A stretch of DNA of 64,000 nt from contig OX597833.1 of the NCBI GenBank assembly GCA_951406725.2, positions 37,200,001-37,264,000 on the forward strand, written 5' to 3'. The notes under the pieces are model-generated. The model was not told the DNA's origin. It made no database searches and saw only the letters and a list, made by a program, of their open reading frames with translations. Every line of letters starts with the position of its first letter. The stretch's first letter is position 1. The DNA comes from Octopus vulgaris (Eukaryota). The position numbers were made by a program, and so were the translations under genes. This document shows, one piece after another, positions 1 through 64,000 of this stretch.

Positions 1-1854
1 AGTCATACTAGCTTGCAGATGACAGTTAAGCAAAGCATGTGTGATCATGTTTGTGTAATCATCATCACCTTTATGACCCATGTTTACATAAGTTACAAAA
101 ATTATTGAAACAGATTTTTTTCTACAACCAGATGCCCTTCCTGTCATCAACACTCACCTGTTTGCAATCAAGTTAATAATTTCCCATGGATGACTAGAAA
201 CAAATAACACCACTTGTATGACAGTGGTACTTATGTATAGTTGTCATGTGATGTCGAGACAACACACATGCATGATGAGCTTCTTTCAGTTTCCATCTAC
301 TATATCCACTCACAAGACTTTAGACTTGTGAACCCTTACAACTGAGAAGGAGAATGGGAGAGAGAGCATGATTTTTGTCGATATGGAATGAGGTTAAAGT
401 ATGATGAGAGGAAACGATTTATTGTTGTGAGAAGGTAGTAGTGGAGTGTGACAAAGGTAACAATGTTGAGTGTCAGGTTTTAGAGAATTAGAGTTACAAG
501 GATGATGGACTCATTTGAATAGGAGATCATTGCTGTCCCTCATAAAGATAACATGTCCAAGAAATTAAATAGAAGAGAGTGTAGTAACAGAAGTATCTAG
601 AAGAGTGGGTGAAAGTTGCAAGAATGTGGGTGATGGTTAGAAATATGAGTAGAGGGGGTCTTAGCTAAATAGGAGTGGAGATGGTCTAAAGTAAATGGGA
701 GTAAAGGTAGTTGATGGTAAAAAGAGATAAAGGTGGCTGATAGTAAATAGGCTTGGAAGTGGAAAATATGGTTTGGGTTGGTTGATGGCAAGAGTGAGAG
801 ATAACCAACAATAAGAATGGCTCAGAGGAGAGGAAGTGATGACTGATAGTAATGAAAGGGTAATGTTATGTAGAAGCAGGTTCTGTTTTCGTTAATTAGT
901 TTCATATTATGCAGATACAGGAGTGAATGAAGAGGGATGAACAACAGGAAAATGAGACGGGGAAGCAAATGTAGAATTACAGGAACATATTAAATGAGGG
1001 TCCCAAATATTAGCATGCCTATACACAAGTACTTTATCTTCATTATCATCATCATCTCTATTTTCATGTTTGTATGGATCAGATGACAATACGTTTTCTA
1101 TGACCAGATGTCTTTCCTGTTGCCAATCCCCACTTGTTTCCAAGTGAGATAATAATCTCCCAGTCTATCGGGCAACAAACATATCAGACATGTTTACATA
1201 ACATTGTATGAACAAGCCTTTTTGTTTACAAAGATTGTGCAGCATGTAAAGACCTGTCATGAAGCTTGGATGTGCTTTCATGGTGAACTACAAGCAAGCC
1301 ACAATATTAGCAAAGCCATTGTTTACAATCAACAAATGATCACATATGTAAGCAAGAGAAATATAATCTTATGCAAAAACAAACACACACAGACATATAA
1401 ATTTTTGTAAACATGCATGTGTGCACAATAGGCTTCTTTTACTTTCCATCTACCGAATAATTTACTCTCAAGGTTGATCACTACCATCATTTCCAACATT
1501 GCTTTCACCATGCATGCACAAGTTCCATCTACTTCAAACACCTTGCATGTCTTTATATAGCTGTCATTTTCTATATACTTCACATGCTCATGGCAACAGT
1601 CTTATCTCTTGAACACTACATCTGATTTTTTTAGGCCTAGATTTTCTGTGTACTTCATTCATGCATGGTGGCATAACATGTCCAACAGATCATTCTTGTT
1701 TCATTTCTTTCTAGTCTTTGCAAGTCCTCTACATTCAAGGCCAATATTTTACTGTTATGCAGTATTGCATTTCATACCCAAGCATTATAAAATCTGCATT
1801 TAACTTTGAAGGAGAAACATTTTGTTGACAACTGAGTTAATAGCTACTTGGTCT

Positions 1855-2109
1855 TGTGCTAGTGGCACATAAAAAGCACTAACCGATCGTGGCCATTGCC
1901 AGCCTCTTTTGGCCCCTGTGCCGGTGGCACGTAAAAAGCACCCACTACATTCACAGAGTGGTTGGCGTTAGGAAGGGCATCCAGCTGTAGAAACACTGCC
2001 AGATCAGACTGGTGCCTGGTGCAGCCTCCAGGCTTCCCAGACCCCGGTCAAACCGTCCAACCCATGCTAGCATGGAAAACGGACGTTAAACGATGATGAT
2101 GATGATGAT
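1855..2109 (+). mobile_element. 3' end of RTE-type LINE (or derived short element) with (GAT)n tail
   Basis: GTGGTTGGCGTTAGGAAGGGCATCCAGC...CCAACCCATGCTAGCATGGAAAACGGACGTTAAAC(GAT)n, shared with the copies at 34025 and 45120. Contains two hairpin units. Confidence 0.8.
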
Positions 2110-3199
2110 TAGGTATGCTGTATTGAGGTCCTACCTACATTTTTCTGTATACCTGCCTAGGTCATACCCTTGAAATCAAAATACTGCCCATTTTTCTACT
2201 TACTAATACTTTAGTCTTTGCTCAGACAACTTTGAAGTCTTACACACCTAAATACACACACACACACACCATCATCATCATCATCACTGTTTAATTTCCA
2301 CATTTAATGCTTTCATGGTCTGATGGAATTTGTTGTGGCAAAGTTTCTACAGCCACATGTTCTTCCTGTTGCAGCCCTCACCTGTTTCCAAGCAAGGTAA
2401 TATTTCCCCATTGCCAGATACAGCTTTTATGGAAGACTGGAAACAAACAACATCACCTATATGACAGTGATGCTTGTTTACATTTGTCACTTACTATCAA
2501 GACAAGGGTACAAGCAAATGTGCAGGTGCAAGCATGCACACACAAACACACACTGTATACAAATATACACACACACACACACATATATCTGGACGCAAGT
2601 GGTTGAACAAACAAAAGAAAATAACACTCAGCACATTTGGTTTGCTGCAGTTATATGTATTTACAGTTTTTACTCAGCTCCACATTACTTATGGTTTTGT
2701 GAGCATAAGACACATTGATTACATCAGATGTTCAGAGAAGAGTGGGGAGAGTTTGATAAATTTAAAATTACTTTTAATTATACTTTTAATTATTTAGGTC
2801 TCCATTGTTCAGGTCACATGATTGTTTATGGTCTCAAGTGGTGTCAGTTGTTAAGTTCACATGGTGCAGACAAGATGTTTGTGTCAATTTGTCAACATTC
2901 TGCAGGAATATAAGTATTCAATGGCATCAATCCTTTACATTGGACACTGTACATAGTAGAGTAGGCAAAATGTTGGTGTCATTCCGGTCATCATTCTATA
3001 AAGTGTGGTATCTTAGTGGCAGAAGCTATCATGTTGAAGGTGACCAATTTGATGATATCGTGTTACAAATGAACTTGCATGACCAACATGGTGCAGCTAT
3101 ATTCTCTACAAGCACCAGAAATTGTATAGTGTCACATGTGGGTCACGTGATACATCCAGATTATCAGTACTTAAAGGCTTGAAGGTCATTAACAAAGCA

Positions 3200-3720
3200 T
3201 ATCTCTGGTGACAATTCTATAGGTAATTTTTTTCCATTTAGGTATGTTGTGGGCTGGTGGAGTATGTGCAGTTTTTCATGGAGGCAGAGTTGACAATTAT
3301 GAGCTTTAGGTATGTAAGGAGAGTGTCTATCAAGGATGTTCCACATTGGGGATGTAATTTTGATGGTCTGGAAGTCTCCAGATGAAACAAGACAGAGAGA
3401 TGGAGTTTTCCCTGTCCCTTCACCTGAAGGAGTGCATGTATCTTCCTTTAGAGTCATTGGTTGTCATGCCCATGTAGTGTCTTGTAATGCTGTCAGATGT
3501 AACTTCTCAATAGTTACTCCTTGTTATAGTGGAATGAAGTCTTGTTGGAGATCTCTCTGTCCACAAGTAGATAGAAGATTCTTCTATATAGGTTCATTGC
3601 TGGTGTTTGATTCTATCTTGACATCATATACTATCAATATTGCCTGATAATTACTACCTAGAAGGCAGTTCTCACAAATTCTGAAGTTGCATGATCTTTG
3701 GTGGCCAGCTGTTTGCATAT
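3200..3720 (-). mobile_element. Penelope-like element, degraded GIY-YIG C-terminal region
   Basis: Minus-strand translation WNILDRHSPYIPKAHNCQLCLHEKLHIL...LN matches the CxLCLxEK end motif of Penelope endonucleases. Confidence 0.7.
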
Positions 3721-3789
3721 TTCTTCCATTTAGTTTTGTGTGTGTTTATATATAAATATATGTGTGTGTGCGTGAGTATTATGTATGTA

Positions 3790-5040
3790 TATATGTATGG
3801 TGACCATATTTGAGAGCAGTAGTTTAGGTGACTGAGAACAAAATGTTCTCCACAGGACTAACAGTGATTCCCATTTTTCTTTTTCTGAGTGATTTCAGAA
3901 TCCAACTAGCCTGTTGCTTACTAACTGTTACCCTCTTAGTAATATGGACATGGAATGGTGCATCATTAGTCATATTGATTCCTAGATCATGCATTAATTG
4001 TGACTCAGGGATTGCAGTGCCCCTCTTTCTGTGTATTTCGATTGCAGTCTGTCTGTGGGCTGATTGCAGAGTGCTTCAAAATTTTTTTAAGAATTAAACT
4101 TACTGAGTTTTTTCTTCAGCTCACATTTGGGTCTTTCTATACTTTTGCATTACCTTCAGAATTTTTGGCTGCTTACAATACGTTTTTTGATTCAGCATAG
4201 TTCGTGTGAGTGGTTGACTGGATAACTAAGGACATGTCTCAGTCACCAGAAATAGTAGTGGTCCCAGTATTCTTTGCTGGGGGACTTTGTTTAGAATTTA
4301 TGTGTCTTCTCAGAGCATTGTTGGCTGCACCTGCCTAACTCATATCTTTTTAAAATGCAGTTACTCTCCTAGTTTTCCAACTATGAGGTCATGCAAATTG
4401 TGACATAACATTCCATGATCAACTTGTCAGAAGCCTTTGCAAAGTCAAGATACATCACAACCGCAGTTAAATGTCTCGATGGATGTTTCATTACTCAATC
4501 ATAATGCTGTAGTAGTTATGTAAAGCTGCTCCCTAATGGATGGAATCTGTACTGTATGTTAGGGAGCAAGCCATTTTCTTCTCAGAACATGATCACTTTC
4601 CTTCTAATAACAAAGCATTCCATGGCTTAGTTGTGTGAGATCAGAGAGATGAGCTTGTAATACTTTGCTTCTGCTCTCCTTCCTCCTGTGTGGTTAGGGC
4701 ATATTATACCTTCATTTAATTGTCTTAGAAGTTTGTCATATGCAAGGAATCCATAGTAAAGCATCTGCCATAGTTTTGTGAGGGCCTTATGTAAATAAGA
4801 ATTGCTTCTTTCCTGTGCAATGTTGAAGAATTCATCAGGTTTATTTATTTGCATATCTCTCAGTGGGGCAGTGAAAACACTTTGAGATTATTTATTTTGT
4901 ATGTCCTTTGATATGCTTTGGGGTCTGCATTCAATAAGCTATAGTGGCCAGATTTTGTATTGCCCCTTGGCAGATTCTCTTGCAAATTTGTTGATGGCCT
5001 TAGGGTTCATTTTCATATTTTCAACAGCCCTGGTTTTTCA
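3790..5040 (-). mobile_element. degraded RT region of the same APE LINE family as 58754-62652
   Basis: Remnant motifs NPKA, YLDFAKA, PQ..ILGP and DLGI are colinear with the long copy, with many stops and frameshifts. Confidence 0.75.
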
Positions 5041-6789
5041 TCCACCCCCACTCCTTTTCAAAAGCGCCGTTTAGCCCCCCCTCACCCCCCCCACAACCCA
5101 CTCACATCGGTTTTTTTTCTGAAGAAAGACTTCTCAGTTGTTTAAATGATTTGAAACCTTTAAAGTTTGAATTGTGTGTGTGAGAGAGAGAGAGAGGAGG
5201 GAGTACACATGCATACATAGACATGCACTCAAATTCATACACATGTATAAAATGATTAATTGAGGTATTTTCTTATCTGGTGTTACAGTTTAGGTAATAA
5301 GTGTTTTACCAAGCATGGTAAGAGTACATTATCTAGGTCAATGTACTCAGTGTCCATGTGTCATGCACATAGAGGTGATATTTCAGGTGAAAATCAATAG
5401 TCTACCTGGCTGGCTGTCCAGTCTAATGCAGAATGATAATCAGACATAAGGCAGGCAGCCAAGCAAGGCTGACTACTAAGTGGAAAAAAAAAACGACCTT
5501 GTCATTGTAAAGACTGTCTGTTTCAGAGAAAAGAAAATAGCAAAGGAGTGGAGAGTGTTATTGATGTTAACTAGCTAGCCTGCCTTCTCTTGAATATTTA
5601 CAAGGATCAGGCTAAATAAAGATTGAGTGTATTAGTTAATTAGTATCTGGAGGGTTATTTTCCTACATATTTGATGGAGTCTATGCCTTGGGGTTGCATG
5701 ACTTTTTTTATTTAAATATCACCATTACAGTTTCTTTCACATTTTTCTTACAACTTAATGATATCTGATGAAAAATGAGACAATACTTAGAAAATATCAT
5801 ATTTGTAACTTTTAATTATACTGGTTATGAAGTAGTTTTCCTAACATGTGAACTAGAATTATTTTTAAAATTACTGATATGTCTACATGTACATTCTTAA
5901 TTTTAATTACAATAACTTTTAGTTTAGAGGGGTTGGATCAATCATAAATTGATCAAACAACTATTTCTATTACTTTCAATTAGTGAAGAGATATTCAAAA
6001 GCTTTTAGGAACAAAATAAAATAGCAACAACAAAAAATTACAAGAAGGTAGAGAAGAAAAATTAGGAAGCAAGTTCATGAAAGGCATTGTGACTTATCTC
6101 ATTACATGGAACTAAAATCACTTTCTCCATGTAGGTAACATCACTTCAAACAATTTTCATCATAACACATTACTTTAACAGGACTATCTAGTCAGTTTGT
6201 TTTGTCATGCCTACTTTTTCTCAGTGTACCACAATTCAAAGCATTGAAATTTTTTTATATTTCTTCCTTATAGTGTAAAATTAACTTGTAGTAGCTTCTT
6301 TTTTTTCTTCTCCTAAAACCTTTCGGACATTATTAACATATGTTGATGCAGACCTATCTCCAAATTAACATTGAACTGAATTTATAATTATAGATAATCT
6401 AGATGTACCTATTGTATGTACCATGTGTTAACTAAGGTATGATACTCACTGCCACTATTATCTATAATTTACAACTCCTTAATATCAGCAATTGATCATG
6501 CAAGTTTGCTCATGAAGTTTGATACAAAGAAATAAGATTATATAAACTCTCAGTTTTTGATGCCACCAGTAGTTGTGTGAATAGCCAGAGTCTTAAATTG
6601 ATTTTGCCTAGCAAGATTGGAGCCTCATACTTGTGTGTTCATATCATATCTATTACCCTTCTACAATTGGTGAAATGAGTAATGTGTGCCTGTATGTATA
6701 CTAGTGTACACAAGTTATCAAAAATGATGACTGTTTTATTAATTATACAGGAAAGTACTTCTACTGAAAAGAAATTCAAGTATGGCAAG

Positions 6790-7620
6790 GATAAAACCAG
6801 AATTTCCAATAACATTCTACATGGCAGGAGGCTGCAAATCATGACCAGGGACAACTATGCTATATGGGGTATGGGAATGGAGTTTTCTGGATGGTGTAGA
6901 TGACTGGGAGTGTGCAGCAGACCTTACAGGATCAACAAAACAACCAGAAATCATCAGGCTTGAAGCTGGATATCATACTCCATTCCAATTCAACAGAGTA
7001 ACTGATTGTTATTGAACTCACTGGGCTGTTTGAAAGCAGAATAGAAGAAGCACACATGTTCAAGACCAAAAAACATGTCCCAATCTGGCCAACAACCTGA
7101 GGAAGTCACTTCCAGGTCAAGGTTCTTACTATAGGGGTTGGAGTCAGAGATTTTGTGGGTAAATCCGCTAATCTAATGAAACAAATCTCAGTCTCTGGGA
7201 AGAGCAGGACCAAAGCCCTAAATGCAATATCAGAGAGAGTGGAGAGATGTTTCAGCTGGATCTGATCAAGAAACGATCTCCATACCTTTTGAAAGCAATA
7301 TTTTTGTTTTAATGCTAAGGGAAGTAAATCTGAGTGAGTCATTGTAATAGCATTGACATTTCACTGCTACTATGACAACCAGCATTATTTCTTCATTAAA
7401 TAAGTTTGAAAGCTGAGTTAACAAAAAGGAGTTACAACTATATGAAATCACCAGGTGGTTTAAATGCACAAGTCTCCAAAATCCAAGTGGCTAAAATGTG
7501 TCATCAGAAGTCATGACCTGGATGCTGCCCAGCCCCCTTAAAGTGTACGAAGATAAAGGCCAAAACACTTGCCTGAACAGGGTTTCTTCTCTGAAGACCT
7601 TCTGCAGTTCAGCTCCCTTG
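6790..7620 (+). mobile_element. HERO-like (R2 group) non-LTR retrotransposon 3' fragment, restriction-like endonuclease domain
   Basis: Frameshifted translation KLDIILHS..LIVIELTGLFESRIEEAHMFKTKK..VKVLTIGVGVRDFVGKS..RTKALNAISERVERCFSWI fits the HERO PD-(D/E)xK domain. The probable 3' UTR is at about 7490-7620. Confidence 0.75.
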
Positions 7621-7859
7621 TGAGTTTCCTACCACTGTGTGTGTGTGTGTGTGTGTATTGATATTCATGAACAGTTATGCGAAGCTCTGAGTAACAATTT
7701 GTGAAGTTTTATCAGATTCAATAAAATAATGTGTGTGGTATGTAAGGAAACTGGGTGCTTATTCTCTGAGGAGTGGTCAGTACACTGAAATGGTTTGTGA
7801 AGAGACTTTCCTTTTTGTTTTCTACACGCTAAAAGCATAAAAGCTGCATACAATTAATG

Positions 7860-8080
7860 GTTTGTAATTTAGGCACAAAGCTGACAGTTCTGATGGGTAG
7901 GGATATTATTTGTTACCATCAACTCCAGTACACTTGACTATGACTTTTTTTTTTTATAAACCAGGGATGAGGCTGGGGAAGAAAAGCAAAGTTGATCTTG
8001 GTAGGATTTGAACTCAGAATGTAAAAACCAGAATAAATACAACTGAGCTTTTTTTCTGGTGCTCTGACAGTTCTGCCAGG
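7860..8080 (-). mobile_element. degenerate Nin/Deu-domain tRNA SINE
   Basis: Reverse complement similarity to 13164-13405 (B box GAGTTCAAATCC, Nin-like core). Confidence 0.65.
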
Positions 8081-8733
8081 CAAATAATAAAATTTATTAA
8101 ATATAATAATTACATTTAATCCTGAAATATGTAGGTATAAGTTGAGCTTTTAATTTAGAACGTTGATCTAAGCTGATACAGCCCACAGTAAAATGAAGGA
8201 ATGATGAAACAATACATTATCAATATCTTTTAAGTCCCATTTTTCTGAGTGCTAATTTCCTTCTTTTTTTGTCTTGTTACTAATCTCTTAGTTCATCCGC
8301 TGTTTGCTTCTGAATGAATATTCTAATTCCATAATTGATTTGTAAACTAATTTTGTTTTTTACAATCATTGATTTTTATTAACTTCAAAAATTCACTCTG
8401 AAAATGAAATACTACTCTTATAATTTTTAAATTGTTAATAACATCTTAGAATCCTTTTAATTTATACTTACGTTATTTGAAACTTCTTTCTGTTTTAATA
8501 AATAAAATTTAAGGAAACATTTTGTAAATTACATTAGAACAGAGCATTTTATTTATTTTACTATAATCTTACAGCAGATGGTATTTTAATCAAGTATTGT
8601 TTTCATAAATAACCCCACCCCACATTTCCCATCTTGTTTTAAAGACAACACTCTTATTACTGTTTGTAACAGATCAGTGATATTTATAGCAAATCTTTCT
8701 ATTCAATTAGATTATTAGTGGCTTGATTTGGGT

Positions 8734-8766
<33 letters not shown>

Positions 8767-10156
8767 AATGTATGTAATCAAATACTCATTTTGATATTTG
8801 TATTATTGAACTATGCATGTGCAATTAGTCTAATGAGTTGCTAATCTTCTACTTTAAATTTTGTTTTACTTTAATGGCTTAGTGATAGCTAATTTCTTAA
8901 TTGTATTACTGCTACTTTGCTGAAAAATTTGCTTTTTATAGATTTGAGAGAAATAATTTGAAAAGCCAACTTCTTAGCATTGATATGTCTGAACTCCTTT
9001 ATGATTATTTAATAAGCTAGTGATTTTGTCATGTTCGTAAATATATAGTTTAAACAAACTGCATGTTACAAGTATTATTCATATGTAGAAAAAGAGACAC
9101 AAAACAATGATTGTGCATTTAGAATAAAGTAAAGTTTGCTAAGTTGGATCTCTGACCTCAAAATTTTCAACATTAACTCCTTTATCAATTTAAAATTATC
9201 AGTAGTATTTCATTTCCATGCTTATATGGGTTTAATGGAAACTTGGACCATACTGCCTTTCCTGCGCGTATTGGTTGAATCCTTGTAATGCCAAGCACAC
9301 TTCACTTTGCAGTTTGTCTTTAATGCAAGTTAACATTACACATCCAGTGAATCATGCTTGCTTATTTCTCACCACCCACTACAGATCTTCCATAGTGAAT
9401 ACCATCTATCTCTCATTATGTGCAGATGGTATTTTGATCTATCTGTACTTTGATCTTGCCACTGGAAAATGTTTTGCATGAGTAACACTTATCTAATACA
9501 CTGTATGTTTTATTTTACATTGCCATCATTTCTTTCTTAGCTTTAATATATATAATTCCTTTGTTCAGTGGTTTTGGGATAACTCACATTACTTTGAATC
9601 AGTTGCTATTGCCTTTCATGGGAAAATTTGTATGTCGTACAAGTATCTTTTATCAAAAGAAGAAAACTTATCATAGATGGTATTAGAAAGATGCTCTTTG
9701 TGATAACTCTGTTATAATTACCCTAAAACCTCTGCACTAATACAATTTACAGTTATTTACTATAAAGTTTTCAACTGTTGAGCAATTTTTTTTCTTTTCT
9801 TCATCTTTTAAGAAAATGTAAACATATTGTACTCTGCATATTTTATTTCATTAACTGTTAAGACTTGGGAAGATGGTCATTTTAGTCAATTTCCCCCCCA
9901 TTCTCAGATATACTCCATTAGCATATTGTACTTAGCATTGCTGTGTTAATTTTTCCAGACAGATTTTCAGTATTGATATTTATCATAATGTTTTGTCATG
10001 TCCAGTAACCTGGTATTTGATGTCACTGTCTTTTGTCTTCCTCTTGTGTGAATATCATCCAATCCTAGTGTGTAGCTCTTTTTCACCCAGCACTCATTAC
10101 TATATGTATCATATGCCTATACCAGTGCACTGTGTCCATTAACTAATGTCTTTCGT

Positions 10157-10206
<50 letters not shown>

Positions 10207-10819
10207 ATTTATTTGTGCTTTACTTATTCTGATGTTTTCCTGGACTTCTTTTAAAGAACACATAAAACACTGACCAATGGGTTTCTGGACACGGTTGAGT
10301 CTATTTATCCATAGTAAGTTGCTGTAAATGACCAATGGAATGTCAGTTCATGTACTTTAAAAATAAATAAAATATGTGATATCGTAAAAGGAAAAACAAA
10401 AATTCTCACCACTGTTTTTACTGTATTTACAACATTGATAACTACCTATACCTATGGATAGGTATCTTCATTCATTCATTTTAATGTTCACTTTCCCATG
10501 TAAGCATGGGTTAGATGAATATGTTATTGAGGTATTGTTTTATAGGCAGATACCTTTCCTTTTGCTAGCCTTTACTTTTTTCTTTCAAGTAAGGGATCTC
10601 TTATTCCACATTGCTTCAAATGCACAAAGTGAGTGGACAAGAAGTGCCATCATAACGTTTGAATAAGTGATCACAGAAATAAACAAACACAAGCACATAT
10701 GCACACAAACAGTTATACGATGGCTCTTTTCAGTTTCTGTTTACCAAATCCACTCACAAAGCTTTGATCAGCCAGAAGTATTAGCAAAAGTCACTTGCTC
10801 AAAGTGCCTATTACCACAT

Positions 10820-11010
10820 GGTCAGAAAGCAAAATGCTTAGCGGAATTTCATCTCCCCTTATGTTCTAAGTTCAAATTCTGCTGAGGCCAGCTTTCCCTT
10901 CCATCCTTTTGGGGTTGATAAAATAAGTACTAATTGAGCAATGGAGTCAATGTAATCAACGTAACCCCTCCTCCAAAATTTCTGGATTTGTGCCAGAATT
11001 TGAAACCAAT
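10820..11010 (+). mobile_element. degenerate Nin/Deu-domain tRNA SINE
   Basis: AAAATGCTTAGCGG..AGTTCAAATTCTGCTGAGG..CCTTCCATCCTTTTGGGGTTGATAAAATAAGTAC. Confidence 0.7.
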
Positions 11011-13163
11011 ATGAAATTTCTTTACCATCAACATTTTAATGTATCTTACTGAATGTCAAACTGATGAAGAACTCTCTACATAGCATTCAATAGAATCAAC
11101 AAATGGTGCAGTGATTATGCATGCATAGGGTATTTCCTGATTATCTTAGTGTTTGTGGTTCTAGTTGACATTGTCACAAGGAAACTATAATAGGTTCCAG
11201 AGAATTATAAATACATCAGTCAGTAAAGAACCGAGAAATTATTCAGTTTTGACCTATGCAAAAACCTGATTTAGGAGCAAGTATAGCTAGACAGCCTATT
11301 TGTATGACTCCTGCCTGCTCAAAATAAAAATCACTGTGTAAGATGCAACAGGACTTTAATAATCTGTTCTGTTAGCTTTTGATAAAAAATTAAAAACAGA
11401 ATGTGTGCCAATAATTTTTGCATCATCATTTAGAAAATTTATTGTGAGAGTTTTATTTATTTGCAACCATATATTTTTTATCTATAAGTAATACACCAAA
11501 AATCCAGTAACAGTTTTGCTTGCATGTCAGTACATTGCCTATTGTGTGCATTTTCCTTAATATGAAATCTTGCCTATTCTTGATAATAATTTAAGATATG
11601 CCATTCTATAAAGTTTAAGCAAATTTGTTTATTATATTTCATACAGAGTTTATCTATGGGCTTCATTTGTGAGAGACATTTAGGTGGTATACTGTTTTTC
11701 TTCCACTTACTCTGTTTATCTAGACCTACTGACCCAATCACAGTTATATCATTAGTGTGCTTGTGCAGATACAAGAGTATATGTGGAGGTAGTGATGCGA
11801 GCAACTATAAATGTGAATAAATGAATAGATTAGAGAAGCTAAACTAAACAGATTTATTAGGCTAGACTCTTAAGAAAGCACATAGCACTTAACTGCTTCT
11901 TAGCATCGCAGTAGATTATGTTTAAATGACCTGGTCAAAAGCCACACAAATTACGTGTGGGAGGAGATTTTGATTATAAAATATTGCACATATCAAGAAT
12001 AAACAATAAAAAGTTGAAACTACTTCACAAGCAATGAAGTGTTTATCAATAATAAAGACAATTGAAATAGGTATAATTTATGGAATATGTAGAGATCTAA
12101 AAGTTCTCATTGTTTGTAGGTGCATCAAATGTTAGTGATAGGTGATAGTTTGGTTACAGAAGTTGTGTTTAAAAAAACACAAAGCAACTGTAGTTTTCCT
12201 GTTTTAAAACAAAACCTTTAGCCTTGATTAGTTAAATCTTTTATGCATTATGAATCACTTTTGTAAACTTTAATGGTATTTCCATATGCTTATATCAAAT
12301 TATTTTGAATCTGTTTCACCATAACTAAAATTGAGCTGTATGGAAAATTAATCAGTTGAAACCTAAGCTTTCATTCAGTATAAGTCTATTTATTTTTCAA
12401 TAATCTGGTTTAGCAAAACAATCTATTATGTTACATTTTTATCATATAGTTATCTATGACAAAACACTACAAATGTATAGGTGTGTCTGTGTGGTAGAAA
12501 AGCTTGCTTCCCAACCACATGGTTCTGGGTTCAGCCCCACTGTGTGGCACTTTGGGCATGCATCTTCTACTATAACCTCAGGCCAACCAAAGCCTTATGA
12601 TTGGATGTGCTAGACAGAAACTGAAAGAAGATTGTCATATACACACACACCCCCCCTGTGTGTTTCTTATGTATGTTTTATTAATGAAGAAAATAACTAT
12701 CTATATAATGTAACATGGACATAAAATGATGATGATAATGACAATGTATTGTCAAATCTTCAGCTACATGTAACCTTTGTATGTAATACTACTGGATAAC
12801 TGTGTCTGTATATATTTGTTTCCCAGTCACCAACCTTCACTTGTTTTCCCATGGCTGGACATATTTGCAAAGAAGACTAGAAATGAATGACACTGTTTGT
12901 GCATATATCAAGAGAAGGTTGCTGAAGTACACATGTATGCATACATTCAACATCTTCCTTTAAGTCTCTGTCTACCAAATCTCCTCACAAGGCTTTGGTT
13001 GGACCTGTAGAAAACATGCTGAATGTGCCAAGCACTGAGACTGAATCTGGAGCCATGTGGCTGGGAAACATTTTATCCACATAGCCTGTCAGCCATGCTT
13101 GAATCATTAGCCTACCAGACAAAATGCTTAGTGGTATTTCCTCCAGCTTTAGGTATTTCCTCC

Positions 13164-13405
13164 AGGCGGCGAGCTGGCAGAAACGTTAGCACACCGGGCG
13201 AAATGCGTAGCCGTATTTCATCTGCCATTATATGCTCTGAGTTCAAATTCCGCCGAGGTCGACTTTGTCGTTCATCCTTTCGGGGTCGATAAATTAAGTA
13301 CCAGTTACGCACTGGGGTCGATGTAATTGACTTAATCCGTTTGTCTGTCCTTATTTGTCCCCTCTGTGTTTAGCCCCTTGTGGGTAGTAAAGAAATAGGT
13401 ATTTC
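13164..13405 (+). mobile_element. young Nin/Deu-domain tRNA SINE nested in an older copy (about 13100-13565)
   Basis: A box TGGCAGAAACGTTAG, B box GAGTTCAAATTCC, core TTCATCCTTTCGGGGTCGATAAATTAAGTACC, CpGs intact. Flanked by a 19-bp direct repeat. Confidence 0.85.
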
Positions 13406-14689
13406 CTCCAGCTTTATATTCTGAATTCAAGTGTTGCCAAGGTCAACTTTGCTTTCCATCCTTCTAGGATTGATTAAATAAATACCAGTTGAGCAATGTG
13501 ATTGATGTAATCGACTAACCTCTCCCCACAAAATCTCAGGCTTAGTGCCTATAGTAGAAAGGGTTGTTATAATAATAATAATAATAATAATAATAAAAGC
13601 TATAAACAGAACTGTTAGTGTGTTGGACAAAATGCTTAGTAGCATTTTGTCTTTGCCTTCCATACTTTTGGGTTCAATGAAATAGTGTACTGGTATCTAT
13701 GTAATTGATTAACACCCCCAACCCCATCCAAGTTGCTGTCATGATTTTAAACAAATTTTATTATTATTCATTTTAATGTCCACTTTTCTGTGCTTTCATG
13801 AATCGGACAGAATTCTTACAGGGATGGATTGCATTTAGAAGCTATTCATATATATGTGTATTTCAATTGACATAATAACAAATATGTTTCTGTGTTTCTG
13901 GAATGAATTAGACCCATTACCAAAGGGTCCATTGTGTGTGCGTGCACGCACTACACATGGGGTGAGCTGCTTTCAGTTTCTGTCTACCAAATCCATTCAC
14001 AAGGTTGGAGCTTTGTAGAAGACACCTATCCAGGGCTCCATGCAATCAGACTGAATCCAAAACCTTGTGGTTTGGAAGCAAACTTTTTAACCACATGCTT
14101 GAGCCTGTGTATGTATTTATAATGTTGATAGTGATGGAGTTTATTTTTTTGTATTTAGTTGCTATTCCTTTAACATCATCTTTGCCCAAGAACATAAGAA
14201 AAAATAGCCTGCATGTTATATGACTCCAGCACTGCAAACCATAACCTACTATTACTCTTTATAGTACTTATCACTCAGCAACCAATTTTACAGAATCCAT
14301 TTTAATTTTCATTTGACATCACAATCTCCACCCTGTTTTAAAACTTTTTGCATTGAAGATACCTAAAAAAAGAAAAGTGAATTTAGATTATGCGTAATTC
14401 ATTGCTTAAGTGGTATATTTCTTTAAAAAGTTATCAAAATTAGTGATTTTAAATGAAAAATTAAATGCTTAATTCTTTTAAAAGTTACGATTAAATCTGA
14501 TTAATAAATTTTTCTTAAATATAAATTGCAATATTATAATTATTTAACACAAATGATCATGCAAACACCTCTATATACATACAGCTGAAAATGTAGTGAA
14601 TATTTGGATAGTTTTTACAGCTGGCAAATCTGTTTTTGTCGTTAGCAAACTTTATACTTTGTTATCATTTATGGTTATATAAAGTAACT

Positions 14690-14900
14690 AGTAGGCTGAA
14701 TTGTCAAAGCCTGAGACAAAATGCTTAGTGACATTTTTCCCCCAGCTCTTTATGTTCAGAGTTCAAATCCTCCCAAGGTCAACTTAGCTTTTTATTCATC
14801 TGGGTTTGATAAAATAAAGTACTAGTACTGGGACTGGTAGTATCAACTACTCTCCATCTCCTCAAAATTACTGACCTTCTACCTAAATCAGAAACCATCA
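14690..14900 (+). mobile_element. degenerate Nin/Deu-domain tRNA SINE
   Basis: Same head, B box and core as 13164-13405. Confidence 0.7.
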
Positions 14901-15291
14901 TTTATGGCTATCCCAGAAATGTTCAATTACCATATTTTGGAGACAGAAGAGGCATTTAATGATGATCTTTTTTTATCTAATAAATTATATCTGTCTTCCT
15001 TTTTCCTTGTCAATTACTTTTTTATATGAGCTTTTATATCCAAATTAATAATAAATTAAAAAGAAAATTCCTTAGATTTTTTTTTTCTTTTCTTAATACT
15101 TTAAAAGGAAAGGTTCCCTGATTGAATTAATATCATGTTTTATTTGTTTTATGTAAATAAAAAATATTATCAATGTGATTTGTTGCTTATAAATAAATTA
15201 ATTATTTTCTACTGCTTTAAGACTATTCCCAAATGATAGAAACAGAATATTATGCAACTTTATTTTCTATTGTTTCTTTTTCTTTATTTAG

Positions 15292-15355
15292 AAACTACAA
15301 AATATTTTATTGGTTTATGGCTTACTATGAAATGATTACTATTCATAGCCTACAG
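15292..15355 (+). other. candidate 64-nt exon of the miRNA host transcript
   Basis: A long polypyrimidine tract ends in TTTAG at 15291, and the donor is CAG|GTAAGT at 15356. It lies about 200 nt upstream of miR-100 and encodes no recognisable protein. Confidence 0.45.
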
Positions 15356-15550
15356 GTAAGTATACCTACTTGCTAATATACACCTTGTATTATGTATTTG
15401 AAAATCTCAAAAGCAGCCTTTTAATCTGTATGCAATTAAAATACAATCACCAGAAAGATGAGATGAATGAATACTGGATTCTTGTTTTAACACATTATGT
15501 TTGCTATTTCCCAAGGCTCTACCTCCTTAACTTTTTCCTTTTGTGCGTGG

Positions 15551-15631
15551 CCTGGTTACACAAACCCGTAGCTCTGGACTTGTGTTGAGGTTGGGTCACA
15601 AGCTCACGCTTATGGGTCAGTGTCGCTATGG
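15551..15631 (+). ncRNA. mir-100: pre-miR-100 (miR-10/99/100 family) hairpin; 5p arm 15563-15584, 3p arm about 15599-15620
   Basis: The 5p arm AACCCGTAGCTCTGGACTTGTG matches canonical AACCCGTAGATCCGAACTTGTG at 19/22 with an intact seed. The 3p arm CAAGCTCACGCTTATGGGTCAG resembles miR-99/100 star arms. The arms pair, there is a basal stem, and let-7 lies 1.3 kb downstream on the same strand. Confidence 0.93.
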
Positions 15632-16934
15632 TAAGTGAAATTAGTAGTCTTGTATTATATTTTATGCGCTGTCAATGACCACACAGCTGCTACTGTCTAA
15701 TCGGCAGTAAATGTACTACTGGATGAGCACTAGAAGGAAAAGAGAAAAAAATAGAGGAAAAGAAACAAGAAAGACATTTCCTGTCCCCAACCACTTACAG
15801 TATTGCCTTTACATCATACTTAAGGACTTGAGATACACGTAACATTTAGATGGATGACTTTGAAAATGATGATAGAAACTGAGGGAGGGATCTAAAGTGC
15901 AACATGAAACAACATGATTGAATAATGTATGAGTTATTTAATTTCATCTTAATTCATTTTCACAAATCTAAATTAGATGTTTATTTTCTTTCATGTAATT
16001 TTTTATTTATTTTCCCATTTGTATCTTGAAAATCATGTTCATTGTTCAAATTTCTAGCCTGTATGTCTTATTTTATTCAATTCCCACTTATTCAATCACA
16101 ACTTTTAGTAGTTTTTTTATTTCTTTTAATAGCAGCTTTACCAAAACATTATTGCTTTAAATATTTAGTTCCTTATTATTTAAATCTACCAATACTCTAG
16201 ATATATTTTATTCATTCTCAGTTATTTATTTTTTAACTATATTATTGATAATTACATTTAAGATATCAAATAAGTGTTTTGTTGTTGTTGCTGTCATTAT
16301 CATCATCATTTATCATCATCATCATTTATCATCATCATCATCATCATAATCATCATCATTAAAAGAACCAATATTGGGAATATAAGGTGTAAGTAATATT
16401 TTAAATAATTTAGAACTTTGGATTAAAAAAAAAAAACTATTAATTGATTTTTGTCATTATTATATGGATTAAAAAATTCATTGAAATATTTCAAAGTTTC
16501 AATACTCAGAATACACAATGTTAAAGAAATTCATTTTAAATAAATAACATTAAATAATAACCATTATTTATTGATCAATAAACTTTATAAGTGAAATTAT
16601 TATCGTGTATTTGTTGTATTTTCTTTGTTAAATATATTTCTATTGTATCTTTCTAATCTCCCTATAAGTAATTGGCAAAAATTAGAGATTCTGTTAAAAT
16701 ACAAGTTTTGAGAATTGTTTCCAAAAATATATTTTGGTAAAATGTGTTGGTTCATGTCAATTATAATTGGCATCATTGTATGATTATACCATTAATTGTC
16801 TATGTGCAAATAGATAGCTCATATTTTTCTTCATCTCCCCTTTCTCTCCTAAATTTTATATAAAGTCAAAAAAATCTCTTTCCCTATTCTTGCATATATG
16901 TGAAATACTAAGCTGACAACGAGGAGAAAAGTTT

Positions 16935-17024
16935 ATGACCCCAGACTGAGGTAGTAGGTTGTATAGTTAAGAAATACACCATTTCAAGGAGAACTGTACA
17001 ACCTTCTAGCTTTCCCTGGGGCAT
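16935..17024 (+). ncRNA. let-7: pre-let-7 hairpin; 5p 16947-16968, 3p 16994-17015
   Basis: Exact TGAGGTAGTAGGTTGTATAGTT. The 3p arm is CTGTACAACCTTCTAGCTTTCC and the basal stem is CCCCAG/CTGGGG. GGAG lies in the loop (16988-16991), and CNNC (CAAC, 17032-17035) lies 17 nt after the 3p end. Confidence 0.99.
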
Positions 17025-18829
17025 GAATGAGCAACACTTAAACACATCTATTCTGGCGTTTCAGCAACGCTGAATGCATCATTGTTTATCCGTCTACCAG
17101 TTACAATAATTGCAGGCAAATCTCATGCAGTCCTGTCCTGAATTTAAAATATATAAATAAAATGAGTAGAGGCTGCTTTTGGTTGTGTCAGATTTGTTAG
17201 CTGGCATTTAATGAAAAATTTTTTTATATTTGTCATTTTTTTAATATATTTGCAAAGATGATCATGAATATTATGAAATTGTTTTCAATGTTTGCTTATT
17301 TATTTTTTCACATTATTTTTATTTATATTATGACACTTAATATCTTTCTGTACATTATAATAGCTATAATTGAAACATTGACTATTTTTCACTGTTTGCT
17401 AAGTTACTGCTTTATTAGCTTCTTATTTTATTAAATTCAGCTACATTAAAGTTTTAAATTTCTAACTATTACTTCAAAATAGTTTTCGTTTAACAAGAAT
17501 AAATGTGCTTGGATTATAATTTTAATTTTTAAGCAATAATCTAATTTAAATTATTTTTTAATTACAGAATTAAAAATCCCTTTTTATGGAAATTTTACCA
17601 ACCTCTCCTCCCTAATTTTTCCATGTTATTGAAAAGAATTGTATAAATTAAAATTTTTATTTGTAAAAATTGCAAAATTTTTTTAATATAAAGAAAACTT
17701 TATTCTGTTATCAGTACTATTAATATTTTTTATTCGAATTTGTTGATAGAAAAAGCATAATTTAAGTTATTGTAAATTTTTCATTTTAGAACATAATTCC
17801 TTTGCAAAATTAAGGCAAAAATCCTGGATATTCCATACTAAAATATGTTAAACAAATAAATTACTTTTATCAAAGTAATCTTCAAGTTCATTTTATATTA
17901 TTTTGGTTCTGCTAAATAATAGATTTGGTAAATGATAAGATTTATATTTTAAAAAAAAAAGCCTATTTATTTGATACCTAGTTTATTTAATAATTGGCTA
18001 ATTTTCATAGCTGTTTTACTGAAACTAATTTTAGTTGATTTATTTATTACTGTTTAATTTGTCCAGTTAAGAATTTAAGGAGTAAAAGGTTTATTTTTCA
18101 TTTTACGTCATAAGTCTCTCATTGATTTTCAATTCAAAGCAACTATTAGTCTTTTCCAGAGAAAAAAAAAGATTATATATATATAAACATATATATAGTT
18201 CTTTCCAGCAAACCAGGATGTTTCCAGCATTGTCTTTTTTTACCTCTTTTGAAGCAAGTGCTACTATTATTCACCAGCTGTTAACCTGGACTGATATGAT
18301 TTATTGTACTGTTGGTGTCTGCAATTCAATTAAAAGTAAGTACAGTTTCTTCATATCCATATTTTTTTCTCCTCTCTGATTTAATGTTGTTTTCTATGCT
18401 TAAGGGGGTTTCACACATGTACTTTAGCAGACTTCATTAAATAATTACTCAAAATCAGTATAATCCTCCATTTGATGTCTTTAGTTCTTTTGCCTTTGTG
18501 TGAAGATGCTTCATTTACAGTTTATGGCTCCTATATTCTCATAGATTCTTTTATAACTATTGCCACATGTTTTCTGAAAAAAATAGACCATTTAGTTTGG
18601 GAATTAGATATTGAATTACTATCCTTTCAATATTAAAAATTTCTTTGGAACTTTGTTTATTTCATAATGAACATTGAAAGAATGTGGTAGAACTTTGTAT
18701 ATTGCAACATATTGTATGATTTGCATATCCTTTAACTTTCCTGCAATTGATAAATTATATATTCATGTATGTTAGAATGATGGTGTGTGTGTGTGTGTGC
18801 CTGCATGCATGCATGCATGCATGCATGCA

Positions 18830-19060
18830 TGCAGGTGTATGGCTTAGTAATTAGGGTGTTGCACTCATGATTATAAGATTGTGCTGTTTTGATTTGTGGA
18901 CAAAGCAACACATGTTCTTGAGCAAAGTACTTCATTTCACATTGCTCCAGTCCACTCAGCTGGTTAAAATGGGTAATCCTGCAACAGACCAGCATCATGT
19001 CTGGCAGGTGGAGAGTATACACAGAATCTGGAAAACCAGCCTTAAGCCCATGGCTTTTTG
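18830..19060 (+). mobile_element. degenerate tRNA SINE (Deu/Meta-like body)
   Basis: A-box-like TGGCTTAGTAATTAG and body TTCTTGAGCAAAGTACTTCATTTCACATTGCTCCAGTCCACTCAGCTG. A related minus-strand copy lies at about 39960-40100. Confidence 0.65.
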
Positions 19061-20139
19061 ATATATATATGAGAAAGATAAGGAGAAAGAAAAAGAAAGA
19101 AATAGTTTAAATATAAAGTTTTTTGGTGATTGCTGTTACACATTGCGTACTTTTTAATGCCTCAGAAGTTGACTATAGAAAACACTAAACTATTCTGTTT
19201 CCTAAAGCATAACTTGTTAAGTATATTTGATACATTTTGTATGGAAAAATTCTAAGTGTACGTGTATTTATTTTAAATATGTGAGAAAGAGAAAAGTTAT
19301 ATAATAAATGCAATAAAAAGATATAAAGGCAGTCTTTAGTTATTATTTAGTAATTCCTCATCAGTGTCCATATAGTGGTAGGTGATCAGATAAGGCATTC
19401 AGTTGCTGTTTCTTGTTATCATTTTTATCCTAAAATTTCATGTGGAACCATTTCAAAGATGATAGGATTTTTTCTTCTTTCTTTCTTTTTTTCTTCTTTG
19501 TGATCGTGGTGGGGAAGTATTACTGTTGCAATAACTGCCAAGACTTCTCGACAACAGTTTGCTTTGTTGAATGGTTAGCTCCTTCCATTTTCACTTTTAA
19601 TAATTATGTGCCATAGAGAAACTTCAACAAACTGGAATGGGGATTATGTTTGAAATATTACATAAAACAAATTTTGATAATACTATTAAAGCCTGTCACT
19701 ATAAACCACAAAATAGACCAAAATTTAAGTAAAGTACAATAATAAATGTCAACATAACTAGGAAATGTTCAGTGTGAAATAATTATCTTAAAATTGCAAA
19801 TGTGATGAGAATTTGAATTGTAATGGTTTTTCAGAAGTTTAAAAAGCATACTGAATGTAAATTTAATAGTTTTTATTTAGAAGTGACTAATTTTTAGAAG
19901 AAATCTTTATTGGCAATATAATAGTAAGCATTAGAAACATCTATTTCAGACAGAAAACTCACTTCTTTATTCCATAATTTTATGCCTCATCATCATTCAA
20001 CACCTGCCTTCCATACTCTGGCATGGGTTGGATAGTTTAACATGGAGCTGGCTAGCTGGGGCTGTCCAGGTTCCTATTGTCTACGCAGCACCAACATGGG
20101 TGCTTTTTCCTGTATGAGTGGAAGACAGTGATTTTACTT

Positions 20140-20503
20140 AGCTAGAAGATATTCGATAACCAAATAAAGGCGGCAATTGTAGAAAGAGAGACGGTAATGA
20201 AATTAATAAATTTGTATTCAAATATAGCTGTAGGCGTAATGCAATACATTCGATATGACAGTTTGCCAGGCGTTATAGAACAGGAGGAATTACTCGCATA
20301 CGTTACGGATGAATGCCCCGAATAGTACAATTGTAATTGTAAATGAAACTGCAAGCTTTGGGGGGCTCGTAAGCCATTTCATTTAATTCATTATAAATAT
20401 TTCATTTCATACCATCCTTTCTGTATTTTTGTTATATGTACCCCATGTCCTGTATTGTATTGTTATGTCCCCTCTTCATTCGGGCCATCGTGCCTATAAT
20501 AAA
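20140..20503 (+). mobile_element. 5'-truncated retroelement 3' end (possibly L1/Tx1-like) inserted in an RTE remnant
   Basis: A CpG-rich open frame KIFDNQIKAAIVERETVMKL...LLAYVTDECPE* is followed by a TGTA-rich 3' UTR ending in AATAAA. RTE tail sequence lies on the left (about 19985) and RTE C-terminal sequence on the right (about 20510-20600). Confidence 0.45.
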
Positions 20504-22649
20504 GATTTCTGTCATTTCCTCAGTGCAGCCCAGTGTCTGAAAATCCTTTTTCACCACTTCATCCCATGTCTTCCTAGGTCTACCCCTTCCATAGGTACCC
20601 CCCACAATTTGGGTTCAGCACATCTTTATGCATTTGTCCTCGTTCATATGCATCATATGACCAAACTAGTGCAGTTTTATACATATATAATAATCCTTTC
20701 TACTATAAGCACAAGGCCTGAAATTTTAGGGGAGGGGACTAGTTAATTACATTGAGCCCAGTGTTTCACTGGTACTTAATTTATCTACCCTGAAAGGCAA
20801 AATCAACCTCGGCGGAATTTAACTTGGCATTTCATTCTTTTGGCTTCAATAAATGAAACACTAGGGTCAATGTAATTGACAATAACAATAATAATAATCA
20901 TTGTTTTCACATCCACTTTTCTATGCTTGCATGGGTCAGACAGAATTTGTTGAAGCAGATTTTCTACTGCCTGTTTCCAAGTATGGCAATATTTTCCTGA
21001 CAAAATTTTGATTGGCCCAGGGCTATAGTAGTAAATACTTTCCCAAGGTGAATATAGAAAAGGTAAATAAAAAGTAACTTGCAATTACAAAACTGATATG
21101 AAGGCCAGCTTCAGAAATCCAGTATAACAGAATCTTGTTATATGAGCCACAACAGCTGTGAGATTCATGTGATTGTCTCTTGAACCCATTGTTGATTGTT
21201 TAGCTTGAGTTGTGTCCTTGGGATCCAGATGTCTCAGTATGTTTAGCTGGCAAACTGCTACCACCATTCCTATGTCACAGCTGAGTAGTTAGTGAAAGGC
21301 AGGGTAGCTGTATGAACATCTGCTCTGATAATGTGCAAGTGGTTCAATTGAGAGGGTATTTCTATATGGTCACTCAATCTAATAGATTTAACTGAAATCA
21401 TATTCTGTATTTTTAAAACTAAAAGATCCATAAGATGATGAGACTAGAAAATGAATGGAATAGTCAATTCTGGAATACTTTGATCGTAGGTCTGCTCATT
21501 TAGAGCTGACAAAGAGTTAGCAAAACAAAATAGAAATATGTAAATATCCCAATTTAAAACTCACACACATGAACATTTTTGTTGCTCCTGTAACTGATGA
21601 GGGCAAAATTCACCCATACATTCACAGACATGTATAAAATAATTCCAGTCAAATATTAAAATCTATCAGTACTCAGTATCTATCATGATTGCTATATGTT
21701 ATCATACATCCAACATGTGTATTTTGGTACAAAAAAATAAATAAATCACTGTGTCATCAACAAAGGCAGTTATACTCTAAACTTAATGCTATAAGTGACT
21801 GACTACATCCTCAGCACAAACAAGACTTGTAAGTAATAGCAGACCATAGTTTTTCATGCCCTGCTTGTTCACTAAGTTGATCGTACAATGCAGATAATAG
21901 GCTTAGTGTGTAGAATCTCTGTAATATTTCACTAAACTTTTTATGCTCCCGTCGTTAACATTATTAGTATATTATGGACACCCTTCTAACATGTTTCTTT
22001 TATATCATTATTAGGCTTTGGAGCTGCTTGACTAAATATTTTAGTCTTCATCGAATTCACATAGGCTCCTTTACTCATCTTACATTTACCATATTTGTTT
22101 ACTTTCAATTGCATCTTATTAGTTTGATTTTGCTGGTCAGTCGTCTACATGAATGCCCAAAGCCATCTAAGTTTTTTAATTCTTCTGTAACTCTACTTGA
22201 ACATTTACCTCTTCATCATGCATTCCACTAATCCTAAGCTTACATTTAAATCCTTATACATCTATCTTATAAGACATTCAACCACATTTAACTTTCTCAG
22301 TTCTCTAAGTTGTCAAAAATATGATTTAATTTTTCTCCTTTATTTTTTCCATAATCAAAATAAATTATATATTTATGCTGGCTTCATGATTTTCAAACAT
22401 CAGATATTTCATTGTTTGCATTTGATCAAGTAAAATAAATATTATTGCCAAAATATTTATCTCTGATATCATTCTAATAATTTCTCATGTCAAGCATTAT
22501 AGTGTTGAAAGCAAGCTTGCCAATGAAGACCAAGTTTTAATGTCTAGTTGAAGCCAATATACTTGCACAAAATGTGCTGTAATTCTTAAGGAAAGGTGTA
22601 ATCTTTAAAACCCATGTTTAATTGTAGAAGTTGGTGAGGAATTATTTAT

Positions 22650-23040
22650 AGGCGCAGGAGTGGCTGTGTGGTAAGTAGCTTGTTTACTAACCACATGGTT
22701 CCGGGTTCAGTCCCACGGCGTGTCACCTTGGGCAAGTGTCTTCTACTATAGCCTCGGGCCGACCAAAGCCTTGTGAGGGGATTTGGTAGACGGAAACTGA
22801 AAGAAGCCCGTCGTATATATGTATATATATATGTGTGTGTATGTGTTTGTCCCCTAGCATTGCTTGACAACCGATGCTGGTGTGTTTATGTCCCCGTCAC
22901 TTAACAGTTCGGCAAACGAGACCGATAGAATAAGTACTGGGTTTGCAAAGAATAATTCCCGGGGTCGAGTTGCTCGATTAAAGGCGGTGCTCCAGCATGG
23001 CCGCAGTCAAATGACTGAAACAAGTAAAAGAGAAAGAGAA
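22650..23040 (+). mobile_element. full-length tRNA-derived SINE (CORE-like body, LINE-derived tail)
   Basis: A box TGGCTGTGTGG, B box GGTTCAGTCC, CACCTTGGGCAAGTG, an internal (TA/TG)n tract, and tail GGCGGTGCTCCAGCATGGCCGCAGTCAAATGACTGAAAC. Many partial copies occur in the window. Confidence 0.9.
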
Positions 23041-25039
23041 ATGCCTCTGTGTTACATTTGGCCTTTCGAGATACATTTTCATATATTTTTAATATAATTT
23101 AAATACAAAGGTTTAGGGTAATATTCTTAATAAATTTATGCATTTATGTAAGGTATTTCTTTCAAGATATTCATTGTGCATTATTGATTATTTTTCATCT
23201 GTTATATGTAACACACTCTGGAAAGGCATTAAGACCATAAAAATTTGAAATGTGACATAATAATTAGATTTAATTAATATTTTCCTTGTAAATATGATGA
23301 TTTAGGCAATGAAACTTATCAAATGAAGATTTTATACAATTTGGATCCTACTGAATACTTGCTTAAATGGAGGTTGAATATTTATATATTTGTTTGGAGA
23401 GAGTGGGGTGCAGTGAACCCATGCATACATAGTATACAAGTAAACACACACACACACACACCCATATATTATGGGTGAAGTAAGGAAGTGAAAATCAACG
23501 TATTGTTTAAAAGTTTGTACATGTCTCAGTTGTTAGTTTAGTTTCTTATAGAGATTTTAACCTCCCACACACCTTCCAATCTCTTATCCTACTGCTGGGT
23601 GATACTACTCAACTGTATTGTAAGAAACATCTGCTTTAAGTTGGGTAGCGTTTCTTCTTTAATCAAGGATAAAATTGAATCTAAAAACAATAATCCTAAA
23701 TGCAGTGCCATAATTGTTAGAAGTTTTATCCTGGTAGCTATTGTTATTTCTTCACAATCAAAGCTTTTATATTATATTGAAAAGAGAACAATGCTGTGAT
23801 TTGTACAATGACAAAGTGATTTTTATGGAAATTGAGCTTGATGGCTTGATTAACGCCACTGAAAAATAATGTTTGTCATAGAATTTTGAGGTATGTTCTA
23901 GTTACTTACAGTGTTTTAACAACCAATAATTGCTTAATATAGAAATTTAATTAATTCCAGCTGAAGATTTTTTATCACTTGACAGCTTTAAAAATAAATA
24001 TTATGTTTTGATATCTCGATTACATTGTAAGATTTGTTATATTTAGATATTCATTGACACATAAAATTGCAAATAATTGTGATACTACAAAATTGTTTCA
24101 TCTAGTCTTAAATATTCCTTATTGGCTAATGTATTAGCCTTGCGCATTGAAACAGTTAAAGTAGTTTCATATTCATAAATTTTCTTAATTTTTTAGCCTC
24201 TAAGAAATGTCATTGAAGCTTCAAAATGTAGTGCTTTTTATTTTAATAATTTACCTTCATGTTTTGTATTTATGTATATTGGATGATTGTGCAGATCTTC
24301 CACATCCCATTTTGTGGGCTGACTAGACATATATTGCTGGAAACATTGCAGGACTTGTCCTTTATTTAGTGACCAGAAGAGGTCTTATTTCAGATCATGG
24401 ATCACAATACCCATCTCCCTACATTGAAGTTCTGATGTGTTTCATATGTGAAACTACTAACACAGTTTTTAAAACAGAGTTCACAGAAACATTCATCTTT
24501 ACTTCAAATACTGGTGTCTGTAATGTCTAATGTCCATTAAAATATTTACTGAGAAAGAAAAAGAAACAAAGGAACCAAATTTCATCCATTCATGTAAGGG
24601 GGTTCATAGTTTATCTTCTTTTCTTTTGTTTAAATTCTCTCTGACAATGAGTATCTGCAGTTATTGACTGGAACACTTTAATTGGAATAAACAAAAGAAA
24701 ATGTTGCTGGGTTTTTGGTCATTGAAGTCCTCCCCACCTGCTTGGGTGTGGTTTCTTCTAGAAAAATTTCTATGAGAAATAGTTTTTAAGTTTTCACTCT
24801 ATTTGATTTCTCATATCATTTCATCATCACTTTCACTATTGTTGCTTTTAATATATGTGAAGCACTTAAAAACTAATGATTAGTGAAAGAAATGAGGGAT
24901 AGAGATAAAGGGAATGGAATTCCCCTTTCAGTGGTTTGTACCAACTAATTTACTTCATTTCAGTACTTGAAGTGAATATTTATAACGTAGTAATAGTTTA
25001 CAAATTCCTTACTGCAAATAAATATCTGAAAGGGCTTGT

Positions 25040-25295
25040 CGGACTGCTTCATGGACCCAGCAGACAAAATGGAGAAGCTGTTGCCCTGGAGGAAGGCAAG
25101 GGAGATGTGCTGGAACAGCCACTATGACTCAAGGTGTTTGCACTTGCAGATAGCCATCTCTTCCCTGATAATGGTGAGCAGGGATATAGTCCAGCGGCTG
25201 AGAACACTTGTGGTCTCCACTGCCACAGGCTCAACCATTAATATGTTAGAAAGTGGCTAATACTTTGACTGTTTGCCCTTCTCAGCCTGACAAGT
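25040..25295 (-). mobile_element. CRE-clade non-LTR retrotransposon C-terminal fragment
   Basis: Minus-strand translation AEKGKQSKY*PL..VEPVAVETTSV..ES*WLFQHISLAFLQGNSFSIL fits the CRE end motif (AE..K..KY, P.AVET, WLFQRISLA..RGNA). Confidence 0.75.
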
Positions 25296-28276
25296 CATTT
25301 TCACTTTCTTAAATTGAAAAATCCCACTATATGGTTTCGCTTGATGCATTTTTCATTTGGTGCTACTGCTTCTTTCTTAAAAATGCTTCAAATTTAGTCA
25401 CTACTACTGAATCTGAAGCTAGTATCAGAACACAAATTTACTTTGTAACAAACATTGGATGGTTAACGTATGAGATGTGTTTACCATATGAAAGCATGTG
25501 TTATCACTAACATAAGATCTACATTGATGTTTTGATTTAAATACAGGTAGTTTCAAATGATTTGAGACCAGGACTGGTCTCAGAAGCCAGTTATGAAAGT
25601 TTTAAATATTGTAAATATATCCAGTGAAGGCTTTATGACCAAAAAAAAGGATATATCAGATATTTATCCTTTTCATTACTATATTTCTAACAAAAATACA
25701 ACTCCTATTCTCAATGAAATTCTCAAATAACCAAGATCAAAACTAAATTGTTTTATGTTTATTGAGGTACAAAAATTAGTTTTGGAATACAACTTAGTGA
25801 AAGTTTCTTAAATAAATCTATTACATCTTAGAAGCAAAACTGAAATTACAGGTGAAAATATTTAAAATCATTAAATTTAAAATTATTTAAATATTGTTTA
25901 ATATCACCACAACCAATATTCAGCTGGAGTAAATATCAAAATAATTGTGAAGTAGAAGAATTGTGCACATTATTGGACTTTCATTTGAACTTTAGTACAT
26001 ATAAAACAAGTGTTCCGTAAAGGTAAAATAGTGGATGTTATGTTCGGAGAGGGGACACACAACTACAGAAATTAAATAAATTCACAGATATATAAACAAA
26101 TGATTCATTGTGATAATAAATCTAAATTCATCACTTAATCTTACCTGTAAATTAATGATAATAATAATAAAAACAAAACGAGATAGATTTGAAAATTAAG
26201 TATTACATAAATTTAAATAATTACTAACAGTATCTTGAAATTCCACAGCTCACTTTTGTGGCATAGTTTCAGCCATAAACACTTGCCCTGTTAGTTAATA
26301 ATAGCCTGTCATTTCCTTCACAATGCTTTAATGAATTTTTTGCTGCTTAAAAGTACTGTATTTATTTAGTAAATACATCTCCTTTAGTTTGATAATAATT
26401 GAAATAAGATTTGAGCTGCAATATTTCTATGCTTTATTGACAGGAAAAAGGGTTCTGTTTGACACTGCCTCTTTAATACTTCTGTATGCATTTTGGGCTA
26501 AAATATGTAAATGACAAATAATTTACTCAATAAGTTATGTGCATATACAGTATGTATAATACAAAAATACTGTAATACAGAATAAGTTGAAGCATTTAGA
26601 AGAATGATTATAAATAAATAAAAAAAACTGTGCATTAGGACACATTTCATTCATACTTATATACCAAAATTGCAGAAATTTTCACAAGCTCGTCATTTAG
26701 AAATGGAGAGAATCTCTTAGATTTCTTATAAAGTAATGCAATCCAATATTGGTGCTTGAATTGTTGATGGCAGATGGAATCAAAATAATAAATTAAATTA
26801 CTCTACAAAGAGAATATACAAAGTCTTTTCAAATAAGCAAAATATATATTAGTATTTAAGAAAAAAAGTCCAAGTAATGATATTTACATATTAAAATATA
26901 TCAAATATGACAGTTACAGCTTTAAAAAAAATTATCTGGGTATTGCAAATAGAAGTATATAAATGATGAAACACTGGAGCTTTAATATGTATGTATAATG
27001 AATGAATGTGGTTATGACCATATACTCTAAGCACAGTTTGGATAAGACCCCACATGCTAGTCTCTTCAATTGCACTGACTTGCCTGCACTCTTATATGTG
27101 ACATATAAGCCAGTAAGAAGGAAGACTAATGGTTGGTCATGATGCAGAGGGCCATGGAAAGCTACATGTCAGGAATATCATTGCTAGAGCATATCTGAAA
27201 CGATATAATGCAGAATGGAGTGGAGTGAACAATGTGATTATGAAATAATAAAAGTATATGTTCTGCTGCATTACACATGCTGCAAGGTTCACAGACCACA
27301 GTGGGCTCCTGCAGTTGTTGAGTAGAATCCATTAGATCAGAAGAGACCACTTAAAAAACCTCCAAAATGCTGGGACAATGACATAGTCAATAGATTTGGG
27401 CCCAAGCTAAAGAGAAGAATGAAAGTACATTGTAACCAGTGGTGTATAGAGATAAAAGACACAGTGGTTTCACACAACCTCTCACTTCTTAAATCCCCCT
27501 CTCTATCTCTTTCTTTCTCTCTCTCTTCTCTTCTCCTCTCTCTACTATTCATCATTATATAATGAGTGTCGCAACCACCATCTCTGCCACCACCACTATC
27601 ATAACAATTAATGACCTTATCTCTGCTTCTACTACTACCATAACATGCAGTCATTTCTTTCTTGCTATTTCATTTACTCCCTTTAACGTTACTTACATCT
27701 TACAAAAGTAGAAACATGAATATTGATATACAGTATAATGATTTCTGTCATTTATAAAACATCATTTAGCATACTTTGCAAAATGATCATGGAAAGCTCT
27801 TTCAATTGAGTATTCACTGAAAGCTCTCCTTTTTTGATATTGACATTCTTGGAATCATTTTTTGTGGCCATCATTTCATCATAAAAATGCATACACATTT
27901 TACACATATGTATTTTTAGGACTTAGCTGAATTCAGAAAGATATCCGTCTAGCATGCCCTTGCCCTGACCATGACATTTTCTTTTTTATGAATAACATGT
28001 TCACTTCAACATTGCTATGTCTACACAACTACTGATGACTGCATTGCTTTTGAGCCCCTCATGATTTGGTAAATAGTACAAAAGTATTTTCAATACTAAG
28101 GAGCAAAGTAGCTAGTTCTAAAATCTCTAAACAAGATATAAGTAGCAACAATACTAGATGGTAATATTTTTTGCCACTATTATATGGCTGTTCTGTACAG
28201 AACCGTTACTACATTTTAACCCTAGGAAAACGTCTTTTTCAGCTGGTTAACGATACACAACCTGTATCTGATATAT

Positions 28277-28403
28277 TGTAAGGGAGTAAATCACTCCCCT
28301 CTGGCTTGGCAAGACCAGTAGGTCATGGTTTTTGGGTCTTTACCCCATCATCTGTACTGGATACCTGCCTGCTGGAGATGGCAGTCAATCGTCCCCACTC
28401 ACA
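28277..28403. mobile_element. candidate very short solo LTR
   Basis: Starts TGTAAGGG and ends CACTCACA (6/8 inverted match). ATATAT flanks both sides, and the segment is GC-richer than its flanks. Confidence 0.35.
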
Positions 28404-28424
28404 ATATATAAACACAGAAGCAAA

Positions 28425-29548
28425 CTAGCTAGTTCAAAAATCTCTAGACGAGATATAAGTAGTAATAATACTGGATGATAACATTTTTCGCCTCTACTCT
28501 TATTTACTATATGCCATAAAAAGCTATCAGCCACCATTTATTATCTGGTCTACCTACTGAGCAAGTGTAAGTTCATGCCGTAAACAAATGGTGAAACTGT
28601 GAATGGCTCAGGAACTGGATGTAATCCTTGGGACTGTATTCTTCACTGCGAGGGGAGTGGATAACTGTGGCAATTCTAGAGCTAATACATGCAACCGAAG
28701 CCGCGATCACAGGTCGCAACCGGGCGTCAGGCTGAAAAACAGTGTTCGGCAGCCACCATGGTCTCGTGTTGCAGCCGGCACCTACTCGGCCAGTCCAGGG
28801 CAGCGCACCCACATGGTAAAATATGTATACAGAAATACACAAGTGCAGAAGACAGTAAACAATGAAAATAACTTGGTAACATAAATTATGTTTCTTAATA
28901 CATCGGTCAGAAAGTAAATAATAAATTTTAACGGAAAATAAAATATTGTACGTGTTGAAGTGCAATTTGTTAGTCAGTGAACCAAAGAGCCAGTTTTGAA
29001 GGAACCAGACAGAAACTGTCAACAACAGAAAAACACAAAACCATATGGATTTGAAGTGAAATTTAGGAAGATACTTCTGGCTGTAAATTATGAAATTACT
29101 TGCATCAGTAATTGTGAAATTCTTTCTATCAGTAATTTGTTGTTTGTTTGTAAATATCAATTCAAAACTTAGACTTACAGTGAAAACAATAACATGAAAG
29201 TTAAACAATGGCATATGAAAATCGAAAGTGAAAAGAATAGAGTCTGAAAAATGAAAACAAGAGATATAGACAGAGAGATAGAGTTGGATAGAGATACACA
29301 TAAAGAGATATGTTATGTCAGTGATGCTAGAAAACCGGAAGTAAAAATATTAAAATCTTTGAAAGACATGAATGTAATATAAAAAGCAATATTTTTTATT
29401 TATTTTAATTTTTAATAAAAAAATCAAATGCAGACCCTGTAATATGCCTAAGGTCAAATTATTCATGCATCACAATTATGGAAGTAATTGGTGAAGCCGT
29501 TTTCACATGAAAAGTGAAATCATACACATCTCTATTTTATATATTAGA
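28425..29548 (-). mobile_element. possible non-autonomous Helitron-like element
   Basis: The minus strand begins A|TCTAATATATAAAATAG at 29548. A possible CTAG|T end lies at 28425 with only a weak hairpin nearby, so the 3' boundary is uncertain. Confidence 0.35.
28561..28810 (+). pseudogene. 18S rRNA 5'-region fragment (orphan rDNA pseudogene)
   Basis: TGGTGAAACTGTGAATGGCTCA and TGGATAACTGTGGCAATTCTAGAGCTAATACATGC (28658-28692) are conserved SSU motifs in the correct order, followed by GC-rich sequence. There is no further rDNA. Confidence 0.9.
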
Positions 29549-30879
29549 TAATTTCCAGACCATAGCATAACCTAGGCTATGCTAATTTAACTACTCATTC
29601 TTCCCTCACAAAAACTAAAGCATAGAAGTATCCAGTACTCTCAAATCTTCTGCGCTTTGATACTAGGAAACAAACAGTCTTAGTTCTTGTTAGGTAATTT
29701 TATTTAAGTGTCCTTAGTACAGTATCCGGGTGGAATCTTATTTTAATTAAGGATCATAAATGTTCTTCCTCACTTACTGGTGCACTACAAGTGCATCTTA
29801 TATGGATATACTGAACAACATTATAGAAATACATTATAGTCATTAGACTGGAAACAAGGATTGTCCAAGTGTTCATCGGCACTCCTGTAATTGGTAATTT
29901 TGGGTAGCTTCTTAATCATCATCATCGTTTAATGTCTGCCTTCTATGCAGGCATGGGTTGGATGGTTGCCAGATAATGTTTATAGTAAAATTGTATGCAA
30001 TTTTCCCCTTGAGGTATCTATAAAACTAAAAAGTATCTTTTTTTATTCTTTATTTAGTCTACATAATGATGTGTTTCCCCAGTTATTGTCTAGAACATTA
30101 TTACTAAGTGGGTGGGAGAATATAAAAAGAAGACGAAAAACTGATAGCTTTCAAATCATTGGAAAGACTATTTCTAGGTCTGATCTCTTCTGAAAATTTT
30201 TGAAAGAGATGCTTAAAAAAGTTTCATTTAATTCTGTTTTTGTATAAAATCATTATCATTATTTTTATTACTGTAGGAATCACATTCAGAAATGATCATA
30301 ACCAGTTCTATATTCAAGCATGTGGTTAAGTTTGTTGCATTTTTCTTGTGTTTCTGTCACATCTTTTGAAAAGTCTTCAAATTCAGAGTCATTATTAATC
30401 AATGTGAAGCTGGTTTTCAGCTTTTCCTAATGTAGAACATTATAGAAGACTGTGTGGAAAAAATATCCAAGGACTTTGGAGAATCCAAAGTCCATTTAAA
30501 AAAGACTGTCTAATGAAGTCATGTTATACTAGTAGAATAACAAGTTTGTGTTCTTTTTCGCATTTAAATATGATTAGGTTGTTTTGGATTGCTTGGTGTT
30601 ATAAGCCATAAAAAGTTTTGGGTGAGTTTATTACAGAAGGGCTATAGTTATTAAAATATTAAATTAGTAAAAAGATATTTTAATTAACGTTTTTATGTCT
30701 TTCCAAATCAAATCTGTATTTCATTTGTAAAGGTTACCATGTGTGTGTGCATTCATGCATGCACAGACACATGTATGCATGTGTAAGTATTCAACAACAA
30801 AATCAAACAAAAGTTAACCATGACAGACTTCTCCATCTTCCCCTCATTTCCTCACCATCATCTTCAGTTGTCTTTTTGG

Positions 30880-31270
30880 GTTTTCTTTTCTTTGCTTCCT
30901 TCTGCATTTATTTCCATCACTCTTCTCGTCCAGTCATTTTCATTCTTCCTCAGCACCCAACCCAGCCATTTTATCACATTCTCTTCAAAACCTTCATCAT
31001 TGGCTTTATTCGCATCGTCCTCTGAAATTCTTTGTTTTCTTCTCTCTTGGTTATATTCCTGCTCATCCATAAAATCATTCTCACTTCTGTTCTTTCTATC
31101 TGAATCATAATACTCCTCCTACATGCAGCATACACTGTTCCATCAATTTCAGCAATACCTCTCTTCATTAGCATGTCACTCAATTCCTGGAACTTTTTCC
31201 ATACACACTCCAGCTACTGTTGTTTGATCCATTCCATCTTCTAGCTAACAAAATGTTTTCACATCTATCT
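30880..31270 (-). mobile_element. degraded RTE LINE C-terminal fragment
   Basis: Remnants FC*LED, GTVYAAC and IKWLGWVLR correspond to RTE motifs FCYLGD, KGRVYxAC and LRWFGHVxR. Confidence 0.55.
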
Positions 31271-31689
31271 TCATGCCATTTCCAAGATTGGGCTCAATGC
31301 TCTCTCTATTTGCTGTTCCCTTGATGCATACCTTTCAGTTAGAGTTAGCTAACAACCCTCTGACACCCTTAGGGGAATAATATTTTTGTCTAATGAATTT
31401 AATCAACTGATGATGAAAGTGAATAATTCAATAGGAGCATAGATTACCAATATGTAAAAGTAACAAAATTCGATATAAAGAAAATGAGTTTTAATTATTT
31501 TAATACTGCCTTACAAATCCAGACTGGTGGTGGTGGTTGTTGTTGATGGTGATGAAATACTTGCTATCCCTTTCTCTCTCTCCTTCTTAAAAAAGTACAG
31601 CTTCAGCTTTATGAAATTTATTTATTCTAGATAAGTACAAGAAAGTGTTACTAAAATTTTGCTGCTGCTATTCCTGCTCTGTGTTTTCT

Positions 31690-32500
31690 ATATTGAATGG
31701 ATATAGCTATTGAGTAAAGACTTAGAACTAGAAAGACTCTGAGACAAAAACCAGCATGGAAAAGGAAGATATGGAAGCTTAAAGATCCATTAAACAGTCA
31801 GAAACTCAGAGACGTACTATTTGAAGCACTTGATGAAGAGGAGGAAGAAATAGTGATGTAAAGCATAAATGACAACTGGAAGTTCTTACAGGACAACATA
31901 CTGAGGCCTACAGACAAAATTTGTTGCTGGTGCAAGGTTTCCAGCAACATGGGTGGGGAACAGTTAGGTAGGCAGCTGTAAAAGTGAAGAGATAGGCTTG
32001 TAAAGATTGGAGCAGCAAAGAATTATACAAGATTATTTATGAGATAATTATGACTAGGCAATAGTTTTATTTATCAAAGGGAGACATAGAAGGCAAGATG
32101 TTTGCCAGTGTTCTACTGTATTAGCACCAAAAGCATGTGTTCTGGATTACCAGGTAGTATATCAGAAAAAAATTGAGATGTATAAGTTTCAAAAGATGAA
32201 TTATTGCACACAGAACCAACAAAGGGTTGATACCTACAATTAACATGTAGAAAGGCAGGAATAGCTCTTGAACCATCAGAAATTGCTGCTAACATGCTTA
32301 AAATGTCTGGCAGTGTAAGATACAGCCTAGTACCCATATAGTTAATCAGGTTATACAGCAAAGTGCCGTACCCGATTATGAAAGTAACTGAAAGAGTAAT
32401 AGCTTGATAAATTAGATATAGTTAGCCTAGACGAGATGTGGTTTGGTTTTGTGTCAGGGACATGTGCTACAGACGCTCTGTTCCTTAGTGAAACAGTTAC
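31690..32500 (+). mobile_element. degraded RTE LINE, inter-domain to RT start
   Basis: PAWKRKIWKLKDP, NWKFLQDNILRPTDKICCWCK, EPSEIAANMLKMSG and VSLDEMWFGFVSG. Confidence 0.7.
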
Positions 32501-34024
32501 AGGAGAAGTATTTAGCTGAGAGTAAACTGCTGTAGTTAGCATTTGTTAACTTGGACATAAAATATAATTTGATTAAGGGTTTACTAATAAACTAGTTACG
32601 AAGTTAAATAATTCAAAGATCATACGATGGATTATGATACTTTAACAAGTTTACAGAAGGTAAGTATAGTTATTTTAGGACAAATTCCATATGACATAAA
32701 CAGATATGTTCAAATGGCGGTTAAGATGGAGATGATGATATATATGATGCACATTAGTCTGCTGACATATACAACATTTTAGTTGTATGGTTTATAGATA
32801 ACAATATATGGTTTATAGATAACAGGAATGTTGTTAGATTTCTTTTGGAATTTGATTCTTTTATGATCCCTTCTTCAGAATGAGTTGAATAAGACTCTGA
32901 AAGCTATTTTAGCTTATGGAGTGGTCAGTTGATATTGTCAACAAAAATTTGGAGTTCTTTATTAGTTCGTCAATTCTCTACATACAATAAAATTGTCAAA
33001 TGTATTTTTTTTATTGTTTTTCTTTTTGTGAATAAAAATATTGTCTAAGTATATTTTTTAATAAGTTTGAGGGTAAGCATTTGTATCTTTAGAGTTTTAG
33101 CATTAGCTTCAGTGGGAAATTATCTTTAAACTCTGGGGAATGGAATTCAAATAACTCTGATATGGATTATGGCGCATGGAAAAATGAATTGAAATTTTTT
33201 CCTTTGTTGGAGAAAGAAACCTAATGACAACCATTAGTAATTCAGGAAAAAGGGGAGATAATTTCAAGAAATTATATGGTTTAACTTTTTTTTATATGTA
33301 AGTGCAAACCTCTTTTGAAACTAGTTAGAATGAAAGTAACTCCTTAATCATGTTGTTTAATAAAATAGTGTTAAATATGTTAAGTAGCCTTTTGTAGTTC
33401 AGTTTCTACAGTTTTAATTAAAGTGGTTTTGGAATTAAAATAGTAATATTTAGATGTACGGGCATTAAAAGACATGGATGCTAAATTTATGCAATTGTAA
33501 AGCCAATTTGATATATAACCTTTTTTACTGTGAGAGTAAAAACAATTTCCTTTCTTTCTGTGAATCATCAAATTACTCAAATTCTGAAGCAGATAAGCTA
33601 CAAAGATAAAATTATTTTCTTTGCCAGGCCATTAAATTTTGGCTTAGAAATAAGGTGTAGGAAGGAAAGTCTGAAAAGAAGAAAACTGAAAATAAATCAT
33701 TCTAAGATTACTGGAAGCTAATAATTGTAATATAGGCACAAGGCCAGCGAAGGTGGGTTTAATCAATTACATTGGCCTGTGTACCTGACTGTGCTATTCT
33801 ATCAACATCAAAAGGATGAAATGCAGAGTTTCAGTGGAATTCAAACTTAGAACATAACCAGAAGAAATACTGCAAGGCATTTTGTCTAGTGCTCTAATGA
33901 TTCTAGCAATCTAAGAACCAATACTTTAGTTAACTAATTGTTGACTGCCAAAAGTTACTAATGGTGATTAAAAAATATTTTTGAATTAGTAAACCAAATT
34001 TTCCATCACAACTAAATATAATAC

Positions 34025-35008
34025 ATCATCATCATCATCATCATCGTTTAACGTCCGCTTTCCATGCTAGCATGGGTTGGACGGTTCAACTGGGGTCTGG
34101 GGAGCCCGAAGGCTGCACCAGGCCAGTCAGATCTGGCAGTGTTTCTACAGCTGGATGCCCTTCCTAACGCCAACCACTCCGAGAGTGTAGTGGGTAATTT
34201 TATGTGCCACCGACACAGGTGCCAGACAAGGCTGGCGAACGGCCACGCTCGGATGGTGTTTTTATGTGCCACCGACACAGGTGGCAGACGAGGCTGGCAG
34301 ACGGCCACGCTCGGATGGTGTTTTTATGTGCCACCGACACAGGTGCCAGACGGCCACGCTCGGATGGTGTTTTTATGTGCCACCGACACAGGTGCCAGAC
34401 GAGGCTGGCAGACGGCCACGCTCGAATGGTGTTTTTATGTGCCACCGACACAGGTGCCAGACGGGGCTGGCAGACGGCCACGCTCGAATGGTGTTTTTAT
34501 GTGCCACCGACACAGGTGCCAGACGGGGCTGGCAGACGGCCACGCTCGGATGGTGTTTTTATGTGCCACCGACACAGGTGCCAGACGAGGCTGGCAGACG
34601 GCCACGCTCGGACGGTGTTTGTTACGTGCCCACAGCACGGAGGCCAGTCGATGCGGTACTGGCTACGGTCCCGTTCGGATGGTTTTCTTATGTGCCACCG
34701 GCACTGGTACCACAAGGATACAAATTCCATTGATGTTCATCTATTTTGATTTGGTTTGACTTGATTCGATTTGACTTTGATTTGATTTGCCTCAACAGGT
34801 CTTCTCAAGTGTCACAAGCAGGAAGGTATGCACAGGCGGACTGACTACGTCCCAGGTAGGGGCCACGGGTTATGGCTTCACTAGTCTTGCCGGGTCTTCT
34901 CACGCACAGCATACTTCCATAGGTCTCGGTCTCTGGTCATTTCCATGGTGAGACTTAATGTTCGAAGGTCGTGCTTCACCACCTCGTCCCAGGTTTTCCT
35001 GGGTCTAC
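34025..35008 (-). mobile_element. young RTE 3' end with an expanded 62-bp tandem array (34200-34710)
   Basis: (CAT)n tail at 34025. ORF end RPRKTWDEVVKHDLRTL on the minus strand at about 34950-35008. Units start at 34202, 34264, 34326, 34375, 34437, 34499 and 34561, plus two diverged units. Confidence 0.88.
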
Positions 35009-35439
35009 AATACAAACCAATAAAATACTTTTTATTAGGCAGACTACAATGTCAGTAAGAATTTTTATGACACAAGTTGTCTTATCAAAGTGCAATACCA
35101 TTTTAGTTACAAGAGATGTGTAGTTATAGTGGTGGAGGTGATCAGAAGTACATAATGGTGAGTCAAGGAAAAGTAGTCCAGGGAAGAGAAAGAGATAACA
35201 TGTCATACAAAAAGGCTGATAAATGAAAAATGTGATTGAAGAGGGACAATGTTAAGAATGAAGAGTGGTTCTGAGTTGTACAAGAAATAACTGGTAGCAC
35301 AGCAAAAGAGGATAAAATTTGAAGTTCTGCTAATTTTATTACAACAGCAGAATACTACAGTAGTTAAGAGAGTAATAGAGTGATCAATGATGGGCATGTA
35401 AGGGATTGGTGCAGAAGGTTTTACAGGGGTAAATTGAGC

Positions 35440-38040
35440 AAGGTGCCAAGTTGTGTGTACTCACATTACACTTTCAGAATCTCAGTTTTCCCATGATAGG
35501 TAGGTTTTCTTGAGTATTGTGTATTTCTATACAGTGCTCTGGTCCTCTGTCATTTCTTCCATCTGGGTGTTAGAAAATGAGTTGTTGAGGTAAACTTGTC
35601 AGAACCACATTTTTGCTGTGAGGAACAAGTTTTCTCAAATAAAGAATATCACCAATCATCTCAGTCTTTTGCCATTTTCCTGTGTGAGGTTGAACATCTT
35701 TAGATCAGTCTTCACTACTTCATCCCGTTTTACTGGACTTCCCTCTTTTAAAGATTCCACCCCATTTAGCAATTGGTATTCTTTAAGCAATTATCCTCGT
35801 CCATATGCATCACATGATCATAACAGTGCAGTATTCCCTTTTGCACACCACATATGATATCTCTTATGCCTAACTTTTCTCTCAACACATCAGTACTTTG
35901 TTGTACTGATGTTGCACATACTGTAGAAAATGCAAGTTTCATTTCTTTCTATACCTTTTCATGTCCCAAGATTCACAACCATGTAGCATATTCTCTGTCT
36001 TTCACTATGAGAAAGAAATTTTTTGTTACCAACAGAGCTAACAGCTTTGAACTTTCTCCAGCTATTTCTTATTTTAGCAGCTTAGAACATCTGCCTCCAT
36101 GCTAAGGTCCTAGATTACAGAAACTATCTACAACTTCTAAAGATCTTTCTGTGTTCTTTGTATTTATTGCTGCTCCTATGTATCTGCCACAAAGTCTACT
36201 TTTTCTGTTAATCTTCCTGTAATTCCACTGCACCTCTTATGTGTAGTTTGCACTGGGTACACCTTATTGAATTTCTGTCTATACCTTTTCTACATATCAA
36301 ACAGGGCAATTTTCCTTAAAGGATTGTCTGTTTTCTTGTTTCCGAGAACTTTAGTCATTGCTAACTTCAAGGCTCTTTGATTCCAGGTTTTGCCTCCACA
36401 CCTGGAACTTCTTTGCTGATTCAACTTTAGATTCTACTATAAAAATAAGGTCATCAGCATAGAGGAGTTTGGGTAACCAGTCTCAAACTCTTCCATTATG
36501 CACCCCTATCCGTGTCATGAATGACTCTCACCAACCATTCATCTGCGTCTAGCTTTCACTGTTGCCACCAGATCAGGGAGCAAAGGACTTTGTCAAAGGC
36601 TTTCTCCAGAGGGAAAGGTGATAAGTACAGTGGTTTACTTTGGGCTAAATATATTTCCTGAAGTTGTTTTACTAAAGAGAGAGCATTACTGGAACTTCTT
36701 TCCGGCACTAAATCAAGCTGCATTTCATCTAGGCTCCCTTCCTAATTAATTCAGTTGTCACAGTCTCCAAAGCTTTCATGACCTAGCCCAGCAATTTGAT
36801 ATGTCTGAAATTACTTTTCTAAGACATCTCCTTTACTCCTGTAGTGGTTGACTATGATGCTGCTACACTAGTTTTGGGGTACGATTCCTTCCCCTATAAT
36901 CTGTTAACTATTTAGGTGACTAAGCTGTATGTTTTAAACATCTCACTTGTAATTTCTGATGGACCAGAAGCTTTCCTTGTCTTCATATCTTTAATTGCTT
37001 CATCTATCATACTGCTGTCAACTAGAATATTTGTTCCCTCCATCTGGTTTACACTTAAAAGACACCTTTTCATTCATTCACAACATTTAGTAGCCTTTTA
37101 TCATGGTAATTCCATGTCTCTTTCCAGAAGCACTAAGTACAAGCATAGCATTATGCATCCATACAGACTTCTCTCCTACAACACCTTGATTTTCTTTGAG
37201 ATTACCACCTTGCACTCCAGAGAATCTCATACCTCTGGTCCTCAAGCCACAGAACACTGGCAAACTTTTTTTTTTTCTTTCACTAAATATACCTGTATAT
37301 TAGTTTCTTTTCTAAACTACCTAGTATTGTTTTGTGCTATCCCCTGTCTTCCAATCCTTACAAGTCTCTCCTTTAGCTGGAAGTTTGCTTCAGTCACAAA
37401 TTTGGTCTTTAGTCCTCTTTCTATCTCTAAGTCTAAAATTAATAACTAGTAACCTGTTTCACCAGGAAAAGTGAATCTGGCTTGTGTGCCCACTAGATTA
37501 TAGGTGATAAGGTGGCTGGTATGTTTTTTAAAGTTAGTGTTGCAGATCAACAAATTATTTGCCTCTCGGAACTCCAGCAGCCTTATTCTTCCATTTCTAG
37601 TTTGAATTCCATAACTTTCATGTACACTGAGTGCTTCCCAGCATGTCTGTTGAAGTCACCAGCTATGGTAATGAGTCCATTGTCATTTGTCATTCAGGTA
37701 AACTGCAGAAGGGCCTTATAGCAACAGTTGTTTTGTTAATCTGCTTGTACAGTTTGTGGAGCATATGCTGAGATGAATGTTACTGTTGCATTATCTAATA
37801 CTTGTCTTAATTTAACAATCTTATCATGCACTATGACTTTTCTCTGCCAAAAGTATGCCTACACCACCCATGCTATCACTGCTAACTACCCAGAAGAATT
37901 TGTGCCTTTGTTCCTTACTCATGAGGAATGTAATAGAGGCTCTCCTCCATCTTACTTCCTGCACACAGCACACATCTGCATGACTGCTGTAACATTTCAA
38001 CAATCTCACTGGACCTACCTTTCATTGTGCCAACATTGAT
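35440..38040 (-). mobile_element. long degraded RTE LINE (APE plus RT)
   Basis: NVGTMKGRS, VCCVQEVRW, GGVGILLAEK and GDFNRHAG (APE); LEKAFDKVP and LLYADDL at about 36450 (RT). Many disruptions. Confidence 0.85.
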
Positions 38041-38554
38041 CATGATGGCTTTAAGGATATGAACTGTGGAAGAGGTGGAGACAGGAATTGGAGTATTGTT
38101 TTCAGCTTCTGATAAGAAGGCTTATGCAAATACCTACCTGTATGCAGTGAGTATTTATACATGTCCAGTGCAATAGGTGTTTATTGCTCAATGGATTACA
38201 CATTCCCTCAATCCACCATATCTTCAGAGCAAGCAGAAGAGAGAGGAGCAGCAATGGTGAGTCTTTATGTGCACATACATACTCCACATATATTTTATAT
38301 ATGGATGCAAGCATATATGTGCATCCTTACATATACACATGAATAACATATAAATCTGCACATACATATACCAATATAACCATCCACACAGACACACATA
38401 CACATCAATGCATATATGTGTGTGTGTGTGTGTGTTTGTCTTCTGCTATAGTCTTGGGCTGACCAAAGCCTTGTGAGTGGATTTGGTACTCAGAAACTGA
38501 AAGAAGCCTGCTGTTTGTGTTTGTGTGTGTGTGTGTGTGTATATATATATTTAT

Positions 38555-38686
38555 AAAATTTAGAGGACTGACCACTAAAAAAATGGACAGCCTATATGCT
38601 AGATATAGATGTCAAAATCGCCATTTTCCACGAAGAATGTGTTCTCAAAAAAAAAAATTCAGCAAGTGGTCAGTCCTCTAAATTTT
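38555..38686. repeat. perfect 22-bp inverted repeat with 88-bp spacer
   Basis: AAAATTTAGAGGACTGACCACT (38555-38576) and AGTGGTCAGTCCTCTAAATTTT (38665-38686). Confidence 0.95.
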
Positions 38687-39219
38687 GTATGTAAAAATTT
38701 TTTTAATCTTCAGATTTTTTTCAAATATGCTAGGCCACTGGTTTTAATTGATTAATATCAATTTCTACCCTTATTTAATTTATATATATATTTATAATAA
38801 GTGTAGATCGTATACGAGTGGGTATATATTTATAAAAAAGAAGTTTGAAAACACCACTATATAAGATAAATTTTAATTTTCTTGAAAAAACGAACCTTAT
38901 CAAAAATATTTTAAAAAGTTAAGTGTAATAAAAAAGTTCATAATTGTTTCTTACTGGTCTCAGCAGAATCCACGTGATTGTTTTTAGCAGTGACTGTTGG
39001 TTGTAGTAGTAGTAGTAGTAGTAGTAGTAACCATGGTGGTGGTGGTTGGGGTTGCAGCAGCTCATTGGTTATAGCAGCTTAGCTGTGGTAGCAGCAGCAA
39101 CAGTGGAGGACTGTTGATCGTAGTAGTAATAGTAGCGACCATGGTGGTTGTAGTAATAGTAGCAGTAGTCGTGGTGGTAGTGGTAGAATTCCATTTTTCT
39201 TTTCGGAAGACCAATGTAT

Positions 39220-39680
39220 TTTAATGTTCCTGGCCCAGTGTGTTCAAACTTGGTCCAAATTTTCCAATGAAATAAAGTTCTTTATTTTGGCATTGAGTGA
39301 AGGTTACGCTGTCACTGAATTTGTAAAGTGGGCAAGTTGTGAATTGGGGAATTTTATTTGAAGCACATCTATATGTCCATTGACTGGTATTTTCCTGTAT
39401 TCAGGATTTCTAATTTGAGATTTATGCACCACCATCCTTTTTCGTAAGCTGTTTTTTGTATGGCCTATATACTGCCTATTGCACCCTGCGCATTTTAAGA
39501 CGTAAATTAAGTTTTCTGATGCACAGGTGAAGTTTGTTCTGATGGTAAACTGATGGCCTTGTTCTAATGTGAATTCTGAACCTTCTACCAAGATGACACA
39601 GATTCCGCAGTTGGGCTTTCCACATTTTCTAACTGCTGGTTTTGTGGTTGTTGTTGAGTGCAGTTTAGCTTGGGTTAAAA
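39220..39680 (-). mobile_element. Penelope-like element GIY-YIG endonuclease fragment
   Basis: KCGKPNCGIC followed by FTCASENLIYVLKCAGCNRQYIGHTKNSLRKRMVVHKSQI. Confidence 0.9.
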
Positions 39681-40699
39681 TCTTTTTTTTTTTAAATATA
39701 ACAAAGACAGTATCTTTGTTTACATTTCTATAAGTTCTGTCACTTGAATCCTTTATGTCGTACTTTTCTTGAAATCACATTTTCACAATTTTTCTTTAAC
39801 CTTATAAGTCACAGGTCAGAACCAAACAGTGATATTTTCCTTCAACATCATCAGCATTTGTGTAACTTCTTGATTGTCCTTTTATTTTCATAAACTTTTT
39901 TCTCTCTCTTATATAACATGAAAGAACATTTGCTTTCAATAGCTTTTTTTTTTTTTGTTATTTCTATGTCAAGTGATCGTAGAGCAACATGAAATGGTGT
40001 GTTTTGCTCAAGAATACAGTGCATTGCCTAGTTCAGGAATCAAAAGCATGGTTTTATGATCATAAGTGCAACTCCATAAACCATTAGGCTACATGCCTTC
40101 ATATTATTACATACACACACGTATTTGTTCATACATCTATATACATGTATATGTATATATTTATCTGTATTAATATTTTTTTTATTCATTCTGCTTGTTT
40201 CACCCAGTGGTTGTGGCCATGATGGAGTGCTGCCTTTGGTGCAGTTGTTAGTTCATATCATTTCACTTCCATGGCCTTTGATTTTGGTGAATGGGAGAGT
40301 TGGGTCAACACTACACTTTTTGTGTTTTTTGCCATGATAAGGCAATTTTTTTCAATATCAACTCATTACTCTGGATGGAGAAGGTGAAACCCTTTGGTAC
40401 TATATAGTTGCTTCTAGTTTAGAATTTGGCATAGCTTTCAATCCCAAATGTTGGCACTAGACTATTCATAATCTTGTGAAACTGTCCTACCCATGCTATC
40501 ATGGAAGGTGGATGTTAAACGACGATGATTATGATGATCACTGCATATCAGTCATGTCTTTATTCCAAGAAGTAAAGCTTCAGTTCTATTTGTCTCTTTC
40601 TGTAGTTTTGGTGTAACTAGTGTTGGATTTTCATGTGCTCCATTATTTGTTTGATGCTATATGGTAACCATAACTTGAAGCAATAATTCAAGGAAATGT

Positions 40700-41960
40700 A
40701 AACAGTTGTTCTCTCCAGGACCAACATGGTTTCTTTCCTTTCTTGTTTTGAAACTTCTCAGGATCTAACCAGCCAGTCGCCTGCACATTTCTGTTGTCTT
40801 AATATTACGGAAACAGAATCATGCATTATTACTCATGAGGATTCCTAGGTCATGCACTGATTTTGACTGTGTAATTTGGTTATGATTTGTTAGCAGAGCA
40901 CTTGAAGCTTTTGAGCATTGTACTGCTTTCTTCAGCCCAGTTATATATTGTACTGTAGGTTTGTAACATTGTCGGGATTCTCAATTGCCTGTGATACTTT
41001 TGTACTGTCAACATTGGTGGTGAGAGGCTGACTGTGTTTCATTGCAAGTTTCAGAGAGTAATGGTTCCAGTACAATTCCCTGAGGGATTTTGCTTGCAAT
41101 TGGTATCTCCTCAAAGAGAGAACCTGTCAATGCAACAGCCTGACTCCTACCTTTTAGAATGTCATGCTGTCACTCAGTTTGTAACATCATTCCACAGTTG
41201 ACTTCATGAAAGGCTTTCACAAAATCAAGATGTATCACTACAACATTTGAATGGTTGAGCTGCTGCTTCAGTACCCAGTTGTAATACTGTGGGAGCTGTC
41301 TGAAGTAGCTTCTTTATGGATTAAAACTATACTGCATATCAGAGATTTTTTTTCTAGGAATGTAATCTAATTCCCTCTCACAATGTGTTCCATGATTTTC
41401 CTGATGTGTGAGGTCAAAGAAAGAGGCCTGTCATTATATAACTACTGTTCTTTTTCTTTTATGGATAGAATGTATACCCTAGTTTAATTCTGGGGGATGT
41501 TTAGTACATACAAAGAACCCGCAGTATCTGTAGTGTTTTAGCTTAAGCCTTCTTGGATGTTTTTAAAAAAACTTGCTGGAAACCCTTAGGACCTGTTGCT
41601 GAGTTCAAGCTCATGTCATTAATGTATTACAATATATTACATCCTCCTTTTTTATGTTGATGTAGTCAATGGTTGTCACTTCCTTGTGAAGAGCTGGGAT
41701 GTTGAAGAACTGATCTGGCCTGTTATTTGCATATCTCCCAGCATGGCAGTGGAAATACTTTGGAATTTTTATCCGGTATTTCACTTAAACTTTTGGGGTT
41801 TGCAGTTCGTAAGCTATTTCCTTCAATTAATGGCTCTATATTGTAATGCGCACTGATGGATTCATTAGCAAATTTGTGACTGACCTTTGGGTTCATTTGA
41901 TATTTTTTCAGCTGCCTTGGTTTCCCTACCTCTCTTCTTTGCACTAGGGAATTTGAATTA
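40700..41960 (-). mobile_element. degraded RT region of the APE LINE family of 58754-62652
   Basis: NPKV, SATGPKG, ISLTSHIRK-like, VIHLDFVKAF and PQGIVL remnants. Confidence 0.75.
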
Positions 41961-42794
41961 ATTTGCAATCTCTGAAAGTGTCCTTAAATGGGATTCCTCG
42001 CTCTCTTTAAATTCCATCAAAAAATATAACAGTTACCTAAGTGGAGTTAGCTCTTTTTGAACCCTGAAGAAATCCAACCATAAAATAGTATGAATGTGGC
42101 AATTTTCTTGACATTAAATAACATGTTTTGGACATCCCCAACTACTTTTTGGTTTGACAGAAACATATATTTAGCTTTTTCTTAAGTTTTTTTCTTAACT
42201 TCTTTTGAGCTTTCAACTTCCAATTTACTTGTAATGTTTTTGAAAAAAAAAAAGTCATCTTTCTACAACATGCAAATAAATCAGTAATTACATCCATTTA
42301 TTCTCTATTTTCGTCTTGTTTTTCCCTCAATGTATGTGTATATATATGTATGTGTATATTATTGACAATCCAATAATTTATTTATATTATAATATACTAT
42401 GAATATAACATAAACAATTATTTTTTTAAAAAAACCATAAAAGGCCAACAAATTGTTTCAACTTATATTTAATTTATCTTTATAATTGCATTATATCAAT
42501 ATCTATATGGTGTTCAACTGACGCACCAGTGAATTGGATGTTTAACACACCCCTTTGAAAGATCTCTTTTCCTCAGTTTGTTACTTTATATATATATATA
42601 TATATAAATAAGAAAATGAAGAAACAATTTAGTTGGTTCATCGGCTTTTGGATATTAGAATGTTGACTTATTTATTTAACAAAAACGAGAGCCTTAATAA
42701 CATACATACATACATACATTATAATTCAATACATATAAGATAAGAATACAATTATAAAAATTTTAATATATATTATTGAAATCATTAAAATCAC

Positions 42795-42906
42795 TCTTAC
42801 AGCTGTTTCAGCCTATGGGAAAAAAGTAGTTTTTTACAGCGCCTACAGTTGTCAATTATATCGAGGTTGTAGGCATTTAAAAATAGGGTACTTATCTCGT
42901 CAGAGA
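42795..42906 (-). ncRNA. type I hammerhead ribozyme-like motif with long stem II (Penelope-type)
   Basis: Minus strand TCT-CTGACGA-[86 nt with nested stems]-GAAA-CAGCTG-TA-AGA, with a palindromic stem III. Confidence 0.55.
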
Positions 42907-42990
42907 TTATAAAGAACTTCAAAAATATAAATACATGAAACAGGATACATGTACAATTTAATATATATAAATATAAACAAATATCCATAT

Positions 42991-43025
<35 letters not shown>

Positions 43026-43806
43026 AACATATTTAGACCAGGGTTGTTACAATATTGTTCTTCTTCATATACACGAGTCCATGCGTATGGGCAACAAATA
43101 GAAGCAACATGTACATATATATACATACGTACAAATATACACCAATATCTATATGAGGATTTTTTTTTCCTTTCGTTACAGTTAAATTATAAGTATATGC
43201 TTATCCATCGATAAAATATCATTTCACAGAATATTTCATAAGAAAACATTCATTAAGATATAATAGATAAGCTATAAGAGCCATGTTATATATTAATATT
43301 TTAGAGTTTTAAAACTATTGGGGGTTAGGGAGCGATTATTTTTAATCATAAGCTATATCTAATTGGTTAACAAATTTGAATTTCTACGTCTCAGTTATTG
43401 TTAGTTAATAGAAGACTGAATGATTAAGTAAATATACTGTGATAATCTCTCATACTTACAATGTATATCCTTAAATTAACTTTCAAATATTAATCGTAAA
43501 CAAAGAATTCTTATGATAAGCAATACAAGTGTAAGTTAATACATGAATATTTATCTACAAAATTTAATAAAGCATATAGAATTTCAACCATATGTTATAT
43601 AGATTTTATATATATGTATATACACACATATGCACATATAAACATACATACACACATACATATGCAAAAGTAAATATATCCGCGCACATATAAAAATACA
43701 ACTATACATACAACTAACTACACAGGTAAATATATATCCTAATTTAAATATATAAATACACATGTATCTACATAAGTATAAGCTAGACTACACACACACA
43801 CACACG

Positions 43807-43842
<36 letters not shown>

Positions 43843-43964
43843 CACACACACACATTCACCTACCTATAATACCTAATATACATAATTAATAACTGAAAAC
43901 AATAACTGAAAACTTATACATACATATGCACATATATATATACATATATCTACACATACATACA

Positions 43965-43995
<31 letters not shown>

Positions 43996-44034
43996 ACATA
44001 CGTTAAATGATGATGATATACATATATAAATCAT

Positions 44035-44680
44035 CTTCTTCTTTAGAGGTCCATTGGTGCCTTTGAGTGGCACTTCAGGCAGTCAGTAACTGTCAGTTAT
44101 CTCTGTCTCTCGCCAACCGGTATGCTTCTTCCCAGGTGATGTTCAGTCTGTATAGTCCTTCTTTGAAGGTACTATACCATGTTTCTTTTTCTCTTACCTT
44201 CCAACAGCATTCAGCCCATAGCTGTTTTAGCAAGCCTCTCCTCTAGCAGTCTTAGTATGTGTCCAGTAATTTTCATTCATCATTCGGTTACTCTTGCTGC
44301 TTGAAGAATGGCTTCATTTGTCACTCTGTCTCGATAAGTGATTCTTAGGGTTTTTCGGAGGTACTCTGATGAAATACTTTGAATTGGCAGATGATTTTTG
44401 CTTTCATCTTCCAAGTTTTAGCTGCATAGATCACTATTGGCAGTATTGTTGTTTTGTACAGACAAATCTTCAGCTCTATACTTACGTTACTGCTACACCA
44501 AAGTGCTGTCAGTCTTCTGAATACTGCCACTGCCTTGCCAGTTCTCAAACTTACATCTGTCCCTGCATCACTGTTGCTTGTTACAATGCTTTCCATATAT
44601 GTGAAGCTTATAACTTCTTCAACTGGTTCTTGTCCAACTTTCACTGGTACACCTTCTACTTGTTTCCCAATTTGCATTAC
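44035..44680 (-). mobile_element. RTE-clade LINE 3' fragment (second RTE family)
   Basis: VEEVISFTYMESIV..DVSLRTGKAVAVFRRL..KICLYKTTILPIVIYAAKTW, with an (AAG/GAT)-type tail at about 44035. Confidence 0.85.
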
Positions 44681-45119
44681 CTTCGTTTTATATCATCATC
44701 TGCTTTCTATGCTGGCATGAGTTAGGTGGTTTGACTGAAACTGGTAAGCTGGTGAGCTCACCAGGTTCCAATCTGATTTGGTTTGGCTTCTATGGCTGGA
44801 TGCCTTTCCTAACACCAACCACTCCAAGAGTGTAATGGGTGCTTTTTACATGCCATTGATGCGGGTGCCAGTTATGTGACACTAGCATCAGCCACAACTA
44901 CAATTTCACTTGGCTTGACGAGTCCTTCTCAAGCATAGCATATTGCTAAAAGTCTCAATCATTTATCACCTCCGTGAAGCCCAACATTCAAAGGGTGCTT
45001 TTTATGTGCCACTAACAAAGGTACTCATTATGTGATACTGGCATTGGCCATGATTACGGTTTCACCTAGCTTGGCAGGTCTTCTCAAGCACCATCATCTT
45101 TTTAACTTAGTTCAAGATT

Positions 45120-45731
45120 TAATGCCCATGTGCTTGAGGAGACCTGTTGAGTCAAGTACATGAACATGAACGTCGAAATAAATATCAATGGAAATAGTAG
45201 TTGTGATGCCTGTGCCGGTGGCACATAAAAAGCACCATCCGAACATGGCTGTAGCCAGCACTGACTCGACTGGCTTCTGTGCTGGTGGCACATAAAAAGC
45301 ACTATCCGAACGTGCCCAATGCCAGCGCCGCCCCGACTGGCTTCTGTGCCGGTGGCACATAAAAAGCACCATCCAAACGTGGCTGATGCCTATCGCCGCC
45401 CCGACTGGCTTCTGTGCCAGTGGCACATAAAAAGCACCATCCGAACGTTGCCAGCACCGCCTTGGCTGGCTTCCATGCCGCTGGCACGTTAAAAGCTCCA
45501 ACCAATCGTGGACAATGCCAGACCCCCCCCCCCCCGGCACCTGTGCAGGTGGCACGTAAAAAGCACCCACTACACTCGCGGAGTGGTTGGCGTTAGGAAG
45601 GGCATCCAGCCGTAGAAACTCTGCCAGATCAAACTGGAGCCTGGAGCAGCTCCTGGCTTCCCAGACCCCGGTCGAACTGTCCAACCCGTGCTAGCGCGGA
45701 AAACGGACGTTAAACGATGATGATGATGATG
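45120..45731 (+). mobile_element. RTE 3' UTR copy with six diverged hairpin units and (GAT)n tail
   Basis: Repeated TGTGCCGGTGGCACATAAAAAGCACCATCCGAAC with variable linkers, and the same tail as 1855-2109. Confidence 0.88.
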
Positions 45732-46717
45732 TACCATGCTTGCATGAGTTGGATGCAGCTTATCGAGGCAGATTTTCTATGGCTAGATTCCCTTGTCACC
45801 CCTCACTTGTTTTCAAACAGGGTAATATTTTCTCATGGCCAGGCATATTTTTGCAGAATATTGGAAATGAATGAAACTGCTTGTATGATAGTGAGTCATT
45901 TACAACTTTAAGGCAATATGAAAAAAGTTAGGAGATACAAACAGACACACATACATATACAATGGGCTTCTTTCAGTTTCCATCTACCAAATCCACTTAC
46001 AAAGTTTTAATTGGTCTGAGACTATAGTAGATGACACCTATCCAAAGTGCCATATAGTAGGACTGAACCCAGAACCATGCGTTTGAGAAGCAAACATACA
46101 CACACACATGCCTGTGTCTATATATAAATATATATATATATATATATAGTAGATTACATCTACCCAAAGTGTCATGCAGTAGGACTGAATCCAGAATCAT
46201 GTGTTTGGGAAGAAAACCTACCACACACCCATGCCTGGTCCTCTGTGTGTGTGTGCACGCGCATACACATACAAAACTACATATACATGCTTATACCCCC
46301 AAATATACCGATGTGTGTATATATGCTCACCATCATTTCTACTTCTACTTTCCCATGCTTGTATAGATCAGATGAAAGTTATGTTGGGGTAAGATTTTCT
46401 GCAGTTGCATACCCTTCCTGTGACCAATCATCTTGTTTCCAAAAGAGGTTGTAATCTCTAAGTGTGTTGAATAGCAAACAGCCTGGACATGTATTTTATC
46501 TAAGAAATGGAAACAAATGGTACCATATGAAAGAGTTTTTTGTTTACAAATTTCGTATAAGGATGTCCAGACAGCCTTTCAACTCTCTCACACTAACACA
46601 TGCATATAGTTAATGTTTATTTTTATGCTAAGATTTGTGTATATATATATATATATATTTTTTATTTTATTATATTATATATATATTTTATTTTATTATA
46701 TTATATATATATATATT

Positions 46718-46758
<41 letters not shown>

Positions 46759-46769
46759 TATATATATTT

Positions 46770-47152
46770 ACTCTTTTTTTTTACTTGTTTCAGTCATTTG
46801 ACTGCAACCATGCTGGAGCACCGCCTTTAATCGAACAACTCGACCCCAGGACTTATTCTTTCGGTACTTATTCTATCGGTCTCTTTTGCCGAACCGCTAA
46901 GTAACGGGGACATAAACACAGCAGCATCGGTTGTCAAGCAATGCTAGGGGGACAAACACAGACACACAAACACACACACATACATATATACGACGGGCTT
47001 CTTTCAGTTTCCATCTACCAAATCCACTCACAAGGCTTTGGTCGGCCCGAGGCTATTGTAGAAGACACTTGCCCAAGGTGCCACGCAGTGGGACTGAACC
47101 CAGAACCATGTGGTTGGTAAACAAGCTACTTACCACACAGCCACTCCTGCAC
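46770..47152 (-). mobile_element. full-length tRNA SINE, same family as 22650-23040
   Basis: Near-identical reverse complement, embedded in (TA)n. Confidence 0.9.
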
Positions 47153-47275
47153 CATATATATATATATATATATATATAACGGGAAGCTTTATGAAAATAA
47201 ACAAAAGACGAAGGCAGGTGGAATATAAACAAACAATTGTATTAGTATGGCGCTCAGGAATATAAATAAAACAAG

Positions 47276-47313
47276 TCTTTTACGTTTCGAGCCTACGCTC
47301 TTCAACAGAAAGA
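47276..47313 (-). ncRNA. minimal type I hammerhead ribozyme-like motif in a ~195-bp element (47179-47373)
   Basis: Minus strand TCTTT-CTGTTGA-A-GAGC-GTAG-GCTC-GAAA-CG-TA-AAAGA: 5-bp stem I, 4-bp stem II and palindromic ACGT stem III. Confidence 0.65.
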
Positions 47314-48734
47314 TACACAGAAAAGAAACAAGGAGAGAAAAATAATGTGTGCAGAGGCTAGCGAATCAACATGGTATATATATAAATAACATTAAACTGA
47401 AAGATTAAGTACTTTTAGTAAGAGACAGGTTTATTAATCTTTTACAAGGAAAGTTTAACAGTAACTCTGTAGTTTAATAAATATATATTTATGTGTGTGT
47501 AGGTGTATGTATAGATAAATGACATATAATGTGTGTGTGTATATATATATAGATAGATCCTGTAAATAATAGTAATAATTATAAACTTAGGGTTTATAAG
47601 TGTTCATGATGTACTGGCTAAACAAACAAATCTAATATTGGGGCATATAAGCCCTCAATAGAAAGTACTTATACCCACTTTTTTTTTCCATTGAAGTCAT
47701 ATTCCCCAATATTAGACTATTTTCTTTAGCCAATTCACAGTGAATACTTATAGGCTTTAAGCTTATAATTATTATTATTTACAGAATTTTTACTTGTCAC
47801 CTTTTCTTCATTTAACACAGAATACATACATACATGTATGTATGTGTATAGAAATAGATGTATATATAAAGTCATCATCATTTAGCATCCATTGTCCATG
47901 CTGGCATGGGTCACATTCATGTGTGTGTATATACATATGTATGTATACACACACATACATTGATATACTTATACCATAAAAAAATGATGACCTTTGAATG
48001 AAAAGGTCGTAGGTAATAAATTCATTAACATAACATATATTGCATATATTTGAAATAGATTTATATGTTAAGAACAATTGAATTTTAATTAAAATTATTT
48101 CAAGGGTTGGATCCAAAGAAAATTAATTATGATGAACAATTTATATAAATTGTTTTCATATTCTTTTGAGGTTAAAATGATAAAAAAATTTGTTATTAAT
48201 TATTAAATTATTTCTTCATCTACTATTTTGTGAAATAACTGGAGGACCTGTACCATTAAAAATGACTGTGATTCATACATATATTAACAGTTATATTCAT
48301 GACAGATGTCAAGGATGGTAGAAAAAGTTTCTTGCTTGCAGATTAGTTACTTTGGTTCATATGTGAATGATATTGTCTGCAAAATCCCTTGAAAATTTTC
48401 ATCCCTAAAATGAGTTGAAGTCATGGTCATCTACCACTGGACTATGTAATAGGAAATTATGTAAACTATAAATATATGAATAATTTAGCAGGACAGAAAG
48501 GATTATTTTTTCATTGTGGGACAGGGAAGAAATAAAAATATTTAAAAATTTGGGATTTTTCTGGCGTTAGATATTACCCTATACTTTTTATGTTTCAGTA
48601 TGTATTTGATTGAGAGGTGCATGTGTGTGAATATGGATGCATATGTTACTCTGTGTTTGCGTGTGTGAATATGTATGCATATGTTACTGTCTGTTTTAGT
48701 ATGCATATGTAGAGCGAATGTAGTTTATTTTTTT

Positions 48735-49717
48735 CATATTTTTTCCATCCAAATGATTTTGAAGACTGTGGAATAAATGATAATCTGGTGGGGCAATGTC
48801 CGGCAAATGTTCAGCCTTTGGAATGTCAGCCTCACTGTATGTGGCCGAGAATTATCCTGTTGGAAAAACACCTTTTGTCTTGAAATCAAAGGTGGTAATT
48901 TTTCTTCTAGCACTGACAAGCTACTCACAGTAGATCTCCTTTGTTATTATTTGGTTTGGGTTTAAAAGTTCAAAGTGGACTAACACTTTTATATCCTACC
49001 AAAGAGAAAACAACACCATATGTGGATGAAAACCTTCTTTAGTCTAAGTTGCCGGTGTTTCTCCTTTCCCTACCCATTGTTTTTGGCACTTGACATTTTT
49101 ATAGAGAACCCATTTCTCATCACCAGTCACTATTCGGTCCAAAAAGGTTCATTCATGAGATGTAACAGCAAAGAAGAACACACATTCACTCTCTGCATGT
49201 GATTAGACTCAAAAAGTTAGTGAGGGACCGTTTGACCCAATTTGCTGACTTTTCCCATGACATGCAGGTGTTGATGAATGGTTGAATGACCAAATCCAAG
49301 CTTCTCTGCTAGTTCCTCAACAGTTATGATGGGATTTTGTTCCAGCAGGGTTTGCAGGATATACTCGTGAAGCTCTACAGATCTTCCAGGATGAGGCTTG
49401 TCTTTTAGCTGTAGTTTCCAGCTCAGAATTTCTGGAACCATCGTTGACACTGGCTTATGCTTATTGTCTGATCCCCATATCAATATTCCTTGCACTTTCC
49501 ATTATGTTGTTGCTTTTATTGAACTCATAAAGCAAAATATGCCAAATGTGCTCCTTTGTCACTTCCATTATTGATTTGAAAAATAACTGTTATTGTCAAA
49601 CTGCACTCTTCAAAACTTGCACTAAGAATAAGTAGAATGTACAAATTGATACAGGTAGTTTATCCCGTCTCCCTCCGCAATAGAAAAAAAATGCATTATT
49701 TATGAGATGACCCAATA
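48735..49717 (-). mobile_element. mariner (DD34D) transposon relic, one TIR visible
   Basis: HTH VEELAEKLGFGHSTIHQHL, then VTGDEKWVLY, FQQDNSRPH and PSDYHLFHSLQN. TIR-like ATGCATTATTTATGAGATGACCCAATA at 49691-49717. Confidence 0.88.
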
Positions 49718-50059
49718 TTATCAAGATATTGTTTTCCAGCCAGATGCTATTCCTGTTGGTAACCCATACTTATATATTATAGATGAGATATCTTATTCCA
49801 CAAGTGATTGAAGGCACAAATCCAGCAGATGACTCATTGCTGCATAATGCTCAGAGAATTGCAAATGTAAACACAAAACACACACGCTCATACATAGACA
49901 TACAACAAGCTTCTTTGAATTTCTGTCTACCAAATATGTTGTGTGTGTTGTGTATGTAGGTCTCTTCTGTTTTTATTCATTTAAATTCTTCCTCTAAAGA
50001 AGGAATTCTAACAAAGGTACAAAGCTCCATATTTGGAATGTAGATAATGAAAATAGTCT

Positions 50060-51300
50060 CACATTTTAAACCTGAGAAAAGTCTTACATACTTTTACCAT
50101 TCTGCTTACAGATTGTATTTGTAATGTGCGAATCAGTTGGTTGATTTCCTTTTTCTGAAAATCCAATCTTATCCAAACTGATAGTTAGGCATTTACTTAC
50201 AAAACCAAGTACTCCAATTATTATTGATGTAAATGTAAATTTGTAATCCAGATATAGAAGCTAGAGGTTTCAAAGAAGTCGTCCATAGTTATCTTCTTTT
50301 TCTTAGATTTTCAAAGTGATATTCACATCTGCAGGACAGCTGACATCTGTGATAGTACATACTTTTTCTTGTCTGTCCCAAACAACAATATCTGGCCTGT
50401 TATGCTTACACTTCACAGATGTTTTTGATGAGAATGTTCCACCAGTATTCCTTGTGTATGTATTCAGTAACAGTGAGATTCTCTATATTTATTCCCGGAC
50501 AGTCTTTTTTTCTGAAAGGCATTGTTGTATATTATTTTTGCTGCATCATGTCACATAGGGAGGTAGCATCTCGATGACATTTTTGGGCAGCTGTTAATCA
50601 CATGTGTGATGTCTTCTGCAGAAATATGACATAATTTACATTTACATTTGCTTCTTGGAACTCCAAGGGCTTCACTGTCTCTTTTGTTCATTAGGTATTT
50701 AGTAACAATCTCCTGTTCTAGGATTGTAAATGCATAGTCTTCAAAGTATGATGTGATGTAGCAGTCATGAGTCCAAGAGAGGCTTTGCTTTATGTCAATA
50801 TTACTATCTTCTTTGAGTCTACAAGAAATCTACCCATGCATTGTCTTTTTCTGGTATGTTGAGCGTTTCACCTCCAAGTCTTCTTTGAGGTATGCTTGTC
50901 TGGCTGATTTGAGATTGTATGGGAGGTCATCAGGAAAAGAATACTTCCTGAGGAGCTCACTTCCAACACACAGGATATAGTTTTCTTCTGTTTCCACCAC
51001 TGTTAATGTATTTATTTCTACTGTTGTTGTCTAGCAAGTGCTGTCTGAGAGAGACTATGCGACATTCAAAGGCTGTCTGCACTCATCTCAAGCCTCTACC
51101 TCATTTATCTCTTCTTAGGTAGAGCCTGTCAATATCACTATTTTTGTAGAGACTTCCAGTTGGTGTTAGAATCTTGTGGGTTTTAATGTCTATGGAGTGG
51201 ATTTCTTCTACAGACCAGTCAAGTATTCCAAATGTTGGAATCAGCACTGATACTGCAAATGCATTCTGGGATATTGTCTTGTAAAAGGAAACTTTGGCCT
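50060..51300 (-). mobile_element. R4/Dong-like non-LTR retrotransposon C-terminal relic
   Basis: FEDYAFTILEQEI, CKLC..EDITHV, YLPM*HD, KHNRPDI and CTITDVSCPADVNI (CCHC finger plus RLE motifs). Confidence 0.8.
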
Positions 51301-53719
51301 ACCGTTTTTTTTGTTTTTTTTTTGTATGTATGTAGATAGATAAGTTGATTGATTGATCAACAAACAGATAGGCATGAAGTAACAATCACCATCATCACTT
51401 AATCTCCATTTTCCATGTTGGCATTAGTTGGACAGATTGACAGGATCCATTGAGCCACAATGCTGTATCATTGACCATCTAGTAGTCTGTTACTTTTGGC
51501 AAGCTTAAATATACTACATGTATGCATATCTGTCAATAGCTTAAGTTTCCAGTGGCATTTACTTTTAACAACAAATGTGAGACAATATTATGCTGAGAAG
51601 CTAAGCATTCCCAAAATAGCCCACATTTGTTTACATTAAAAACTAAATTTGTTAGAATTTACCTCTTTTTATAATTGTGATGGAAATTTTGACCCAGTCT
51701 GAATGTCAACATTTGCTGACACCCCCATTATGCAAATACTGCAGCAATTAAACCATTCTTTGAACTTTTCATGGGAAACAAGAAATGTTTGAGTGACTTC
51801 CTCAGTTTCTTGTTTCAACTTTTTAAATAAATTTATCTTGTTTTGCTGGATAGTATATTGGGAAAATGGTGAGTGATGCTTGTTCTGTATTTTCCATGGT
51901 TTTACTGAGTATGCCTGTAGTTTACAAGTATTGTGTTCTCTTGAATTTTGCAAGGCAATTTTTGTTTTGTCAGACTTATTAATTCATTATAGTTTTTAAA
52001 ATTGACAATGCTAGTCTTGATATGTTCATAACATTTTTCCTTGTTACTGCTATACTTTTTTTTTTGGCAGATGGGAGGTGTCTAATGATATAGCATGTAC
52101 TTATGTGACGTAATAGGATAACAAGAATACTTGAAACCACTTTATTTTAAAAAGCAAAAGTGATATGATGTTTCTTGAGCAAACCCTACAGAACACAAAA
52201 CTGAGTGTGTGACTGATTGCTTATTGTGTGTGCATGTGCACTAAGAAAGCAAAAAAGATATTTCCTAATAAGGAATTTTGAATTTAAAACAGGAAATTTT
52301 AAGGATGCAGCATAAAAGAATGTTGGTTTCCCCACACCTTGTTATTGGCCATTAAATTACTGTAATATTAAGCATCATTATAATGAGATTTTATTCATAA
52401 AGGTAGCAGAGAATGAGGTGTTGGTTTAGTTATTAAAGGTGGTAATTATAATTGCTGCTAATAACAAATCTAGGAATCGTCATCGTCATTTAAGATCTGT
52501 TGTCCATGCTGGCATGGATTTGACAGTTTGACCAGAGCTGGGGAGCTGCACCAGACTCCTGTCTGATTTGGCATTATTTCTATGGCTGGATGCCCTTCCT
52601 AATGCCAACCACTTTACAGTGTGCGCTGGGTGCTTTTATGTGGCACCACCAGAAGGACTGGTCTTAACACTTCTGCTGCGGAGAAATTGTTACTGTTTTG
52701 AATTTTAAAATATTTTATTTCTCTCTCTCTCTTTTTTTAATTTTTTTTTTTATGACTTTAAAATACTGGTGTCAGTTTAACTCAAATGTTATTAAAATTG
52801 TGTTATATCTATATTTAGATATATTCATTGAGAAACTATTCATATCTGCATTTTGATTTGTTCCCATAATACTGGGCAAATTGTTTAATGTAGACTGAAT
52901 AGAATGTGATACAGTATTATTATTATAAGGAGGAAGTTGTAAGCATAGGATGGATTTAGAGGGAGGTGTTATCTAGTCTATAAGTTCCTGTTACATATTT
53001 AAAATACACAAAGAAAGATGTACATAAGTCTGAATTTACCAAATAGCTTTCCAAATTTCAAAGAAGGTCAAGTGGCTATGTATTTTTCTACACAAAAGAA
53101 CTTATACTTACTGAACAATTTCACATTTCAATATACTGTAATTTTTCTATCAAAGAATATATATATAACTTTATATACTATGATTATACACTGGATTATC
53201 AATAACAAAACAATTTACTTTTCCATTAACATGGGCAGTTTTCTGCATTTCCTCATATTTATGCTTGCAGGTTTGCATTTATTCTAAAATTAGAAAACTT
53301 AACTTGTTACTATTAACATGAATTTGGAACTAATCCAAGTGAATATCTCACTGGTTAATCATTATTTAATTAATCTCCTGCTTAGCAACTAAATAATTGC
53401 GTTAATTAAAAATTCTTTTATCATATAATTATTGTCTTAAAACATTTACGACAAAAAAAATTCCAAAGATTATTTTAAATTAAGGTAATATAGGTAACAA
53501 ATGGTACTATTTCTTGTTCATTTAACGAAACCTCTATTTTGGATTTGGATTAAAATTCTAAATTAATGGAAAATGTTGAGAATATGAGAATTTGCACTCT
53601 ACAATCTTGCTATATGTTTACTGATGTTTTGATTTGATGGTTTGCAAGGTATATAAAATCTGTTACATGAATATCAGTTCAAGCAAATAAGTATAGAATT
53701 TTTTTTTTTTTATTTGCAG

Positions 53720-53747
53720 ATTGGGGTTTCCTAAACAAATCTATCAG
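53720..53747 (+). other. candidate 28-nt exon
   Basis: A T-run plus ATTTGCAG acceptor and a CAG|GTAGGT donor, in unique sequence. Confidence 0.35.
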
Positions 53748-54588
53748 GTAGGTTCATCTTCTTTTGAATATTGCTTTTTATGCTAGACTTTAAAAAAAAA
53801 AAAGGGTTAATATAAAGCTGCTATAGTTATTTGAATTGTTGAGTATGTGTGTGTGTACACATACATGTACAATATATATGTATATATGTGTATTGTATGA
53901 TTCAATAAAATATTGATTCATATTTATAATTTTTTTAAATGTATTATTGCTAGCATAAACAGAACGGAATGTTGGCTTTATTAAGTAATTTCCAAATTTA
54001 GAATAATGCCTATATAGTAAGAAGATGCTTCACTTATTTCAACATTCTGGTTGGTGAAACTACAGAATTTGAATTGAAGTGATGGAAACCTGTTATATAA
54101 TTATTTTATCCAAAAGGAAAGTGTCATAAAGGTGACATTAGCTGTTGACACTTAAAAATGCAGAAATGAACGCATTCTTTAGAAATATCTATTTTTATAT
54201 AATAAATTGGAATTATTTCCATGTTTAAACATTTTTTTAAAATATAAATTTGCTTTTTGATTTCTGATAAATTTTTAACAGAAAATTACTTCTTCAGAAT
54301 ATAATCACCTATCTCTTCTTATGATTATGATAATTTTTGAGTTTTTAAAAAATAAGTTCCAAAAATGTAAGAATACAGAACTGTATGATTTCGTATTGTT
54401 TCAAATTGTACACATTTAACAAAATGTACTGTTGCTTTTTCTTACCTTCATTTATTTTCCCATAATAATTATTAGCATTTCAAAGCAATATGTTAATGAT
54501 TTTGAAACCAGATTTTCATTTAGAAAAAGAAATTACATATCAAGCAATGTTTTGTTGCATATCTATTCATCTAATGTTTTGAACTATA

Positions 54589-55374
54589 CAAGGTGCCTTC
54601 AGAAAGTATCTGACTTTATTTTATCCTGACAAAACTAATGCCTTGTGGGCAAAATCCTTTAGGTACTTCCTGCACATGTGGGAAAATCTTCACACTGGTT
54701 GGCTGCATCTGTTCCCAGCTGTTATGCCTAGGATACACATGTAGTGTGTGCTCATCAGATTTTTGTTTTCATGCAAGATGACCGAATGCATCAAGCAGAG
54801 ACTATAAATCTCTGTCTCATCACCAGTAATGATGGTCTTTATGAAGTCTGAGTTATGGTTTGCACAGTCCAGCATGTTCTGAGTGATTTCCATGCAGAGT
54901 TGCTTATGCTGCTCTGCTAGCACCTTGGAGATGAATTTCACTAACACTCTTTTTATGCACAAACCTTCTATGAAAATGGAATGTTCTGAACCTGTGCTTA
55001 TTCCCACTTCATGAACAATTTCTTGGTGGATGGCCTGCCTGAGCATACCACACTCTCTGCTGAGGTGTGGCTGACTATGACATCATTGCCAGAGGCCTGC
55101 TGAATCTTCTGGATGGTTTGAGCTTGAGTATCACCAAGCTTTTGGCAAAACTTAATGCAATATCTCTGTGTGTTGCATTCAGTGAAAACAAAAATCCAAC
55201 AAGTGTGCACTGCACAACTGTACTCTAGACATAACAGCTGGGAACTTAAACAGCTTACCAGCACGAAAATTGTCATGCATTCACAGAAACAGTAGCGTCA
55301 CCCGTCACATTTTGCCTCTGCATCATTAGCTTTGGTGAGGAAAATAAAGTCCGAGACTTTTTGAATGCACCTCA
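54589..55374 (-). mobile_element. internally deleted mariner with both TIRs and TA target duplication
   Basis: Left TA|CAAGGTGCCTTCAGAAAGTATCTGACTTTATTTT and right AAAATAAAGTCCGAGACTTTTTGAATGCACCTCA|TA. Remnants QRYCIKFCQKLG and IITGDET. Confidence 0.88.
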
Positions 55375-55744
55375 TATGATGCAACAAGATGTTTTAAGTG
55401 AACTTGAAGTTATTTCGTTAAAGAAAAATTAGAGAAATGTTTTACAACTGCATGTTCTGTTTCTGCCTGTTGATAATGCCTTTTTGTTTCTTGATTAGCA
55501 GTAACTCAATGTTATTAAAATTAGTATTTGGTAGTTATTATTCTGAAATTGCCTTGAAATGGGGTTAATAAAACTATGAATATAAGGATAAAAGACAAGG
55601 AAAAACATTTTCATTTTCAACATAAATTAATTTGAATTAGATTGAGTTTTGAAATGTGTGGTTTTGATATAATCTTTTACGGGGTGAAAAAAGATGTTAT
55701 TCACATATAAGTTGATCATTATTACTACTGAAAGAGACACTTGC

Positions 55745-56379
55745 CAGAAAGAGAGAGAAACAAAGAAAAAGGTTAGACAGAAAAGAAATTGTACTGAACC
55801 CTGAATGGGAAGACATTGCCCTGTAGGCATTGTTTATTCTAGTATATATAAATATATTTCTTTTACTCTTTGAAACCTAATTATAAATGTTTATATACTT
55901 TTATAAAGGCAATTTATATATATAATATAATAAATGCAAAAACTAATTTCTGTCTGTCACACTTTGACCACCCCACTTTGACACTCCTACTATTGCTCAT
56001 GTCGAGGTGAGAGTAATAGTAAGCATAGAGACGGTAGTATATTGACAGTTGTGATGGTAATAGGGTGATAGTAATAGTATGAGCTGTGGTTGTGATAGAG
56101 ATGACGGTGATGATGGTGGTGGTGGTAGTGGTAGCTGAAGCAGTTAGGAACAATGGTGATAGTAAGAGATGTGAAAGACTGTTGATAGTGGTAGCAGGGA
56201 AGGCAGCGAAGTCGAAGGTATTGATGGTGGTGGCGTTAAAAGTCTGAATTGTGTGTGTATGGCAGTTGTGGTCACTATGGTGGTGGTGGGGATGGTGAAA
56301 ACAATCAACAGAAAGAGAGAGGAACAAAGAAAAAGGTTAGACAGAAAAGAAATTGTACTGAACCCTGAATGGGAAGACA
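55745..56379. repeat. 71-bp direct duplication (55745-55815 and 56309-56379)
   Basis: The two copies differ at one position. Confidence 0.9.
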
Positions 56380-56577
56380 AAAAATGTTGTTTATCATGCA
56401 GCTTTGCAATAAGTTACAAGTCAACAAATTATATCATTGTTTTCATAGAGATTGTTCATTGCTTGAAAAATATTTGTCAAGTTTAATAAAATTTAGTATG
56501 TACTCAGTGCATGAAGTGTCATTGTTGTGACCAAGGGCCAATAAAGAGCCCTCCACAGGAGCAGGCTTAAAAGCCAC

Positions 56578-57507
56578 CCGATATAAAACGATTATATTGC
56601 CAATCATCAGATCTAACATATATGAGCTTATTTTCCGGATCTTTTCAGGCTTGTTTTTTCAGATTTTTCCTACTTAACCAAACAATTTGAAACTTCGTAT
56701 ACTGGTAGAATGTGTCAAAAGAAAACATAATTGTAAACCAGAATGAAAACGGAATTGTAATTTCAAAGTTTAACGTTGTTTAATAATTAGAATTTTAACA
56801 ATGGTATTCGGTCTTTCGGCTTCATATTATTTACTCCATCTCAATAGACGTAAACGGCTATTTTGCTGACGTATTTAACATACGTGAAATGTAAACACCC
56901 GTTTACCGTATTCCTCCAGTTTCTATTCACATTTTTTTTATATATTATTAACTAACTTATATATTAAACTTATATATTATATAACTAACTTAGTTTTTGT
57001 AAATTTTCATATATTTTTTGTGATTTTTATTCCTTACTTTATTCGTGTAACTTTGATTTCTGTAACTTTTTATCTTTGGCAATCTTTCGTATGTGTATGT
57101 GTGTGTGTGTGTGTGTGTATGTATGGCCAATTCAGTGTTTACATTATTTCGAGTTAAAACGAAAGATTACCTTTGCTATGTAGAAAATAATGAGGTTGAC
57201 TCAATGGAAATGAAAAGATCCTATTTTCCTATTTACATCCTATATAAAGACATGACAAACTAAAATTATATAACTAGATGTTGGTTGGAATAATTTTACT
57301 TTAGTTAATAATGAACAGAAATGTGGAATAGAGTAGGAAAAAGAAATGTTACTCCACATTTCTGTTCATTATTTACTAATAAAATTATTCCAACCAACAA
57401 CTAGTTATATAATTTTAGTTTGTCATATCTTTATATGGGATGTAAATAGCAAAATAAGTTCATATATGCTAGATCTGAAGATTGGCAATATAATCATTTT
57501 AATATGG
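56578..57507. mobile_element. foldback MITE with ~155-bp inverted arms, left arm interrupted
   Basis: 56578-56636 joined to 57230-57327 is the reverse complement of about 57353-57507. Confidence 0.85.
56637..57221. mobile_element. non-autonomous DNA transposon, Merlin-like
   Basis: TIR GGATCTTTTCA/TGAAAAGATCC with a perfect 8-bp TSD TATTTTCC (56629-56636 and 57222-57229). Confidence 0.85.
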
Positions 57508-57789
57508 CATTGTATTTAGAGACATTCTGTTTCAGCAATATCAAGGAATATGTTGTCATGAGATTTTTCGTAGTAAAGTATATTATTTGAAATAAGAATT
57601 GAAGGTATTAATTTTGATAATTTGGAATAAGAATTGTAGGTATTAATTTTGTTAATTCTAATATTTAGTCCTATATGTACTTATTGTGGATAATGTCATT
57701 CAATGAAGATTGAGTTGCTTAAGGGTGATTCTGTCTCTTAAACCTATCTATCTATATATATGTATATAGTACAGTGAGTAATTCATTTT

Positions 57790-57863
57790 AGTACCCCTAT
57801 ATGTAAATATATATATATATATATATATATGTGTGTATATATATATGTAAATATATATATATC

Positions 57864-57894
<31 letters not shown>

Positions 57895-57895
57895 T

Positions 57896-57927
<32 letters not shown>

Positions 57928-58394
57928 CATGTATATATATATATATATATATACATATACATGTATATATATATATACATGTATATATATATATATACAT
58001 ATTTATATTCATATATATATATATATATACATACATATTTATATTCATATATATATATATATATATACATACATATTTATATTCATATACATATATATAT
58101 ATATACATTCATATTTATATTCATATACATACATATATATATATATATATACATACATATTTATATTCATATACATATATATATATATATACATACATAT
58201 TTATATTCATATACATACATATATATATATATATATACATATTTATATTCATATATATACATACATATATATATATATATACATATTTATATTCATATAT
58301 ATATGTGTGTATATATATATATGTGTGTGTATGTATATATATATACACACACAAACACACATATATATATATATATACACACATATATATACAC

Positions 58395-58424
<30 letters not shown>
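57790..58424. repeat. compound (TA/CA)n microsatellite with a higher-order unit
   Basis: ACATATTTATATTCAT recurs between variable (AT)n tracts. Confidence 0.95.
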
Positions 58425-58425
<1 letters not shown>

Positions 58426-58725
58426 GAGGTGCAATGGCCCAGTGGTTAGGGCAGCAGACTCGCGGTTGTAGAATCGTGGTTTCGATTCCCAGACCGGGCG
58501 TTGTGAGTGTTTATTGAGCAAAAACACCTAATGCTCCACGAGGCTCTCGCAGGGGGTGGTGGTGATCCCTGCTGTACTCTTTCGCTACAACTTTCTCTAA
58601 CTCTTTCTTCTGTTGGCCTGCTCGCTTAGCCAGCGGGGTGGCGTCATTTCAAGGCTAAAACAATGCGAAGCGCATTGTGACCAGCAATGTGTAGTAACAT
58701 CTGATAGTATGGTCAGCCATGGTGA
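58425..58725 (+). mobile_element. tRNA-derived SINE (distinct family)
   Basis: A box TGGCCCAGTGG, B-box-like GGTTTCGATTCC and body TTGAGCAAAAACACCTAA. CpG-rich and inserted in a microsatellite. Confidence 0.8.
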
Positions 58726-58838
58726 TATATATGTATATACATACATGCATACATTTTTATTTTATTTTATCTAGTTTCAGCTCACGAGCTGTGGCCATGC
58801 TGGGGCACCGCCATTTGGTGTTGCTACATGATTTTACT

Positions 58839-61723
58839 TCACGAATGCTTTTTAGCAATTGCCATTTGGTGCATGAGAGAGTTCAATGCAGCTGCCCTCA
58901 TCTGCACCTCCTGCCGTGAAGTTGGTTCATCTGGGACACCTGACAGGAAGAGATCCAGTTTTATTTTAAAGACATCTGCATCCACCCCATGCAGGTCTCT
59001 CGGGAGGATATTGAAGAGCAGTGGGCCTCTGAAGTCCAGGCTATCACAGTATCTTGTCCTTCATCTTGATGGCAAATTTGGAGTCCTTGGCACTATGCAG
59101 TGGCGCCCAGTTCTAGCATTTGTGTTACTCTCGATGCCAAAGTTTGGGACAAGTCCTTCTAGGATCTTCCAGATGTATATTATGGCATATCTTTCTTGCC
59201 TATGCTCTAAGGAATAGAATCTTAATCTCTTGAGTCTTTCCCAGTAGCTTATATGCTGCACAGAGGCTATCTTCTTCGTGTAGCTTCATTGGATCACCTC
59301 AAGTTGTGTGATTAACTTGACACTGGATGGTGACCATAGCTGAGAGCAATAGTCAAAGTGGCTTAGGACAAGTGTCCTCCAGAGGACCATCATGATTTCC
59401 TGGTCTCTTGTTCTAAAGGCTCTAAGAATCCATCCAGTCAGCCGCCTACATTTCATTGCCAATTTAGCAACAAGCACATGAAAGGTTGCATCGTCACTCA
59501 TGTAAATACCCAGATCTCGCACTGATTGTGCCTCTGGGATTGCAATCCCTCCAGGTCCAGTGTATTTATTGGGTATTGCATTTAGTTTTGCATCCTGATA
59601 GCATAAAGCTTGAGACTTTTCAGCATTGAACTGCATGCTATTCTTTTCAGCCCACTTGTATATTTTGTCCAGCTCACATTGCAGATGCTTAGTGTCTTCG
59701 GGGTTCTGTATTGCCTGTGAAACTTTTGTACCATCTGCATAACTTGTGATCGTGGCTCTCTGCATGGCTGAGGGCATGTCTGAGAGGGCCATTATGAACA
59801 GTAGTGGTCCTAAAACAGTGCCTTGCGGAACACTGCTCACTATTTGCGTGTTAATGGAAGTGACCCCATTGGCTACTACCACCTAACTTCTATCCTTCAG
59901 AAAGTCATGAAGCCATTCTCCCAATTTTCCAACTATGCCAAGATCACGCAGTTTGTGACATATCATTCCATGATCGACTTTATCAAAGGCCTTTGCAAAG
60001 TCAAGATATATAACTTCCACATTTGTGTGGTTGAGCAGTCGTTTCAGCACCCAGTCCTAGTGTTGTAGGATCTGAGTTAAGCAGCTTCTTCCTGGTCAGA
60101 AACCATGCTGGGTGTCAGGCAGCAAGTCATTTTCTTCAAGGAAGGTGATTAGTTTCTTTCTGACTATTCGTTCCATGACCTTTCTGATGTGTGAGGTCAG
60201 AGAGATAGGTTTGTAGTTCTTGGCCTCCGCTCTGCTACCACCTTTATGAATAGGGCATATTTTACCTTCCTTCAGTTTTCTTGGAAGTTTTCCAGTTGCA
60301 AGGAAGCTCTGAAAGAGGAACTGCAGTGGTCTTGCTAGGACTCTCTTACATACTTTAAGAAGGATTGCTGGGAATCCATTGGGGCCAGTAGCTGAGTTTG
60401 TTTTCATTTTATCTATAGCCTTTATTACATCGTCTTCCTTTATATTGATGTAATCAATCATCGCTGCCTCTGATTTTATATCTGCAGTGGTAAAGAAGTC
60501 AGTAGGGGTGGAGTGAAAATACTCTTGAATTGCTCATTTAGTATTTCACTTATCCTCATTGGATTTCCTGTGAGTGTGCCATCCTTTTCAAGGAGTGGCC
60601 CTATCCTACAGTGCACCATAGCTGTTTCTTTGGCATACCTGTAGAAAGCTCTGGGGTTAGATTTTATGTTGTCTATAGCCCAGGCTTCTTTGTCTGCTCT
60701 TTCTTTTTCATGGGAGAGTTGCAGACATTTTTCAGTTTCCAACAGTTTTATTTTCAGGCAAGACCTTTCACTGCTTTCAAATTGTTTGTTTAGGCGATTT
60801 GAAATTTTTGTATGCCATCTCATTAAAATTTTCCTCTCTCTGGGACACATTTGTAGCATATGGCTTGCATTACAGACATGAATTGTTGAAGTTTCATGTC
60901 GATGTCTGGTGAAGAGAGACATTCAGGCCAGTTTTGTTTGAGGATCTCTTTCTCAATTTGTTTCCAGTTTGCCTTATGGAAGTTCAAGCTGGAAAGATTC
61001 TGAGCGTTTCTTGTAGACTGCATGTCCATGCTTTCCTTTGGCCCGTACATGGTCAGCTCTACCATGTTGTGATCCGAGAGTAGTGTCTGTCACTTTCACA
61101 TTATGGATGAGATCCATATTATTTGTGGAGCAGAGATCCAGTATGTTACCTGCTCTGGTTGGTTGGAGTATTATTTACTCCATGTACAAAGTGTTGATGA
61201 GGTTCAGGAGGGACCTCGCCTGTCCTCATTCGCATCGTGTCATTCCTGGGAGAGATAGGCCCTCGGGCCATCTGACATTGGGTAGATTGAAGTCTCCCAT
61301 AAGAAGTACACTTATGTGTTGTTCTAATGTGACTAGAACTTCTATTTTTATAAGGCAGTCTTCAAACTTGCCTACATGGCTTGGGGTATCTGGAGGGCGA
61401 TATGCAGCACATATAACTACACCAAGTTGCCTTATATGTACAATTAGTGTGTCACACACCGAATTTGAGTATGACAAAAGGACCTGGGGTGTGATGTCCT
61501 CGCGAATGTACATAGCAACTCCTCCATGACTTCTTTCTTTTCTGTCGGTGCGTAGTACAACATACTGTGGTATGTGTAATTCCGCATCTGCTATGTCCGG
61601 TTTCAGGTGCGTTTCCGTAAGTGCTATGCATAAGCCTTGATTGCATGCAACAAAGTCTCTCAAGAAAGGGATTTTTGTCTTGTTACTGAGTGTTAGCAGT
61701 CCTCTGATGTTCAGTAGGAACAT
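58839..61723 (-). pseudogene. LINE ORF2 (APE endonuclease plus reverse transcriptase), disrupted
   Basis: LNIRGL, LTETHL, GGVAMYI, YRPP, GDFNLP, LDL and SDHN; then YKPISLTS, QHGF, LDFAKAFDK, PQGTVLGPLLF, YADGT (YADD mutated) and YWERLKRLRFYSLE. Several stops and frameshifts. Confidence 0.93.
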
Positions 61724-62652
61724 CGAGGTGATGTGTATGCAGTTGCCGGTGGTGTCCACCTTGAGTCTATTTGCTGTGGCGGTCTTGTGTATTGTGGATA
61801 GTCCCATCTGCGAGTTTGAGTTTGATGAAGCCAGGTTAGCTGCTGTACAATCTTTTGTGCCATGCACAAAAAAGATTGTTGTTCAGCAGCTGCCCTTTCA
61901 ATAACATGTTGGCGGTTTGTAGCACGCACCACATCTGCATACCTCCGTTTTGGGGCAGGTGGTGCGTGGTCCATTCCTTTTTCTTTTGGTTGTTGGTTTC
62001 TGCCCTGTTTCATGTCTATGTGGCAGGGTCTTCGGTGTGCAAAACGGCAGTCTGCACCTTCCTCTCCATGCCAGCAGACACCTTTCAGGTAGAATTTACA
62101 CATTCGTGTGCGCTGTCTCTTTCTATCCGTTCAAGTACATGGATAGTCAGGTTTGCTTCTATCCTTGGCTGTTTCATGTTTTGGTTTTGTTTGAGTTTTA
62201 GCTGTTTCATCCTTTGTTTTTCTTTTAGTTTTTCCTCCTTTTACTTCTTTTTTGGCTCTTTCATCTTCGTGGTTTTGGCTTTTGGTGCTGGTAGGGACAC
62301 TTGCACTTGGGTTTACTTCCCGGGCAGGTTTCTCACTTGAATCTTCTTTGTTGTTGTTGTCCTGGGTGTCCACCAAATGGGGGTGACATCTTTCATCAGC
62401 ACCCGTGCCTCCATCCTTGCCATCTTTACTTTGTTTGTTGTCAAAGATGACATCAAGCGTGCCGATGTGGGTTCTTATGAGTGCATAGGAGCATATAAAC
62501 TCCTGCTTCCTTCACTCTATCTGTACTGACGTCCTTGTGTATCCACTGTTCTTCAGCGCAGCTGTAATTATGTTGTTCGGATTATCTCCGTTGGCGCATT
62601 GGCAGGCTCTCAGGAACAACGCTGATTCGTTACTCCTCCAGGTTCAGGACAT
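61711..62652 (-). pseudogene. LINE ORF1 (~313 codons) with CCCH-type zinc finger and three in-frame TGA stops
   Basis: One frame runs from ATG 62652 through listed ORFs 62131-62376 and 61711-62103. It contains CKFYLKGVCWHGEEGADCRFAH after a Lys-rich tract. Confidence 0.8.
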
Positions 62653-62749
62653 TTTTGGATATTTTATTTATTTATCTAACTAATTATATTTAAAATTTAA
62701 TAGTGTGATAGAGGGTAGAGAAGAAATAGAGAATGAAAGTGTTAATATC

Positions 62750-63490
62750 CTCTGTATTTAGAGAGATTGAGAGCTGAGAGAAGATAAGAAGAGAGTGAGA
62801 GGAGAAAGTTCGCGTCTATATATTTAGAAAGATCGAGAGGTTGAGAAAGGAAAGATGGTGTGACAGAGAGAAGTGGAGAAGTGAAGAGACAGAGAAAGAG
62901 GCGTGAGGGAGAGAAGTGAAGAGACAGAGATAGAAGGAAATGAAAGAGAGGAGGTTATGCAAAAGATTGAGTGGCTGAGAGAAGATAAGAAGAAAGTGAG
63001 AGAGAGTCTATATATTTAGGAAGATTGAGAGGCTGAGAGAAGAAAGATGGTGTGATAGAGGAAGTGATGCAAAAGATTGAGCGGCTGAGAGATGATAAGA
63101 AGAAAGTGAGAGTCTATAAATTTAGGAAGATTGAGCAGCTGAGAGAAGAAAGATGGTGTGATAGAGAGAAGTGAAGAGACAGAGAGAGAAAGAAAAGAAA
63201 GAGAGGAGGTTACGAAGCTGAAACAGAAATTGAAAGATTATTAACAGAATGTAAATTATAGATATATACCTGTCTGTAGCTACAAACGTTTTCTTCTAAA
63301 CTAAACTAATTGCGACTATACTTCTTATGTTCGTGTCTATATATTTAGGGAGATTGAGGGGCTGAGTAAATATATATATATATAAATAAAGCAACAAATA
63401 AATATATGCCTATCTAAAATTGAATAATTTTAAAGAGATGTAACAGAGCTGAAACAGAAATTGAAAGATTATTAACAGAATGTAAACAGA
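62750..63490. repeat. purine-rich modular tandem repeats upstream of LINE ORF1
   Basis: Recurring GATTGAGNGGCTGAGAGAAG, GTCTATATATTTAG and GATGGTGTGATAGAG modules. AGCTGAAACAGAAATTGAAAGATTATTAACAGAATGTAAA occurs twice (about 63216 and 63447). Confidence 0.8.
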
Positions 63491-63903
63491 GAATAGGTCC
63501 TTACATTGAATTACGGGAAAATAAACAAATGAAAAGGGGTACTTATCTTATAAGAGGTAGAAGTCCCAAAACCTTCTTATACGAAGAGGTTTTCTTTCAA
63601 AAAAGAAAAGAAAAATGGTTCTTTTTGCTTGTTACAGTTGATTGGGAATAAACTTAAGAGATATCACCACGTGCTTTTTTCGACAGGAAATCTGGCATGC
63701 GTAATTAACTTTAGAGTATTATATTTGGCTTGAAGCGAAATATATTATGGTTTTTAACTAACGTGTCCTAGTAGACTGCTATGAGATAGCAAGTTCTACA
63801 TTTTTTATCAGTTTTTGCCAATTATTTCATCGATTTATGCAAACCTTTTTGTTTTTTTATCACAGAGCAAAGCAACGCGTCTCTACTCTACGAAAACCGG
63901 AAG

Positions 63904-63934
<31 letters not shown>

Positions 63935-64000
63935 AGTTTGAAAATGCAATTTTAAAAGATGTTTATTTACTTGACCGGTTTCACTTTTTAAGAAAAAGAT

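Follow-up and report, generated by a model that had tools for sequence, protein, structure and literature searches.

The way in which an intronic microRNA gene works is well established: the pri-miRNA is processed by Drosha/DGCR8 and Dicer, the 5p arm is loaded, and messengers are repressed through the seed. The genes of miR-100, of let-7 and of miR-125 present, in this succession, the order of the ancestral cluster (PMC3384580). In human, MIR100HG and MIR99AHG (LINC00478) are non-coding hosts with the microRNAs in their introns, and a short gap between miR-100 and let-7 is followed by a long one, of 46-50 kb, between let-7 and miR-125 (PMC3384580). The Drosophila let-7-Complex contains the same three genes in the same order within a compact cluster, and the output of pri-miR-100 is dependent there upon two factors, the let-7 hairpin and ADAR editing (PMC9247461, PMC4005697). 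As reported, losing the let-7 hairpin cuts miR-100 by half in fly cells (PMC9247461), and one edit in the basal stem raises miR-100 output in Drosophila (PMC4005697). Other miR-100 orthologues have diverged while keeping the seed, namely Helix Mir-10-S5 (U11>A), sea urchin mir-2003, tunicate mir-1473 and the miR-51 family of C. elegans. For the latter, hairpin swaps indicate that a family with the miR-100 seed acts by seed and dose, and that its 3' region can be swapped without effect on rescue (PMC12407057).

The octopus locus described here shares with miR-100/Mir-10-P2 the seed, the 5p mature arm and the first place in the miR-100/let-7/miR-125 cluster. It differs at positions 10, 13 and 15 of the mature arm and at four positions of the star arm, and it scores under the Rfam mir-10 cut-off. 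With respect to the Helix, sea urchin, tunicate and C. elegans variants, both the letters and the lineage are different, and the octopus gene is a single copy with three changes and an apparently co-adapted star. The stretch of DNA that we analysed (the window) has 64,000 nucleotides, and the features considered, given in window coordinates with the exception of the last one, are the following:

15292..15355, + strand, presumed host exon (3' end set by a splice junction, 5' end predicted from a pyrimidine tract and AG)
15356..18198, + strand, putative host intron, GT...AG, 2,843 nt, which holds miR-100 and let-7 (one junction contig of run X8)
15550..15632, + strand, whole pri-miRNA hairpin with an 11-pair basal stem under the predicted Drosha cut (minimum-energy fold of 15549-15633)
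15563..15620, + strand, predicted pre-miR-100 (MirGeneDB Mir-10-P2), 58 nt with a 12-nt loop (fold and Rfam mir-10 match; ends deduced from homology and a 2-nt 3' overhang)
15563..15584, + strand, mature 5p arm, 22 nt, seed intact; derived letters at 15572 (position 10), 15575 (position 13) and 15577 (position 15)
15599..15620, + strand, predicted star (3p) arm; derived letters at 15606, 15608, 15609 and 15610 with respect to the Rfam consensus and the Helix star
15708..15739, + strand, 32-nt conserved block after the hairpin (1 difference in 32 letters in runs X19 and X20)
16941..17019, + strand, let-7 precursor, second member of the cluster (Rfam RF00027, 61 bits against a cut-off of 53.5)
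18199..18337, + strand, presumed next host exon (5' end set by the junction, 3' end predicted from the donor consensus)
Genome position C20:37335991-37336047, + strand, miR-125 orthologue (squid mature row and seed), 119 kb beyond let-7

Our main reading, to which we assign a probability of roughly 80%, is that this hairpin is the miR-100 gene of the genome, located in its miR-100/let-7/miR-125 cluster, with three fixed changes outside the seed that are matched by changes in the star, and that its product is likely an ordinary seed-based repressor. Nucleotides 2-8 (15564-15570) are the MIR-10-P2 (mir-99/100) seed as it appears in Table 1 of PMC9820140, with 15563 taken as nucleotide 1 by homology. 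Compared with the canonical Mir-10-P2 rows of human, Lottia, Crassostrea and an Aca-labelled one (Aplysia) in File S3 of PMC9820140, the mature arm presents three differences only, at positions 10 (A>C), 13 (C>U) and 15 (A>G). The first-pass annotation had reported a divergence at precisely these positions with an intact seed, which the four canonical rows and the MIR-10-P2 seed confirm. It had also considered the variant as specific to the lineage; the three changes do not represent the common form in molluscs, the Lottia, Crassostrea and Aca-labelled rows being all canonical.

The best Rfam family for the hairpin is mir-10 (RF00104), which matches 15556-15626 over the whole model with 43.7 bits (E of 9.3e-08 for the 30 kb searched and of 2.1e-06 for the genome). 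The gathering cut-off of RF00104 is 47.5 bits; the hairpin lies below it, and for this reason the gathering-level Rfam search of the window missed miR-100. The fold energy of the precursor is unexceptional on its own (z = -1.20, with 27 of 200 shuffles equally good). The predicted fold has arms of about 22 nt, a short loop and a basal stem, as miR-100 orthologues do.

The neighbors of the hairpin point in the same direction. On the same strand, at +1.4 kb from miR-100, there is let-7, whose precursor (16947-17015) was found by eye to be identical in 69 of 69 letters, including the loop, to the row that PMC8125070 gives for Euprymna scolopes (Data Set S1). The squid miR-125-type mature sequence matches the genome exactly once, at C20:37335992 (+). 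Compared by eye with the Euprymna row, the miR-125 precursor differs in 4 of 57 letters, none of which is in the mature arm, and this arm is derived past the seed with respect to the human, oyster and Aca-labelled rows, in Euprymna as in octopus. The mollusc miR-125 rows in File S3 of PMC9820140 also vary past the seed. Rfam gave no miR-125 match in the 140 kb downstream at the gathering level, or at the exact place even with E values up to 1, and a canonical-type miR-125 motif had no match within the 64-kb window. The three genes are therefore found in the order miR-100, let-7, miR-125 on a single strand, which is the synteny expected for a miR-100 orthologue. Considering the seed, the best match to Rfam mir-10 and the cluster order, the hairpin 15563-15620 is, at the level of sequence, a miR-100 orthologue. 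As in human, the short miR-100/let-7 gap is followed by a long let-7/miR-125 gap, which measures 119 kb in octopus and 76 kb in Euprymna. Unlike human, octopus has a single cluster, and unlike the fly cluster this one is not compact. Two squid Mir-10-type rows, considered at one point as a sign of family-wide divergence, were dropped as such evidence because they are presumably other lophotrochozoan paralogues; a degenerate motif of these rows found nothing in the octopus genome.

Regarding the host RNA, one contig of run X8 matches the window up to 15355 and continues with the letters of 18199-18228, which occur once in the window. This junction, observed in one contig of one run, suggests that miR-100 and let-7 lie together in one intron of a host RNA that is spliced and seems to be non-coding, an arrangement comparable to that of the two human host genes. 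The two presumed exons, when joined, contain stops in all three frames, and a coding host RNA was rejected on this basis. About 60 more letters of the same contig probably come from a later exon. In addition, a consensus 5' splice-site motif at 15630-15636 (+), with a donor-like site at 15631, shares letters with the 3' foot of the basal stem; splicing at this predicted site, if it took place, would compete with Drosha cropping.

As for the number of copies, a degenerate pattern with the three variable letters left open and one mismatch allowed matched two places in the whole genome, the locus itself and one unrelated place, against four matches for the control. The unrelated one-mismatch match (L003), evaluated as a second miR-100, showed no star-like arm by eye and falls within the control count, so it was attributed to chance. 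The DNA search of the genome with miR-100 gave one place. Neither the degenerate pattern nor the DNA search revealed in the genome a canonical miR-100 paralogue, whose existence the first-pass annotation had raised as a question. It should be noted that the genome-wide Rfam family search is insensitive, since it scored 60 of 317,589 candidates.

One could see in the three changes an assembly error, a private allele or a trace of RNA editing that entered the assembly; to this explanation we give practically no credit. The hairpin was covered by contigs in all eight of the sequencing runs compared, from a list of 24, and no change in either arm was listed; the bases are thus the same in the runs, including those of independent studies, as in the assembly. 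By total counts, there are zero differences in the hairpin in X4, X5, X8, X13 and X14. Two of these runs, X4 and X5, were flagged as a possible source of the DNA of the window, which speaks for this explanation, but X8, X13 and X14 come from three other studies. Run X18 presented 9 differences in 601 letters, and none of the 6 that were listed is in the hairpin; X19 and X20 likewise had none listed in the arms. Furthermore, A>C and C>U are among the changes, which are matched on the opposite arm.

The star arm differs at 15606, 15608, 15609 and 15610, the baseline being the Rfam mir-10 consensus and the Helix star and not a reconstructed cephalopod ancestor. In the minimum-energy fold U13 is opposite A15606, a place occupied by G in the Rfam mir-10 consensus and in the Helix star, with a pair probability of 0.46, and G15 is opposite U15604 with a probability of 0.37, both pairs being moderately populated. 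These are the two pairs that had been described at first, a U13 pairing with an A of the 3p arm in the place of the usual C-G, and a G15 that keeps pairing as G-U. That description of the star arm was correct for A15606, but it missed the other three changes (15608, 15609 and 15610) and the pair C10-G15608, which, like G9-C15609, forms in a slipped register that leaves a U bulged (probabilities of 0.80 and 0.79, respectively).

When the ancestral mature arm was combined with the native star by reversion in our script, the upper-stem probability dropped to 0.01 from the native value of 0.75. Single reversions gave 0.23 for position 10, 0.15 for its new partner and 0.58 for position 13. The ancestral G opposite U13, in turn, raised the upper-stem probability to 0.95, and the native state occupies rank 63 among 128 letter combinations for in-register pairing. 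The models suggest that the mature and star arms are co-adapted, with the best support at position 10. They also suggest that the compensation between the arms is incomplete, because of the rank of the native state and of the improvement brought by the ancestral G, and that its net outcome is a looser stem. The compensatory change first proposed at position 13 is thus formally right as a two-sided change, but it brings little gain in the energy model, in which the ancestral G opposite U13 gives a fold that is no worse. The hairpin 15549-15633 folds at -31.7 kcal/mol, 6.9 weaker than the -38.6 kcal/mol calculated with all seven consensus letters; comparison folds with similar flanks gave -41.4 kcal/mol for let-7 and -36.4 kcal/mol for miR-125. 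We also considered that the changes might remove or mimic ADAR editing sites, an idea that was ruled out by the persistence of an A-C mismatch at position 16 and by one star change that runs G>A.

The runs X19 and X20, which are poly(A) RNA runs of one study, come from a more distant organism. Just two blocks align at 80% in these runs, 15535-15640 with 4 differences in 106 letters and 15708-15739 with 1 in 32, and the flanks remain below that value. The one listed difference of the hairpin block is in the loop, at 15593, and the other three, which were unlisted, are presumably near the ends of the pieces. Judging from these alignments, X19 and X20 very likely carry the variant letters at positions 10, 13 and 15, because these positions are at a distance of 38-43 letters from the end and elsewhere differences at 38 letters from an end were listed, and because a canonical arm on the present star would also misfold. 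The organism could be any coleoid, given that the octopus and squid precursors of the cluster differ by 0-4 letters. The block 15708-15739 begins 88 nt past the precursor, and its spacing is kept in X19/X20 (67 vs 66 letters) across an intervening sequence that cannot be aligned.

This conservation largely refutes the view that miR-100 has little weight in the lineage and that its hairpin is slowly decaying under relaxed selection, since the hairpin block is retained where the flanks stop aligning. The intact seed and the thousands of reads recorded for octopus Mir-10-P2 (PMC9699675) also speak against it. A decaying hairpin would agree with a stem that is weaker than both its consensus-paired form and the hairpins of let-7 and miR-125, with the loss of miR-100 in the fly, which gives no overt defect, and with the Euprymna data, where a seed-matching miR-100 row is missing despite 1,183 let-7 reads (PMC8125070). 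On balance we regard such a decay as very improbable. The invariance among runs, together with the hairpin kept in the distant organism of X19/X20, supports the initial proposal of a real variant and not of an error or of decay.

According to our main reading, a long non-coding host RNA would be transcribed from the + strand, Drosha/DGCR8 would crop the hairpin out of the intron, Dicer would cut the loop and the 5p arm would load Argonaute, and the mature miR-100 is predicted to repress mRNAs via its unchanged seed. Both arms would have changed stepwise in an ancestral cephalopod, with G-U pairs and slipped registers as tolerated intermediates. At position 13 the path may have been from C13-G to U13-G and then to U13-A, and at position 10 from A10-U to a C10 paired with the neighboring G. 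The new state would since have been held by purifying selection on the hairpin. A point against this reading is that a 3' region free to drift is nevertheless conserved almost perfectly in a distant relative, for which a putative constraint of the hairpin has to be invoked. With its looser stem the hairpin would yield a lower or a tuned dose of mature miR-100, perhaps with the aid of the adjacent let-7 hairpin as in Drosophila, whose complex offers a model for dose tuning in octopus, and there would be no new target set. By analogy with the C. elegans and fly data, an effect of the changes on dose seems likelier than a retargeting.

The first-pass annotation had suggested that target preference could have shifted via 3' supplementary pairing. 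The changes at positions 13 and 15 would then have been selected for an altered 3'-supplementary pairing, or for pairing with a decay-trigger RNA, leading to new preferred targets. Two of the three changes are within nucleotides 13-16, and the variant creates a GG at 14-15, when 3' pairing affinity is reported to track G content (PMC8940178). Moreover, the variant is frozen in the distant relative of X19/X20, and the miR-125 of the cluster is likewise derived past the seed, identically in the octopus genome and in squid. Against these points, position 10 is outside the supplementary region, 3'-supplementary sites represent about 5% of the conserved sites in mammals (PMC8940178), and the 3' swaps in the miR-51 family left rescue unchanged (PMC12407057). 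We therefore consider a retargeting unlikely.

Frizzled and HS3ST homologues are predicted conserved target classes of the miR-100 seed in worms and vertebrates (PMC12407057). We scanned 12 octopus loci, 5 of the Frizzled family and 7 of 52 sulfotransferase matches (three confirmed HS3ST homologues, one tyrosine sulfotransferase and three unchecked), covering about 8.5 kb each and about 103 kb in total downstream of the stops, with no UTR annotation. On the sense strand there were one 7mer-m8, located 8.0 kb past a stop, and five 6mers, one of them with A1; for comparison, three 6mers appeared antisense, and about 2.7 are expected from a 264 kb background. No 8mer seed site was present in this UTR-blind scan of about 103 kb in 12 loci. 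Within the same small scan, none of the six seed-type sites pairs across all of nucleotides 13-16 of the variant, which also counts against retargeting; the variant gave lower duplex energies, but these follow from its additional G and U and were disregarded. The scan is uninformative, in the sense that neither a conserved targeting nor a shift gains support from it. The suggested shift in target preference consequently found no evidence, with a null target scan and with mammalian and C. elegans data against it.

Among the sulfotransferases, five frames (L030-L034, on C10, C23 and C3) look intronless. Three of them (L030, L031 and L032) have homology to heparan sulfate 3-O-sulfotransferases and are nearest to the HS3ST1/5 group, and two of the L030-L034 sets are near pairs on C10 and C23, which suggests local duplication.

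[quoted passage not shown] Selection would have favored a 3' pairing with either new neural targets or a decay-trigger RNA. If true, the oldest animal microRNA would have been retuned throughout the lineage. The locus would acquire a greater importance if conserved new partners of its rewritten 3' region existed in the nervous system of cephalopods.

The gene is very likely already known. Table S4 of PMC9699675 includes Ovu-Mir-10-P2_5p with 2,544 reads in the vertical lobe, and gives A as the reference at its position 1 with 0.1% A-to-G; four miRNAs are annotated without reads in the supplement of that paper, and Mir-10-P2 is not one of them. Ovu-Mir-10-P2 very likely corresponds to the locus 15563-15620, as there is one such locus in the genome, so the earlier supposition that the variant may be catalogued for octopus is probably right. 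In the supplements of PMC8125070 for Euprymna there is no mature row with the miR-100 seed, and no label 'mir-100' or 'mir-99'. This fits a diverged squid miR-100, and also a low expression. The mapping in that study allowed one mismatch to miRBase (PMC8125070), and a mapping limited in this way may be behind the absence from the table. Text searches of the literature for the variant sequence gave no match, and no paper discussing the miR-100 variant was found in the literature searched, which stops short of most subscription journals and of the MirGeneDB entries.

Overall, this is an ordinary gene with a modestly interesting lineage variant. From a practical point of view, caution is advisable, since octopus miR-100 scores below the Rfam cut-off and would escape read mapping at 1-2 mismatches to the canonical form. 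The variant also constitutes a natural experiment on why miR-100 is conserved past the seed in most animals, in which the canonical and cephalopod forms can be compared for processing and targeting.

With respect to the rest of the window, it contains 64 stop-to-stop frames of at least 90 amino acids. At 57778-62511 and 34048-34759 both strands contain clusters of frames without stops, 140-240 codons long, that overlap one another and are probably remnants of repeats or mobile elements.
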